Part shown: positions 1 through 7,294 of the stretch, one piece after another
How positions within the stretch are numbered: the first letter of the stretch is position 1
Layout: the number at the start of each line of letters is the position of its first letter
DNA from: a virus
Lineage: Duplodnaviria > Heunggongvirae > Uroviricota > Caudoviricetes
Virus record (IMG/VR): IMGVR_UViG_3300000059_000050
Span: 1 to 7,294 of that record
Direction: 5' to 3' (one strand)
Length of the DNA stretch: 7,294 nt
Notes under the pieces: model-generated
Seen by the model: only the letters and a program-made list of their open reading frames with translations
Database searches by the model: none
Told to the model about the DNA's origin: nothing
Made by a program: the position numbers and the translations under genes

Positions 1-157
1 CGGCAGGAACGACTCCGGACGGCAAACCGCGCATGCTTTTTGGTTCCGGCTCCACCAGCACCCTGCCACCATGGAATACCTGCATGGATTCACGACCTAG
101 CTTAACGATAACCAGCCCGAGTTCCGGTACCAGAACAGGTCGAAGTAATACCCGCAC
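1..157 (-). CDS. Hypothetical protein, 5' part only (runs off the window start); candidate start GTG at 155-157
   Basis: Minus frame is open from 157 to position 1 (VRVLLRPVLVPELGLVIVKLGRESMQVFHGGRVLVEPEPKSMRGLPSGVVPA...). GGAGG sits 4 nt upstream of the GTG, inside the last codons of the 159-431 ORF (stop TAA, 1 nt, GTG), a coupling-type junction. No recognisable motif. A plus-strand frame is also open across this region, so strand assignment is uncertain. Confidence 0.25.
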   Translation of the reverse strand, partial: MRVLLRPVLVPELGLVIVKLGRESMQVFHGGRVLVEPEPKSMRGLPSGVVPA

Positions 158-158
158 G

Positions 159-431
159 TTACCTCCAGATCCGCTGCTGGAATGTGCGCGATGGACGTGG
201 AGGGCGTTCGGAATAAGGAAGCCTGACGGAAATTATCCAGTGTCGGAAATCAAGACTGAGATCCTTTCTGACCTCGCATCCGCGCCTGCGGTAACACTGA
301 ATCAGCCATTCGGCCTGTTCTTCAGTGCATGGATCATGCTGGTACCAGTCAGTTTTAAAGACGTGTGAACGCCGCCCGTGCCGGATGGCAAGATCGGTAT
401 CAGAATTGTGAAATTTGGTTTTGTGCGCCAT
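159..431 (-). CDS. Hypothetical 90-aa Arg/Trp/His-rich protein; position would fit a small DNA-binding or recombination-directionality protein, unverified
   Basis: ATG-initiated ORF whose stop is immediately followed by a GGAGG-preceded GTG of the next minus ORF. Composition is basic and Trp-rich. Weak SD, several rare codons and low purine bias at codon position 1 keep confidence low. Confidence 0.3.
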   Translation of the reverse strand: MAHKTKFHNSDTDLAIRHGRRSHVFKTDWYQHDPCTEEQAEWLIQCYRRRGCEVRKDLSLDFRHWIISVRLPYSERPPRPSRTFQQRIWR

Positions 432-502
432 CTGTTTTCTCTGCTGGCGCAGCAGGTGTCAGGTGTTCAGGCTGACGTGCGAATTGTAAACCAGGATGCT
501 CA

Positions 503-533
503 GAAAAAACAAAACCCGCCGAAGCGGGTTTTC
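503..533 (-). terminator. Rho-independent terminator, bidirectional, ending the antitoxin-Doc transcript
   Basis: Perfect hairpin AAAACCCGC-CGAA-GCGGGTTTT at 511-532. On the minus strand it reads CCCGC-UUCG-GCGGG followed by UUUUGUUUUUU, 14 nt past the Doc stop. On the plus strand it is followed by TTTTCATT. Confidence 0.65.
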
Positions 534-546
534 ATTAGAAGCGCCT

Positions 547-1032
547 TTAGTTTTGCTGTTCTATTTTAAGCTTGATAGTTTCATACAAAACAATAGTTGC
601 GCCTGTTTTACATAATTCCCGGCTGTCATACGCGCGAGACCAATAACACAACCAGTTCTCGAGATCTTCTCGAGTATAGGTTTTGCAGGCCAGTCCCTTT
701 GCCATTTCCACGATTTCATCGCCTGGTGCTGTTAACTCATAGCCATTCAACAACAAGAAGACGTAACCAGCCATCATAGCTGTTCGTTTGTTCGCATTAG
801 CAAACGGATGATTCTGAATCAGACTTTCAATCAATACCGATGCCAGTACAAACATGTCATTAGTCTGTTCATACCATCGAACCATGCTGGGACGGGCCTG
901 AGAAGAACTTAAGTTATCTGGACTCAGGACACCAACGGGCTCATCTGGCGTCTGTAATTCAATTAGGGAACGATTGATTTCAACAAGATCATCAACCGTA
1001 AGGTAATGCACTCCTTCAACAATCTCAGCCAT
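547..1032 (-). CDS. Doc-family (death-on-curing, Fic/Doc fold) type II toxin, about 161 aa
   Basis: Translation contains HPFANANKRTA, matching the Doc signature H-x-F-x-(D/N)-A-N-K-R (P1 Doc has HIFNDANKRTA). Start taken at ATG 1030-1032 (MAEIVEGVHYL...); the track ORF begins at a TTG at 1041. Lies 18 nt downstream of a small ORF, the usual antitoxin-toxin layout. Confidence 0.8.
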   Translation of the reverse strand: MAEIVEGVHYLTVDDLVEINRSLIELQTPDEPVGVLSPDNLSSSQARPSMVRWYEQTNDMFVLASVLIESLIQNHPFANANKRTAMMAGYVFLLLNGYELTAPGDEIVEMAKGLACKTYTREDLENWLCYWSRAYDSRELCKTGATIVLYETIKLKIEQQN

Positions 1033-1050
1033 AGAGCACAATACCCATCA

Positions 1051-1230
1051 TTACACTTTTGAAAGTTCTTCCATGGCTTTCTCATAACGAGAAAAACCGA
1101 AATCAAAAGCATTTTTCACTTGTTCACGATGTGCGCAGTTTTCATCAATCGCTGGGCGAGGGACTGCCACAACGCTTTTATCGCGAGGCGGAATACTCAA
1201 CCGCGTGTGTTTTTTGATTGGGCAGCTCAT
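1051..1230 (-). CDS. Putative antitoxin partner of the Doc toxin, about 59 aa, family unassigned
   Basis: Small ORF directly upstream of the Doc gene on the same strand. ATG at 1228-1230 is preceded by AAGGA (MSCPIKKHTRLSIPPRDKSVVAVPRPAIDE...); the track ORF starts at a TTG 48 nt further upstream. I do not recognise it as Phd/YefM-like; the call rests on position and size. Confidence 0.5.
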   Translation of the reverse strand: MSCPIKKHTRLSIPPRDKSVVAVPRPAIDENCAHREQVKNAFDFGFSRYEKAMEELSKV

Positions 1231-1293
1231 ACTAATGAGTCCTTTTGTTTTCCGATTATTGGCAAAGCCATGCACCAAATTTGATACAAAATA

Positions 1294-1341
1294 GATCTGT
1301 TTGAGATCCTTAGGATAGTCTAATGGTAGCTAAAATTACAA
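1294..1341 (-). promoter_or_regulatory. Candidate promoter and operator of the antitoxin-Doc operon
   Basis: On the minus strand: TTGTAA (plus 1336-1341), 18-nt spacer, TATCCT (plus 1312-1317), then inverted repeat GATCT-gtttg-AGATC (1294-1308) near the predicted start site. Lies between the upstream terminator and the antitoxin start. Read by eye only. Confidence 0.25.
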
Positions 1342-1355
1342 CCTCATAATGCGAC

Positions 1356-1376
1356 GAAAAACCCGCCGAAGCGGGT
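1356..1376 (-). terminator. Rho-independent terminator downstream of hok
   Basis: Minus-strand RNA reads AACCCGC-UUCG-GCGGGUU followed by UUUUUCG. The 19-nt core AAAACCCGCCGAAGCGGGTT is identical to the hairpin at 511-531. Confidence 0.55.
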
Positions 1377-1447
1377 TAAGTGCGGGTGCGTTGAGGATGC
1401 CTGACACATCAGAGGTGGCGAGGGATTTCTCCCTCGCCTGGTCACTC

Positions 1448-1603
1448 TTACTTCTCAGATTCGTAGTCTACGAAGACAGCGACCTCCGTCTGGCCGGTTC
1501 GGATTCGTACCTCGCAGAGGTCTTTCCTCGTTACCAGTGCCGTCACTATGACGGTTAAACAGATGACGATCAGGGCGATTAACATCGCCTTTTGCTGCTT
1601 CAT
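1448..1603 (-). CDS. hok: Hok/Gef-family type I membrane toxin, 51 aa
   Basis: MKQQKAMLIALIVICLTVIVTALVTRKDLCEVRIRTGQTEVAVFVDYESEK is near-identical in pattern to chromosomal HokD/RelF-type Hok peptides as I recall them (TM helix, then RKxLCEVRxxxGxxEVAxF). ATG at 1601-1603 is preceded by AAGGAGAAG. The track ORF 1448..1660 is an in-frame extension from an ATG 57 nt upstream. Confidence 0.9.
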   Translation of the reverse strand: MKQQKAMLIALIVICLTVIVTALVTRKDLCEVRIRTGQTEVAVFVDYESEK

Positions 1604-2104
1604 AGCCTGCTTCTCCTTGACCTTTCGGTCCGTAAGAGGCAATCTATATGTGACGAGCATATAGGGGCCTCACTTCGATTTATAGTCGGGTGGGGCTTTT
1701 CTCTATCTGCCTTGCAGTGGCATGCCCGAGACAGATAGCCTCAAGCACCCGCAGCAATTCTAACTATCCAATACATCACTGCCAACACTTTAAACTCTCG
1801 CCCTTTAAAACAAGAACAAAATTCAACCAATCAGCATTGGACGCATACTCATATCCTAGAGAAAACGACTCTTTCTGTACTATCTACATCCATTTGATTT
1901 ATAAGCATTTGCCGCTTGCCATAGCCGCACAATGACAGTTTGCCATTTGATGTCAATAGATAAAAACGATCATTTTCAATGAGTTACATACTTGCAAGGC
2001 GTTGCACATCAGGCCCGATTGCATCAGTATCAAAAGATAACAGATGGTGCATTACTGCCACCTCGCCTTAATGTTCCAGAACTATTCAACTTGAGGAATT
2101 TTCA
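1604..2104. promoter_or_regulatory. AT-rich divergent intergenic region: expected hok leader and antisense control region, plus the promoter of the KilA-N gene
   Basis: About 500 bp with no convincing ORF and visibly lower GC than the flanks. Hok loci are known to carry long structured leaders and a short antisense RNA; here these are inferred from position, not seen. Several -35/-10-like hexamers are present but none could be assigned with confidence. Confidence 0.35.
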
Positions 2105-2878
2105 ATGACATCCTTTCAATTATCTTTGATTTCTCGTGAAATTGACGGCGAAATAATACATTTACGTGCCAAAGATGGTTACATAAACGCCACATCAATG
2201 TGTAGAACTGCGGGCAAACTGCTCTCTGATTACACTAGACTCAAAACCACTCAAGAGTTTTTTGACGAATTATCACGCGATATGGGAATTCCCATATCGG
2301 AGTTAATTCAATCATTTAAAGGTGGAAGACCTGAAAACCAAGGGACGTGGGTGCATCCTGATATCGCTATTAATCTGGCACAGTGGCTATCGCCCAAATT
2401 TGCAGTCCAAGTTTCAAGATGGGTTCGTGAATGGATGTCAGGGGAAAGAACTACAGCAGAAATGCCTGTACATTTAAAACGGTACATGGTTAATCGTGGT
2501 AGAATTCCTCACACGCACTTTTCTATTCTTAATGAACTGACATTCAACTTGGTTGCACCTCTCGAACAAGCAGGGTACACACTCCCAGAAAAAATGGTTC
2601 CTGACATTTCACAAGGAAGAGTATTTTCACAATGGTTAAGAGATAATAGAAACGTAGAACCCAAAACATTCCCTACCTATGACCATGAATATCCCGATGG
2701 TCGCGTATACCCAGCAAGGCTGTACCCAAATGAATATTTAGCAGATTTCAAAGAACATTTTAACAATATTTGGTTGCCACAATATGCCCCGAAATACTTC
2801 GCTGACCGGGACAAAAAGGCTCTCGCCTTGATTGAAAAAATTATGCTACCTAACCTCGATGGCAATGAACAGTTCTAA
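2105..2878 (+). CDS. KilA-N domain protein (APSES-type DNA-binding N-terminal domain) with an unrecognised C-terminal domain, 257 aa
   Basis: N-terminal about 110 aa (INATSMCRTAGK...GTWVHPDIAINLAQWLSPKFAVQVSRWVREW) matches the KilA-N pattern found in P1 KilA and Bro-N proteins. SD GAGGAA lies 6 nt before the ATG. It is the only well-supported plus-strand gene, is AT-rich, and is followed by a strong terminator. Confidence 0.8.
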   Translation: MTSFQLSLISREIDGEIIHLRAKDGYINATSMCRTAGKLLSDYTRLKTTQEFFDELSRDMGIPISELIQSFKGGRPENQGTWVHPDIAINLAQWLSPKFAVQVSRWVREWMSGERTTAEMPVHLKRYMVNRGRIPHTHFSILNELTFNLVAPLEQAGYTLPEKMVPDISQGRVFSQWLRDNRNVEPKTFPTYDHEYPDGRVYPARLYPNEYLADFKEHFNNIWLPQYAPKYFADRDKKALALIEKIMLPNLDGNEQF

Positions 2879-2883
2879 ATGAT

Positions 2884-2911
2884 TAGCCAGCCCCATAGGG
2901 GCTGGCTATTT
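2884..2911 (+). terminator. Rho-independent terminator of the KilA-N gene
   Basis: Perfect 11-bp inverted repeat TAGCCAGCCCC-ata-GGGGCTGGCTA (2884-2908) followed by TTT, 6 nt after the stop codon. Confidence 0.7.
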
Positions 2912-2918
2912 AGTATAG

Positions 2919-3002
2919 TCATCCCCATCGGCAAATCGAATACACAACCAGCGCCACCGCCATCGCAATTCCTGCCGTTGTGAATGCTTCAGGCCAGGTC
3001 AT
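2919..3002 (-). CDS. Possible 27-aa hydrophobic micro-peptide (MTWPEAFTTAGIAMAVALVVYSICRWG)
   Basis: Not in the ORF track (below its size cutoff). Its ATG overlaps the TGA of the upstream 191-aa gene as ATGA. One predicted TM-like segment. Ends 8 nt from the 2884-2908 hairpin. Could be chance. Confidence 0.25.
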   Translation of the reverse strand: MTWPEAFTTAGIAMAVALVVYSICRWG

Positions 3003-3574
3003 CGTAAAATATCCTCCGCGCTTATCAGTCCGTTTCGCTTCAGGTAGACCATCGCCTTCTCCGGTAATTTGCAGTTCGGCTTCGCTTTCCTCAATTGGCT
3101 AGCCAGTTGTTTAATCAGCATTGTTAATTCCCGTACCTGAACGTCCCCTTTGGTATCCTCATTGGTGAGGATACCATCGCCTTTCCCCTGAAGCATGGCG
3201 GCGCAGCAGGCGTTCCATGAGATTTCCTGAAGGGAGCGACGAATCTGTGTGCTGCATATACTCCTCCCTGACTCCTGGCTGTTAAACCATGTTTCAAATT
3301 CCGGCACTACCGTCGCTGGCGGGGCGGTGTAAAGTGGAACAACTCGCCCTCCCCATTGCTTAACACTACTCTCAGCGAACACTAAATGCTCAGCCCGATA
3401 ATACCCGGGGGCATCAATATCTTTTCTTTCGCTATCCCACATGTAAACCACCGGCTCTGCTTCCAGCGATGCCAAAGCAATCCGTGCCACTTCCATTTGT
3501 TCGCTACGAGTAAGCCCGTTTTCAAGCGGATTTTTAATGAACAATTCAATACGTTCTTTGGTGATAGCGTTCAT
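2999..3574 (-). CDS. Prophage early-region protein of unknown function, 191 aa; paralog of the 3578-4000 product
   Basis: AAGGAA lies 6 nt before the ATG. Shares RIALASLEAEPV and V(V/I)PLY-x-x-PPA motifs and a similar C-terminal helix with the adjacent 140-aa protein, with an inserted segment of about 60 aa. Confidence 0.7.
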   Translation of the reverse strand: MNAITKERIELFIKNPLENGLTRSEQMEVARIALASLEAEPVVYMWDSERKDIDAPGYYRAEHLVFAESSVKQWGGRVVPLYTAPPATVVPEFETWFNSQESGRSICSTQIRRSLQEISWNACCAAMLQGKGDGILTNEDTKGDVQVRELTMLIKQLASQLRKAKPNCKLPEKAMVYLKRNGLISAEDILR

Positions 3575-3577
3575 GTG

Positions 3578-4000
3578 TCATTCCTTAACCTGCAACTGCT
3601 TCTTAACCAGTTTACGTAGATGTGCCACAGCCATAGAAAGAGTTTCCACCGCTCGTTTATCCAGCTGTGGGGACAGAGACACCAGTTCGTTTATTGCGAT
3701 CTCAATGCCCTGTGCCTGCACTGTGGGAGCTGGCGGCACACGATACAGCGGAATTACACGACGCGGGTCTGCGTATTTATCTGGAGGACAAGGTAATAAA
3801 TAACCTAAACCAATTTGCTCAACATCTCGCAGTTCCTCGTCATCAGTCCATGCAACTGGTTCTGCTTCCAGCGATGCCAGCGCGATACGAAACACATTGG
3901 CAAGCAGGCTGCTTGAAGATTGGTTATCGTGCGCCGGGTCGCTCAGGAAACCAGTGATGAATGATTTAATTTCCGCGTTTTCTCTGGTAGTAGTGGTCAT
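3578..4000 (-). CDS. Prophage early-region protein of unknown function, 140 aa; paralog of the 2999-3574 product
   Basis: Start ATG overlaps the stop of the upstream gene (ATGA). Motifs RIALASLEAEPVAW and RVIPLYRVPPAPTV. Confidence 0.7.
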   Translation of the reverse strand: MTTTTRENAEIKSFITGFLSDPAHDNQSSSSLLANVFRIALASLEAEPVAWTDDEELRDVEQIGLGYLLPCPPDKYADPRRVIPLYRVPPAPTVQAQGIEIAINELVSLSPQLDKRAVETLSMAVAHLRKLVKKQLQVKE

Positions 4001-4206
4001 TTGTTAATCCTCAAAACTTTATGCCCGGGCGCAAAAGCACGTGTTTTGTCTTTACTTATTCGCCACCCGTCTTTACGGGCCTCTTTTGCACAACCAGACC
4101 ATGACGTACCGATATACTCACCGAAGTCTGGCACTGGATATACACCTTCCGTACACTGGCGGCAGTCACAATAGAGATGCATGGTGTAACTTGCGGCAAT
4201 AGCCAT
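3997..4206 (-). CDS. Small Cys-rich protein (C-x-C-x2-C ... C), putative zinc-binding, 69 aa; tandem paralog copy 1
   Basis: AAGGAGA lies 5 nt before the ATG. Near-identical to the 4817-5032 product (MxIAASYTMHLYCDCRQCT...GEYIGTSW.GCAKEARKDGWRIS.DKTRAFAPGHK). Four conserved Cys. Confidence 0.75.
   Translation of the reverse strand: MAIAASYTMHLYCDCRQCTEGVYPVPDFGEYIGTSWSGCAKEARKDGWRISKDKTRAFAPGHKVLRINK
4011..4206. repeat. Diverged direct repeat, copy 1 (about 196 bp; roughly 85-90% identical to 4837-5032 by eye)
   Basis: Aligned by eye without gaps to 4837-5032. Covers almost the whole Cys-rich gene; similarity continues into the upstream SD region. Confidence 0.8.
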
Positions 4207-4217
4207 ATCAGTCTCCT

Positions 4218-4595
4218 TTAGTGCGCATATAACAGTGATTTTTCCAGCGGTTTTGCTCTCCTGCGCTCTTCCCCAAGCGCATAACGTGCTTCTACCGGGT
4301 CTTTGTCTTCATATTCATAATTGACGCTTTTAACCATCGCTACACAGCACTCATTGCAGCATCTATAGGACATAAGCTCGCCATCAAATTTCCATGTTGT
4401 GCTGCGGTGTATTTCACCCTTTGAGATTTTTCCGGCGCATATGTGGCATGTATATTCACCGCGAGAGGTAACGATTTTATTCGATAACTCAATATCGAAT
4501 GGCGCACCAAAATCACCTTCAAAAAGATAAAAATCCAGAGCGTCTCCTAAATCTTGTTTATTGTATCTCTGCTGCTCTTTTGTGGTAATGGTCAT
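4218..4595 (-). CDS. Cys-cluster protein (CHIC ... CCNECC), putative zinc-ribbon, about 125 aa, unknown function
   Basis: Start taken at ATG 4593-4595 (MTITTKEQQ...), which lies 1 nt after the stop of the upstream membrane-peptide gene. The track's 155-aa version is an N-terminal extension that overlaps that gene in another frame. Confidence 0.65.
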   Translation of the reverse strand: MTITTKEQQRYNKQDLGDALDFYLFEGDFGAPFDIELSNKIVTSRGEYTCHICAGKISKGEIHRSTTWKFDGELMSYRCCNECCVAMVKSVNYEYEDKDPVEARYALGEERRRAKPLEKSLLYAH

Positions 4596-4596
4596 T

Positions 4597-4815
4597 TCAA
4601 CCTTCCTTATACGGATTAATTTTATTGTGCAGTGTGTTGAACGACGCCCATACCACGTCGTTATACAATTCAATAACTGGCTCAATTATTTTCCCGATTG
4701 CCCAGACAAAAATTAGCGGGGATATCGGTATCATCAACACGATAAACAGAATGAGAAACAAAAATTCTGTCGCTCTACTTTTTCGCGGATATTCTTTTCT
4801 GAATAATGTAGGCAC
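4597..4815 (-). CDS. Small membrane protein, 72 aa, one predicted TM helix, GTG start
   Basis: GTG at 4813-4815 is preceded by AGGAGA with a 5-nt spacer; the upstream TGA is 1 nt away. Hydrophobic core FLFLILFIVLMIPISPLIFVWAIG. Confidence 0.6.
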   Translation of the reverse strand: MPTLFRKEYPRKSRATEFLFLILFIVLMIPISPLIFVWAIGKIIEPVIELYNDVVWASFNTLHNKINPYKEG

Positions 4816-4816
4816 A

Positions 4817-5032
4817 TCACTCTCCTTTGTTGCTTCTCAAAATTTTATGCCCTGGCGCAAAAGCACGCGTTTTGTCGACGCTTATTCGCCACCCATCTTT
4901 ACGTGCCTCTTTTGCACAGCCAGCCCATGACGTACCGATATACTCACCAAAATCTGGCGACTGATATTTGCCATCCGTACACTGGCGGCAATCACAATAG
5001 AGATGCATGGTGTAACTTGCGGCAATACTCAT
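4817..5032 (-). CDS. Small Cys-rich protein, putative zinc-binding, 71 aa; tandem paralog copy 2
   Basis: GGAGG lies 4 nt before the ATG, which directly follows the TGA of the 119-aa gene. Same four-Cys pattern as the 3997-4206 product. Confidence 0.75.
   Translation of the reverse strand: MSIAASYTMHLYCDCRQCTDGKYQSPDFGEYIGTSWAGCAKEARKDGWRISVDKTRAFAPGHKILRSNKGE
4837..5032. repeat. Diverged direct repeat, copy 2
   Basis: Partner of 4011-4206, same orientation, 826 bp apart. Confidence 0.8.
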
Positions 5033-5392
5033 TCAGCCTCCTTTGATGCCTGTGTTTACAACCAGGCAGGCCTCCTTGAGTACCCAGTCAATAGCGTCTT
5101 TCCATGCTCCGGTTTCAACTGGCGGATTCTCACGCCGTACCTGTTCATAAAAGCGCACAGCTTTAACCAGTCCTTCTGATGACACCGGGGCTGGCGGGGC
5201 CGTGAATAACGCCTGAATTTCATAGTTCGGTCTGTCGTTACAATCTTCTTTTGTCGGGACATATTTCCAGTCACCAAACCACGACTTACCCTGAGAGTCC
5301 GTAACGCCTTTTTTCACGTAGCGATACCGCCATGCAACTGGTTTTGCCTGCCCTGCCGTTTCATGCCCTTCCTGATAATTAATCTCACTCAT
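5033..5392 (-). CDS. Prophage early-region protein of unknown function, 119 aa
   Basis: Start ATG overlaps the stop of the upstream small ORF (ATGA). N-terminus MSEINYQ is shared with the 5836-6360 product; KPVAW and ALFTAPPAPV motifs are shared with the 140-aa and 191-aa proteins. Confidence 0.7.
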   Translation of the reverse strand: MSEINYQEGHETAGQAKPVAWRYRYVKKGVTDSQGKSWFGDWKYVPTKEDCNDRPNYEIQALFTAPPAPVSSEGLVKAVRFYEQVRRENPPVETGAWKDAIDWVLKEACLVVNTGIKGG

Positions 5393-5565
5393 TCATCGCC
5401 CCACTCATCACAATATGCTTCGACCGGAGTTTTTCCTGCTTCATAATCATCACGCCATGCTTCAGCATCAGCGGCACTTCCACCGCGTAACTCTGCATAA
5501 TCCATTAACAGTTCATGCCATTCTTCAAAACTGGCGTTATATTTAGTTGAACCAAAATCAGCCAT
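5389..5565 (-). CDS. Small acidic protein, 58 aa (MADFGSTKYNASFEEWHELLMDYAELRGGSAADAEAWRDDYEAGKTPVEAYCDEWGDE)
   Basis: Not in the ORF track (below its size cutoff). Its ATG overlaps the end of the 60-aa gene (ATGGCTGA) and its stop overlaps the 119-aa start (ATGA). Counted 16 D/E against 4 K/R. Confidence 0.5.
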   Translation of the reverse strand: MADFGSTKYNASFEEWHELLMDYAELRGGSAADAEAWRDDYEAGKTPVEAYCDEWGDE

Positions 5566-5740
5566 TTTGTTCTTCCTCTTCGTCTTTTATTTCGTGATAT
5601 GAGTAATTGCAGTAGTTAAAGAAAATTTCTTTTGCTTCGTCATGAATTTCATCAGGTGTTGCGTCATCGTCCACTTCGAATACATCCTCAAAATCTCCAC
5701 CAGCTATTCCAGTTTCAATAATTACTTTGAACTTTCGCAT
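5558..5740 (-). CDS. Small very acidic protein, 60 aa
   Basis: ATG-initiated ORF (MRKFKVIIETGIAGGDFEDVFEVDDDATPDEIHDEAKEIFFNYCNYSYHEIKDEEEEQNG). Counted 19 D/E against 5 K/R. Coupled to the downstream 58-aa ORF. SD is weak and sits inside a hairpin. Confidence 0.55.
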   Translation of the reverse strand: MRKFKVIIETGIAGGDFEDVFEVDDDATPDEIHDEAKEIFFNYCNYSYHEIKDEEEEQNG

Positions 5741-5747
5741 TTCATTA

Positions 5748-5796
5748 CCGCCCTTTCAGGCGGCCTCCCGATGTTCTGAGGGTGCAGAAATCCCTC
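5748..5796 (-). other. Two intergenic stem-loops immediately upstream of the 60-aa gene
   Basis: Minus-strand RNA carries GAGGG-auuucugca-CCCUC (plus 5778-5796) and CCGCC-UGAAAG-GGCGG (plus 5748-5763). The second ends 8 nt before the start codon and includes the likely SD. Neither is followed by a U-tract. Confidence 0.4.
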
Positions 5797-5835
5797 CGGT
5801 TAAGGATTAAATTTTATTTACAACACTAAATTTAA

Positions 5836-6360
5836 TTATTCAGGCGCGCGAATCTGTTCCGCACAATGCAACAATGCTTCTGTCACTTCCTTAAGCGTCA
5901 CGGTATCGGCATCATCCAGTCCTGCAACTTTTGCGTGCCTGACAAACGCCGCGCGAAGCTCGTTAAACGCCACCGCCCGTACATCAGCCAGGAAAGCATC
6001 TGTAGCCGGGGTTTGCGGCATACCTCCGTCTGTTGCGCAGATATACGCATCAGATAGTTCATCCTGCTCGCCATCAAACACGTAGCAACTCTGTGCGATA
6101 AATTTATTCAGCCCCGCATTCTCCGCCGCAAGCGCCATGCGTTCTTTCTCAAGTCGGAAAATTTCAGTCACGTATTTGGCGTTTTCACCACCCTTGATTA
6201 ACTCGTTAATTCGTTTGCTTTTAATTTCCAGTTCATCCAGCAGTTCCAGCACAACCTGAGGTGTGGCTTTCATACGAAATGCCAGCAATTTTTGTGGTGT
6301 GGCTGCTATTTTTATTGCTTCTGCCGCCCCACGCAGAGCCTGATAGTTAATCTCGCTCAC
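5836..6360 (-). CDS. Ea22-like lambdoid early protein (tentative family), about 174 aa, GTG start
   Basis: Perfect AGGAGG (plus 6367-6372) lies 6 nt before the GTG at 6358-6360; the track's TTG start at 6390 is an upstream extension. N-terminus [14 protein letters not shown]...VVLELLDE... resembles Ea22-like proteins as I recall them (not verified). Central region looks coiled-coil-like. Overlaps the upstream gene by 14 nt. Confidence 0.7.
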
Positions 6361-7090
6361 TGGTTGCCTCCTGGCAAAGCTGGGCGACAATATCGCGATA
6401 TTTATTCAGCTCCCGCAGCGCGGCACAGACTCGCTCCCATTTCCGGATATCACTTTTCGCCCGACGCAGTTCGCGGTTTGCCTGTCGCAGCGATGGCAGA
6501 ACCAGATTATCCACTCGCTTCTCAAGCGGCTGCACAATGTCCGCCACAGTTTCTGTTTTAATATCTTCCTGTGTTGCAGCTTCCTGTACTGGTAACGCAA
6601 CACATGCAGGCTGAGGAAAGGCTTTACCATCAGTTTCCGCTACCGATGCCGCTTTCGGCTCTGCTGGTAAATTACCGCCCGGCATGCAGTAACGAAATTT
6701 ACCGTTCTGATTAACACGAATCAGACGACCTTTGCTGATTGCCATTGCCAGCGTTGAAGCCACTTTGCGGGATGCTGTACCGAACAGCGTAGCCAGTTCA
6801 TCCGCCGTTTGTGGTCCGCGTTGTTCAATCGTCGCGGTTAAATCGCACTCTGAGATTTTCGCTACTGTCGCCGTGGTGGTTTCTTCCGGCTGTTCTTCTG
6901 GCGCTGGCTGTTCCTGCTGAACGTTGTTATCAGCCACACGCCAGGTGTATACGCTTTTATCAACGAATCCAGCCTTTTTCAGTTCCCACAGCTCGTTCAG
7001 TACTTCTTCACGACTGATATCAAGTCGCGCAGCCAGCTCTACCGACGTGGCTTTTCCCATCGCTTTCAGTGCGTCAAAAACAGTCTCCAT
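6347..7090 (-). CDS. Prophage protein with two putative winged-helix-like segments, 247 aa, unknown function
   Basis: GGGAGG lies 6 nt before the ATG. Two similar helix-turn-helix-like stretches (around residues 1-50 and 90-140) are separated by an acidic, Pro/Gln-rich linker. The domain call is by eye only. Confidence 0.7.
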
Positions 7091-7122
7091 AAATTTCCTC
7101 CCGGTAAAAATTACTTCTCAAC

Positions 7123-7294
7123 TCAAACAAACCCAGCCGCTTTCCGGCGTTCATATTCCTGTTTCAGTAACTCAATTGGCGTTGGCCCCGACGGGCGTTT
7201 GGGTGCCGCCAGTTGTCGCCGGACTGGCGGAACGCCCAGGCCGTTACTAACATGCTTTGCCCATTTCGTCAGCTGCCGTTCTGCCAGCCGTTTT
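7123..7294 (-). CDS. Hypothetical protein, C-terminal 56 codons (5' end lies beyond the window)
   Basis: Minus frame is open from the window edge to a TGA at 7123-7125 (...KRLAERQLTKWAKHVSNGLGVPPVRRQLAAPKRPSGPTPIELLKQEYERRKAAGFV). The next gene starts 32 nt downstream with its own SD. Confidence 0.45.
   Translation of the reverse strand, partial: KRLAERQLTKWAKHVSNGLGVPPVRRQLAAPKRPSGPTPIELLKQEYERRKAAGFV

Follow-up and report, generated by a model that had tools for sequence, protein, structure and literature searches.

The hok gene and the Doc-family toxin gene of the window, which is the whole 7,294-nucleotide stretch of viral DNA analyzed here, form what we consider, with a probability of about three in four, to be two autonomous toxin-antidote cassettes placed in tandem in a variable accessory slot: a type I hok/mok/sok locus and a two-gene Doc module. 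All features of both lie on the minus strand of the window (1-7,294), in agreement with the earlier note, which had placed Doc, a small upstream ORF and Hok on one strand. The matches behind these identifications are far beyond chance. These are well-known kinds of cassette with an ordinary biology, and both toxins are already annotated by RefSeq in at least 120 complete E. coli genomes; what is new here is limited to the partner of Doc, a 59-aa protein of an uncharacterized family.

The Hok-family peptide recognized earlier at 1448-1603 was confirmed by profile searches. This HokD-like toxin CDS (51 aa, minus strand) matched Pfam PF01848 (HOK_GEF) with 81.1 bits for a cutoff of 22 (E 4e-23) and phrog_251 (E 1e-32), and RefSeq annotates hokD at the homologous position. 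It is overlapped in frame by mok, a 70-codon leader ORF found in the ORF list (1448-1660, minus strand), whose counterpart is annotated MokW/gef (213 bp) in related phages. The 5′ leader of the hok mRNA, with its Sok target (1601-1750, minus strand), was identified by Rfam RF01794, the full-length model aligning to the hok-sense strand with 104.8 bits for a gathering score of 59 (E 1e-23). Within positions 1-2300, the scan called a single promoter-like site, the hok/mok promoter TTGGCA-N17-TAGAAT (1757-1785, minus strand), matching the consensus at 10 of 12 positions; the transcript start is therefore expected near 1750, which agrees with the start of the Rfam model.

Both the MFE and the centroid folds of the 1750-to-1352 transcript paired its two ends. 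The tac-like element GGGUGCUUGAGG at the 5′ end of the hok mRNA (1750-1739, minus strand) was bound to the fbi-like 3′ element CCUCAACGCACCC (1384-1396, minus strand), with a z-score of -5.8 and none of 100 shuffled sequences as stable. Just beyond this 3′ element, folding revealed an intrinsic terminator, AACCCGCUUCGGCGGGUU followed by UUUCG (1356-1377, minus strand), with a stem of 7 bp, a UUUUUCG tail containing five U and a folding energy of -13.9 kcal/mol. The consensus scan did not call this hairpin because its T-run is shorter, but it forms the terminal hairpin in the fold of the full-length hok mRNA and was found at every hok locus examined. These observations support the hairpin as the native 3′ end of an mRNA that closes on itself by 5′-3′ pairing, and the hok mRNA is about 395 nt long, ending at 1356-1377. 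The locus is complete, with promoter, leader, mok, hok, 3′ closure and terminator all intact. On the complementary strand, a putative sok gene (1617-1712, plus strand) was placed according to the canonical hok/sok layout. Its candidate promoter, TTGACC-N17-CAATCT (1617-1645, plus strand), is a weak 7/12 match; the putative Sok, an antisense transcript, would measure about 60 nt and terminate with a hairpin followed by UUUUCUCU, and the fold of 1648-1715 on the plus strand reached -25.5 kcal/mol (z -3.2). Sub-threshold Rfam matches to rsmX, isrK and istR were rejected, as terminator hairpins alone account for them.

By analogy with hok/sok of plasmid R1, the locus would operate as follows. The sigma-70 promoter at 1785-1757 would yield the 395-nt mRNA, and the pairing of its 5′ end with the element preceding the terminator would hold it translationally inert. 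Trimming of the 3′ end would then open the mRNA and allow translation of mok to drive that of hok, while the antisense Sok, transcribed from the plus strand (around 1650-1710), would block mok and trigger mRNA decay. Once made, the 51-aa Hok would be expected to kill by damaging the inner membrane.

The second toxin gene (547-1032, minus strand) encodes a 161-aa Doc-family protein of the Fic-fold kinase type, or 164 aa if translation begins at an alternative TTG at 1041. It matched NCBIfam TIGR01550 with 127.8 bits for a cutoff of 38.65, Pfam Fic (E 7e-12), phrog_577 ‘Doc-like toxin’ (E 4.8e-51) and the Doc chains 9vzc and 3k33 of the PDB, with PDB E-values from 5e-13 to 7e-4; RefSeq names its homologue a death-on-curing family toxin. 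The catalytic motif of Doc is HxFx(D/N)(A/G)NKR, in which a lysine replaces the glycine of AMPylating Fic proteins. The window protein carries H75-P-F-A-N-A-N-K-R83. The HxFxNANKRTA motif is invariant across the aligned Doc sequences, P1 Doc included, with H75, F77, A80, N81, K82 and R83 identical in all six; among 56 relatives, H75, F77, N81 and K82 are invariant, and A80 and R83 are at least 90% conserved. An AlphaFold2 model of Doc alone had a pLDDT of 49 and was left out of the fold search. The toxin presumably phosphorylates EF-Tu, which would stop translation.

The small ORF preceding doc is real and conserved. Its homologues place the start at ATG 1230, giving 59 aa (1051-1230, minus strand), instead of TTG 1278, so the distance between hok and the small ORF is 217 bp, which corrects the 170 bp given previously. 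Between the ORF and doc lie 18 nt that include the double stop TAA TGA, and the ORF product matched phrog_2208, of unknown function, over its full length (E 3.4e-40). Proteins of its family stand alone, measure about 55-60 aa and share a conserved IPxRD motif in their N-terminal part; the family is rare, with 39 representatives out of 1.84 billion. In all 80 viral loci retrieved from IMG/VR (Doc identity 69-99%), the ORF immediately precedes doc, at distances of 9-22 nt. The same pairing was found in seven further contexts, among them Dickeya, Serratia and Pseudomonas phage contexts and a non-phage chromosomal site in Providencia, between topA and sodC.

The 59-aa protein gave no match in Pfam, NCBIfam or PADLOC and no credible match in the PDB, searched with the single sequence and with a profile. 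The only PDB match, ribosomal protein S25, was taken as chance. A relationship with Phd was also considered and rejected: Pfam and NCBIfam showed no Phd/YefM similarity, hhalign against P1 Phd gave a probability of 0.4%, and the PDB profile search did not retrieve Phd. A comparison anchored at the C-terminus, in which F42/F56, F46/F60 and L56/L70 fall in register, reached a score within the top 3% relative to shuffled sequences, which is too little to establish kinship. We likewise rejected the idea that the N-terminal K-S-V mimics the R-T-V phosphosite of EF-Tu, the Ser position not being conserved. In the AlphaFold2 model, residues 1-33 are largely coil, none of their regular elements reaching four residues, and are followed by a helix at 34-57, with pLDDT above 90 over residues 41-59; no recognizable globular DNA-binding domain was seen. 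The C-terminal helical element of Phd suffices by itself to neutralize Doc (PMC10440598, PMC9207808). The 59-aa product would presumably neutralize Doc in the same way, by docking its C-terminal amphipathic helix, and is probably a minimal antitoxin that is not a detectable relative of Phd. Of the type II Doc module announced by the earlier note, Doc and the small ORF upstream of it therefore stand, while the antitoxin is putative and has no detectable kinship with Phd. The lack of a recognizable DNA-binding domain in the 59-aa protein leaves unexplained the autoregulation that type II systems typically show.

The Doc module closes with its own intrinsic terminator, AAAACCCGCUUCGGCGGGUUUU followed by GUUUUUUC (511-532, minus strand), called by the terminator scan with a 9-bp stem and folding at -14.3 kcal/mol. 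The two modules are separated, as had been claimed, by an intrinsic terminator, the hairpin 1356-1377 at the 3′ end of the hok mRNA. Both terminators share the 20-nt hairpin AACCCGCTTCGGCGGGTTTT, an exact direct repeat with the copies 847 bp apart. A regex search over the 80 viral loci found the same hairpin 3′ of doc in 62 of them, before at least five different downstream flanks; it also stands behind doc in O104:H4 and in Dickeya. The idea that the doc terminator is a mere duplicate of the hok terminator was rejected, since the hairpin lies 3′ of doc in hok-less phages too.

The slot belongs to a lambdoid E. coli prophage, where it falls in the delayed-early (nin-like) region and is flanked by the replication genes on one side and by DUF968-rusA-Q on the other. 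The islet had been thought to close the early operon; its position is instead mid-operon, as read from the window and homologous loci. Downstream on the same strand (1-431), the window holds a 90-aa ORF (159-431) and the 5′ end of DUF968/ydfU (1-157; phrog_1212), and homologous RefSeq loci continue in the order hypothetical protein, DUF968, rusA and Q antiterminator; both terminators therefore stand in the path to Q. The Doc cassette has a GC content of 42% for 52-54% in its flanks and is missing in most sister prophages, the slot being, in otherwise homologous prophages, empty or filled by rem or by the Rosmer (RmrT/RmrA) defense system. By these sequence traits, AT-richness relative to the flanks, presence/absence polymorphism and a terminator of its own, the Doc cassette is a moron. 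With one copy of the hairpin at either end of the cassette, recombination between the two 20-nt copies would restore the empty allele, and this allele is exactly the product expected of it.

A more ambitious proposal, which we put forward tentatively and would not yet bet on, is that the 59-aa protein founds a minimal Doc-antitoxin family, defined by the IPxRD motif and one C-terminal helix with no DNA-binding domain, and that the AACCCGCTTCGGCGGGTTTT hairpin is the recombination joint by which Doc and Rosmer cassettes are swapped behind hok. If so, this Doc subfamily would be controlled differently from Phd-Doc, for instance without classical conditional cooperativity, and a terminator-bounded system of cassette exchange would operate behind hok in lambdoid prophages.

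The distribution of the genes bears on whether the two modules are independent. hok adjoins the Doc pair in 41 of 47 close viral loci of the E. coli group, and doc is joined to hok in 120 of the 125 complete E. coli genomes that carry it, hok-like loci being present in about 4,700 genomes. Of the 32 interpretable loci in the group with 69-78% Doc identity, none has hok beside the pair. Counting all 33 of the more distant viral loci, 32 carry the Doc pair but no hok and the last one lies at a contig edge; four close loci also have the pair without hok. These data support, at the level of gene arrangement, the Doc pair as an autonomous cassette with its partner ORF and own terminator, and uphold the earlier view of two independent toxin units, each with its terminator. 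Literature searches with the RefSeq protein accessions, or for doc together with hokD, returned nothing relevant.

For the Doc operon, the best promoter candidate is a putative sigma-70 site, TTGTAA-N18-TATCCT (1312-1341, minus strand), a weak match with 8 of 12 consensus positions. Its spacer contains an imperfect inverted repeat centered on TAGCTA. The region upstream of the O104:H4 copy has otherwise diverged, but its -35 and -10 islands are conserved, as they are in the hok-less context L033. Homologues from Pseudomonas phages carry TTGACA-N17/18-AACAAT at an equal distance from the start codon, and the Providencia chromosomal site has a good promoter, again with a palindrome in the spacer. 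We infer that the module probably has a weak promoter at about 1341-1312. Since this promoter is an 8/12 match and the hok terminator has five U, part of the expression of the module could come from transcripts reading through from hok or from antiterminated early transcripts.

Taken to its limit, this contribution would make the islet one transcriptional unit, in which the Doc pair has no functional promoter: in the lysogen it would depend on transcripts that run past the weak hok terminator, or after induction on antiterminated early-operon transcripts. The mediocre promoter score and the 7-bp hairpin left uncalled by the scan are in favor of such a unit, as is the location of both modules on the early-operon strand upstream of Q, where antiterminated transcripts must cross them. 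However, the pair stands without hok in most distant loci and in four close ones, it has a good promoter in the Providencia chromosome, its -35 and -10 islands have been kept where the surrounding sequence diverged, and the hok mRNA can close 5′-3′ only if its 3′ end is defined. We therefore regard a single unit as unlikely and retain two cassettes, each probably transcribed on its own.

The role of the 59-aa protein can also be read differently. Doc could be a phage effector of lytic growth, acting for example on host translation, with the small protein as its co-factor, specificity subunit or regulator and with no part in addiction or abortive infection. This would fit the absence of homology to known antitoxins in Pfam, NCBIfam, the PDB and hhalign, the model devoid of a DNA-binding domain, the location within a delayed-early operon and the silence of PADLOC, which gave no credible match for the pair and does not list it as a defense system. 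It is harder to reconcile with a small gene placed before the toxin at a distance not exceeding about 20 nt, in 80 of 80 loci and at a non-phage site, which is the classic signature of a type II toxin-antitoxin pair, with the neutralization of Doc by the single C-terminal helix of Phd-type elements or with the behavior of the pair as an independently mobile cassette carrying its own terminator. We thus find this effector role improbable and keep the 59-aa protein as a putative antitoxin.

Several K-12 chromosomal hok loci are reported to be inactive. That the cassettes are likewise inactive relics of a grounded prophage, with toxins or control elements decayed and no present function, has the lowest probability of all: hokD of K-12 Qin did lose its leader through the relBE insertion (PMC6379469) and Salmonella phage SW-37 carries frameshifts in both Doc-module genes, but here every hok element from promoter to terminator is intact, as are both Doc-module ORFs with their invariant catalytic motif, and more than 100 genomes carry the cassette with 98-99% conservation.

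Among known systems, the closest precedent of this arrangement is relB-relE-hokD-rem in the E. coli K-12 prophage Qin. The relB-relE-hokD (relBEF) locus of Qin has the same backbone position, with hokD followed by rem, ydfU (DUF968) and Q, the same hok terminator sequence and, likewise, a type II toxin-antitoxin system directly beside a type I hok (PMC6379469). In Qin, however, RelBE, whose toxin is an RNase, precedes hok, whose leader it has destroyed together with mok and sok, and hokD is consequently co-transcribed with relBE, whereas hok in the window retains all its control elements and the Doc kinase pair sits downstream, in the place of rem and behind a terminator. The hok locus itself shares with those of plasmid R1 and of E. 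coli chromosomes and prophages the Hok toxin, an in-frame mok, the RF01794 leader, the tac-fbi type of closure, a message some 400 nt in length and, putatively, an antisense hairpin RNA; unlike hok/mok/sok of R1, it is prophage-borne, and the Sok promoter and activity are putative.

Like the Phd-Doc systems of phage P1, Salmonella Typhimurium and Enterococcus faecalis, the second cassette encodes a toxin of the Doc branch of the Fic fold, with TIGR01550 and HxFx[D/N]ANKR as common marks, preceded by a small gene whose product is predicted, from its model, to offer a C-terminal helix. The differences lie in both proteins. The window Doc is about 35 aa longer than P1 Doc, with 22% identity, and its partner has 59 aa compared with 73 aa for Phd, no Phd/YefM DNA-binding domain, no significant sequence similarity and its own conserved N-terminal IPxRD motif. 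With phage morons of the HK97 type and with prophage defense hotspots, such as those of P2/P4, and BstA of BTP1, the locus shares a self-contained promoter-gene(s)-terminator organization, its promoter being putative, an aberrant GC content, presence/absence polymorphism and alternative defense cargo (Rosmer, BstA, RelE/ParE) in the same place or beside it (PMC3594210, PMC9122126, PMC8585504). Unlike them, the slot is inside the lambdoid early operon and anchored to hok, and a single terminator hairpin, in near-identical copies, delimits both its Doc and its Rosmer cassettes.

The 59-aa protein is a compact, conserved partner of a widespread enterobacterial Doc subfamily, apparently characterized by nobody. 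Should it prove to be a single-helix antitoxin, Doc inhibitors could be modeled on this simple natural example, and toxin-antitoxin regulation in the absence of a DNA-binding antitoxin could be studied with it. More generally, the hok-anchored stretch from the replication genes to Q is a swap site in lambdoid E. coli prophages, holding the Doc pair, Rosmer, rem or nothing, with relBE and BstA as neighbors, and could help in discovering new defense cargo.

An adjoining gene, beyond 503-1603, is a member of the same accessory islet. It lies on the plus strand (2105-2878) and encodes a BstA-like abortive-infection protein with a KilA-N N-terminal domain, matching phrog_6287 BstA over residues 1-254 (E 3e-89), PADLOC BstA (E 6e-21) and Pfam KilA-N (E 4e-27). 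Its presence strengthens the addiction or defense role proposed in the earlier note: taken together, hok/sok, the Doc pair and this BstA homologue may represent, from their gene content, a small prophage-borne islet serving addiction or abortive infection.

The earlier note had read 503-1603 as a Hok peptide and a Doc-motif toxin with an upstream small ORF on the same strand, and both toxins were recovered, on the minus strand. The hok gene (1448-1603) encodes a 51-aa peptide matching Pfam HOK_GEF (81.1 bits, E 4e-23), to which E. coli HokD is near-identical. The doc gene (547-1032) encodes a 161-aa protein matching NCBIfam TIGR01550, the death-on-curing family (127.8 bits versus a cutoff of 38.65), as well as Pfam Fic, phrog_577 ('Doc-like toxin') and Doc chains of solved structure (9vzc and 3k33). 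Its Doc-type motif reads H75-P-F-A-N-A-N-K-R83. H75, F77, A80, N81, K82 and R83 are invariant in a six-sequence alignment that includes P1 Doc; across 56 relatives, H75, F77, N81 and K82 are invariant, and A80 and R83 are kept in at least 90%. Antisense to the doc coding region, a perfect palindrome, CTCGAGATCTTCTCGAG (658-674, plus strand), followed by a T-rich stretch, was called terminator-like by the scan and is most likely a coding-sequence coincidence. The plus-strand ORF at 378-569, whose RefSeq equivalent is the 63-aa hypothetical protein WP_001394303.1, crosses the doc terminator into the doc 3′ end and is probably a spurious call. Both toxins are already labelled by RefSeq in many genomes. 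They are of known kinds; what is not routine is the uncharacterised family of the 59-aa Doc partner and the hairpin-bounded cassette slot, a variable accessory position behind hok.

The hok locus appears complete. The only strong promoter site in 1-2300 is the sigma-70-like TTGGCA-N17-TAGAAT (1785-1757, minus strand), which sets the transcript start at about 1750, and the ORF list contains mok, starting in frame at 1660 (minus strand, 70 codons). Rfam RF01794 matched at full length at 1750-1601 (104.8 bits versus a gathering score of 59). Since this match runs in the hok sense and stops at the hok AUG, we read it as the hok mRNA leader despite the model name 'sok'; Sok itself would lie on the opposite strand. 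There, the plus-strand segment 1648-1715 folds as a long hairpin followed by UUUUCUCU, with a weak promoter match upstream (1617-1645), making it a plausible Sok candidate. In the fold of the hok mRNA (1750 to 1352, 399 nt; z-score -5.8, equalled by none of 100 shuffles), the 5′-terminal GGGUGCUUGAGG is paired with CCUCAACGCACCC (1396-1384), which lies directly before the hairpin at 1356-1377. This is the 5′-3′ closed architecture of full-length hok mRNA, so that what had been reported as a terminator separating the toxins is the native hok mRNA end. A sub-threshold Rfam match to IsrK, a Salmonella prophage sRNA, in the hok 3′ UTR (1356-1437, minus strand; 27 bits versus a gathering score of 50) is accounted for by two hairpins and is probably due to chance.

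The two units are independent. The Doc cassette (489-1356) was found in 125 of 5,426 complete E. coli genomes and is joined to hok in 120 of these 125; hok-like loci occur in about 4,700 complete genomes. Among IMG/VR loci with a Doc identity of at least 94%, hok precedes the Doc pair in 41/47, four lacking hok and two lying at contig edges, versus 0/33 at 69-78% identity (32 interpretable, one at a contig edge). Comparison of sister prophages in which the slot has the same flanks revealed several of its alleles: an empty one in an O157:H7 sister prophage, where a single hairpin bears both flanks; rem in K-12 Qin and PPompW; and, in E. coli N18-04097 (locus positions 2546-4280, equivalent to 489-1356 here), a Rosmer system with RmrT (PADLOC E 1.4e-24) and RmrA (HTH and M78 peptidase, PADLOC E 1.5e-105), flanked by two near-identical terminator hairpin copies. 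The GC content of the Doc cassette is 42%, versus 52-54% in the flanks. Together with the BstA neighbour, the distribution and the slot alleles bear out the proposed islet of two independent toxin units. Its nearest precedent is found in K-12 Qin (relB-relE-hokD-rem-ydfU-Q), where relBE integrated upstream of hokD, removing its leader (PMC6379469). The present arrangement mirrors that one: hok is intact, and a different type II-like module, Doc, takes the place of rem downstream.

The same 20 nt recur exactly, as a direct repeat, in the hairpins at 511-530 and 1358-1377. A duplication of the hok terminator as the source of the doc hairpin was considered and rejected, the hairpin following doc in hok-less loci too. 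In 62 of the 80 viral loci, hok-less ones among them, doc is followed by AACCCGCTTCGGCGGGTTTT; this makes the hairpin the Doc module's own terminator, which happens to be identical in sequence to that of hok. At least five different sequences directly follow it among the 62 loci, and the Dickeya doc hairpin is a one-base loop variant. Mosaic similarity stops at this hairpin, and the joints in different phages lie directly after it (511-530 and 1358-1377 in the window, 2520-2545 in locus L003). The empty allele is the exact product expected from recombination between two hairpin copies, and the Rosmer cassette is bounded likewise, with 18/20 matches on one side. The hairpin may simply be a strong terminator of a generic kind, or it may serve as a recombination joint; active promotion of cassette exchange is one possibility.

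The small ORF (1051-1230, minus strand, 59 aa) ends 18 nt upstream of doc, with a TAA TGA double stop between them. Homologues place its start at ATG 1230, behind the Shine-Dalgarno sequence AAGGA, and give no support to the mechanically called TTG 1278; the gap to hok is accordingly 217 bp, not 170 bp. The sole match of the protein is phrog_2208, of unknown function, with no relative in Pfam, NCBIfam or PADLOC and none credible in the PDB. Searched with a profile, 1.84 billion representatives yielded just 39 relatives, nearly all stand-alone proteins of 47-66 aa, sharing an N-terminal IPxRD and a C-terminal QVxNAF..F.RYE.A..ELSKV motif. All 80 IMG/VR loci with a Doc relative (69-99% identity) carry a homologue 9-22 nt upstream. 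The pair is also present in Pseudomonas phages Sirocco and LPPA56, in Salmonella phage SW-37 (with frameshifts in both genes), in Dickeya and Serratia prophages, and at a Providencia chromosomal site, the topA-sodC interval, which is not a prophage. Type II toxin-antitoxin pairs are recognised by a small leading gene, close spacing and mobility of their own, and the genetic evidence for the 59-aa protein as the Doc antitoxin is strong. Its AlphaFold model (mean pLDDT 77.7) is mostly coil over residues 1-33, where no regular element reaches four residues, and has a single helix at residues 34-57 (pLDDT above 90 over 41-59). In published work, the helical C-terminal element of Phd was able to neutralise Doc by itself, even grafted onto unrelated carriers (PMC10440598, PMC9207808), which makes a 'helix-only' antitoxin mechanistically reasonable. 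No direct similarity to Phd could be demonstrated: hhalign gave a probability of 0.4%, and a C-terminus-anchored register that sets F42/F46/L56 against the hot spots F56/F60/L70 of Phd scored no better than the top 3% of shuffles. Given the strong pairing evidence and these two scores, we describe the protein as a putative antitoxin without detectable Phd kinship.

The stretch 1231-1355 contains no strong promoter consensus, its best match being TTGTAA-N18-TATCCT (1341-1312, 8/12). In the corresponding O104:H4 region, whose identity is only about 55-60% by eye, GGTTGTRA and ATTAGRCTATSCTAA are retained in matching positions, and the hok-less locus L033 keeps TAGCTA...ATTAGACTAATCTAA. Pseudomonas phage homologues show TTGACA-N17/18-AACAAT at an equal distance from the start codon, and the non-prophage Providencia pair has a good promoter, TTGACT-N17-CATTAT (locus positions 2730-2775), with a perfect spacer palindrome, AATGAAAG-TTAG-CTTTCATT, that looks like an operator, although no DNA-binding domain is seen in the 59-aa protein. 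The Doc module thus likely carries its own promoter, the rival being expression of the pair by read-through from hok or the early operon.

The window corresponds to the delayed-early region that comes after replication in a lambdoid prophage, and is read from right to left: DUF1627, Ead/Ea22-like, DUF7167, DUF4014 and other small ORFs, then a BstA homologue (plus strand), hok, the Doc pair, a 90-aa ORF and the DUF968/ydfU start, followed in relatives by rusA and Q. The early operon therefore continues past the islet, which had been placed at its end. Q-bound transcripts must cross both terminators, presumably under antitermination, as the lambda nin region suggests by analogy. The islet is extended by the homologue of the abortive-infection protein BstA (PMC8585504) at 2105-2878, which matched phrog_6287 at full length (E 3e-89) and PADLOC BstA (E 6e-21) and has a KilA-N domain. 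Its gene is divergent from hok, with a low GC content (41%), and TTTCAAT occurs twice around its start codon (near 2099 and 2115, by eye). In BTP1, the anti-BstA (aba) DNA element overlaps the bstA start codon.

In O104:H4 (locus positions 2360-2989), a third toxin-antitoxin pair, a RelE/ParE-family toxin with an HTH protein, lies directly downstream of the Doc cassette on the opposite strand, and ORF6N, ninB and ninE come next in place of DUF968. Within the window, two paralogous Cys-rich minus-strand ORFs (3997-4206 and 4817-5032; 69 and 71 aa, about 85% identical by eye), without a Pfam family, lie about 800 bp apart on either side of a DUF7576-like ORF and a DUF4014 ORF. The adjacent minus-strand ORFs 2999-3574 and 3578-4000, which gave no Pfam match, have the internal segment IALASLEAEPV in common, and their C-terminal part recurs in a related L033 ORF, which points to modular domain shuffling among the early genes around 2999-4000.

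What the first reader, a model, noticed from the sequence alone, without database searches (positions are those of the whole stretch)
511..1376. Identical terminator hairpins bracket the Doc module, suggesting cassette insertion
The 19-nt core AAAACCCGCCGAAGCGGGTT occurs identically at 511-531 and 1357-1376, once just downstream of Doc and once just upstream of the antitoxin candidate. A duplicated terminator on both sides of a two-gene module suggests the module was inserted by recombination at or next to a pre-existing terminator.
Basis: partly seen in the sequence, partly recalled or inferred. Interest (0 to 1): 0.5.

Follow-up and report, generated by a model that had tools for sequence, protein, structure and literature searches.

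The report
Doc toxin cassette between twin terminators
Two identical 20-base terminator hairpins flank a Doc toxin-antitoxin cassette that some lambdoid prophages carry just after their hok/sok killer gene; the hairpin is a very common terminator and marks the recombination joint, so this is an ordinary phage add-on gene ("moron") and not a special insertion scar.

Summary
AAAACCCGCCGAAGCGGGTT occurs exactly twice, at 511-530 and 1358-1377 (20 nt, not 19). On the minus strand, copy 2 is the terminal hairpin of a hok/sok mRNA. Copy 1 is the terminator of a two-gene Doc cassette.

Single-hairpin "empty sites" exist. In 2,138 of 5,426 complete E. coli genomes, the left flank of copy 1 and the right flank of copy 2 meet across one hairpin. 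125 genomes carry the cassette. Matched occupied and empty forms occur in three different left-flank backgrounds.

The hairpin itself is generic. Every E. coli genome has 7-19 matches, one of them the rplM-rpsI terminator. It also occurs in more than 120 stretches from unrelated bacteria. Other cassettes in the same slot (RmrTA, HTH plus M78 peptidase) also end in it, and relatives of one of them keep it in hok-free contexts.

So the two copies are better read as the native terminators of two neighbouring add-on genes ("morons") than as a duplication made by insertion. The cassette is 99.3% identical to that of E. coli GB089, but the left flank is only about 85% identical. Identity changes sharply at copy 1, which points to recombination at the hairpin.

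Verdict: a known kind of feature, of modest interest.

The parts
511..530 (-). Hairpin copy 1. Intrinsic terminator of the Doc cassette: stem AACCCGC/GCGGGUU, UUCG loop, tail UUUUGUUUUUU running to about 501. It is also the sharp left breakpoint of the cassette.
   Evidence: passes the terminator scan on the minus strand at 532-511; differences from L130 cluster up to 502, then only 6-7 across the cassette.
547..1032 (-). Doc (death-on-curing) toxin, 161 aa, with the Fic/Doc motif HPFANANKR.
   Evidence: Pfam Fic 7e-12. NCBIfam TIGR01550 DOC_P1 127.8 bits against a cutoff of 38.65. PDB Doc chains 9vzc and 3k33. PGAP calls the homologue a 'type II TA death-on-curing family toxin'.
1051..1230 (-). 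Candidate antitoxin, 59 aa, 18 nt upstream of doc. Not a recognisable Phd.
   Evidence: ORF. The homologue is annotated as a 180-nt hypothetical protein in every Doc locus. It co-occurs with Doc in all 80 viral loci. No Pfam, NCBIfam or PADLOC hit.
1312..1341 (-). Putative sigma-70 promoter of the cassette: -35 TTGTAA at 1341-1336, 18-nt spacer, -10 TATCCT at 1317-1312.
   Evidence: Read from the alignment of upstream-region variants. Several positions within it (ATTA, T, CT) are invariant across variants. It scores 8 of 12 and falls below the scan tool's threshold. Inferred, not shown.
1358..1377 (-). Hairpin copy 2. Terminal hairpin (terminator) of the hok mRNA, here with a shortened U tract (UUUUU then CGUCGC).
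   Evidence: terminal hairpin of the folded 398-nt hok mRNA. It is present after hok in 120 viral loci whatever follows.
1384..1396 (-). fbi-like 3' element of the hok mRNA (CCUCAACGCACCC). It pairs with the 5' end GGGUGCUUGAGG at 1750-1739.
   Evidence: The minimum-free-energy fold closes the 5' and 3' ends; z = -6.65 with 0 of 100 shuffles as good.
1448..1603 (-). hok-family toxin CDS, 51 aa, HokD-like.
   Evidence: Pfam HOK_GEF 1e-22. NCBIfam Hok family. Homologues are annotated hokD.
1601..1750 (-). hok/sok regulatory leader, matched by the Rfam sok model.
   Evidence: RF01794, 104.8 bits against a gathering score of 59, E = 1e-23.
531..1377 (-). The 847-bp unit (827-bp cargo plus one hairpin) that is present here and absent from empty sites. 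It can equally be placed at 511-1357.
   Evidence: (two-piece matches spanning about 936 bp). GC is 0.40-0.46 against 0.53-0.56 in the flanks.
159..431 (-). 90-aa hypothetical ORF. It is the first gene of the conserved downstream block (90-aa ORF, DUF968/ydfU, rusA, Q), which the terminators insulate.
   Evidence: annotation of homologous loci.

Best explanation
The window is the early-right (nin-type) region of a lambdoid, Qin-like prophage. On the minus strand the order is: BstA-like gene (opposite strand), hok/sok, hairpin 2, promoter, antitoxin, doc, hairpin 1, 90-aa ORF, ydfU (DUF968), then rusA and Q beyond the window.

hok/sok and the Doc pair are two independent add-on transcription units ('morons'). 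Each ends in its own intrinsic terminator. Both terminators happen to be the same widespread hairpin, ACCCGC-UUCG-GCGGGU followed by a U tract.

Function: the hairpins end the hok mRNA and the phd-like/doc mRNA. In a lysogen this keeps those constitutive transcripts from reading into ydfU-rusA-Q.

Evolution: the gap between the hok terminator and the next block is a hotspot that holds different toxin-antitoxin and defence cassettes. Because resident and incoming units share the roughly 20-26 bp hairpin and tract, recombination uses it as a joint. The Doc cassette is gained, lost or moved between prophage backgrounds with its left crossover exactly at hairpin 1. The right crossover lies in or near the conserved hok segment. 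Deletion between the two direct copies would regenerate the single-hairpin empty site.

Shown: the repeat, the folds, the gene identities, the empty and occupied sites, the breakpoints, and how common the hairpin is. Inferred: that termination actually occurs, the insulation role, and the recombination pathway (short-homology exchange, for example by Red or RecT-type recombinases).
For: - Repeat and hairpin folds.
- hok identity and mRNA architecture, with copy 2 as the terminal hairpin just after an fbi-like element.
- Doc identity.
- Empty sites: L008, L009 and L002 join the left flank of copy 1 to the right flank of copy 2 over one hairpin. This junction is in 2,138 of 5,426 genomes.
- The cassette is in 125 genomes and is contiguous with hok in 120 of them. 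Matches to hok alone start at window 1357-1359.
- At least five different left flanks abut hairpin 1. Matching empty forms exist for three of them: ydfU, DUF1367 (L251, L287) and HTH-RelE (L004 against L134).
- Identity step: the cassette is 99.2-99.3% identical to L001 and L130, while the 300 nt to its left are 84-86% identical. Differences run up to position 502 and then stop. L005 and L133 have a 100% identical cassette and 99.8% identical hok but unrelated left flanks.
- Other cassettes sit in the same slot and are each followed by a second hairpin: HTH plus Peptidase_M78, RmrT/RmrA, and two further pairs of an unknown protein with an XRE-M78 protein.
- The hairpin belongs to the cassette: relatives of the HTH-M78 cassette at 74-85% nucleotide identity in non-hok contexts are homologous up to, and end at, the same hairpin. 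Of 33 diverged, hok-less Doc relatives, 16 have the exact 14-mer downstream of doc and 5 have a one-base variant. Salmonella phage SW-37 has it too.
- The hairpin is generic.
- Moron criteria: lower GC, and its own terminator and a candidate promoter, matching the definition in PMC3594210.
- Feasibility of short-homology exchange: the minimal efficient pairing segment is 23-27 bp for Red-beta (PMC3945230).
Against: - No transcript data, so termination and the promoter are predictions. The promoter scores only 8 of 12, and copy 2 fails the terminator scan.
- The right boundary of the recently shared segment is not sharp at copy 2. There are about 6 differences in 1378-1600, then heavy divergence from about 1650. 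Copy 2 is therefore not shown to be a crossover point.
- The exact repeat is 20 bp, at or below the published minimal pairing lengths.
- In one group of Doc relatives (L186 type) doc has a different terminator of its own and the UUCG hairpin lies 25 nt further on. In that group the hairpin may belong to the site and not to the cassette.
- How the first hok-T-Doc-T arrangement arose is unresolved. L155-type loci have Doc-T-ydfU without hok, so either unit could have arrived second.
Confidence: 0.75

Rival explanations
1. True duplication on insertion. The site had one terminator, and the insertion event itself copied it, as a long target-site duplication or by integration of a circular cargo-plus-hairpin molecule through a hairpin-by-hairpin crossover. 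On this view the two copies share one origin.
For: The structure is exactly what a single crossover of a circle would give. The tail after the distal hairpin matches the background, and the tail after the proximal hairpin is specific to the cassette. Five unrelated cassettes show the same T-cargo-T layout at this slot. One cassette is bracketed by the hairpin even where there is no hok (L351).
Against: The distal hairpin is conserved as the 3' end of diverged cassette relatives in unrelated contexts, so it travels with the cargo and is not made on arrival. The cassette has no transposase, integrase or terminal inverted repeats. A 20-bp target duplication is outside the usual range for transposition (general knowledge). 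Homology between HTH-M78 cassette relatives starts 40-170 nt after the upstream hairpin, not at it.
Confidence: 0.12
2. Coincidence plus selection. The two terminators are independent and play no part in recombination. Junctions fall at the hairpin only because recombinants that keep whole transcription units survive, and because the hairpin is the only conserved sequence in the spacer.
For: The hairpin is generic. Stems of the ACCCGC/GCGGGT type with other loops are also frequent in these loci. Morons are expected to carry terminators (PMC3594210).
Against: In three backgrounds the occupied and empty forms differ by exactly cargo plus one hairpin. The sequence immediately after the U tract switches with the background. 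The identity step from 99.3% to about 85% falls within 10 nt of hairpin 1. Random illegitimate joins would leave scattered breakpoints and spacer remnants, and none were seen.
Confidence: 0.15
3. Deletion instead of insertion. The hok-T-Doc-T arrangement is older, and the single-hairpin sites arose repeatedly by deletion between the two 20-bp direct repeats.
For: Direct repeats 847 bp apart are a classical substrate for RecA-independent deletion (general knowledge). The product would be indistinguishable from the observed empty site.
Against: Empty sites outnumber occupied ones by about 17 to 1 (2,138 against 125 genomes) and are spread over many hok alleles. The cassette has lower GC than both flanks. 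It is far less diverged than its flanks, which indicates recent arrival. Deletion probably does occur, but it cannot be the main source of empty sites.
Confidence: 0.1
4. An integron-like cassette system in which the hairpin acts as an attC-type site for a site-specific recombinase.
For: The layout resembles cassettes separated by hairpins, and L356 has three hairpins in a row.
Against: The hairpin is a 14-nt perfect stem-loop. It lacks the 57-141 bp attC architecture with R and L boxes and extrahelical bases (general knowledge of integrons). The cassettes carry their own promoters. The ORFs scanned showed no integrase domain. The same hairpin terminates core operons such as rplM-rpsI.
Confidence: 0.02

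Closest known systems
Phage morons (HK97/HK022 concept; reviewed in 'The moron comes of age', PMC3594210)
   Same: An extra transcription unit present in some related prophages and absent from others. It has its own terminator, a candidate promoter of its own, and GC content unlike its neighbours. It sits between conserved phage genes.
   Different: Here the terminator sequence is identical to that of the neighbouring unit, and it coincides with the recombination breakpoint. That is not part of the moron definition.
P1 phd-doc type II toxin-antitoxin module
   Same: The toxin belongs to the Doc subfamily of Fic proteins, with the HxFx(D/N)(A/G)NKR motif (TIGR01550; PDB Doc chains). A small upstream gene sits in the antitoxin position.
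   Different: The upstream 59-aa protein has no detectable Phd/YefM domain. The module is on chromosomal lambdoid prophages, not a P1-type plasmid prophage, and no plasmid carries it. Toxin activity and neutralisation are untested.
[quoted passage not shown]
   Same: Hok-family CDS, a match to the sok model, 5'-3' (tac/fbi-like) pairing of the mRNA, and a terminal hairpin. The genomic position matches K-12 Qin, where the order is ydfU-rem-hokD (H29).
   Different: In K-12 the gene after the hokD terminator is rem. Here it is the Doc cassette, which shortens the U tract of the hok terminator.
Defence and toxin-antitoxin hotspots of temperate phages (P2/P4 hotspots, PMC9122126; PMC13586616)
   Same: A fixed slot between conserved phage genes holds interchangeable toxin-antitoxin and defence cargo: Doc, RmrTA, HTH-M78 pairs, RelE/ParE-HTH and rem.
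   Different: This is a different phage group (lambdoid, nin-type region). The slot is delimited on the cargo side by a specific terminator hairpin. PMC13586616 contains none of the words 'terminator', 'hairpin' or 'stem-loop'.
Integron gene cassettes with attC sites
   Same: Cargo units separated by short hairpin-forming repeats, with presence or absence exactly at the repeat.
   Different: There is no attC architecture, no integrase and no promoterless cassettes, and the repeat is an ordinary terminator. It is not a member.

Membership tests
Intrinsic (Rho-independent) terminator | GC-rich stem-loop in the transcript | tested here: met
   Both copies form a 7-9 bp stem with a C(UUCG)G loop on the minus strand.
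Intrinsic (Rho-independent) terminator | U-rich tract immediately 3' of the stem | tested here: met
   Copy 1 has UUUUGUUUUUU and passes the scan. Copy 2 has only UUUUU then CGUCGC and fails the scan rule, so the feature is met for copy 1 and marginal for copy 2.
Intrinsic (Rho-independent) terminator | Transcripts actually end there | not testable with these tools
   No RNA 3'-end data are available. Indirect support: the identical hairpin lies 33 nt after rpsI at the end of the rplM-rpsI operon.
Phage moron | Present in some closely related phages and absent from others at the same position | tested here: met
   Empty and occupied sites.
Phage moron | Own promoter and own terminator | tested here: inconclusive
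   The terminator is met. The promoter is only a conserved 8-of-12 match and was not called by the scan.
Phage moron | Base composition unlike its neighbours | tested here: met
   GC is 0.40-0.46 inside the cassette against 0.53-0.56 in the flanks.
Doc/Fic type II toxin-antitoxin | Toxin with a Fic fold and the Doc-type motif HxFx(D/N)(A/G)NKR | tested here: met
   HPFANANKR is in the sequence. TIGR01550 scores 127.8 bits. PDB Doc chains match.
Doc/Fic type II toxin-antitoxin | Cognate Phd-type antitoxin encoded immediately upstream | tested here: inconclusive
   A conserved 59-aa upstream ORF always accompanies doc but matches no Phd/YefM or other family.
[quoted passage not shown] | Hok-family peptide, sok region, and 5'-3' fold-back of the mRNA ending in a terminator hairpin | tested here: met
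Integron cassette / attC | attC site of about 57-141 bp with paired R/L boxes, and a linked IntI integrase | tested here: not met
   The repeat is a 14-nt perfect hairpin plus A and T tracts. No ORF in the window looks like an integrase.
Transposable element with target-site duplication | Terminal inverted repeats and/or a transposase inside the inserted unit, with a short duplication of the target | tested here: not met
   There are no inverted repeats at the cassette ends other than the hairpin itself. The cargo encodes only the antitoxin candidate and Doc.

The most novel reading that the evidence does not exclude
The ACCCGC-UUCG-GCGGGU terminator may be more than a common terminator. It could work as a portable recombination adaptor for accessory cassettes of enterobacterial temperate phages. 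Units that end in it can be joined, swapped or deleted at any resident copy by short-homology recombination. That would explain why unrelated toxin-antitoxin and defence cassettes (Doc, RmrTA, HTH-M78 pairs) share it, why they pile up directly after the hok terminator, and why hairpin arrays occur. It would amount to a recombinase-independent, terminator-based cassette system that builds a defence hotspot in lambdoid prophages.
Probability: 0.3. Interest if true: 0.55.

Novelty: new member of a known kind. Interest (0 to 1): 0.3.

Why it matters
The locus shows, base for base, how a toxin-antitoxin add-on gene enters and leaves a lambdoid prophage. The joint is a 20-bp terminator shared by neighbouring units. 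The result also warns that an identical flanking hairpin is not proof of an insertion scar when that hairpin is one of the commonest terminators in the gene pool.

If the hairpin really is used preferentially as a crossover point, that would give a simple, testable mechanism for how defence and toxin-antitoxin hotspots assemble in temperate phages without a dedicated recombinase. It would also give a handle for predicting where new cargo sits.

Practically, the gap between the hok terminator and ydfU is a place to mine for toxin-antitoxin and anti-phage cassettes.

Tried and rejected
- Chance repeat: rejected (0 of 200 shuffles).
- Larger duplicated unit: rejected. Identity stops at the 20-mer.
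- Transposon or IS origin: rejected. No terminal repeats or transposase. The IS66 and IS3 elements seen near some loci are unrelated neighbours.
- Integron attC: rejected (see the membership test).
- Known structured RNA: the sub-threshold Rfam matches to rsmX, isrK and istR (22.6-30.2 bits, all below gathering scores) are driven by the terminator hairpin alone.
- Plasmid or P1 origin of the cassette: no plasmid match beyond a 69% hit in a Proteus record filed under plasmids, and no close match in sequenced phages.
- Hairpin 2 as a second sharp breakpoint: not supported. Identity decays gradually through hok and collapses only from about 1650.
- Share of this hairpin among all phage terminators: the estimate from the fetched loci is biased because those loci were selected for the hairpin, so I do not use it.
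- Literature: searches for this hairpin or for terminator-bounded cassettes in lambdoid phages found only the general moron and hotspot papers.
- Source genome: not identified. The best complete E. coli match to window 1-2100 is 92.8% over 84%.
Full report
**Observation**

The 20-mer AAAACCCGCCGAAGCGGGTT occurs exactly twice in the 7,294-base window, at 511-530 and 1358-1377 on the + strand. There is no further match with up to three mismatches, and none of 200 shuffles gave two matches. Identity stops at the 20-mer.

On the minus strand, which is the coding strand here, both copies fold into a GC stem closed by a C(UUCG)G tetraloop. Copy 1 is followed by UUUUGUUUUUU and is called by the terminator scan. 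Copy 2 is followed only by UUUUU then CGUCGC and is not called.

**What lies around it**

Reading the minus strand, the features are:
- 1750-1601: a match to the Rfam sok model (104.8 bits).
- 1603-1448: a Hok-family CDS (Pfam 1e-22; NCBIfam).
- 1396-1384: the element CCUCAACGCACCC.
- 1377-1358: hairpin 2.
- 1230-1051: a 59-aa ORF.
- 1032-547: a Doc-subfamily Fic toxin with the motif HPFANANKR.
- 530-511: hairpin 1.
- 431-159: a 90-aa ORF, followed by the start of a DUF968 (ydfU) gene.

Folding 1750-1353 as one RNA pairs the 5' end GGGUGCUUGAGG with the 1396-1384 element and leaves hairpin 2 as the terminal stem-loop (z = -6.65). That is the textbook hok mRNA layout. Copy 2 is therefore the hok terminator and copy 1 is the terminator of the Doc pair.

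Annotated homologous loci show the wider context: a lambdoid, Qin-like prophage with the order DUF1627, DUF977..., hokD, [variable], 90-aa ORF, DUF968, RusA, antiterminator Q.

**Empty sites exist**

In L008, L009 (O157:H7) and L002, the left flank of copy 1 and the right flank of copy 2 are contiguous across a single hairpin.
- A 140-nt probe across that junction is at least 80% covered in 2,138 of 5,426 complete E. coli genomes.
- The 827-bp cargo is present in 125 genomes, always on the chromosome.
- In 120 of these it is contiguous with hok. Matches to hok alone begin at window 1357-1359, that is, at copy 2.

The left flank beyond hairpin 1 varies. I found at least five types: ydfU, DUF1367, a flank shared by L131 and L132 (next to an IS66 element in L131), one further type, and an HTH-RelE/ParE cassette in O104:H4. 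Homology breaks exactly at the hairpin in each. Three of these backgrounds also have the matching empty form: ydfU, DUF1367 (L251, L287) and HTH-RelE (L004 against L134).

**The hairpin is generic**

- The exact 20-mer is found in more than 120 stretches from Pseudomonas, Burkholderiales, Serratia, Saccharibacteria and others.
- A 30-nt hairpin probe matches 7-19 places (median 12) in every one of 5,426 E. coli genomes.
- The best match is a 26-nt exact copy 33 nt after rpsI, the terminator of the rplM-rpsI operon.
- The same probe matches 1,997 phage records, including virulent phages.

It does refute the idea that identity alone marks a duplication. It does not remove the empty-site evidence.

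**Whose hairpin is it?**

In 120 viral contigs that hold hok plus its terminator, the terminator is followed directly by:
- the ydfU flank in 50;
- rem in about 40;
- the Doc cassette in 6;
- a DUF1367-type flank in 4;
- other sequences in the rest.

Every cargo that lies between the hok terminator and the ydfU flank is followed by a second copy of the hairpin. This holds for Doc, for an HTH plus Peptidase_M78 pair, and for two pairs of an unknown protein with an XRE-M78 protein. An RmrT/RmrA defence pair ahead of the rem flank is also followed by a second copy.

Relatives of the HTH-M78 cassette in hok-free contexts, at 74-85% nucleotide identity, are homologous from 40-170 nt after the upstream terminator to exactly the distal hairpin. 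The hairpin is conserved there while the adjacent bases have diverged.

For Doc, I looked at 33 diverged, hok-less relatives.
- 16 have the exact 14-mer downstream of doc.
- 5 have a one-base variant, such as the loops UACG and UCCG.
- 12 have no copy within one mismatch. Those I inspected have unrelated terminators.
- In the L186 group, however, doc has another terminator first and the hairpin comes 25 nt later.

Salmonella phage SW-37 also carries the hairpin after a decayed doc, with no hok. Three viral loci carry Doc-hairpin-ydfU with no hok at all.

The simplest reading is that the distal hairpin is the cassette's own terminator and the proximal one is hok's.

**Is the hairpin a crossover point?**

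The window's cassette is 99.2-99.3% identical to those of E. coli TW10690 and GB089 (L001, L130). The 300 nt to its left are only 84-86% identical. Base-by-base differences run up to position 502, then drop to 6-7 over the 827-nt cargo.

To the right, identity stays fairly high through the hok CDS, with about 6 differences in 1378-1600. It collapses only from about 1650.

L005 and L133 share a 100% identical cassette and 99.8% identical hok but have unrelated left flanks.

So hairpin 1 has repeatedly been the left crossover. The right crossover lies in or beyond hok, and hairpin 2 is not shown to be one. The shared hairpin plus tracts is about 20-26 bp, close to the 23-27 bp minimal pairing segment reported for Red-beta (PMC3945230). 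This makes short-homology exchange plausible but does not prove it.

**Function (inferred)**

The cassette meets the moron criteria. It is present or absent between relatives, has lower GC (0.40-0.46 against 0.53-0.56), has its own terminator, and has a conserved candidate promoter. That promoter is -35 TTGTAA at 1341-1336 and -10 TATCCT at 1317-1312, below the scan threshold. These match the definition in PMC3594210.

In a lysogen the two hairpins would end the hok and antitoxin-doc transcripts before the 90-aa ORF, ydfU, rusA and Q. During lytic growth, antiterminated transcription would read through. That last point rests on established knowledge of lambdoid nin-region terminators and was not tested here.

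Insertion of the cassette shortens the U tract of the hok terminator. In several Doc-carrying lineages the proximal hairpin has decayed while the distal one is intact.

**Comparison and verdict**

The feature is a moron-type toxin-antitoxin cassette in a prophage hotspot, bounded by a very common terminator. It is not an integron cassette, since it has no attC architecture and no integrase. It is not a transposon, since it has no terminal repeats and no transposase.

I found no paper that describes this hairpin as a junction. PMC13586616, on phage defence hotspots, contains none of the words 'terminator', 'hairpin' or 'stem-loop'.

Cassette insertion at a terminator is supported; a duplicated terminator as an insertion scar is not.

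The most novel reading still open is that this terminator serves as a general recombination adaptor for phage accessory cassettes. I put that at about 0.3.

Noticed in passing
window 2105-2878 (+), with the terminator-like hairpin at 2884-2908: The KilA-N protein (Pfam 4e-27) also matches the PADLOC BstA model (E = 6e-21, residues 119-238). It looks like a BstA-type abortive-infection gene, on the opposite strand next to hok/sok and Doc, so three defence or toxin-antitoxin units sit side by side.
   Followed up: partly
window 1051-1230 (-): The 59-aa ORF upstream of doc always accompanies Doc in 80 viral loci but has no Pfam, NCBIfam or PADLOC match. If it is the antitoxin, it is not a recognisable Phd/YefM.
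   Followed up: partly
L222 (about 1.8 kb after the hok terminator); also L256, L296 and L234: Other cargo in the same slot: an RmrT/RmrA defence pair (PADLOC 5e-25 and 6e-105), two pairs of an unknown protein with an XRE-HTH-Peptidase_M78 protein, and an HTH plus M78 pair. Each is followed by a second copy of the hairpin and then the normal downstream flank.
   Followed up: partly
L132 3326-3343; L139, L165 and L171 (upstream of the antitoxin): In several Doc-carrying lineages the hok-proximal hairpin has picked up stem mutations (for example AAACCGCCGAAGTAGGTT) while the distal copy is intact. This may reflect relaxed selection once a second terminator lies downstream.
   Followed up: no
L356 3440, 4224 and 4976: Three exact copies of the hairpin about 750-780 nt apart, the first and third preceded by closely similar sequence and the second only partly so. 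They look like tandem short genes that each end in the same terminator.
   Followed up: no
window 3997-4206 and 4823-5032 (-): A 210-nt direct repeat at 87% identity. It corresponds to two paralogous Cys-rich small ORFs of 69 and 71 aa.
   Followed up: no
window 1231-1357 (-) and the equivalent region in L139 and L155: The region between hairpin 2 and the antitoxin start exists in at least three diverged variants, while the coding part is conserved. Many E. coli hits cover only cargo positions 1-700. Several positions in the region (ATTA, T, CT) are invariant across the variants and probably belong to the promoter or operator.
   Followed up: partly
window 378-569 (+): In related genomes PGAP annotates the homologue of this 63-aa ORF as a hypothetical protein. 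The ORF runs straight through hairpin 1 on the non-coding strand and is probably a spurious gene call.
   Followed up: no
L155, L158 and L168 (about 330 nt upstream of the antitoxin): The Doc cassette occurs without hok. It sits directly after a homologue of the window's 2999-3574 gene region and a different terminator (GATCCCG...CGGGATC). Relative to these loci, the window has an extra BstA-like gene plus hok/sok block.
   Followed up: partly
whole window: The best complete E. coli match to window 1-2100 is only 92.8% identical over 84%. The source is therefore not one of the 5,426 RefSeq complete E. coli genomes; I did not identify it.
   Followed up: no

What the first reader, a model, noticed from the sequence alone, without database searches (positions are those of the whole stretch)
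547..1230. Doc toxin paired with an antitoxin candidate that does not look like Phd
Doc toxins are classically neutralised by Phd/YefM-family antitoxins. The 59-aa upstream ORF (MSCPIKKHTRLSIPPRDKSVVAVPRPAIDENCAHREQVKNAFDFGFSRYEKAMEELSKV) does not show the Phd N-terminal pattern as far as I can tell by eye, so this may be a non-canonical pairing. Both track ORFs carry TTG-initiated extensions, so start-codon assignment also needs checking.
Basis: inference. Interest (0 to 1): 0.4.

Follow-up and report, generated by a model that had tools for sequence, protein, structure and literature searches.

The report
Phage Doc toxin with minimal antitoxin
A prophage carries a Doc toxin gene whose upstream 59-residue partner is not a Phd-type antitoxin but belongs to a small uncharacterised phage family, most likely a stripped-down antitoxin made of little more than one toxin-binding helix.

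Summary
On the minus strand, 547-1032 encodes a 161-aa Doc toxin (TIGR01550 at 2.5e-37, motif HPFANANKR). Eighteen bases upstream, 1051-1230 encodes the quoted 59-aa protein. Homologues support the ATG starts, not the TTG extensions.

The small protein matches no Phd/YefM, AbrB/MazE, RHH or other Pfam/NCBIfam/PDB profile. It falls in phrog_2208 (unknown function), and an exhaustive search found only 39 clusters of about 50-60 aa. It is a real gene (dN/dS 0.12). AlphaFold predicts one C-terminal helix (34-58) after an unstructured, Pro-rich N-terminus with a conserved IPxRD(K) motif.

It lies 2-18 nt upstream of a Doc gene in 13 of 14 genomes from other genera (a broken Doc in the fourteenth), in three isolated phages and in several metagenome contigs, at three different phage genome positions. 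In the window the pair is a discrete 847-bp insertion in the hokD terminator.

Best reading: a type II Doc module whose minimal antitoxin neutralises through a Phd-C-like helix. That similarity is weak (z about 3). No binding or rescue was tested.

Doc pairing with non-Phd antitoxins is already documented, so this is a new variant, not a new kind. Divergent orphan copies in Doc-less phages are the most interesting loose end.

The parts
547..1032 (-). Doc-family toxin gene, 161 aa from the ATG at 1032 (the TTG at 1041 would add 3 aa and is not conserved). Fic/Doc motif HPFANANKR at residues 75-83.
   Evidence: RefSeq WP_000818167.1 uses the same start.
1051..1230 (-). 59-aa candidate antitoxin (phrog_2208 family). 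Conserved IPxRD(K) motif at residues 13-18; predicted helix at residues 34-58.
   Evidence: RefSeq 'hypothetical protein' WP_001277774.1.
1240..1244 (-). Shine-Dalgarno-like AAGGA, 9 nt upstream of the ATG of the 59-aa ORF.
   Evidence: Sequence read directly. Nearly all homologous loci have a comparable purine-rich stretch.
1033..1050 (-). 18-nt spacer between the antitoxin stop and the Doc ATG (2-10 nt in intact homologues). Consistent with a bicistronic, possibly translationally coupled operon.
1312..1341 (-). Weak sigma-70-like promoter candidate, TTGTAA-18-TATCCT (8 of 12), with the -10 ending 81 nt upstream of the ATG. Followed by an imperfect inverted repeat GGATCT-N5-AGATCT at 1293-1309.
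   Evidence: Own scan and sequence. It is below the threshold of the standard scan. Many homologous loci have a better promoter match at a similar distance (60-82 nt).
511..532 (-). Intrinsic terminator (stem AAAACCCGC/GCGGGTTTT followed by GTTTTTTCTG) that ends the cassette. Also the left copy of the 20-bp direct repeat (511-530).
1358..1377 (-). Right copy of the 20-bp direct repeat AAAACCCGCCGAAGCGGGTT. This is the hokD terminator hairpin, here separated from its U-tract.
531..1377 (-). 847-bp two-gene cassette, present or absent as a unit relative to related prophages.
   Evidence: The empty site in E. coli Z247 (L003) joins window ~440-530 directly to 1378 onward. Many E. coli prophages match the window only from ~1354-1357 onward.

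Best explanation
The locus is a two-gene type II toxin-antitoxin cassette carried as a moron by a lambdoid prophage.

The downstream gene encodes a Doc kinase. By family knowledge it is expected to phosphorylate EF-Tu and stop translation.

The upstream 59-aa protein is its cognate antitoxin, from a small and so far unnamed family. It lacks any recognisable globular DNA-binding domain. It consists of a Pro-rich extended N-terminal segment with a conserved IPxRD(K) motif and one 25-residue amphipathic C-terminal helix.

The helix most likely lies in the Doc groove, as the C-terminal helix of Phd does ('Phd-C', fold complementation), and so keeps Doc inactive. The N-terminal motif adds a second contact with Doc or some other function; its role is unknown.

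Shown here: gene identity, purifying selection, start sites, conserved adjacency and cassette mobility. Inferred: binding, neutralisation, the mode of binding and the EF-Tu target.
For: Doc identity: TIGR01550 at 2.5e-37 and Fic at 7e-12. The motif H.F..[AG]NKR (the Doc-type consensus) is present in the downstream Doc gene of all 21 loci tabulated. The nearest solved relatives are E. faecalis and P1 Doc.

The small ORF is a real protein: dN/dS 0.12, with the helix at 0.07. The ATG is conserved in every homologous locus examined and most have a Shine-Dalgarno-like stretch.

The linkage is conserved. In 14 of 14 genome loci the small ORF sits directly upstream of Doc-homologous sequence: Kluyvera, Serratia, Citrobacter, Hafnia, Rosenbergiella, Providencia, Morganella, Yersinia, Xenorhabdus, Orbaceae. 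In 13 of them Doc is intact, with a 3-10 nt gap. The same holds in P. syringae prophage tail regions and metagenome contigs with a 2-3 nt gap. It also holds in Pseudomonas phages Sirocco and LPPA56 and Salmonella phage SW-37.

The pair therefore sits at three different phage genome positions: the nin region, the tail region, and next to the integrase or at the genome end.

The pair is one 847-bp indel.

In Providencia L009 the Doc is broken while the small ORF is intact, the usual decay order for TA pairs.

Structure: AlphaFold with 38 sequences predicts a single helix 34-58 with pLDDT above 90. The conserved hydrophobic stripe is V38, A41/F42, G45/F46, Y49, A52/M53, L56, V59. In an ungapped alignment anchored at the C-terminus it coincides with the Phd hot spots F56, I59/M60, H63, L67, L70 (PMC9207808). 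That offset scores best of 13 offsets, with z 2.9-3.4 against shuffles.

A Phd 52-73 peptide alone binds Doc at pM affinity and rescues growth (PMC9207808). Phd-C fused to SUMO neutralises a Doc (PMC10440598). A helix-only antitoxin is therefore mechanistically sufficient.
Against: No interaction, neutralisation or toxicity was tested.

The similarity to Phd-C is weak. It rests on two short sequences, one recalled from memory, and any amphipathic helix shares the periodicity. hhalign sees no relationship to Phd (probability 1%).

The Doc model itself was poor (pLDDT 59), and its best PDB match, 3dd7 Doc, was not significant (E 0.38).

Four divergent family members occur without an adjacent Doc, so the small protein is not strictly tied to a cis-encoded toxin.

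In AlphaFold models the N-terminal residues 11-20 have fairly high confidence (block mean pLDDT 85) yet no assigned function. An inverted repeat overlaps the promoter in Providencia/Morganella loci, which hints at DNA-level regulation that a helix-only protein would not obviously provide.
Confidence: 0.65

Rival explanations
1. The 59-aa protein is an autoregulating antitoxin that also binds DNA. On dimerisation, or within the Doc complex, the conserved N-terminal R-L-x-I-P-x-R-D-K segment forms a short beta-ribbon or arm that recognises an operator at the cassette promoter. It would then be a very reduced ribbon-type repressor joined to a neutralising helix. This refines the main explanation more than it excludes it.
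For: The N-terminal motif is nearly invariant across the family (I13, P14, R16) and is under purifying selection (dN/dS 0.22). Residues 11-20 have a block mean pLDDT of 85 despite having no secondary structure. Most loci have a promoter-like site 60-82 nt upstream. In Providencia/Morganella it is overlapped by the inverted repeat TAATG(T/A)AA-N6-TT(A/T)CATTA, and the window has an imperfect GGATCT-N5-AGATCT just downstream of the -10.
Against: There is no RHH, AbrB or Phd profile hit for any of the 38 members. No strand is predicted. Prolines immediately follow the putative strand, and there is only one helix, so no known ribbon-helix-helix core can form. The inverted repeats differ between lineages and are short enough to arise by chance.
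Confidence: 0.2
2. The small protein is not a classical antitoxin. It is primarily a phage-borne anti-Doc or regulatory factor that can act in trans. It would protect the phage, or its lysogen, from Doc toxins encoded elsewhere, or it would act as the sensor or adaptor of a Doc-based abortive-infection module.
For: Orphan family members without any Doc occur in four different phage-like contexts. These are L021/L022, between an endonuclease gene and the holin, with a terminator directly after the gene; L023/L024; L027; and L031. Outside bacterial chromosomes the family was found only in phage records; the sole 'plasmid' hit is a 4-Mb Proteus record.
Against: All closer relatives (at least 50% identity) are directly upstream of a Doc gene with 2-18 nt gaps, and the two move together. 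That is the signature of a cis-acting cognate pair. The orphans may simply be remnants after toxin loss.
Confidence: 0.1
3. The 59-aa protein is a highly diverged, truncated member of the Phd/YefM family, or of another named antitoxin family, that profile methods fail to recognise.
For: It has the same position and orientation as phd. There is weak C-terminal similarity to the Phd Doc-binding helix.
Against: The protein is about 14 residues shorter than P1 Phd. Its N-terminal 33 residues are Pro-rich and predicted unstructured, so the roughly 50-residue YefM/Phd fold cannot be accommodated. Tests gave hhalign probability 1%, no Pfam or NCBIfam hit at E<=10, and no PDB hit.
Confidence: 0.05

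Closest known systems
Phd-Doc of bacteriophage P1 (and Salmonella Phd-Doc)
   Same: The operon order is the same: a small antitoxin upstream and Doc downstream, carried by a temperate phage. The Doc motif HxFx(D/N)(A/G)NKR is shared. The antitoxin ends in an amphipathic helix whose hydrophobic positions line up with the Phd hot spots when the two are anchored at the C-terminus.
   Different: There is no YefM/Phd N-terminal DNA-binding and dimerisation domain. Instead there is a 33-residue Pro-rich segment with an IPxRD(K) motif. This Doc is 161 aa against 126 aa, with a conserved extra C-terminal stretch (W127, L128, W131, D136, L140, C141). Sequence similarity to P1 Doc is low (E 5e-5).
Enterococcus faecalis EFPhd-EFDoc (PDB 9VZC; PMC13034048)
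   Same: EFDoc is the closest solved Doc (E 4.6e-13). Its antitoxin likewise has no detectable sequence similarity to E. coli Phd, and it binds Doc with a bent C-terminal helix.
   Different: EFPhd is 79 aa, with a folded AbrB-like beta-dome DNA-binding domain at residues 1-55. The window protein has no room for such a domain and no predicted strands.
Panacea-Phd-C antitoxin of Corynebacterium doosanense Doc D6 (NetFlax; PMC10440598)
   Same: It shows that the Doc-neutralising 'Phd-C' helices are a portable linear element, sufficient for neutralisation when stabilised. The same paper notes that single-domain antitoxins consisting of the neutralisation element alone exist.
   Different: There the element is attached to a globular Panacea domain. 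Here it appears nearly alone, preceded only by a short conserved motif.
TasA-TasB (MazE-Doc composite system, Bacillus thuringiensis pGI1; PMC1626090)
   Same: It is another documented case of a Doc toxin paired with a non-Phd antitoxin.
   Different: That antitoxin has a MazE/AbrB domain. No member of the present family matches PF04014.
VbhA-VbhT class I Fic antitoxin (inhibitory helix with the (S/T)xxxE(G/N) motif; from my own knowledge)
   Same: A small helical protein encoded upstream of a Fic-fold toxin inhibits it by direct binding.
   Different: The (S/T)xxxE(G/N) motif is absent from the 59-aa sequence (read directly). The toxin has the Doc kinase motif, not the AMPylating Fic motif.

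Membership tests
Doc toxin (Fic/Doc superfamily, TIGR01550 DOC_P1) | Profile match above the curated cut-off | tested here: met
   TIGR01550 at 127.8 bits against a cut-off of 38.65. Pfam Fic at 46.5 bits against 24. phrog_577 at 4.8e-51.
Doc toxin (Fic/Doc superfamily, TIGR01550 DOC_P1) | Doc-type catalytic motif HxFx(D/N)(A/G)NKR | tested here: met
   HPFANANKR at residues 75-83. The pattern H.F..[AG]NKR is present in the Doc gene of all 21 loci tabulated.
Doc toxin (Fic/Doc superfamily, TIGR01550 DOC_P1) | Fic/Doc alpha-helical fold | tested here: inconclusive
   The AlphaFold model is all-helical but of low confidence (pLDDT 59). The best Foldseek PDB hit is Doc 3dd7, but at E 0.38.
Doc toxin (Fic/Doc superfamily, TIGR01550 DOC_P1) | Kinase activity on EF-Tu Thr382, and toxicity | not testable with these tools
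   Needs expression and phosphorylation assays.
Phd/YefM antitoxin (PF02604) | Profile or sequence match to the family | tested here: not met
   No Pfam or NCBIfam hit at E<=10 for the window protein, and no antitoxin family among the Pfam hits of the 38 members. hhalign against P1 Phd gives probability 1%. No PDB hit.
Phd/YefM antitoxin (PF02604) | N-terminal beta-alpha-alpha-beta-beta dimerisation and DNA-binding domain | tested here: not met
   AlphaFold (38 sequences, mean pLDDT 80) gives only helix 34-58 and no other element.
Phd/YefM antitoxin (PF02604) | C-terminal helix that binds the Doc groove | tested here: inconclusive
   A helix is predicted with pLDDT above 90. The C-anchored alignment to Phd 52-73 is the best of 13 offsets, z 2.9-3.4. 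No complex model or binding data are available.
AbrB/MazE/SpoVT antitoxins (PF04014) | Profile match and a swapped-hairpin beta domain | tested here: not met
   No hit among the 38 members. No strands are predicted.
Ribbon-helix-helix antitoxins (CopG/Arc/MetJ, RelB, ParD) | Profile match and a beta-alpha-alpha core | tested here: not met
   No hit. Only one helix is predicted, preceded by a Pro-rich stretch.
Type II toxin-antitoxin module (generic) | Small gene directly upstream of the toxin on the same strand, with a short or overlapping junction | tested here: met
   The gap is 18 nt in the window and 2-10 nt in intact homologues.
Type II toxin-antitoxin module (generic) | Pair conserved across taxa and genomic contexts, and mobile as a unit | tested here: met
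   14 of 14 genome loci, with Doc intact in 13. Pseudomonas prophages and phages. An 847-bp indel. Exception: four divergent orphan copies.
Type II toxin-antitoxin module (generic) | Antitoxin binds and neutralises the toxin, and the antitoxin is labile | not testable with these tools
   Needs co-expression rescue, pull-down and stability assays.
Type II toxin-antitoxin module (generic) | Autoregulation of the operon by the antitoxin or the complex | tested here: inconclusive
   Promoter-like sites and short inverted repeats lie upstream, but no DNA-binding domain is recognisable.
Class I Fic antitoxin (VbhA-like) | Inhibitory motif (S/T)xxxE(G/N) | tested here: not met
   The motif is absent from the 59-aa sequence and from the family consensus (sequence read directly).

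The most novel reading that the evidence does not exclude
The phrog_2208 family is a free-standing 'neutralisation-element-only' Doc inhibitor with no DNA-binding domain.

Its conserved IPxRD(K) segment would act as a pseudo-substrate or active-site plug. It can be compared with the EF-Tu target loop GGR-T382-VGAG, which I recalled from memory and did not test.

The divergent orphan copies in Doc-less phages would be trans-acting anti-Doc counter-defence proteins that let those phages infect hosts armed with Doc modules.
Probability: 0.12. Interest if true: 0.6.

Novelty: new variant of a known kind. Interest (0 to 1): 0.35.

Why it matters
It would add a defined antitoxin family to the Doc network. 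That family is currently annotated only as 'hypothetical protein' or phrog_2208, yet the cassette is in 125 of 5,426 complete E. coli genomes and in temperate phages of Enterobacterales and Pseudomonas.

It would be a natural example of an antitoxin reduced to little more than its toxin-binding helix. That raises the question of how such an operon is regulated, and how the antitoxin is turned over, without a DNA-binding domain.

The orphan copies in Doc-less phages offer a testable lead on phage counter-defence against Doc. The practical gain is better annotation of prophage morons.

The conceptual gain is modest, because partner swapping among type II antitoxins and the portability of Phd-C are already established.

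Tried and rejected
1. Zinc-site idea (C3, H8, C32, H34 in the window protein). Rejected: C3, H8 and C32 are not conserved even among close homologues (C3 to Y/H, C32 to H/Y/V/G); only H34 is nearly invariant.

2. Complex prediction from a linker fusion, and from translating the whole bicistron.

3. AlphaFold of Doc from 37 close homologues gave pLDDT 59. Foldseek against the PDB gave no significant hit, with the top hit Doc 3dd7 at E 0.38. The Doc assignment therefore rests on sequence profiles only.

4. The search for related loci with the divergent alignment A3 failed for lack of a conserved stretch. I used A1 instead.

5. The homologue search with Doc listed only close relatives, 63% identity or more to the query in my alignment of 36 of them. 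I could not trace intermediate Doc clades and their partners to ask whether the 59-aa protein derives from a longer antitoxin.

6. PDB profile searches with A1 and A3 returned only spurious hits, ribosomal protein S25 and TLE1.

7. A literature search for the RefSeq accessions and for phrog_2208 found nothing.

8. The standard promoter scan found no site in front of the small ORF. Only a weak 8-of-12 match emerged from my own scan.

9. The chance-ORF explanation is rejected by dN/dS.

Full report
**What is there.** The window is the nin-type early region of a lambdoid prophage closely related to E. coli prophages: DUF968, hokD/sok, KilA-N, Ea22-like, DUF1627 and similar genes.

On the minus strand, ORF 547..1041 (TTG, 164 aa) contains an ATG at 1032 that gives 161 aa.

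The 161-aa protein is a Doc. It matches NCBIfam TIGR01550 DOC_P1 at 2.5e-37 (127.8 bits, cut-off 38.65), Pfam Fic at 7e-12 and phrog_577 'Doc-like toxin' at 4.8e-51. It carries the Doc-type catalytic motif HPFANANKR at residues 75-83. Its nearest solved relatives are E. faecalis Doc 9VZC (4.6e-13) and P1 Doc (5e-5).

**Start codons.** Every homologous locus examined keeps the ATG of the 59-aa form, and nearly all have a purine-rich Shine-Dalgarno-like stretch a few bases upstream. The window has AAGGA at 1240-1244, 9 nt from the ATG. The sequences upstream of that point are unrelated between loci, so the TTG extension is not conserved.

Doc homologues begin MAEIVEG / MTEHVEG / MADIVEG, aligned with the ATG at 1032. 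RefSeq annotates the same two starts, as 486-nt and 180-nt CDSs with the small one called 'hypothetical protein'.

The junction between the two genes is 18 nt here and 2-10 nt in intact homologues. That fits one operon, possibly with translational coupling (inference).

**Is the small ORF real, and what family is it?** It is under purifying selection. Median pairwise dN/dS is 0.12 (dS about 1.4), with 0.07 for codons 34-59 and 0.22 for codons 1-33.

It has no hit at E<=10 in Pfam, NCBIfam or PADLOC. None of 38 family members hits any antitoxin family in Pfam. hhalign against P1 Phd gives probability 1%. Profile searches of all PDB sequences give only spurious hits. The one positive is phrog_2208, 'unknown function', at 3.4e-40.

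An exhaustive HMMER search of 1.84 billion representatives found only 39 clusters. Most are 47-62 aa, and the few longer ones mostly carry N-terminal extensions.

The family alignment shows two conserved blocks. One is an N-terminal (R/K)-(L/I/V)-x-I-P-x-R-D-(K) motif. The other is a C-terminal block, H-x-x-Q-V-x-N-A-F-x-x-x-F-x-R-Y-E-K-A-x-x-x-L-S-K-V. The cysteines of the E. coli version are not conserved, which rules out a zinc site.

AlphaFold with the 38-sequence alignment predicts a single helix at residues 34-58 (pLDDT above 90) and nothing else. Residues 11-20 are moderately confident (block mean 85) but have no regular structure. The protein therefore cannot contain a YefM/Phd, AbrB or RHH domain.

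**Is it the partner of Doc?** Genomic association is strong.

- In 14 of 14 loci recovered from one-genome-per-species contigs, Doc-homologous sequence lies directly downstream: Kluyvera, Serratia, Citrobacter, Hafnia, Rosenbergiella, Providencia, Morganella, Yersinia, Xenorhabdus and an Orbaceae. Doc is intact in 13, with gaps of 3-10 nt.
- More distant members (37-41% identity) in P. syringae prophages and in metagenome contigs have a Fic/Doc gene 2-3 nt downstream, there inserted among lambda-like tail genes.
- Pseudomonas phages Sirocco (P2-like, at the genome end) and LPPA56 (next to the integrase), and Salmonella phage SW-37, carry the same pair.

The pair thus recurs at three different positions in phage genomes.

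In the window itself the pair is a discrete 847-bp indel at 531-1377. It is bounded by a 20-bp direct repeat, AAAACCCGCCGAAGCGGGTT, at 511-530 and 1358-1377. A related E. coli prophage (L003) shows the empty site, with the flanks joined precisely through a single copy of the repeat. The repeat is the hokD terminator hairpin.

In Providencia L009 the Doc reading frame is broken while the small gene is intact. That order of decay is expected for a toxin-antitoxin pair.

**Mechanism.** By family knowledge, Doc phosphorylates EF-Tu Thr382 and arrests translation (Castro-Roa 2013, as cited in PMC10440598 and PMC9207808).

For neutralisation, three published results matter. Phd residues 52-73 alone bind Salmonella Doc with pM affinity and rescue growth, with hot spots F56, I59, M60, H63, L67 and L70 (PMC9207808). 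An isolated Phd-C element fused to SUMO neutralises a Doc (PMC10440598). E. faecalis 'Phd', which has no sequence similarity to E. coli Phd, also binds through a bent C-terminal helix (PMC13034048).

The conserved hydrophobic stripe of the family helix is V38, A41/F42, G45/F46, Y49, A52/M53, L56 and V59. It coincides with those hot spots in an ungapped alignment anchored at the C-terminus. That offset scores best of 13 tested for both Phd sequences, with z = 2.9 and 3.4 against shuffles.

This evidence is suggestive but weak. The sequences are short, the periodicity is that of any amphipathic helix, and the P1 sequence was recalled from memory.

I therefore propose, at about 0.65 confidence, a minimal antitoxin that neutralises Doc through a Phd-C-like helix.

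The role of the IPxRD(K) segment is open. It could be a second contact with Doc, a reduced DNA-binding arm, or a stability element. In favour of DNA-level control, most loci have a promoter-like site 60-82 nt upstream of the ATG. In Providencia/Morganella it is overlapped by an 8-bp-arm inverted repeat. In the window only a weak TTGTAA-18-TATCCT (1341-1312) and an imperfect GGATCT-N5-AGATCT (1309-1293) are seen, and the standard scan found nothing.

**Orphans.** Four divergent members have no Doc nearby.

- L021/L022: between an Endonuclease_1 gene and the holin, followed at once by a terminator.
- L023/L024 and L027: among small early genes. L027 carries a 121-aa form with an N-terminal extension.
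- L031: after a DUF6945 gene.

They may be remnants. Alternatively, and more interestingly, they may be trans-acting anti-Doc proteins of phages. This was not tested.

**Comparison and novelty.** Doc toxins paired with non-YefM antitoxins are documented: MazE-Doc TasAB (PMC1626090), the AbrB-like EFPhd (PMC13034048) and Panacea-Phd-C (PMC10440598). The NetFlax authors also note that antitoxins consisting of the neutralisation element alone exist.

What appears new is this particular family. It has no name, no Pfam model and no literature trace under its accessions. Outside bacterial chromosomes I found it only in phage records; the sole 'plasmid' hit is a 4-Mb Proteus record. It is widespread in Enterobacterales and Pseudomonas, and the cassette is present in 125 of 5,426 complete E. 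coli genomes.

I rate it a new variant of a known kind, with interest 0.35.

**Limits.** No complex model could be made. The Doc monomer model was poor. Intermediate Doc clades could not be sampled. All functional statements are inferences from family membership and gene context.

Noticed in passing
window 511-530 and 1358-1377 (cassette 531-1377); empty site at about L003:1930-2110: The doc cassette sits inside the hokD 3' terminator and is flanked by a perfect 20-bp direct repeat of the hairpin. The hok-proximal copy has lost its U-tract (TTTTTCGTCGC), while the distal copy keeps TTTTGTTTTTT. hok transcripts may therefore read through into the doc operon, and both modules would then share one terminator.
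   Followed up: partly
L021:3001-3165, L022:3001-3165, L023:3001-3198, L024:767-964, L027:277-642, L031:1036-1194: These are divergent members of the small-protein family (about 37-43% identity) in phage-like contigs with no Doc gene nearby. One (L027) has a roughly 65-residue N-terminal extension. They could be trans-acting anti-Doc proteins or remnants.
   Followed up: partly
L009:526-970 (Providencia sp. Me31A): The N-terminal part of Doc is interrupted by stop codons while the upstream 59-aa gene is intact. This looks like a decaying module that has kept its antitoxin.
   Followed up: no
L009, L010, L012, L013, L017: about 70-91 nt upstream of the small ORF: An inverted repeat TAATG(T/A)AA-N6-TT(A/T)CATTA overlaps the -10 of a TTGACT-17-CATTAT promoter-like site. 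It is a candidate operator, which is unexpected for an antitoxin with no recognisable DNA-binding domain.
   Followed up: no
window 1448-1750, minus strand: A complete hok/sok type I toxin-antitoxin locus lies immediately upstream of the doc cassette: a Hok-like 70-aa ORF at 1448-1660 (the RefSeq hokD CDS is shorter) and Rfam sok at 104.8 bits. Two addiction-type modules thus sit back to back in the nin region.
   Followed up: partly
window 3997-4206 and 4817-5032, minus strand; also 2999-3574 and 3578-4000: Two paralogous Cys-rich ORFs of about 70 aa (MAIAASYTMHLYCDCRQCTEG... and MSIAASYTMHLYCDCRQCTDG...) occur about 800 nt apart. There are also two adjacent ORFs that share the internal motif (R)IALASLEAEPV.
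   Followed up: no
window 547-1032, Doc residues 127-141: This Doc clade is about 35 residues longer than P1 Doc. It has a conserved extra C-terminal stretch (W127, L128, W131, D136, L140, C141 invariant in 37 sequences) beyond the TIGR01550 domain, followed by a variable tail. Its function is unknown.
   Followed up: no
antitoxin family N-terminus (alignment A3): Outside E. coli the first residues are strongly conserved as M-(G/S)-H-A-L-(K/R)-K. By loose analogy with N-terminal ClpX recognition motifs (recalled from memory), this could be a protease degron.
   Followed up: no

What the first reader, a model, noticed from the sequence alone, without database searches (positions are those of the whole stretch)
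1406..1700. Hok locus has an in-frame upstream start instead of an out-of-frame overlapping frame
The only overlapping reading frame upstream of hok is in frame: ATG at 1658-1660, preceded by GAGG, giving a 70-codon N-terminally extended Hok. The other two minus frames have either stops or no start codon. Classical hok systems couple hok translation to an overlapping regulatory frame and are repressed by a short antisense RNA; I could not find a convincing antisense promoter or terminator by eye. The 3' UTR has a perfect 9-bp hairpin (GGCGAGGGA-tttc-TCCCTCGCC, 1406-1427) ahead of the terminator, which could act as a fold-back or stability element.
Basis: partly seen in the sequence, partly recalled or inferred. 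Interest (0 to 1): 0.5.

Follow-up and report, generated by a model that had tools for sequence, protein, structure and literature searches.

The report
Ordinary prophage hok/mok/sok toxin–antitoxin locus

Summary
The sequence facts hold: hok (51 aa, 1603-1448, minus strand) is preceded by an in-frame ATG (1660-1658) with a GAGG 7 nt upstream, giving a 70-codon ORF. No other frame has a usable start. The 9-bp hairpin exists but lies at 1417-1438, not 1406-1427.

The interpretation does not hold. The upstream ATG is the canonical mok start.
- In the E. coli K-12 reference, mokC/hokC share a stop codon (57-nt offset, in frame).
- The same applies to the experimentally validated hokW-sokW of prophage Sp5, whose Hok is 100% identical to this one.
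- Among 115 related loci, 80 have the 57-nt in-frame arrangement, 19 have 58 nt, and 8 have 56 or 59 nt.
- Plasmid R1 (58 nt) is simply the other common variant.

All regulatory parts are present:
- hok promoter;
- leader matching Rfam RF01794 (105 bits);
- tac/fbi end-pairing;
- anti-SD blocks;
- terminator;
- an antisense Sok gene on the plus strand (-35 TTGACC, about 1652-1702, hairpin plus U-tract), collinear with annotated sokC.

The hairpin is the positional counterpart of the terminal stem that protects truncated hok mRNA in R1. The fold-back element is a separate sequence (1396-1384). Already known; low interest.

The parts
1757..1785 (-). hok mRNA promoter: -35 TTGGCA (1785-1780), 17-nt spacer, -10 TAGAAT (1762-1757). 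The predicted start is G1750.
   Evidence: The consensus scan scores 10/12. The -10 and downstream sequence are conserved in hokC, hokW and Rac loci. The Rfam leader model starts at 1750.
1355..1750 (-). Full-length hok (mok-hok) mRNA, about 396 nt.
   Evidence: The fold has MFE -163.1 kcal/mol and z = -7.2 against shuffles. It is collinear with 71 related mRNAs.
1601..1750 (-). hok mRNA leader, from tac to the hok AUG. This is the region matched by Rfam RF01794 'sok'.
   Evidence: The hit scores 104.8 bits against a gathering score of 59, E = 1e-23, covers the full model 1-157, lies on the hok sense strand and ends at the hok AUG.
1739..1750 (-). tac (translational activator) element, GGGUGCUUGAGG, at the 5' end of the mRNA.
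   Evidence: It pairs with fbi in the full-length MFE and 97.9% of cells are paired in 72 sequences. In the mRNA truncated at 1415 it pairs with ucb instead.
1690..1696 (-). ucb, the anti-SD of mok (GCCCCAC).
   Evidence: It pairs with the GUGAGGC mok SD region in the full-length fold. Helix 4 is 96.8% paired with 4 compensatory pairs.
1668..1671 (-). mok Shine-Dalgarno sequence, GAGG.
   Evidence: It lies 7 nt upstream of the ATG at 1660. GAGG is the mok SD in R1 (PMC9841398). It is conserved in relatives.
1448..1660 (-). mok ORF: 70 codons, in frame with hok (57-nt offset). It is equivalent to an N-terminally extended Hok.
   Evidence: ORF list and frame analysis. The same arrangement is annotated as mokC in K-12, as the modulation protein in WGPS9 and as orf74 in VT2-Sakai.
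1632..1640 (-). Invariant block GCCUCUUAC: dcb, the anti-SD of hok. On the other strand it forms part of the Sok promoter spacer.
   Evidence: It is invariant in the alignment. It pairs with the hok SD in the full-length fold (helix 6 is 95.6% paired). It pairs with the mok SD in the truncated fold.
1610..1618 (-). hok Shine-Dalgarno region, AAGGAGAAG.
   Evidence: It is conserved in all relatives. P(unpaired) is about 0.01-0.03 in the full-length mRNA and 0.7-0.8 in the mRNA truncated at 1415.
1448..1603 (-). hok toxin ORF, 51 aa.
   Evidence: Pfam HOK_GEF gives E = 1e-22. It is 100% identical to Hok of the Stx2a phage WGPS9 and of Sp5/VT2-Sakai.
1417..1438 (-). 9-bp stem-loop 9 nt after the stop codon: the predicted terminal stem of the 3'-processed (truncated) hok mRNA.
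   Evidence: The inverted repeat is located and predicted in all folds. It is 95.3% paired with 4 compensatory pairs. It is the positional counterpart of the R1 stem whose disruption removes Tr-hok mRNA (PMC9841398).
1384..1396 (-). fbi (fold-back inhibition) element, CCUCAACGCACCC.
   Evidence: It pairs with tac (12 bp with one bulge) in the MFE and is conserved (helix 1).
1357..1377 (-). Intrinsic terminator of hok mRNA: AACCCGC-UUCG-GCGGGUU plus a U-run.
   Evidence: It is predicted in the fold. The strict scanner misses it.
1617..1645 (+). Sok promoter: -35 TTGACC (1617-1622), 17-nt spacer, weak -10 CAATCT (1640-1645).
   Evidence: It matches the sequence upstream of the annotated K-12 sokC position for position: TTGACC-17-CACTCT. 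It occupies the same position as the sokW -10, which was mutated experimentally in PMC8621323.
1652..1702 (+). Predicted Sok antisense RNA, about 51 nt. It has an 11-nt single-stranded 5' tail antisense to the mok AUG region, then a hairpin and a U-tract.
   Evidence: The fold gives -19 to -23.5 kcal/mol and z = -4.2. The architecture is the same as annotated SokC. Its hairpin is the complement of helix 4, which shows compensatory changes. The ends are inferred by homology, not measured.

Best explanation
The region 1355-1785 is an intact hok/mok/sok type I toxin-antitoxin module of the prophage hokW/hokC lineage. It most likely works as described for plasmid R1 and for hokW-sokW.

1. A constitutive promoter produces a roughly 396-nt mRNA.
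2. In the full-length mRNA the 5' end (tac) pairs with the fbi block near the 3' end. This holds the mok SD against ucb and the hok SD against the invariant GCCUCUUAC block, so nothing is translated.
3. Slow 3'-exonucleolytic trimming removes the terminator and fbi and stops at the 9-bp stem-loop (1438-1417).
4. The tac element then pairs with ucb, the mok SD region re-pairs with GCCUCUUAC, and the hok SD is released.
5. Ribosomes starting at the mok AUG (1660) read through the hok initiation region and allow hok translation.
6. A short, unstable antisense Sok RNA (+ strand, about 1652-1702) pairs with the mok initiation region of the processed mRNA. This blocks mok, and therefore hok, and triggers RNase III decay.
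7. When Sok is lost, Hok is made and damages the inner membrane.

The frame of mok relative to hok is immaterial. Here it is in frame (57 nt), as in most relatives.

What is shown here: all sequence elements, their conservation and covariation, and the predicted fold switch.
What is inferred by homology: transcription starts, 3' processing, Sok expression and toxicity.
For: - Toxin and leader: Pfam HOK_GEF gives E = 1e-22. Rfam RF01794 gives 104.8 bits on the hok strand.
- Promoter: 10/12 match to consensus.
- Full-length fold: z = -7.2, with tac/fbi, ucb/SDmok and dcb/SDhok pairings, the 3' stem and the terminator.
- Conservation: across 72 related mRNAs, 90.5% of cells are paired versus about 40% when partners are slid. 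38 pairs show double changes versus 21.9 in shuffles.
- Fold switch: truncation at 1415 shifts the MFE to tac/ucb and SDmok/dcb, and raises P(unpaired) of the hok SD from about 0.02 to about 0.75.
- Sok: the Sok region is collinear with the annotated sokC. SokC/mokC duplexes are captured in vivo and the toxin transcript is stabilised in rnc mutants (PMC7373196).
- Functional homologue: Hok is 100% identical to Sp5 HokW. The hokW-sokW locus was shown to be a functional type I TA dependent on the sokW promoter, RNase III and Hfq (PMC8621323).
- In-frame mok is standard: K-12 mokC/hokC, WGPS9, VT2-Sakai orf74, and 80 of 115 loci, or 48 of 73 unique leaders.
- Frame is not conserved. Offsets of 56, 57, 58 and 59 nt all occur among close relatives. 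The invariant block GCCTCTTAC is read as P-L-T here and as A-S-Y in Sp5, so the constraint is on the nucleic acid, not the peptide.
- R1 mutagenesis shows that only mok translation up to the hok SD matters (PMC9841398).
Against: - There are no expression data for this particular sequence.
- The Sok -10 hexamer (CAATCT) matches only 2 of 6 consensus positions and the promoter scanner did not report it. K-12 sokC has the equally weak CACTCT.
- The predicted fold switch depends on where the 3' end is placed. Truncation at 1404 gives a different MFE, with a local 5' hairpin and the hok SD still paired.
- The tac/fbi helix shows only G-C to G-U changes and no double compensatory changes, so its support comes from conservation and energy rather than covariation.
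- The survey of relatives was seeded with hokW/hokC/hokB-type proteins and is not phylogenetically corrected.
Confidence: 0.93

Rival explanations
1. The locus is a decayed, inactive hok copy that has lost its regulatory elements, such as Sok, the promoter or the fold-back element. The in-frame ATG would then be a chance remnant.
For: - Some chromosomal hok copies are damaged. The K-12 hokC 3' region is replaced by IS186.
- 8 of 115 surveyed loci lack a recognisable GAGG-ATG mok start. For example, L067 has ACG at the mok start position.
- The consensus scanner found no antisense promoter or terminators.
Against: - Every element is present and intact here: promoter, tac, ucb, mok SD and ATG, dcb, hok SD and ORF, 3' stem, fbi, terminator, Sok -35, tail and terminator hairpin.
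- The mRNA fold is far more stable than shuffles (z = -7.2).
- The toxin is identical to a demonstrated active toxin (PMC8621323).
Confidence: 0.03
2. This is a new regulatory variant. Because mok is in frame, the functional product is a 70-aa extended toxin made from the upstream ATG. The internal hok AUG and translational coupling are dispensable, and Sok acts directly on the toxin's own start site.
For: - Ribosomes that start at the mok AUG must produce the 70-aa fusion, since there is no stop before 1448.
- The in-frame arrangement is the majority in this lineage.
- The extension is lysine- and arginine-rich. It therefore should not oppose an N-in membrane topology (inference).
Against: - The strong hok SD (AAGGAG) and the AUG are invariant.
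- Close relatives with nearly identical Hok have mok in the +1 frame (68 codons) or the +2 frame (19-20 codons). In offset-56 relatives the stop is the UGA inside AUGA at the hok start. Only the 51-aa product is common to all of them.
- The 19-residue extension is not conserved as a peptide. Two compensating indels change residues 8-14 between the window and Sp5.
- The 51-aa HokW alone is toxic when expressed from pBAD24 (PMC8621323).
Confidence: 0.04

Closest known systems
hokW-sokW (with mokW) of Stx2 prophage Sp5 / VT2-Sakai and 933W-like phages
   Same: - Hok is 100% identical over 51 aa.
- mok is a 70-codon ORF in frame at a 57-nt offset.
- The tac, fbi, hok SD and 3' stem positions are the same.
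- The setting is a lambdoid prophage.
[quoted passage not shown]
   Different: - Nucleotide identity over the locus is only about 86%.
- The window's leader is 22 nt shorter (147 vs 169 nt) because the ucb/Sok hairpin lacks an internal extension.
- Two compensating 1-nt indels change Mok residues 8-14 (PLTDRKV vs ASYVPKG). They also change the Sok promoter hexamers: TTGACC-17-CAATCT vs TTGCCT-17-TAACCT.
hokC/mokC/sokC (gef) of E. coli K-12
   Same: - mok is in frame at a 57-nt offset.
- The Sok hairpin is of the short type.
- The Sok promoter region is nearly identical (TTGACC-17-CACTCT) and the predicted Sok start position is the same.
- The Mok N-terminus is similar (MLNTCRVPLTDRKVKEKRA vs MLVTYRLPLTDRKVKEKQA).
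   Different: - Hok is 80% identical.
- The K-12 copy diverges after the stop codon next to IS186 and lacks the window's 3' stem, fbi and terminator in alignment.
- It is chromosomal rather than in an obvious prophage setting.
hok/mok/sok (parB) of plasmid R1
   Same: - The parts list and predicted logic are the same: tac/fbi, ucb, GAGG mok SD, a 70-codon mok, dcb, the terminal 3' stem of the truncated mRNA, and a short Sok with a single-stranded 5' tail (PMC9841398).
- The Rfam leader model is matched.
   Different: - In R1, mok starts 58 nt upstream of hok and is out of frame (mok AUG 116-118, hok AUG 174-176 in PMC9841398).
- HokW and R1 Hok are 44% identical according to PMC8621323.
- R1 is plasmid-borne.
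- An IncFII plasmid whose Hok is identical to the sequence I recalled from memory as R1 Hok (not checked against an R1 record) has the 57-nt in-frame variant.

Membership tests
[quoted passage not shown] | A Hok/Gef family toxin ORF of about 50 aa | tested here: met
   Pfam PF01848 gives 79.8 bits and E = 1e-22. The NCBIfam Hok subfamily model NF007279 scores 53.6 bits, below its 73-bit cutoff. The protein is 100% identical to Sp5 HokW.
[quoted passage not shown] | An upstream overlapping mok frame with its own SD that is translated through the hok initiation region (frame not specified) | tested here: met
   GAGG, a 7-nt spacer and the ATG at 1660 open an ORF that reads through the hok AUG. 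It is homologous to the annotated mokC and mokW. Translation itself was not tested.
[quoted passage not shown] | A structured hok mRNA leader (Rfam RF01794 covariance model) | tested here: met
   104.8 bits against a gathering score of 59, full-length match at 1750-1601 on the hok strand.
[quoted passage not shown] | Long-range 5'-3' pairing (tac/fbi) that locks the full-length mRNA | tested here: met
   A 12-bp pairing of 1750-1739 with 1396-1384 appears in the MFE. 97.9% of cells are paired in 72 sequences, with only wobble changes.
[quoted passage not shown] | A stable stem-loop just after the stop codon that becomes the 3' end of the processed mRNA | tested here: met
   A perfect 9-bp stem lies at 1438-1417. 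It is 95.3% paired with 4 compensatory pairs. It is the positional match of the R1 stem. Processing itself was not tested.
[quoted passage not shown] | A cis-encoded short antisense RNA (Sok) covering the mok initiation region, with its own promoter and terminator | tested here: inconclusive
   All sequence features are present and collinear with the annotated sokC: -35 TTGACC, a hairpin with U-tract, and an 11-nt tail. The -10 is weak and not found by the scanner. No transcript data exist for this sequence.
[quoted passage not shown] | Toxicity of Hok and its repression by Sok in vivo | not testable with these tools
   This was shown for the identical HokW protein and its sokW in PMC8621323, not for this allele of the leader.

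The most novel reading that the evidence does not exclude
In in-frame loci such as this one, ribosomes that start at the mok AUG necessarily make a 70-aa Mok-Hok fusion. One processed mRNA would therefore yield two toxin isoforms.
- The long form could have its own role, for example a less active or differently targeted pro-toxin.
- Sok would block the long form directly, while the short form would be controlled only by coupling.

My evidence does not exclude this. However, the free drift of the mok frame among close relatives argues that any such role is not conserved.
Probability: 0.1. Interest if true: 0.35.

Novelty: already known. Interest (0 to 1): 0.07.

Why it matters
It matters mainly as a correction. 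The textbook out-of-frame mok of plasmid R1 is one variant of a family in which the leader frame drifts freely: offsets of 56, 57, 58 and 59 nt occur among 115 close relatives, and the in-frame form is the most common in this prophage/chromosomal lineage.

That pattern is consistent with the published R1 result that only translation up to the hok SD matters. It also suggests that indels in this segment are tolerated as long as the RNA pairings hold and the spacing of the overlapping Sok promoter stays workable.

For annotation, it explains why the same gene is called either as a 51-aa Hok or as a 70-aa 'gef homolog/Mok'. Nothing here opens a new question of general interest.

Tried and rejected
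- The consensus promoter/terminator scan of 1250-1950 found only the hok promoter, with no Sok promoter and no terminators. I rejected this as evidence of absence. Folding shows both terminator hairpins. The Sok -10 is as weak in the annotated K-12 sokC, whose duplex with the mokC mRNA was captured in vivo. I suspect the scanner's stem extension consumes part of the U-run, but I did not check this.
- The Rfam hit named 'sok' was at first a candidate for the antisense RNA. It lies on the hok sense strand and ends at the hok AUG, so it identifies the hok leader, not Sok.
- A weak Rfam isrK match to the 3' UTR (27 bits against a gathering score of 50) was treated as a two-hairpin resemblance and not pursued.
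- Literature searches for an explicit statement that mokC/mokW is in frame with hok found none in the held library. The point rests on database coordinates and my own survey. My recollection that the gef leader frame was described in 1991 as an in-frame 'orf69' is from memory and unverified.
- The mRNA truncated at 1404 did not show the tac/ucb switch, whereas truncation at 1415 did. The thermodynamic support for the switch therefore depends on the end position.
- I did not use the large protein-database, structure-prediction or metagenome searches. The answer did not depend on them.

Full report
**1. What is in the sequence**

On the minus strand, hok starts at 1603-1601 and its stop ends at 1448 (51 aa). 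An in-frame ATG sits at 1660-1658, preceded by GAGG at 1671-1668. This gives a 70-codon ORF, MLVTYRLPLTDRKVKEKQA followed by Hok.

In the other two frames, nothing with ATG/GTG/TTG reaches the hok start.

The perfect 9-bp hairpin is real, but it lies at 1417-1425 / 1430-1438, 11 nt from the stated coordinates. It is one of five perfect hairpins of 9 bp or more in the window.

**2. The locus is a complete hok/mok/sok module**

- The 70-aa ORF hits Pfam HOK_GEF over residues 25-66 with E = 1e-22.
- Rfam RF01794 matches 1750-1601 at 104.8 bits against a gathering score of 59. The match is on the hok sense strand and ends at the hok AUG. The family named 'sok' therefore actually models the hok leader.
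- A promoter, TTGGCA-17-TAGAAT (1785-1757), is placed to start transcription at G1750.
- Folding 1750-1354 gives -163.1 kcal/mol, z = -7.2.

The full-length fold contains these features:

| Feature | Coordinates / sequence |
|---|---|
| tac/fbi end-pairing | 5' GGGUGCUUGAGG (1750-1739) with CCUCAACGCACCC (1396-1384) |
| mok SD sequestered | paired with GCCCCAC (1696-1690) |
| hok SD sequestered | AAGGAGAAG (1618-1610) paired with the GCCUCUUAC block (1640-1632) |
| 3' stem | 9-bp hairpin, 1438-1417 |
| terminator | AACCCGC-UUCG-GCGGGUU plus U-run (1377-1357) |

Truncating the RNA just after the 9-bp stem (at 1415) changes the predicted fold. The tac element now pairs with ucb, and the mok SD pairs with GCCUC. 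The probability that the hok SD is unpaired rises from about 0.02 to about 0.75. This is the rearrangement described for R1 (tac/ucb plus SDmok/dcb; PMC9841398). Truncation at 1404 does not show it, so this support depends on the end position.

**3. The antisense RNA**

The + strand carries, in order:
- TTGACC (1617-1622);
- a 17-nt spacer;
- CAATCT (1640-1645);
- 6 nt, then G1652;
- an 11-nt unstructured tail antisense to the mok AUG;
- a hairpin GGGGCCUCAC...GUGGGGC;
- the tract UUUUCU.

The fold of 1645-1706 has z = -4.2.

The annotated K-12 sokC (16952..17010, starting 8 nt inside mokC) has the same layout. Its upstream sequence is almost identical, TTGACC-17-CACTCT. SokC/mokC duplexes are captured in vivo, and the toxin transcript is stabilised in rnc (RNase III) mutants (PMC7373196).

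The corresponding -10 of sokW (TAACCT) was mutated experimentally and shown to be needed for antitoxin activity (PMC8621323; the paper's primers were located in the Sp5 sequence).

The strict scanner missed these elements.

**4. The in-frame upstream start is the canonical mok**

- In the K-12 reference, mokC (16751..16960) and hokC (16751..16903) share their stop, a 57-nt offset.
- mokB/hokB are offset by 58 nt.
- Phage WGPS9 annotates a 'host cell-killing modulation protein' and a 'small toxic membrane peptide' in frame.
- VT2-Sakai (Sp5) annotates the 70-codon ORF itself as the gef homolog.
- A Rac-type phage annotates mok out of frame at 58 nt.
- R1 is offset by 58 nt according to the numbering in PMC9841398: mok AUG 116-118, hok AUG 174-176.
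- An IncFII plasmid whose Hok matches the sequence I recalled from memory as R1 Hok has the 57-nt in-frame form. I did not check that query against an R1 record.

I collected 44 genomic and 80 viral loci. Together with the reference loci and the window, 115 loci were scorable (those with hok ATG at the expected position). I located the GAGG-preceded mok ATG in each:

| Offset from hok ATG | Frame | Loci (of 115) | Unique leaders (of 73) |
|---|---|---|---|
| 57 nt | in frame | 80 | 48 |
| 58 nt | +1 | 19 | 12 |
| 56 nt | +2 | 7 | 6 |
| 59 nt | +2 | 1 | 1 |
| no recognisable start | – | 8 | 6 |

With the 56-nt offset, mok has 19 codons and its stop is the UGA inside AUGA at the hok start.

The invariant nucleotide block GCCTCTTAC is read as P-L-T in the window and as A-S-Y in Sp5. 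This follows from two compensating 1-nt indels. Selection therefore acts on RNA pairing and the overlapping Sok promoter, not on the Mok peptide or its frame.

Those indels fall inside the Sok promoter:
- window: TTGACC-17-CAATCT;
- Sp5: TTGCCT-17-TAACCT;
- Rac type (worked out by hand from the alignment): TTGACC-18-TAATCT.

**5. Conservation of the structure**

On an alignment of 72 related mRNAs, I projected the window's full-length fold and counted pairs:
- 90.5% of cells are paired, against about 40% when partners are slid.
- 38 pairs show double changes, against 21.9 in shuffles.
- tac/fbi is 97.9% paired, with wobble changes only.
- The ucb/SDmok hairpin, which is also the Sok terminator on the other strand, is 96.8% paired with 4 compensatory pairs.
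- The hok anti-SD helix is 95.6% paired.
- The 3' stem is 95.3% paired with 4 compensatory pairs.

**6. The hairpin**

In R1, 19 of the 22 loss-of-function substitutions in the 3' UTR break C-G pairs of the terminal stem of truncated hok mRNA (for example G345A and C358A). They eliminate that RNA, presumably through 3'-to-5' exonucleases (PMC9841398).

The window's stem lies in the same place, 9 nt after the stop codon and upstream of fbi and the terminator. The 'fold-back' role belongs to the separate fbi block.

**7. Function**

The Hok protein is identical to HokW of Sp5. For that locus (PMC8621323):
- HokW was toxic.
- sokW neutralised it from its own promoter, dependent on RNase III and Hfq.
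- sokW RNA disappeared, and HokW appeared, after prophage induction.
- The system increased phage release.

The window is a lambdoid prophage segment, with KilA-N, DUF1627 and a Doc toxin nearby. The same role is the best guess here, by inference.

**8. Verdict**

This is a known system in its usual form, so interest is low.

The only residual question is whether the 70-aa Mok-Hok fusion, which in-frame loci must produce when mok is translated, has any role of its own. The free drift of the frame among close relatives makes a conserved role unlikely.

Noticed in passing
window 547-1041 (-) and 1051-1278 (-): A Doc (death-on-curing) family type II toxin lies about 300 nt downstream of the hok terminator (TIGR01550, 127.8 bits; Pfam Fic). 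Immediately upstream of it is a 75-aa ORF with no family hit, a candidate antitoxin. Two toxin-antitoxin modules therefore sit side by side.
   Followed up: partly
window 1601-1750 (-): Rfam RF01794, named 'sok antitoxin', matches the hok mRNA sense strand and ends at the hok AUG. It therefore models the hok leader rather than the antisense RNA. A hit does not give the Sok strand or its ends.
   Followed up: yes
window 1356-1437 (-): The hok 3' UTR (9-bp stem through terminator) gives a sub-threshold Rfam isrK match (27 bits against a gathering score of 50, E about 2e-4 for the short stretch). It shares an AAAUC loop and a two-hairpin layout. This may be mere resemblance or a distant relation of a prophage sRNA to hok 3' UTRs.
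   Followed up: no
L093 (IMG/VR), alignment A3 columns 341-367: One relative has the same 9-bp stem as the window but with the loop flipped (UUUC instead of GAAA in mRNA sense). It looks as if the palindromic hairpin had been inverted.
   Followed up: no
window 1617-1645 (+) and the same region in L001, L132: The 1-nt indels that switch the mok frame lie in the Sok promoter: inside the -35 (TTG[A]CC) and just before the -10 (GGC[T]AA). They give 17- or 18-nt spacers. Promoter geometry may be what limits the mok-hok distance to 56-59 nt.
   Followed up: partly
L131 (plasmid NZ_CP128973.1) 293-509: An IncFII plasmid whose Hok is 100% identical to the sequence I recalled from memory as R1 Hok (not checked against an R1 record) has an in-frame 71-codon mok at a 57-nt offset. 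R1 as used in PMC9841398 has 58 nt.
   Followed up: partly
window 3997-4206 (-) and 4817-5032 (-): Two paralogous small ORFs (69 and 71 aa, both starting M-[AS]-IAASYTMHLYCDCRQCT...) lie about 800 nt apart. The one tested had no Pfam match.
   Followed up: no
L067 (mok start position); L014, L019, L028, L036, L042, L081, L083: 8 of 115 related hok loci lack a recognisable GAGG-ATG mok start. L067 has ACG in place of the ATG. These may be inactivated copies or use another start.
   Followed up: no

What the first reader, a model, noticed from the sequence alone, without database searches (positions are those of the whole stretch)
1690..2911. Oppositely oriented AT-rich KilA-N gene with an unrecognised C-terminal half: candidate defence or exclusion moron
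This is the only plus-strand gene in a minus-strand operon. Its GC content is visibly lower than the flanks, and it has its own promoter region and a perfect 11-bp terminator. That is the signature of a horizontally acquired, independently expressed moron. The N-terminal half is a KilA-N DNA-binding domain; the C-terminal half (about residues 120-257, rich in Tyr/Pro/Asn, ...YDHEYPDGRVYPARLYPNEYLADFKEHFNNIWLPQYAPKYF...) matches nothing I recognise. It sits between two toxin modules (hok and Doc). Single-gene morons at this position in prophages are frequent homes of superinfection-exclusion or abortive-infection functions.
Basis: partly seen in the sequence, partly recalled or inferred. Interest (0 to 1): 0.7.

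Follow-up and report, generated by a model that had tools for sequence, protein, structure and literature searches.

The report
BstA-type phage-defence gene cassette
The gene is an untested variant of BstA, a known prophage protein that aborts infection by rival phages; here it sits on a 1.15-kb cassette inserted backwards into the prophage's early operon, so the "unrecognised" half is a named domain and the find is useful but not new in kind.

Summary
The real gene is window 2105-2878 (+), 257 aa. The finding's start at 1690 is wrong, because 1601-1750 is the sok RNA of the neighbouring hok/sok module. The N-terminal half is a true KilA-N/APSES DNA-binding domain. The "unrecognised" C-terminal half is BstA_C (Pfam PF26567), the C-terminal domain of the abortive-infection protein BstA of Salmonella prophage BTP1 (Owen et al. 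2021). Only the C-domains are homologous; the N-domain does not align with BstA's. BstA_C is a modular domain fused in different proteins to KilA-N, Bro-N, Rha, AntA or ORF6N domains. In E. coli lambda-like prophages, an 87%-identical relative sits directly after a 99%-identical cI repressor, in exact gene-for-gene exchange with a canonical BstA. In the window, the gene instead lies on a discrete 1.15-kb cassette (about 1772-2918: 333-bp arm, gene, terminator). The cassette is missing from otherwise homologous "empty" sites and is present in 2.5% of complete E. coli genomes. The defence-moron reading is therefore supported by homology, position and insertion/deletion evidence. It is a new, untested variant of a known family, not a new kind of system. 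No promoter and no aba self-immunity element could be identified. Interest is moderate to low.

The parts
1772..2918 (+). The whole 1.15-kb cassette (upstream arm, gene and terminator), present or absent as a unit
   Evidence: Three E. coli prophages with hok/sok and the downstream DUF551-type gene end share window 1358-~1771 and 2919/2921-3002. Only about 20-30 bp of unrelated filler lies between these segments. GC is 0.405 against 0.481 for the rest of the window.
1772..2104 (+). 333-bp non-coding upstream arm, the presumed promoter/regulatory region
   Evidence: It occurs only together with this gene and is not a relic of cI. GC is 0.39. It carries 12-16 SNPs against the commoner allele, compared with 1.3% divergence in the CDS. 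No consensus sigma-70 promoter was found and no LexA box.
2093..2097 (+). Shine-Dalgarno GAGGA, 8 nt upstream of the ATG
   Evidence: Read directly from the sequence.
2105..2878 (+). CDS of 257 aa, a KilA-N::BstA_C protein
   Evidence: ORF. PHROG 6287 'BstA abortive infection system' matches over the full length at 3e-89. There are 2,651 homologs, the listed ones all carrying PF04383 + PF26567. The AF2 model has pLDDT 91.4.
2144..2440 (+). KilA-N / APSES DNA-binding domain (residues 14-112)
2474..2818 (+). BstA_C domain (residues ~124-238)
2884..2908 (+). Intrinsic-terminator-like hairpin (11-bp stem, 3-nt loop) followed by TTTAGTAT
   Evidence: The T-run is short, so termination efficiency is unknown.

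Best explanation
The gene encodes a BstA-family, single-protein abortive-infection defence. It is carried on a mobile 1.15-kb cassette that has landed, in antisense orientation, in the nin region of a Rac/lambda-like E. coli prophage next to hok/sok.

Proposed working model:
1. The protein is made in the lysogen from a promoter inside the 333-bp arm. This is inferred from the gene's antisense position and its own terminator.
2. Its KilA-N/APSES domain binds DNA. This is inferred from the fold.
3. When a foreign phage replicates, the protein acts at the replicating phage DNA. Through the BstA_C domain it blocks phage DNA replication, so the infected cell dies without releasing progeny. This has been shown only for canonical BstA proteins and is transferred here by C-domain homology and positional equivalence.
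4. The host prophage escapes its own protein either through a cognate aba-like DNA element somewhere in the cassette, or because early-right-operon transcription runs head-on through the gene after induction and silences it. Both are speculative.
For: Homology:
- PHROG 6287 (BstA) matches over the full length at 3e-89.
- PADLOC BstA matches residues 119-238 at 6e-21.
- BLASTP to BTP1 BstA gives 32% identity, E 4e-16.
- Profile-profile comparison gives probability 98%, E 2.7e-13 over 110 columns, with shared VPDISxG and H-x-YPD motifs.
- The same Pfam family, PF26567 BstA_C, is assigned to this family and to all 120 listed canonical BstA relatives.

Recombinant bridge: P0122 combines a BTP1-type N-domain (3e-30) with a C-domain 65% identical to the window's.

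Position:
- The closest diverged relatives lie directly downstream of the cI/S24 repressor, the hallmark bstA position. These are PhiR5_2 at 87% aa, the 77%-nt E. coli allele, and the metagenomic P0007/P0008.
- L011 and L005 differ from L096 by an exact swap. L096 carries a canonical BstA listed in Owen Table S1.
- The cI proteins are 99% identical.
- DNA homology ends at the cI stop codon and resumes 9-13 bp after each gene's stop.

Cargo status:
- Empty sites exist, and the gene is present in 137 of 5,426 genomes.
- In other phyla the neighbours are transposases, resolvases, AbiTii, a restriction enzyme and Schlafen/AlbA_2.
- One relative lies in a P2-like prophage, between a DUF4145 gene and the tail gene gpD.

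Selection: the family is 52-87% identical over its full length across phyla, with about 50 invariant residues.

What is known about BstA itself is taken from PMC8585504.
Against: - No member of the KilA-N::BstA_C architecture has been tested. All three tested BstAs (BTP1, Kp, Ec) have the other N-domain.
- The N-domains do not align, even profile to profile. Identity to the Ec-length BstA homolog of Owen's Table S1 (L096) is only 23% in the C-domain.
- The window copy is not in the repressor operon, and no promoter could be found, so expression in the lysogen is unproven.
- No BTP1-style direct repeat straddles the start codon.
- The biochemical activity of BstA_C is unknown, and it has no relative of known fold.
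- The N-domains that partner with BstA_C (KilA-N, Bro-N, Rha, AntA) are also typical of antirepressors and regulators.
Confidence: 0.65

Rival explanations
1. It is a phage regulator or antirepressor. The KilA-N domain binds operator-like DNA or a repressor, and the protein modulates the lysis-lysogeny decision or induction of this or another prophage rather than defending against phages.
For: - KilA-N, Bro-N, Rha and AntA, the N-domains found fused to BstA_C, are classic antirepressor/regulator modules.
- PHROG 129 'transcriptional regulator' also matches the N-domain.
- The nin region is a common home of antirepressor genes (general knowledge).
Against: - There is no ANT/KilA-C or Bro-C domain.
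- The C-domain is the BstA one.
- Close relatives sit in the lysogenic cI operon, where an antirepressor would be self-defeating.
- The gene is an exact positional alternative to a canonical BstA.
- It is antisense to the lytic operon.
Confidence: 0.12
2. It protects against superinfection or serves the prophage in some way other than abortive infection. For example, it could bind incoming or host DNA to exclude phages without cell death, or act in prophage maintenance together with the adjacent hok/sok stability module.
For: - In 112 of the 137 genomes that carry the gene, one match covers at least 80% of window 1400-3100, that is hok/sok plus the gene.
- The mechanism of BstA_C is unknown.
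- The very high cross-phylum conservation suggests a conserved cellular or DNA target.
Against: - hok/sok occurs in more than 4,700 genomes without the cassette, and the cassette junction is clean, so the two are separate modules.
- Relatives elsewhere have no hok neighbour.
Confidence: 0.15
3. It is a silent passenger. The cassette landed antisense in the operon without a working promoter, and the gene is not expressed.
For: - No consensus promoter was found in the arm.
- The arm diverges faster than the CDS.
Against: - The ORF is intact and about 98.7% identical in the roughly 117 genomes that carry this allele.
- It has a good Shine-Dalgarno sequence and a conserved terminator.
- The arm always travels with the gene.
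Confidence: 0.06

Closest known systems
BstA of Salmonella prophage BTP1 and its tested homologs BstA-Ec and BstA-Kp (Owen et al. 2021, PMC8585504)
   Same: - The C-terminal domain is homologous (Pfam BstA_C; hhalign probability 98%).
- Both are two-domain proteins with an N-terminal putative DNA-binding domain.
- Both are single-gene prophage cargo.
- Close relatives occupy the same slot directly after cI and are exact positional alternatives to a canonical BstA.
   Different: - The N-domain is a canonical Pfam KilA-N that does not align with the BTP1-type N-domain.
- The protein is about 50 aa shorter.
- C-domain identity is only 23-32%.
- The window copy lies in the nin region, antisense, with its own terminator and a 333-bp arm instead of sharing the repressor promoter.
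- No aba-like terminal direct repeats lie at the start codon.
- No member of this architecture has been tested.
P1 KilA / phage antirepressors (KilA-N or Bro-N plus a KilA-C/ANT C-domain)
   Same: The N-terminal domain family is the same. Both are small phage-encoded two-domain proteins found in accessory regions.
   Different: The C-domain is BstA_C, not ANT/KilA-C. There was no Pfam hit to those families even at E <= 10.
Lambda RexAB (abortive infection encoded between cI and N)
   Same: Relatives of this gene occupy the same cI-N slot in lambda-type immunity regions, with a cI 99% identical between the two swap partners. The role is presumed to be that of a lysogen-expressed abortive-infection system.
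   Different: The proteins are unrelated, and this is a one-gene system. The window copy has left that slot.

Membership tests
BstA abortive-infection family | C-terminal BstA_C domain (Pfam PF26567) | tested here: met
   - PF26567 is assigned to all listed homologs, and the 100%-identical cluster representative is P0001. The domain name was seen.
- PADLOC BstA matches at 6e-21.
- BLASTP to BTP1 BstA gives 4e-16.
- hhalign gives probability 98%.
- Canonical BstAs carry the same family.
BstA abortive-infection family | N-terminal KilA-N(-like) putative DNA-binding domain, giving a two-domain architecture | tested here: met
   - Pfam KilA-N, E 4e-27.
- The AF2 model has a low-confidence linker at about residues 112-121 and pTM 0.62, against 0.80 for the C-domain alone.
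BstA abortive-infection family | N-domain homologous to that of BstA-BTP1 | tested here: not met
   - BLASTP shows no N-terminal similarity.
- The PADLOC BstA model aligns only residues 119-238.
- hhalign of 51-sequence and 40-sequence profiles aligns only the C-domains.
BstA abortive-infection family | Encoded on a prophage, typically directly downstream of the repressor gene | tested here: inconclusive
   - The prophage requirement is met.
- The repressor-adjacent position is not met in the window, where the gene lies in the nin region, antisense.
- That position is met in the closest diverged relatives, including an exact swap with a canonical BstA.
- Only 3 of 70 diverse loci have an S24 repressor upstream.
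BstA abortive-infection family | Cognate aba self-immunity DNA element at the locus (in BTP1: 63 bp spanning the start codon, with terminal direct repeats) | tested here: inconclusive
   - The control scan recovers BTP1's CCCGCCA repeats at -28/+28. The window has no direct repeat of 6 nt or more straddling the ATG.
- The repeats in the arm are at chance level, and one of them is broken by a SNP in the commoner allele.
- aba sequences of other homologs are not published, so absence cannot be concluded.
BstA abortive-infection family | Abortive-infection phenotype with a block of phage DNA replication | not testable with these tools
   This needs plaque, survival and phage DNA replication assays.
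KilA / antirepressor proteins | C-terminal ANT / KilA-C (or Bro-C) domain | tested here: not met
   Pfam scans of the whole protein and of residues 119-257 at E <= 10 give no such family.
Phage moron (independently transcribed accessory cassette) | Discrete insertion that is absent from otherwise homologous genomes | tested here: met
   Empty sites L013-L015 have junctions at about 1772 and 2918. The gene is present in 137 of 5,426 genomes.
Phage moron (independently transcribed accessory cassette) | Own promoter and own terminator | tested here: inconclusive
   The terminator hairpin is confirmed and conserved. No recognisable sigma-70 promoter was found.
Phage moron (independently transcribed accessory cassette) | Base composition that deviates from the flanks | tested here: met
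   GC is 0.405 against 0.481, and GC3 is 0.35. Some other small genes in the window are equally AT-rich.

The most novel reading that the evidence does not exclude
KilA-N::BstA_C proteins may form a distinct and unusually conserved branch of BstA-type immunity: single-gene, and spread across phyla. In this branch BstA_C would be a universal effector module steered by interchangeable DNA-binding heads. In the nin-antisense configuration seen here, the prophage would protect itself not with an aba DNA element but by head-on early-operon transcription that shuts the gene off on induction.
Probability: 0.12. Interest if true: 0.6.

Novelty: new variant of a known kind. Interest (0 to 1): 0.35.

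Why it matters
- RefSeq labels this gene only as "KilA-N domain-containing protein".
- An E. coli pan-genome defence survey found bstA only in 10 prophages at one hotspot (PMC10121019). If the protein is active, BstA-type defence is several times commoner in E. coli than reported: 137 of 5,426 complete genomes carry this subfamily alone.
- Its reach would extend far beyond Proteobacteria.
- BstA's mechanism is still unknown. The modular pairing of BstA_C with at least five different DNA-binding heads, and the natural recombinant P0122, give ready-made domain-swap material for asking which half senses phage DNA and which half blocks replication.
- The relocated, antisense copy offers a natural test of how self-immunity is achieved away from the repressor operon.

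Tried and rejected
- aba search. I scanned -80..+90 around the start codon for direct repeats of 6 nt or more, with BTP1 as a positive control. Nothing turned up in the window, and only chance-level hits in relatives.
- Direct repeats in the arm (CCATTTGAT x2 spaced 53 bp, TTGCCAT x2, TCAAWAGATAA x2). I rejected these as candidates. The expected number of such pairs is close to the number observed, and copy 1 of the 9-mer carries a SNP in L002, L003 and L006.
- Promoter. The standard scan and a lenient scan found nothing usable on the + strand.
- LexA box. None in the cassette.
- The arm as a relic of a cI-linked locus. There is no tblastn or blastn similarity to cI genes or to anything outside this cassette.
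- BFVD gave only KilA-N single-domain matches. The AFDB library was unavailable.
- NCBIfam has no model for either protein.
- The local Pfam copy lacks PF26567, so neither the window protein nor BTP1 BstA hit it there. The assignment rests on the precomputed annotations.
- Owen Table S1 was checked for this subfamily. The RefSeq protein accessions of this subfamily are not listed, and whether any listed homolog has this architecture could not be decided.

Full report
**What is there**

The window's only convincing + strand gene is an ATG ORF at 2105-2878 (257 aa), with a GAGGA ribosome-binding site 8 nt upstream. The finding's left coordinate, 1690, comes from a spurious GTG ORF. Positions 1601-1750 on the minus strand are the sok antitoxin RNA of the neighbouring hok/sok module (Rfam RF01794, 104.8 bits against a gathering score of 59). 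The hok promoter-like site lies at 1785-1757 on the minus strand.

- The terminator is real. It has an 11-bp perfect stem and a 3-nt loop at 2884-2908. Its dG is -23.6 kcal/mol, z = -4.9, and no shuffle out of 200 folds as well. The commoner allele keeps the hairpin through a G.U pair and a slightly larger loop.
- GC is 0.405 for the cassette against 0.481 for the rest of the window, but a few other small genes in the window are equally AT-rich.
- The gene is not "between hok and Doc". The order is Doc (547-1041; Pfam Fic/DOC), hok (Pfam HOK_GEF) with sok, this gene, then DUF551-type genes.

**What the protein is**

Every listed homolog in the 5.8-billion-protein collection carries PF04383 plus PF26567, and PF26567 is called BstA_C.
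- PHROG 6287, "BstA abortive infection system, replication inhibitor", matches the protein over its whole length (3e-89).
- The PADLOC BstA model matches residues 119-238 (6e-21).
- BLASTP against BstA of prophage BTP1 gives 32% identity over residues 133-251 (E 4e-16).
- All 120 listed canonical BstA relatives carry PF26567 and nothing else.
- A profile-profile comparison of the two families aligns 110 C-domain columns (probability 98%, E 2.7e-13), with shared VPDISxG and H-x-YPD motifs.

The N-domains do not align in any of these tests. The protein therefore shares BstA's C-domain but has a different DNA-binding head, or at least one diverged beyond recognition.

**BstA_C is a modular domain**

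A search with residues 119-257 alone against 1.84 billion representative proteins found 412 clusters. Most are proteins of 240-290 aa with the domain at the C-terminus. Among 85 of them, the N-terminal domain was KilA-N in 27, Bro-N in 20, Rha in 15, AntA in 13 and ORF6N in 2.

One protein, P0122, joins a BTP1-type N-domain (E 3e-30) to a C-domain that is 65% identical to the window's. That is far closer than BTP1's own C-domain. The two halves therefore recombine in nature.

**Genomic context**

Annotated relatives show that the window is the nin region of a Rac/lambda-like prophage. The minus-strand genes belong to the early-right operon, running from the replication genes towards Q and lysis, and this gene is the only one pointing the other way.

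The gene is accessory. It occurs in 137 of 5,426 complete E. coli genomes, about 117 with this allele and 20 with an allele 77% identical in DNA. The adjacent hok/sok, by contrast, occurs in more than 4,700 genomes.

Three prophages provide empty sites. They share window 1358-~1771 and 2919/2921-3002, with only 20-30 bp of unrelated filler between. This defines a 1.15-kb cassette, about 1772-2918, made of a 333-bp non-coding arm, the gene and the terminator. The arm is found nowhere except with this gene, and it is not a remnant of a cI locus.

**Link to BstA by position**

BstA's hallmark is its place directly after the prophage repressor gene (PMC8585504). The closest diverged relatives of the window protein sit exactly there. 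These are phage PhiR5_2 (87% aa), the 77% allele in E. coli G1/2, and two metagenomic lambdoid contigs.

More pointedly, E. coli G1/2 and E. coli O178:H19 2012C-4431 have cI proteins that are 99% identical. The first is followed by the KilA-N::BstA_C gene. The second is followed by a canonical BstA listed in Owen's Table S1. DNA homology between the two loci stops at the cI stop codon and resumes 9-13 bp after the stop of each gene. The two genes are thus exact positional alternatives in the slot that holds rexAB in phage lambda.

Outside Enterobacterales the family is very widespread. There are 365 relatives among GTDB species representatives, still 52-60% identical in Bacteroides, Verrucomicrobiota, Planctomycetota and candidate-phyla genomes. 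Their upstream neighbours are mostly transposases, resolvases, integrases and defence-type genes, and only 3 of 70 are S24 repressors. One relative lies in a P2-like prophage, between a DUF4145 gene and the tail gene gpD.

**How it most likely works**

From the published work:
- Canonical BstA is made constitutively in lysogens.
- It gathers at replicating foreign phage DNA and stops phage DNA replication. The infected cell dies without releasing progeny.
- The prophage's own lytic growth is spared by aba, a 63-bp DNA element that spans the bstA start codon and carries terminal direct repeats.

By C-domain homology, the recombinant P0122 and the exact positional swap, I infer the same role for this protein, with the KilA-N domain as the DNA-binding part.

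Not shown:
- That the window copy is expressed. No sigma-70-like promoter was found in the arm, and no LexA box.
- That this architecture defends at all. Only canonical BstAs have been tested.
- How self-immunity works. A scan that recovers BTP1's CCCGCCA repeats finds nothing comparable at the window's start codon. The short repeats in the arm are at chance level and not conserved.

Because the gene faces the early-right operon head-on, transcription after induction could silence it. This is speculation and needs strand-specific RNA data.

**Rivals**

- An antirepressor or regulator role is suggested by the kinds of N-domain involved. It is contradicted by the absence of an ANT/KilA-C domain, by the cI-operon position of close relatives, and by the swap with BstA.
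- A role in superinfection exclusion or prophage maintenance other than abortive infection cannot be excluded, because the activity of BstA_C is unknown.
- A silent passenger is unlikely. The ORF is intact and about 98.7% identical across about 117 genomes, and the terminator is conserved.

**Novelty and verdict**

The family, its domain and its PHROG label already exist, so this is not a new kind of system, and the "unrecognised domain" claim falls. It is an untested variant, with a different N-domain, a shorter protein, a different and antisense location, and no recognisable aba. RefSeq names it only "KilA-N domain-containing protein". A pan-genome survey that found bstA at a single hotspot in 10 prophages probably missed it (PMC10121019).

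The defence-moron interpretation is supported as far as sequence analysis can go. The finding is of moderate to low interest, mainly as an annotation gain and as material for working out how BstA functions.

Noticed in passing
window 1757-1785 (minus strand): The hok promoter-like site TTGGCA-17-TAGAAT straddles the cassette's left junction. The -10 lies in DNA shared with empty sites, and the -35 is supplied by cassette DNA. The insertion may therefore have altered hok mRNA transcription.
   Followed up: partly
window 547-1278 (minus strand): A Doc/Fic-family toxin ORF (547-1041) is preceded by a small ORF (1051-1278) that could be its antitoxin. RefSeq relatives annotate the toxin as a type II death-on-curing family toxin.
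   Followed up: partly
window 3997-4206 and 4817-5032 (minus strand): Two paralogous Cys-rich small ORFs (69 and 71 aa) are roughly 85% identical by eye. The one scanned (3997-4206) has no Pfam hit. This is a duplicated nin-region gene of unknown function.
   Followed up: no
window 2999-3574 and 3578-4000 (minus strand): Two tandem ORFs share the motif ALASLEAEPV, and relatives are annotated as DUF551. They look like a tandem duplication with diverged ends.
   Followed up: no
window 1356-1437 (minus strand): There is a sub-threshold Rfam match to the IsrK Hfq-binding sRNA (27 bits against a gathering score of 50, E 0.009) just downstream of hok. It is probably chance.
   Followed up: no
proteins P0146, P0191, P0215: BstA_C also occurs inside giant predicted proteins of 1,230-1,770 aa. 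P0146 also has a window-type KilA-N domain. These could be real multidomain proteins or gene-call fusions.
   Followed up: no
protein P0122: This is a natural recombinant. It joins a BTP1-type BstA N-domain to a C-domain 65% identical to the window's.
   Followed up: partly
L011 4936-5738 vs L096 2323-3328: There is an exact gene-for-gene replacement of canonical BstA by KilA-N::BstA_C directly after 99%-identical lambda-type cI genes.
   Followed up: yes
loci L016-L095: The family keeps 52-60% full-length identity across distant phyla (a Bacteroides isolate; Verrucomicrobiota, Planctomycetota, Gracilibacteria and Spirochaetia MAGs). This is unusually high for a defence gene. In several Stenotrophomonas genomes the upstream ORF looked by eye like the chromosomal gene aceK; this was not confirmed with Pfam.
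   Followed up: partly
L004 7239-7892; L011 1-207: DUF4145-domain genes lie near BstA_C genes in two unrelated prophage types (a P2-like Sedimenticola prophage and a lambda-like E. coli prophage). This could be a co-travelling defence-type gene.
   Followed up: no

Follow-up and report, generated by a model that had tools for sequence, protein, structure and literature searches.

The sequence considered in this study, a 7,294-nt stretch of viral DNA referred to below as the window, carries on its minus strand three genes for proteins of 191, 140 and 119 aa and a fourth for an Ea22-like protein of 174 aa (Table 1). A preliminary description, made from the letters of the sequence, had called these four reading frames as genes, and all four are real and lie where it placed them. 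The first three are EaA-like accessory genes of an E. coli-type lambdoid (Rac/Stx-type) prophage and belong to the rightward early operon, with the replication genes on one side and the Q antiterminator region on the other. They are considered real genes because EaA-like genes are under purifying selection, with dN/dS ratios of about 0.2 (range 0.13-0.23). Together with the Ea22-like gene, whose GTG start at position 6360 overlaps the DUF1627 gene and agrees with the start in RefSeq relatives, they form one co-directional, translationally coupled block. A scan of positions 2800-7294 gave no excess of promoter- or terminator-like sites over shuffled sequence, and the minus-strand block is interrupted by no such site.

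Two other elements of the block are repeated. The 69-aa and 71-aa genes are the arms of a 210-nt direct repeat, between which the window has one unit more than the related locus L083. A 22-nt repeat (D3) is common to three gene starts of the TTITKE type, one of them outside the EaA-like genes, and in related loci this start has 29 different continuations downstream.

Table 1. Genes and joints of the window, in order of position (J1, J2: joints, see text; D2 to D11: direct repeats).
Feature	Position	Strand	Evidence and layout
191-aa EaA-like gene	2999..3574	-	ORF; PHROG 660 E=2.6e-42; AF2 secondary structure, low confidence; MNAITKE start, two-helix leader, J1, core, J2, helical tail with WNACCAAML, C-terminal extension
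C-terminal extension of 191-aa gene (...ELTMLIKQL...LISAEDILR)	2999..3140	-	Partial matches to PHROG 8171, 30109 and 924
Tail motif WNACCAAMLQG (J3-like), 191-aa gene	3185..3217	-	HSP ends at 3180-3224
J2 of 191-aa gene (PLYTAPPA)	3314..3337	-	Proline-rich linker after last core strand; repeat D10; L113 crossover
J1 of 191-aa gene (RIALASLEAEPV)	3449..3484	-	Repeat D4; HSP ends cluster at 3435-3494
140-aa EaA-like gene	3578..4000	-	ORF; PHROG 660 E=4.1e-20; BLASTP E=3e-12 against 191-aa protein; MTTTTRE start, leader, J1, core, J2, helical tail, end VKE-stop
J2 of 140-aa gene (PLYRVPPAP)	3725..3751	-	Protein alignment ends at aa 92-96; L113/P0143 chimera crossover
J1 of 140-aa gene (RIALASLEAEPVAW)	3848..3889	-	Repeats D4 and D11; crossover in L003
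69-aa gene (PHROG 926)	3997..4206	-	One arm of 210-nt direct repeat; 87% identical to 71-aa gene
Third TTITKE-type gene start (MTITTKE)	4575..4597	-	On an unrelated zinc-ribbon-like gene (4595-4218)
71-aa gene (PHROG 926)	4817..5032	-	Second arm of 210-nt direct repeat
119-aa EaA-like gene	5033..5392	-	PHROG 660 E=9.9e-43; leave-out HMM E=3e-6; dN/dS 0.18; Ead/Ea22-type MSEINYQ start, degenerate J1 (KPVAW), beta-sheet core, J2, helical-hairpin tail, IKGG-stop
J2 of 119-aa gene (ALFTAPPAP)	5186..5212	-	Repeat D10
KPVAW, right half of J1, 119-aa gene	5330..5344	-	Repeat D11
Gene-start joint of 119-aa gene (ATG AGT GAG ATT AAT TAT CAG)	5353..5400	-	Repeat D2
Ead/Ea22-like gene, 174 aa	5836..6360	-	PF13935 E=1.4e-9; donor type of SEINYQ leader

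The three EaA-like proteins are paralogous beyond chance, as had been proposed. They match the PHROG 660 profile over its positions 3-193 (191 aa), 3-120 (140 aa) and 34-143 (119 aa), and the two larger proteins are 38% identical over 90 aa by BLASTP. Pairwise similarity of the 119-aa protein to the other two is marginal (BLASTP E=0.013 and 0.06), and the protein is found by a module HMM built without any 119-type core, which gave the next-best of 150 six-frame segments of the window an E-value of 0.24. When the protein itself is included in the HMM, the scores of the window proteins range from E=1e-19 to 1e-34. J1 followed by J2 is present in all three and in the EaA protein of phage P22, the named prototype of what had been described as a PPAP-motif family of unknown function. 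The P22 gene, in the 'ea' region, is often annotated as 'EaA protein' or 'DUF551 domain-containing protein'.

None of the three proteins has a Pfam, PDB or fold match, and the Pfam scan found neither PF04448 (DUF551) nor PF13935 in them at E<=0.1, while the 174-aa protein matches PF13935 with 39 bits (cut-off 27). Since PF04448 is present in only 19 of the 149 diverse proteins that carry the EaA-like module, DUF551 is a frequent partner of the EaA-like module and not a defining part of it. The core module was also considered as a distant relative of the DUF551 fold and rejected (hhalign probability 0.2%, one column aligned). PADLOC models were matched by none of the four proteins; the sole match among the proteins scanned is that of a plus-strand neighbour gene to BstA.

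The proteins share a set of short motifs. The sequence RIALASLEAEPV is identical at 12 of 12 positions in the 191-aa (aa 31-42) and 140-aa (aa 38-49) proteins, PVAW is common to the 140-aa (aa 48-51) and 119-aa (aa 18-21) proteins, and a PLY/ALF linker follows in all three, reading VVPLYTAPPAT, VIPLYRVPPAP and QALFTAPPAP in order of decreasing protein length. The sharing is thus as it was first described, except that PPAP is limited to the two smaller proteins and the largest has PPAT. The motifs recur in the DNA as direct repeats: D4 (35 nt, 83%) between J1 of the 191-aa gene and positions 3855-3889, D11 (18 nt, 94%) between KPVAW of the 119-aa gene and 3848-3865, and D10 (21 nt, 86%) between J2 of the 191-aa gene and 5184-5204. 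MSEINYQ is identical (7/7) in the 119-aa and Ea22-like proteins. The codon strings quoted for it in the preliminary description are correct and identical at 18 of 21 nucleotides, and the similarity extends further than noted there, to the 48 nt (71%) of repeat D2, between the start of the 119-aa gene and positions 6321-6368 at the start of the Ea22-like gene; only the first 16 or so codons are common to the two genes.

These motifs, taken at first for short shared modules, are shared indeed, but they are the joints between exchangeable cassettes and not modules themselves. In this arrangement, J0 consists of the Shine-Dalgarno sequence and the first seven codons, reading MTTITKE or the Ead/Ea22-type MSEINYQ, with a helical leader next. 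J1, (R)IALASLEAEPVAW, lies between the helical leader and a beta-rich core of 25-60 aa, and J2, PLYxAPPAP(VVPE), is a proline-rich linker from the core to a helical tail, which ends in WxxAC...KGE-stop and contains the ribosome-binding site of the next gene. In the AF2 model of the 119-aa protein there is a confidently predicted sheet (pLDDT about 85), whose first strand contains PVAW and whose last contains ALF, and the SEINYQ stretch is disordered; for the 191-aa protein, the confidence of the model is low (pLDDT 52). In relatives, the tail motif WNACCAAMLQG is followed by KGE-stop, and the proteins P0152 and P0215 end there. The extension beyond it in the 191-aa protein is matched alone in E. 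coli (query 1-142) and is also found on 171-aa proteins of the 119 type (P0027, P0088).

In homologous prophages, whose breakpoints the preliminary description had proposed to examine, the breaks in homology pile up at these motifs. BLASTP alignments tend to end at them: the alignment of the 191-aa protein stops at aa 92, and 70 alignments of the 119-aa protein to homologues begin at aa 15. Of 1289 E. coli records that match positions 2999-4000, only two cover at least 80%. In an evenly spaced sample of the E. coli matches, most are limited to 3447-3601 and stop at the EPV codons of J1, and the majority of the sampled genome matches end at about 3447-3450. At J1 of the 140-aa gene, some E. coli matches cover only 3852-3889, at 100% identity, and others end at 3848. 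Nucleotide identity at the joints drops from 88-97% to unalignable.

Explicit chimeras place the crossovers inside J1 and J2. Locus L003 joins nt 1-146 of the 140-aa gene (94.5%) to nt 101-576 of the 191-aa gene (97.1%), the two tracts overlapping by 25 nt inside J1, and L113 joins nt 1-275 of the former to nt 229-576 of the latter, with the crossover in J2. L115 consists of nt 1-123 of the 191-aa gene and nt 58-355 of the 119-aa gene, and L114 of nt 1-41 of the Ea22-like gene, the 119-aa gene and the C-terminal module of the 191-aa gene. The shared SEINYQ finds its explanation in relatives whose 119-type core is fused to a leader of the Ead/Ea22 type: P0113 and P0114 have Ead/Ea22 N-terminal domains as leaders of this core, and P0088 is an intermediate that links the 119-aa gene to the Ea22 start (ea22 nt 1-41 at 90%). 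The 119-aa protein itself lacks the EaA-type start and leader, its start being of the Ead/Ea22 type, and relatives P0085 and P0091 carry the 119-type core behind EaA-type leaders. The MTTTTRE start of the 140-aa protein carries a leader of a different type from that of P22 EaA; the same leader is found on the same cores in relatives.

The extent of the reassortment may be judged from 182 unique proteins with J1 then J2, in which 23 leader, 25 core and 31 tail types occur in 68 combinations; the 119-type core is seen with 14 leader types and the 191-type leader with 12 core types. These counts are illustrative and not unbiased, the relatives having been sampled with the window proteins or the J1 motif as bait. 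A profile search of the whole library found relatives of the EaA-like module in 770 clusters at 50% identity. The mosaicism that had been suggested on the basis of the motifs is therefore directly demonstrated, by chimeras and breakpoints, but not as a process within one operon: it extends across the population of lambdoid (pro)phages and affects the PL 'ea' as well as the PR 'nin-like' regions. Cassettes have been exchanged in frame between (pro)phages, with crossovers inside the joints, and exchange at the joints is very probably the mechanism by which the family evolved.

The joints may, however, be functional peptide signals (for docking, oligomerisation or processing) that serve unrelated cargo, recombination being incidental. 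This is a possibility of some substance though an unlikely one, and the same tentative standing attaches to the corollary that the family is defined by what binds leader, J1 and J2. The same start, leader and J1 stand ahead of enzymes and other domains (among 149 diverse representatives, DUF551 in 19, Ead_Ea22 in 7, dATP/dGTP pyrophosphohydrolase in 2 and Lar in 2), and in P0241 and P0242 tandem cores in one polypeptide are linked by ...PLYxAPPAPVVPxAEPVAW.... The major allele of J1 has a frequency of 0.95-0.99 at codon positions 1 and 2 and 0.75 at position 3. Yet the 119-aa protein lacks the left half of J1 and its gene is under purifying selection nonetheless, and I know of no partner, cleavage site or signal at the joints. 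A peptide signal is in any case compatible with the evidence for recombination, and both can hold simultaneously.

It is improbable that ordinary paralogy would suffice, that is, duplication in the operon and fast divergence, with the motifs as the most constrained residues of a fold and no special recombination. The 191-aa and 140-aa genes are adjacent and their proteins alignable, operons with two or three members of the family are frequent (25 of 60 loci), the core types of a diverse sample show graded similarity (e.g., a W-D-x-E-x-R/K-D-V/I pattern and an RYR series), and J1 has the protein-level signature of selection just given. However, near-identical cores are carried by up to 14 unrelated leaders, alignable DNA gives out exactly at the joints, hybrids of the adjacent 191-aa and 140-aa genes are found in other genomes, the window operon departs from its nearest relatives by whole cassettes, and the histories of leader, core and tail are incongruent across the family.

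Programmed diversification, by a diversity-generating retroelement, a shufflon-type invertase or a site-specific recombinase acting on the joints, is already largely refuted and has very little probability left. Short conserved sequences flanking hypervariable segments give a superficial likeness to cassette systems, but a Pfam scan of fifteen ORFs of the window found no reverse transcriptase, invertase or integrase, positions 2900-6450 contain no meaningful inverted repeat (one weak one of 18 nt only), the joints are direct repeats in different genes, and the variation lies between genomes, not between template and variable repeat copies. That chance or low sequence complexity accounts for the motif matches, as the marginal pairwise scores of the 119-aa protein and the proline- and alanine-rich J2 might suggest, is refuted and next to impossible, given the significance of the PHROG 660 and leave-out HMM matches, the canonical LEAEPVAW before the 119-type core in hundreds of database relatives and the direct DNA repeats.

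Pairs of J1 copies with unrelated flanks on both sides were compared. J1 is 85% identical in these pairs and the flanks about 30%. Third codon positions are 59-70% identical, as against an expectation of about 35%, a figure estimated from E. coli codon usage and not computed. With a major-allele frequency of 0.75, third positions are nevertheless far from invariant, and the conservation of J1 is therefore primarily at the level of protein. Exact runs of at least 23 nt are shared in 19% of the pairs; for pairing, Red-beta requires a segment of at least 23-27 bp and RecA one of at least 31-34 bp (PMC3945230). Most J1 pairs fall short of the exact identity that efficient homologous exchange demands, and some junctions could have arisen by illegitimate recombination filtered by selection. 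Of the four host prophages examined, two (L084, L085) have RecE-type exonuclease genes. Homologous or homeologous recombination, in frame and at joints that protein-level selection maintains, is the likeliest mechanism. The joints would owe their constancy mainly to selection on their role in the protein, where they make up the end of the leader helix, the first and the last strand of the core and the linker. Relaxed homologous recombination (RecET/Red-type or RecA) would in this way be provided with about 17-38 nt of DNA that is nearly identical.

P22 EaA resembles the window proteins in its start (MTTITKERIELFVKSPLENGLTRGEQMELARIALASLDAETV...), in IPLYAAPPVP after a short core, like the J2 of the window family, and in its leader, 77.8% identical to that of the 191-aa protein over aa 1-45 (tblastn); it is early and non-essential, as the window genes probably are. 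It is longer, however, at 317 aa (318-codon ORF with stop), and the window proteins have other cores and tails. They lack both its segment found also in a relative that matches the dATP/dGTP pyrophosphohydrolase profile and its terminal DUF551 flank motifs (GGWISCSERMP...SHWMQLPDPP), recognized by sequence alone. P22 eaA lies in the leftward operon beside xis/int, whereas the window genes follow the replication genes in the rightward operon.

The ea22 gene is itself mosaic, with a common N-terminal segment and coiled coil joined to C-terminal domains that are unrelated to one another and include DUF551 (PMC10834534), and lambda Ea22 favours lysogeny (PMC7093339). The 174-aa protein of the window belongs to this family (PF13935; lambda Ea22, P22 EaD), whose MSEINYQ start the 119-aa gene has reused and whose coiled coil is lacking in the three EaA-like proteins. 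I know of nothing in EaA-like proteins comparable to the lysogeny effect of lambda Ea22.

Mosaicism in lambdoid phages has been attributed to relaxed homologous recombination, in which exchanged blocks are flanked by short residual homology (Martinsohn 2008, PMC2327257; De Paepe 2014, PMC3945230); the Rad52-like recombinases need about 23-27 bp of identity (PMC3945230), runs of which part of the J1 pairs supply. Those mosaics are on the scale of genes, whereas the joints of the window are intragenic, in frame, at predicted domain boundaries and in dozens of sequence contexts. In polymorphic toxins, the VENN motif of CdiA and the PxxxxDPxGL motif of Rhs mark the borders of variable modules swapped by recombination. 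EaA-like genes likewise have a short conserved peptide and DNA motif at the module border, but there is no toxin/immunity logic, secretion apparatus or sequence relationship, and the analogy applies to evolution only.

As to function, I would venture only a guess, held with low confidence, that these proteins, early and non-essential, may use a common leader to present a variable binding or effector module to a host or phage target. Mosaicism of lambdoid phage genes, ea22 included, was already known. The EaA-like genes do not constitute a new kind of system; their cassettes are a clear and fairly ordinary case of the reshuffling of phage genes, and a well-resolved new example of it.

The short motifs shared by the EaA-like 191-, 140- and 119-aa proteins are, judging from the sequences of their relatives, joints between exchangeable segments. 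I will refer to the gene start (MTTITKE or MSEINYQ) as J0, to the LEAEPVAW-type joint as J1, to the PLYxAPPAP linker as J2, and to the cassettes between the joints as leader, core and tail. The preliminary description had noticed the J1 and J2 motifs and SEINYQ, and every one of them is present in the window at the coordinates it gave. Its assignment of a PPAP motif to three proteins holds for the 140- and 119-aa proteins but not for the 191-aa protein, which reads PPAT. Homology between the 191- and 140-aa proteins is clear over the first 90 residues (BLASTP, E=3e-12). Pairwise alignment of the 119-aa protein to the other two is only marginal (E=0.013 and 0.06), and its relationship is established by profiles instead: PHROG 660, whose profile was built independently of the window, is matched by the 191-aa (E=2.6e-42), 140-aa (E=4.1e-20) and 119-aa (E=9.9e-43) proteins. 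A module profile made without 119-type sequences found the 119-aa ORF at E=3e-6 among 150 six-frame segments, with the runner-up at 0.24. The motifs also appear as direct DNA repeats: RIALASLEAEP over 35 nt at 83%, PVAW over 18 nt at 94%, APPA over 21 nt at 86%, and the surroundings of SEINYQ over 48 nt at 71%, the last comprising the start codon region and about 16 codons common to the 119-aa and Ea22-like genes. From the profile matches and the DNA repeats, therefore, the motif matches are neither chance nor low-complexity noise.

The window is a portion of a Rac/Stx-type lambdoid prophage. ORF calls and domain scans find densely packed genes on its minus strand, with frequent overlaps. A scan of the gene block for promoter-like and terminator-like sites found no excess over shuffled sequence and none that divides the block. 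Many contigs, one of them a 5.07-Mb chromosome, encode an identical 191-aa protein, and on these contigs and in annotated relatives the block is preceded by replication genes (O/P-like, YdaU/YdaV) and followed by hok, DUF1367/YbcO or DUF968/RusA, and a Q-like antiterminator. Because it lies between replication genes and a Q-like antiterminator, the block is the nin-like part of the rightward early operon, and not the lambda b/ea region.

Features of the window (- and + denote the strand).
Feature	Position	Strand
DUF1627 gene	7090-6347	-
Ead/Ea22-like gene, 174 aa, GTG start	6360-5836	-
DUF7167 gene	5740-5558	-
58-aa ORF	5565-5389	-
119-aa ORF	5392-5033	-
71-aa ORF (PHROG 926)	5032-4817	-
DUF4014 gene	4815-4597	-
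Zinc-ribbon-like ORF	4595-4218	-
69-aa ORF (PHROG 926)	4206-3997	-
140-aa ORF	4000-3578	-
191-aa ORF	3574-2999	-
27-aa ORF	2919-3002	-
Terminator-like hairpin	2884-2908	
257-aa gene, convergent	2105-2878	+
Stretch with Hok/Gef and Doc/Fic toxin genes and 75-aa ORF	1448-1660, 547-1041, 1051-1278	-
Gene ends with K/R-G-E or K-G-G before the stop	5033-5047, 4817-4831, 3578-3592	

No complete E. coli genome matches more than 45% of the window in one place. At the scale of genes, the window is its closest relative (L083, 99%) with one extra unit added between two copies of a PHROG 926 gene. These cysteine-rich genes of 69 and 71 aa are 87% identical in both protein and DNA, forming a 210-nt direct repeat; L083 has a single copy and is without the unit of about 826 nt that separates the two, a difference that indicates insertion or deletion via recombination between copies. 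Toxin-antitoxin and defence genes are abundant downstream of the ea-like block. The 257-aa gene encodes a KilA-N domain (PF04383, E=4e-27) and in its C-terminal part matches BstA (PADLOC PDLC02356, E=6e-21); in L083 this protein also carries a BstA_C annotation. These matches make it a prophage defence gene of the BstA-like abortive-infection type, and it is followed by a strong terminator-like hairpin. Farther on are Hok/Gef (PF01848) and Doc/Fic (PF02661) toxin genes, and a 75-aa ORF upstream of the latter could be the Phd-like antitoxin of the Doc gene. The 27-aa ORF (MTWPEAFTTAGIAMAVALVVYSICRWG), whose product is hydrophobic and may be a small membrane peptide, shares an ATGA with the 191-aa gene, its start codon overlapping the stop of that gene. 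The DNA homology of relatives stops at 2910-2924, so that the ORF seems to move together with the C-terminal module.

The exchangeability of the segments is seen in the company kept by the 119-type core (PVAW-RYRYVKKG...IQALF). In the window it follows MSEINYQEGHETAGQAK. Among database relatives it is preceded by the leader of the 191-aa protein (P0085, P0091), by that of the 140-aa protein (P0052, P0087), by at least 10 further helical leaders, and by Ead/Ea22 N-terminal domains (P0113 and P0114, the latter matching PF13935), while in P0088 it stands behind a 16-residue Ea22-type start, MSEVNYQALREAVEQAI-PVAW. The 191-type core is found with the 140-type leader in 12 clusters and with many tails, including DUF551 and a dATP/dGTP pyrophosphohydrolase-type domain. 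Tandem arrangements of two or three cores also occur within single proteins, with ...PLYxAPPAPVVPxAEPVAW... between the cores (P0241, P0242). Among 182 unique proteins with J1 followed by J2, 68 combinations occur, drawn from 23 leader, 25 core and 31 tail types. The 119-type core has 14 different leaders; the 191-type core is combined with 7 leaders and with 10 tails, and the 191-type leader with 12 core types. These samples were baited with window proteins or the J1 motif, and the counts illustrate the pattern, not its frequency.

The homologues of the 119- and 191-aa proteins fall into 955 and 4,497 clusters, respectively, at 90% identity, and the names among the matches listed are nearly all E. 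coli. A three-module profile of the window, run against 1.84 billion representative proteins, found 770 clusters (50% identity) at E<=0.001 and 140 at E<=1e-10; one match, P0254 (2879 aa, 18 stretches), is a repeat-protein false positive. At most 31 of 149 diverse representatives have any Pfam match (E<=0.001): DUF551 in 19, Ead_Ea22 in 7, pyrophosphohydrolase in 2, Lar in 2 and DUF4752 in 1. The fused DUF551 domains (P0157-P0236 and others, alignment A6) have near-invariant flanks, TPDGWISCSERMP ... THWMPLPEPP, and hypervariable interiors, the same pattern as that of the EaA-like cores. The idea that the PVAW...PLYxxPP core is itself a diverged DUF551 (W...WMPLPEPP) was rejected, as hhalign finds no relationship.

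The preliminary description read the shared modules as recombinational shuffling and proposed that breakpoints be sought in homologues. Both in BLASTP and in matches to E. coli genomes, the ends of homology concentrate at the joints. BLASTP alignment ends accumulate at aa 28, 83 and 92 of the 191-aa protein, at aa 38, 51, 92-96 and 103 of the 140-aa protein, and at aa 15 of the 119-aa protein. The 1,002-nt stretch 2999-4000 is matched by 1,289 records among all complete E. coli genomes, only 2 of which cover 80% or more of it. Most rows in an evenly spaced sample of these records match 3447-3601 alone, which takes in 27 nt upstream of the 191-aa gene and its leader as far as the EPV codons of J1. 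In other records the match breaks off at the W codon of PVAW in the 140-aa gene or spans only J1, core and J2, and in some it consists of the 38-nt J1 alone, at 100% identity.

Four chimeric genes combine parts of the window's own genes. A viral contig (L003) joins nt 1-146 of the 140-aa gene (94.5%) to nt 101-576 of the 191-aa gene (97.1%), the tracts overlapping by 25 nt inside J1, and an NCBI genome assembly (L113) joins nt 1-275 of the former to nt 229-576 of the latter, with the crossover inside J2. In L115, nt 1-123 of the 191-aa gene meet nt 58-355 of the 119-aa gene at J1, and in L114, nt 1-41 of the Ea22-like gene (90%) are followed by the 119-aa gene and the C-terminal module of the 191-aa gene. 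Chimeras, breakpoints and cassette combinations thus support the reading of module shuffling and sharpen it. The L115 hybrid (3001-3429) follows two Ead_Ea22 genes in a leftward, P22-like ea region, with xis and int adjacent. The position of this hybrid shows that the same cassettes move between PL and PR operons across different types of lambdoid phage.

Gene starts are shared as well. MSEINYQ, with which Ead/Ea22 proteins normally begin (continuing ...ALRxAAE), has ten different continuations in related loci, and P0088 is an intermediate, matching the Ea22-like gene at 37 of the first 41 nt and the 119-aa gene at 88% identity in the remainder. The commoner MTTITKE start (ATG ACC ACT ATT ACC AAA GAA) has 29 different continuations, including some in Enterobacter and Edwardsiella; in the window three genes begin with it, those for the 191- and 140-aa proteins and the unrelated zinc-ribbon gene (direct repeat D3). 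Among the 149 representatives, 80 begin with an MTTITKE-like and 10 with an MSEINYQ-like peptide. The neighbouring EaF and EaD genes of phage P22 (1357-1716 and 1713-2306 of locus L111), otherwise different, both start MSNIDK, sharing a gene start as the 119-aa and Ea22-like genes share SEINYQ. At the other end, several genes have K/R-G-E or K-G-G before the stop (IKGG, NKGE and VKE in the window, KVKGE in P22 EaD). These last codons (AAA GGA G..) contain AAGGAG, the ribosome-binding site for the gene that follows under translational coupling; this probably explains the C-terminal '+GE motif' of Ea22, whose significance was described as unknown (PMC7093339).

Exchange at the joints and protein-level selection on them are both demonstrated by comparison of sequences. 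Over 44 contexts, codon positions 1 and 2 of J1 are conserved at 95-99% and position 3 at 75%; the main constraint is therefore on the peptide. Over 53 contexts compared in pairs, J1 DNA is 85% identical where both flanks are unrelated (about 30%), and its third positions are 59-70% identical, where E. coli codon usage would by my estimate give about 35%. Exact runs of at least 23 nt occur in 19% of such pairs, and of at least 17 nt in 38%. Efficient pairing needs a minimum of 23-27 bp with Red-beta and of 31-34 bp with RecA (PMC3945230), and RecE-type genes are present in two of four host prophages examined (L084, L085).

AlphaFold models, of limited quality, give the 119-aa protein a disordered SEINYQ stretch, a beta-sheet (aa 18-63, pLDDT about 85) with PVAW in its first strand and ALF in its last, and then a helical hairpin. 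In the model of the 191-aa protein, two helices make up the leader and end at J1, residues 43-47 and 77-81 form strands, and the part following J2 is of low confidence. J1 would then comprise a helix end and the first strand, and J2 the last strand and a proline-rich linker. I infer that the joints are domain borders and that the exchange is catalysed by Rad52-like or RecA recombination: selection on boundary elements would preserve enough DNA identity for relaxed homologous recombination, and exchange at the joints would automatically keep the reading frame and fall between folding units.

Among orthologues of the 119-aa gene dN/dS is 0.18 (core 0.13, tail 0.23; nine alleles), and for the 191-type core it is 0.29, at low divergence; these values mark the EaA-like genes of the window as coding sequences under constraint. 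Pfam, NCBIfam and PADLOC gave no match for the three proteins, PDB sequence searches with two family profiles nothing meaningful, and fold searches no informative match. An acidic, DNA-mimic-like character is unsupported (pI 6.6, 5.2 and 6.6). In the named relative, P22 EaA, the protein opens with MTTITKERIELFVKSPLENGLTRGEQMELARIALASLDAETV, IPLYAAPPVP follows a short core, and the C-terminal sequence shows the DUF551 flank motifs. The one genome paper with an entry for EaA gives its function as unknown (PMC4837284), and literature searches found nothing on EaA function or on these joints. In lambda and Stx phages the related Ea22 protein promotes lysogeny, and its mosaicism is known (PMC7093339, PMC10834534). 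My best guess, held with low confidence, is that EaA-like proteins are made early, are non-essential, and use a common helical leader to present a small variable domain or an enzyme.

The EaA-like family is large and widespread in Enterobacteriaceae prophages, and its core architecture is without a Pfam model. A degenerate DNA pattern for the IALASLEAEP peptide found it in species-representative genomes of Escherichia, Shigella, Enterobacter, Trabulsiella, Citrobacter, Pseudocitrobacter, Huaxiibacter, Pseudescherichia and Edwardsiella; matches in one Bacillus and two Segatella MAG contigs were taken as contamination or chance. Among phage records, those with the leader come mostly from Salmonella and Escherichia. 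It is common for an operon to contain two or three members of the family (25 of 60 loci), and the window has three. Shared mosaic leaders appear to yield false pseudogene calls: in L112 (NZ_CP182374.1, 3501-4076), an intact 191-aa orthologue is split by RefSeq into a 'hypothetical protein' and a 'DUF551 domain-containing protein, incomplete' pseudogene, because the leaders are common to DUF551 proteins. The 140-aa orthologue there is likewise annotated as partial.

This kind of system is not new: the mosaicism of lambdoid phages is textbook knowledge, that of ea22 is published, and the P22 prototype has a name. Two points were not found in the searchable literature, namely a layout with explicit joints (gene start, J1, J2, tail end) and the demonstration of adjacent genes as parents of chimeras elsewhere. 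A bolder reading, which I consider rather unlikely, is that the joints are not just passive borders of domains but constitute a selected scheme of in-frame cassette exchange, by which temperate enterobacterial phages rapidly re-assort a large repertoire of small binding domains on common leaders, each core type targeting a different factor of the host or of rival phages, for example a defence system or a lysis-lysogeny regulator. If true, phages would have their own equivalent of the diversification of polymorphic toxins or immune receptors. The whole-library search gave at least 770 clusters at 50% identity. As it stands, the window is an unusually clean natural case of intragenic, in-frame mosaicism, in which two adjacent genes are the parents of hybrids in other genomes, with crossovers placed within about 25-35 nt inside a joint. 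The hybrids are relevant to a long-standing question, that of homologous versus illegitimate recombination as the source of phage mosaics, and the genes of the window offer a small, experimentally testable system.

Follow-up and report, generated by a model that had tools for sequence, protein, structure and literature searches.

Two overlapping genes for very acidic small proteins in the early operon of a lambdoid Escherichia coli prophage

We analysed a stretch of 7,294 nucleotides (hereafter, the window) from a lambda-like E. coli prophage, the minus strand of which carries two overlapping open reading frames (ORFs) for proteins of 60 and 58 amino acids (Table 1). Both genes lie in the early pR operon of this lambdoid prophage, within the part that runs from the replication genes to Q; in NZ_LR778141, the block is found between a DnaC-like replication gene and RusA/Q. 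Immediately ahead of the start codon of the 60-aa gene, the intergenic leader contains a GC-rich hairpin of 7 bp (GCCGCCU-GAAA-GGGCGGU), and its 31 nt closest to this codon (to position 5771) travel with the two-gene cassette. A regulatory element in the leader was considered and rejected, because a minus-strand scan for promoter and terminator consensus sequences found nothing and the fold was not significant (z-score -1.17).

Table 1 Features of the two-gene block and its surroundings in the window.
Feature	Position	Strand	Basis
Ead/Ea22-like protein, 184 aa, upstream neighbour	5836..6390	-	Pfam PF13935, E=1.5e-9
Intergenic leader, 95 nt, 5' of the DUF7167 gene	5741..5835	-	sequence
Gene for 60-aa acidic protein, DUF7167 / PHROG 1997	5558..5740	-	ORF, composition, profile matches
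Overlap ATGGCTGA, 60-aa stop / 58-aa start	5558..5565	-	sequence read directly
Gene for 58-aa acidic protein, PHROG 519	5389..5565	-	ORF, composition, profile match
Overlap ATGA, 58-aa stop / 119-aa gene start	5389..5392	-	sequence read directly
119-aa protein, PHROG 660, downstream neighbour, coupled to the 58-aa gene	5033..5392	-	ORF, PHROG match

The stop/start overlaps that tie the two genes to each other (ATGGCTGA) and to the downstream gene (ATGA) were found just as a preliminary description of this DNA had read them. The Shine-Dalgarno sequence of the 58-aa gene (GAGGAAG, at about 5574-5580, 8 nt 5' of the ATG) sits within the codons for the DEEEE part of the acidic tail in which the 60-aa protein ends (DEEEEQNG). 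C-terminal Glu/Asp tails of this kind supply some of the acidic residues counted, and their GAG-GAN codons double as the ribosome-binding (Shine-Dalgarno) site for the following gene. Both genes showed a good Shine-Dalgarno sequence and stop-start coupling in all contexts compared. The preliminary description had further presented the 58-aa ORF as previously uncalled and had ascribed its absence from the ORF track to length only. The length cut-off did explain this absence, but the ORF is not truly unannotated, since PGAP/RefSeq lists it in NZ_LR778141 as the hypothetical protein WP_000753067.1.

The 60-aa product contains 19 Asp/Glu, 5 Lys/Arg and 8 Phe/Trp/Tyr residues (pI 4.06, net charge -14), and the 58-aa product contains 16, 4 and 9 of them, respectively (pI 4.05, net charge -12). 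The acidic and basic counts first given were exact, and the earlier view of adjacent, translationally coupled, acidic and aromatic-rich small proteins is borne out by the ORFs, junctions and counts alike. The acidity of both products is unusual compared with neighbouring small coding sequences: their net charge per residue is -0.23 (60 aa) and -0.21 (58 aa), against a mean of -0.01 (sd 0.074) for 38 annotated small coding sequences of related loci, two of which reach -0.2. Remote family members stay acidic as well, with net charges of -4 to -14.

Both ORFs are genuine genes under purifying selection, with dN/dS values of 0.05-0.23 for the 60-aa gene and 0.07-0.22 for the 58-aa gene; in distant pairs, the synonymous sites are saturated. 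Their very short length, together with the lack of one of the two in some PGAP annotations, might suggest that the two ORFs yield no functional protein and arose by chance or are filler decaying between true genes. Such an explanation is extremely improbable and is effectively refuted by the conservation data: dN/dS is far under 1 with synonymous sites saturated, homologues of 35-60% identity in distant phages and plasmids keep the core residues, confident folds are predicted for both products, exchange respects the exact ORF boundaries, and every context shows good Shine-Dalgarno sequences and stop-start coupling.

The 60-aa protein is a full-length member of the uncharacterised phage family DUF7167/PHROG 1997, from which it shows no difference. 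Its residues 2-53 align with positions 1-60 of the 60-position Pfam profile PF23768 at 54.9 bits (E=9.2e-15; gathering score, 24.4 bits), it matches phrog_1997 with E=8e-31, and its RefSeq name is 'DUF7167 family protein'. No paper mentioning DUF7167 was found in the literature searched. The AlphaFold2 model (pLDDT 78.6) predicts a beta-beta-alpha-beta arrangement, with strands at residues 2-9, 16-23 and 45-51 and a helix at 29-39. Residues E9, T10, E22, V23, A27 and C44 are invariant in the family, all members possess the acidic tail, and the acidic residues E9, E22, D26, E31, E35 and E50 are conserved also where the downstream gene differs. An association of DUF7167 with an exonuclease was examined and discarded, as the adjoining 'exonuclease' is a DUF2800/PD-(D/E)XK protein in Klebsiella phages and a DUF3850/ASCH protein in Enterococcus phages; the DUF7167 neighbourhood is therefore not conserved.

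The 58-aa protein falls into PHROG 519, another uncharacterised phage family, and gave no Pfam, NCBIfam or PADLOC match. Its residues 1-58 align with positions 76-137 of the 143-position phrog_519 profile (82.3 bits, E=8.5e-23), and Ackermannviridae homologues such as CBA120 orf183 align across the whole domain. Because only this part of the profile is covered, some members must carry extra N-terminal sequence. Among the long family members examined, one N-terminus matches DUF1187 and two others gave sub-threshold Pfam matches only; the N-terminus of a long member was also compared with the 155-aa Cys-rich protein of the window and proved unrelated. A Rosetta-stone fusion of the two families was looked for among these long proteins and rejected, since they bear other N-terminal sequence and never DUF7167. 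Neither WP_000753067 nor DUF1187 is mentioned in the literature searched, and a review on modelling of the exo-xis region does not feature these proteins. The 90% cluster of the 58-aa protein has 491 members, one of which is found on at least 1000 contigs.

A three-helix bundle (helices at residues 13-27, 34-43 and 47-55) is predicted by AlphaFold2 for the 58-aa protein (pLDDT 79.4). The family motif reads F-x2-W-x3-L ... GGSAxD-x3-W-R-x-D-Y-x2-G-x-T-P-x2-A-W-x3-W-G, with an invariant or nearly invariant aromatic/aliphatic core of F13, W16, L20, A24, W37, Y41, A50, W/Y51 and W55. Interleaved with this core are 13 positions at which at least 60% of the members, down to about 35% identity, have an acidic residue. 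Conserved acidic positions include E14/E15, D33, D39/D40/E42 and D53/E54. Judged on the model, the acidity of this family is tied to particular positions and maintained at the surfaces of the predicted helices.

About one third of complete E. coli genomes (about 1750 of 5426) carry the two-gene block, and its placement is chromosomal in 2346 of 2352 places. The lysogen E. coli A36 (NZ_CP028739) shows 100% identity to the window across both genes. The segment 5344-5771 is common, as a unit, to the Stx phage ArgO145, where the flanking genes differ. Outside this host group, the two families come apart. A tblastn search of 50,697 phage records found the 58-aa family in 219 and DUF7167 in 36, with both in 13 records, all of the E. 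coli type; on plasmids, the numbers are 561 and 15. An HMM search over the compared loci detected both families in the window and two loci only, the 58-aa family alone in 13 and DUF7167 alone in four. DUF7167 occurs without the 58-aa family in Klebsiella and Enterococcus phages. Conversely, Enterobacter lambdoids, in which the gene lies beside xis/int or in the nin region, and two P2-like lineages carry the 58-aa family but not DUF7167. About 195 records hold 58-aa family members at <60% identity, mostly in virulent Ackermannviridae, in which the gene adjoins capsid genes. Moreover, the nucleotide homology of the 58-aa ORF to Enterobacter prophages and IncI2 plasmids ends exactly at the ORF boundaries, phage and plasmid copies showing 88% nucleotide identity that is confined to the ORF.

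The two genes are independent accessory cassettes and not an obligate pair. The idea of a pair, raised in the preliminary description, fails because the families occur apart and because the nucleotide homology stops at the 58-aa ORF boundaries. A true two-component system, in which the products form a heterodimer or act on a common target as a dedicated anti-defence or DNA-mimic pair, is accordingly improbable in our judgement. It would account for the near-constant association within E. coli, where at least 80% of the block is present in 1753 of the 1934 records having any match, and for the sharing of one cassette with ArgO145 between different flanks; the stop-start overlap would likewise favour roughly matched protein amounts, and AcrIE9/AcrIE10 provide a precedent of co-encoded small inhibitors (PMC12248084). 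Against this, either family is found without the other outside E. coli lambdoids, just 13 phage records contain both, the like charges of -14 and -12 are poor for a tight heterodimer, and a naturally fused form of them was looked for and not found.

The spread of the 58-aa family over unrelated mobile elements is typical of host- or defence-directed accessory genes. Among the 561 plasmids with this family, 516 are conjugative, and most are IncI2. On the IncI2 plasmid pMCR_1884_B3, the gene is located at 38.7 kb, and mobC and the relaxase at 53.9-58.6 kb. The oriT, placed by gene order, separates the two, and the gene lies about 15 kb from it and beyond repA. It stands at the head of an operon with genes for a CaiF/GrlA-type regulator, DUF1187, SPFH and NfeD, leading into T4SS genes.

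These contexts bear on whether the two products might serve the phage itself, as accessory factors of the replication/recombination module that each modulate a phage-encoded DNA-processing protein (an initiator, a nuclease or the Ea22-like protein). In lambdoids, both families lie in or at the end of early operons after O/P/DnaC-like genes, and in other lambdoid phages both recur directly downstream of Ea22-like genes; the 58-aa gene directly follows gpA in the two P2-like lineages; and in Klebsiella Guernseyvirinae, the DUF7167 gene overlaps the DUF2800/PD-(D/E)XK nuclease gene, between helicase-primase and DNA polymerase. However, the immediate partners change in every context, the up- and downstream genes including Ea22-like, gpA, DUF1187, DUF7167, DUF3850/ASCH, SPFH and unknown genes. 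In addition, the 58-aa family is also carried by conjugative plasmids and lies beside Ackermannviridae capsid genes, and no single phage-encoded partner co-varies with either family. We consider such a phage-internal role unlikely.

Comparison with known systems gave no match of either protein to a characterised family or a solved structure in Pfam, NCBIfam, PADLOC, PDB profiles and Foldseek. The preliminary description had likened the two to DNA mimics and anti-defence proteins and had, on the other hand, allowed that both might fall into a characterised family of unrelated function; relatives by sequence or fold among known DNA mimics, anti-restriction and anti-CRISPR proteins were not found for either product, and no characterised family of any kind was matched. 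Specifically, Foldseek searches against the PDB gave E>1 for both models, PDB sequence-profile searches returned nothing meaningful, Pfam profiles of known DNA-mimic families showed no match at E<=0.1 (DUF7167 being the one hit), and tblastn gave only uncharacterised homologues. The best PDB profile match of the DUF7167 protein, uL23 (E=0.027), rests on a short FxV..DAT..EI motif and was judged to be due to chance.

The one structural lead was a likeness between the DUF7167 model and T7 Gp2, a 64-aa acidic RNA polymerase inhibitor (PDB 4lk0 chain M) that docks in the DNA channel of RNA polymerase at the beta-prime jaw. The two resemble each other in size and beta-beta-alpha-beta topology, both are acidic and early-expressed, and Gp2 was the third PDB Foldseek match of the model (TM 0.53/0.59, rmsd 2.3 A, 48 columns, E=1.6, probability 0.38). 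Yet the positions of R56 and R58, the arginines that Gp2 needs for jaw binding, are not conserved in DUF7167 in a hand alignment. A BFVD search with the model returned uncharacterised proteins only, Gp2 not being among the top matches, and homology to Gp2 was rejected when hhalign of the family alignment gave a probability of 0.3% (E=0.2). The likeness appears to be one of fold class only.

The DNA-mimic and anti-restriction proteins T7 Ocr, ArdA, T4 Arn, phi29 p56, T7 gp5.9 and lambda Gam are likewise small, dense in Asp/Glu and encoded by phages or conjugative plasmids, and mimics can be as small as the present proteins (p56 has 56 aa and gp5.9 has 52 aa). Unlike these genes, those studied here are delayed-early and not first expressed. 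The best mimic match of the DUF7167 model in the PDB was phi29 p56, a weak one (TM 0.44/0.48, E=4.6), while the 58-aa model matched no solved mimic in the same search. DNA mimicry and anti-defence activity are candidate functions of the two proteins, the latter a plausible one.

A specifically anti-CRISPR role, in which the 58-aa family would be the Acr that machine learning suggests PHROG 519 to be, is very improbable. Small size, acidity and spread over mobile elements are shared with many Acrs, but Acr predictors respond mainly to small size and acidity, and neither a Pfam or NCBIfam Acr match nor an adjoining Aca-type HTH regulator was found in the window, in which the nearest HTH-containing gene (DUF1627, 600 nt upstream) is not Aca-like. 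The prediction itself, made with AcrHub/PaCRISPR for PHROG 519 in five of six Kuttervirus genomes, is purely computational and comes from the one paper on this family in the literature searched (PMC9409062). Of 13 machine-learning-predicted anti-type-I-E candidates from E. coli, which may or may not include the present proteins, none showed inhibition (PMC12248084). AcrIE9/AcrIE10, a co-encoded small anti-CRISPR pair widespread in Enterobacterales, resemble the present genes as two adjacent small genes that are nearly always together within a host group on Enterobacterales mobile elements; however, they are overwhelmingly plasmid-borne and often near FlmC, while the genes here are chromosomal and prophage-borne and their families separate outside E. 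coli (PMC12248084). This distinction is one of context.

We tentatively propose that each product acts independently as a small acidic binder of basic host or defence proteins, probably ones that bind nucleic acids, and that both are produced early, together with the replication genes. On this view, the lambdoid prophages of E. coli join two single-gene accessory cassettes, by chance, in one translationally coupled unit. This unit would be transcribed as part of the delayed-early pR operon, where it lies between the replication genes and that for the Q antiterminator; the overlapping stop/start codons and the ribosome-binding site embedded in Glu/Asp codons should secure translation of both tiny ORFs. 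The products would be compact, very acidic domains, a predicted three-helix bundle (58 aa) and a predicted beta-beta-alpha-beta fold (60 aa), each of which may act stoichiometrically: its conserved negative surface would engage and block a basic surface on a host or defence protein, probably one that contacts nucleic acids. Small phage inhibitors, among them Ocr, Gp2, gp5.9, p56 and many anti-CRISPRs, generally work in this way. We infer this mechanism, and any target of it, for genes whose reality, selection, acidity, mobility, early context and predicted folds were established above.

Several observations count against reading the proteins as inhibitors. Expression is delayed-early, and anti-restriction genes are typically expressed earlier than that; some of the acidity belongs to C-terminal tails whose codons have a second use as Shine-Dalgarno sequences; the IncI2 copy of the gene does not appear to lie in an obvious leading-region anti-defence island; and neither protein shows homology or a significant fold match to a characterised inhibitor or mimic.

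A narrower form of the proposal, which we regard as doubtful, is that the 58-aa protein represents an undescribed family: a portable single-ORF inhibitor directed at one conserved enterobacterial DNA-binding target, with a conserved HTH-like acidic surface serving as nucleic-acid decoy, and used by lambdoid, P2-like and Ackermannviridae phages as well as IncI2 and other conjugative plasmids. DUF7167, with a Gp2-like fold, would then form another inhibitor family, unrelated to the first. Candidates for the target of such a decoy include defence nucleases or sensors and host factors such as RecBCD, H-NS or a restriction enzyme.

The independence of the cassettes and the phage-plasmid exchange of the 58-aa gene at exact ORF boundaries aid annotation and the choice of genes for anti-defence screens. 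Should either protein prove to be a true inhibitor, it would represent a new, very small anti-defence or host-takeover family. Therapeutic-type Ackermannviridae phages and mcr-1-carrying IncI2 plasmids also encode homologues of the 58-aa protein, and a target common to such different elements would suggest that Enterobacteriaceae possess a broadly important barrier against incoming DNA.

Both small ORFs of the two-gene block at 5389-5740 are real genes. The acidic and basic residue counts of the preliminary description proved exact, both products are as rich in aromatic residues as it had said, and the 58-aa ORF overlaps its two neighbours in the way claimed: ATGGCTGA is common to the stop of the 60-aa gene and the start of the 58-aa gene, and ATGA to the stop of the latter and the start of the following 119-aa gene. 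The Shine-Dalgarno sequence of the 58-aa gene (GAGGAAG, 8 nt upstream of the ATG) lies within Glu codons of the 60-aa protein tail. Since PGAP annotates both genes, as 'DUF7167 family protein' (60 aa) and as WP_000753067.1 'hypothetical protein' (58 aa), the latter had been "previously uncalled" only with respect to the length cut-off used in that description. The pairwise dN/dS values were 0.07-0.22 for the 58-aa gene and 0.05-0.23 for the 60-aa gene; in distant pairs the synonymous sites are saturated, yet the proteins are still 45-80% identical. Furthermore, a search of 5426 complete E. coli genomes detected the 352-bp block in 1931, with 80% or more of its length in 1750 and nearly always on chromosomes, and the 90%-identity clusters contain 491 (58-aa) and 596 (60-aa) members. 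Beside these figures, a reading of the two as non-functional ORFs retains next to no probability.

Features met when the window is read from position 7294 to 1; all genes around the small-protein pair lie on the minus strand
Feature	Position	Strand	Remarks
DUF1627 protein			first in order
Ead/Ea22-like protein, 184 aa	5836-6390	minus	after DUF1627 gene, before 60-aa gene
60-aa gene	5558-5740	minus	product MRKFKVIIETGIAGGDFEDVFEVDDDATPDEIHDEAKEIFFNYCNYSYHEIKDEEEEQNG; 19 D/E, 5 K/R, 8 F/W/Y; pI 4.06
58-aa gene	5389-5565	minus	product MADFGSTKYNASFEEWHELLMDYAELRGGSAADAEAWRDDYEAGKTPVEAYCDEWGDE; 16 D/E, 4 K/R, 9 F/W/Y; pI 4.05
PHROG 660 protein, 119 aa	5033-5392	minus	after 58-aa gene
Cys-rich protein, 71 aa	4817-5032	minus	PHROG 926 match
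Cys-rich protein, 155 aa	4218-4685		weak DUF7576 match
69-aa paralogue of the 71-aa Cys-rich protein	3997-4206	minus
Two proteins, 140 and 191 aa			after 69-aa gene; without Pfam match
KilA-N gene		plus	after 140- and 191-aa genes
hok/sok type I toxin-antitoxin locus	1448-1750	minus	complete
sok antisense RNA	1601-1750		Rfam RF01794, 104.8 bits
hok ORF	1448-1660		Pfam HOK_GEF, E=1e-22
Fic/Doc-family protein, 164 aa	547-1041	minus	Pfam PF02661, E=7e-12

The window is an E. coli lambdoid prophage. In NZ_LR778141 (98.4% identity), the annotated relative nearest to it, a DnaC-like replication gene stands on one side of the block and the RusA and Q antiterminator genes on the other; this is the nin-like portion of the delayed-early pR operon. 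The position is 'early', but other DNA is expressed first. Elsewhere in the window, the 69- and 71-aa Cys-rich paralogues are 87% identical and flank the 155-aa Cys-rich gene, which looks like a local duplication or recombination scar. The 140- and 191-aa proteins are putatively Ea22-like, by an 'ALASLEAEPV' motif seen by eye only, and a 75-aa ORF just upstream of the Fic/Doc gene (1051-1278; no family match) could be its antitoxin. We also observed that Actinobacillus phage vB_Apl-pPE4 (PP818812.1) is 94% identical to this region over 851 bp; either its host assignment is questionable or it is itself a lambdoid phage of E. coli.

Over its full length the 60-aa protein belongs to Pfam DUF7167 (E=9e-15) and to PHROG 1997. 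For the 58-aa protein the sole family match was PHROG 519 (E=8.5e-23, covering positions 76-137 of the 143-position profile); neither it nor any of 27 diverse members gave a match in Pfam, NCBIfam or PADLOC. Searched exhaustively with an HMM, a set of 1.84 billion representative proteins yielded only 66 clusters of the 58-aa family, nearly all of them stand-alone proteins of 50-65 aa.

The two genes had been described as a pair. Among the loci fetched by the time of the HMM searches for co-occurrence, both families were found together only in E. coli lambdoid loci, and each is widespread without the other. The 58-aa family occurs alone in Enterobacter lambdoids, either with an Ea22-like gene directly before it and xis/int shortly after it or in a nin region downstream of lambda-type O/P genes, and in two diverged P2-like lineages, always right after the replication initiator gpA. 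At <60% identity it is present in about 195 phage records, mostly virulent Ackermannviridae infecting Salmonella, Klebsiella, Escherichia, Shigella and Dickeya (e.g., CBA120 orf183). It was also found on 561 plasmids (516 conjugative), about 420 of them at 80-90% identity; among the matches listed in that range, most are ~60-kb E. coli plasmids with an IncI2-type DUF1187 neighbour, and in the IncI2 mcr-1 plasmid examined the gene overlaps the DUF1187 gene and is followed by SPFH/NfeD genes. DUF7167, in turn, occurs alone in Klebsiella Guernseyvirinae (overlapping a DUF2800/PD-(D/E)XK nuclease gene in the replication module), in Enterococcus Herelleviridae (after a DUF3850/ASCH gene) and in a temperate phage of Klebsiella (behind an Ea22-like gene), and is nearly absent from plasmids (15 records).

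In blastn comparisons of the window with Enterobacter prophages (79%, L003/L004 4001-4173) and with the IncI2 mcr-1 plasmid (88%, L022 9001-9173), the only shared segment was 5393-5565, exactly the 58-aa ORF; judged from these alignments, the phage-plasmid sharing is a single-ORF cassette exchange. This homology limit and the independent occurrence indicate that the "pair" is not obligate but consists of two self-contained single-ORF modules brought side by side in one lineage, and a true heterodimer of the two products appears improbable. The two-gene cassette itself is shared with Stx phage ArgO145 (5344-5771), where the flanking genes differ. A 'SEINYQ' motif stands near the N-termini of both flanking proteins (119 aa, 5033-5392; 184 aa, 5836-6390), and the ArgO145 homology begins 48 nt inside the 119-aa gene, which suggests that the motif is a mosaic recombination joint bracketing the cassette.

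DUF3850/ASCH genes recur in the slots of both small families (L021, phage P2, 2817-3146; comparison loci L018, 2471-3013, and L029, 1759-2094); P2 itself carries Orf91 after gpA, the position of the 58-aa family in the other P2-like phages examined. In Enterococcus phage MDA2, a DUF3850 gene annotated as 'exonuclease', without Pfam support, directly precedes DUF7167. Downstream of the 58-aa family gene, at a distance of a few hundred bases, Salmonella P2-like prophages (L010 and L014, 4868-6085) carry an nSTAND1/AAA (Avs-like) candidate defence gene in the variable gpA-to-portal region; P2 has tin and old in its gpA-to-cos interval. A Klebsiella plasmid of 335 kb (L023 8545-12171) has a homologue of the 58-aa family ~2.4 kb upstream of CRISPR-associated genes (Cas6-like, a helicase, Csf2) that resemble a type IV system; this nearness may be coincidence.

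The genes are closely packed in all contexts, each overlapping its neighbour on at least one side or lying only a few nt from it. Both small genes belong to polycistronic early or replication-module operons and are arranged for translational coupling. The GAG-GAN codons of the C-terminal Glu/Asp tails of both families repeatedly serve as the Shine-Dalgarno of the next coupled gene (window 5389-5400 and 5566-5582; L003, L018, L019 and L022), so tail acidity and coupling are entangled, and coupling may have shaped part of the acid count (5 of 19 residues in the 60-aa protein, about 2 of 16 in the 58-aa protein). The acidic tail is nevertheless found in all DUF7167 members, independent of the downstream gene. 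The net charge per residue is -0.23 and -0.21 for the two proteins, compared with a mean of -0.01 (sd 0.074) for 38 annotated small CDS of related loci, two of which reach -0.2. Remote members remain acidic, with net charges of -4 to -14 in the 58-aa family (n=22) and -10 to -13 in DUF7167 (n=4). In the 27-sequence alignment of the 58-aa family, 13 positions interspersed with the core residues carry an acidic residue in 60% or more of the members (14, 15, 33, 35, 39, 40, 42, 49, 53, 54, 57 and 58, with 18 borderline at 0.59), indicating that the charge is position-specific and on the solvent-facing sides of the predicted helices, as would be expected of a functional binding surface.

AlphaFold2 models built with the family alignments were moderately confident and show, as predictions, compact folded domains rather than disordered acidic tails, with a conserved negative surface. 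The 58-aa model is a three-helix bundle (13-27, 34-43, 47-55; pLDDT 79.4) with a near-invariant aromatic and aliphatic core (F13, W16, L20, A24, W37, Y41, A50, W/Y51, W55) and a G44-x-T46-P47 turn; by their predicted secondary structure, helices 2 and 3 with the Gly turn may resemble a helix-turn-helix whose 'recognition' helix is acidic. The 60-aa model is beta-beta-alpha-beta (strands 2-9, 16-23, 45-51; helix 29-39; pLDDT 78.6) with a low-confidence acidic C-terminal helix, and DUF7167 has invariant E9, T10, E22, V23, A27 and C44 plus an N-x-C-N-Y loop. Foldseek against the PDB gave no match below E=1 for either model. The third-ranked match of the DUF7167 model was T7 Gp2, an acidic protein of beta-beta-alpha-beta fold that inhibits the host RNA polymerase (TM 0.53/0.59, rmsd 2.3 A, E=1.6), and the DNA mimic p56 ranked lower (E=4.6); homology to Gp2 was rejected by profile comparison (probability 0.3%). 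In BFVD the same model drew >1000 weak matches, headed by uncharacterised ~55-aa phage proteins from many hosts, so DUF7167 appears to be one of a large number of very small, uncharacterised phage proteins that share this fold.

PDB sequence-profile searches were negative for both families, and neither protein matched a characterised family of unrelated function. Likewise, Pfam/NCBIfam/PADLOC, PDB profile and Foldseek searches connected neither protein to a known mimic or anti-defence family, the public sources consulted held no functional name for either family, and the literature search found no mention of DUF7167, DUF1187 or the 58-aa RefSeq accession. PHROG 519 occurred once in the literature searched, as an anti-CRISPR predicted computationally by AcrHub/PaCRISPR in Kuttervirus genomes (PMC9409062). 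According to a survey of anti-CRISPRs in Enterobacterales, the co-encoded pair AcrIE9/AcrIE10 is widespread and is found overwhelmingly on plasmids, often close to FlmC, and seldom in prophages (PMC12248084); by genomic context only, we infer that it differs from the window pair. In the same study, 13 ML-predicted anti-type-I-E candidates from E. coli gave no inhibition (PMC12248084), which cautions against taking 'small and acidic' as 'Acr'.

The interpretation in the preliminary description is borne out in part: it is plausible that both proteins are acidic, early inhibitors. Tentatively, each would dock on a host or defence protein, at a basic surface that probably binds nucleic acid, and thereby block it. 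Blocking a basic surface is a common mode of small acidic phage inhibitors. Within this possibility, literal DNA mimicry would perhaps take about half of the probability and anti-CRISPR activity a minor share. The main rival, that both modulate phage-encoded replication or recombination proteins, draws on their recurrent placement in replication modules, but no neighbour gene is constant, and we regard it as unlikely; the remaining probability falls to something else.

Overall, both families are catalogued but uncharacterised, which is ordinary for a prophage accessory region. The 58-aa gene is useful to very different mobile elements whatever its neighbours, and its family is the most interesting of the two: it has no Pfam entry, is predicted to form a conserved acidic three-helix domain, and passes between lambdoid, P2-like and Ackermannviridae phages and IncI2 plasmids as a cassette with the exact bounds of the ORF, a pattern that makes it a sensible choice for anti-defence screening.
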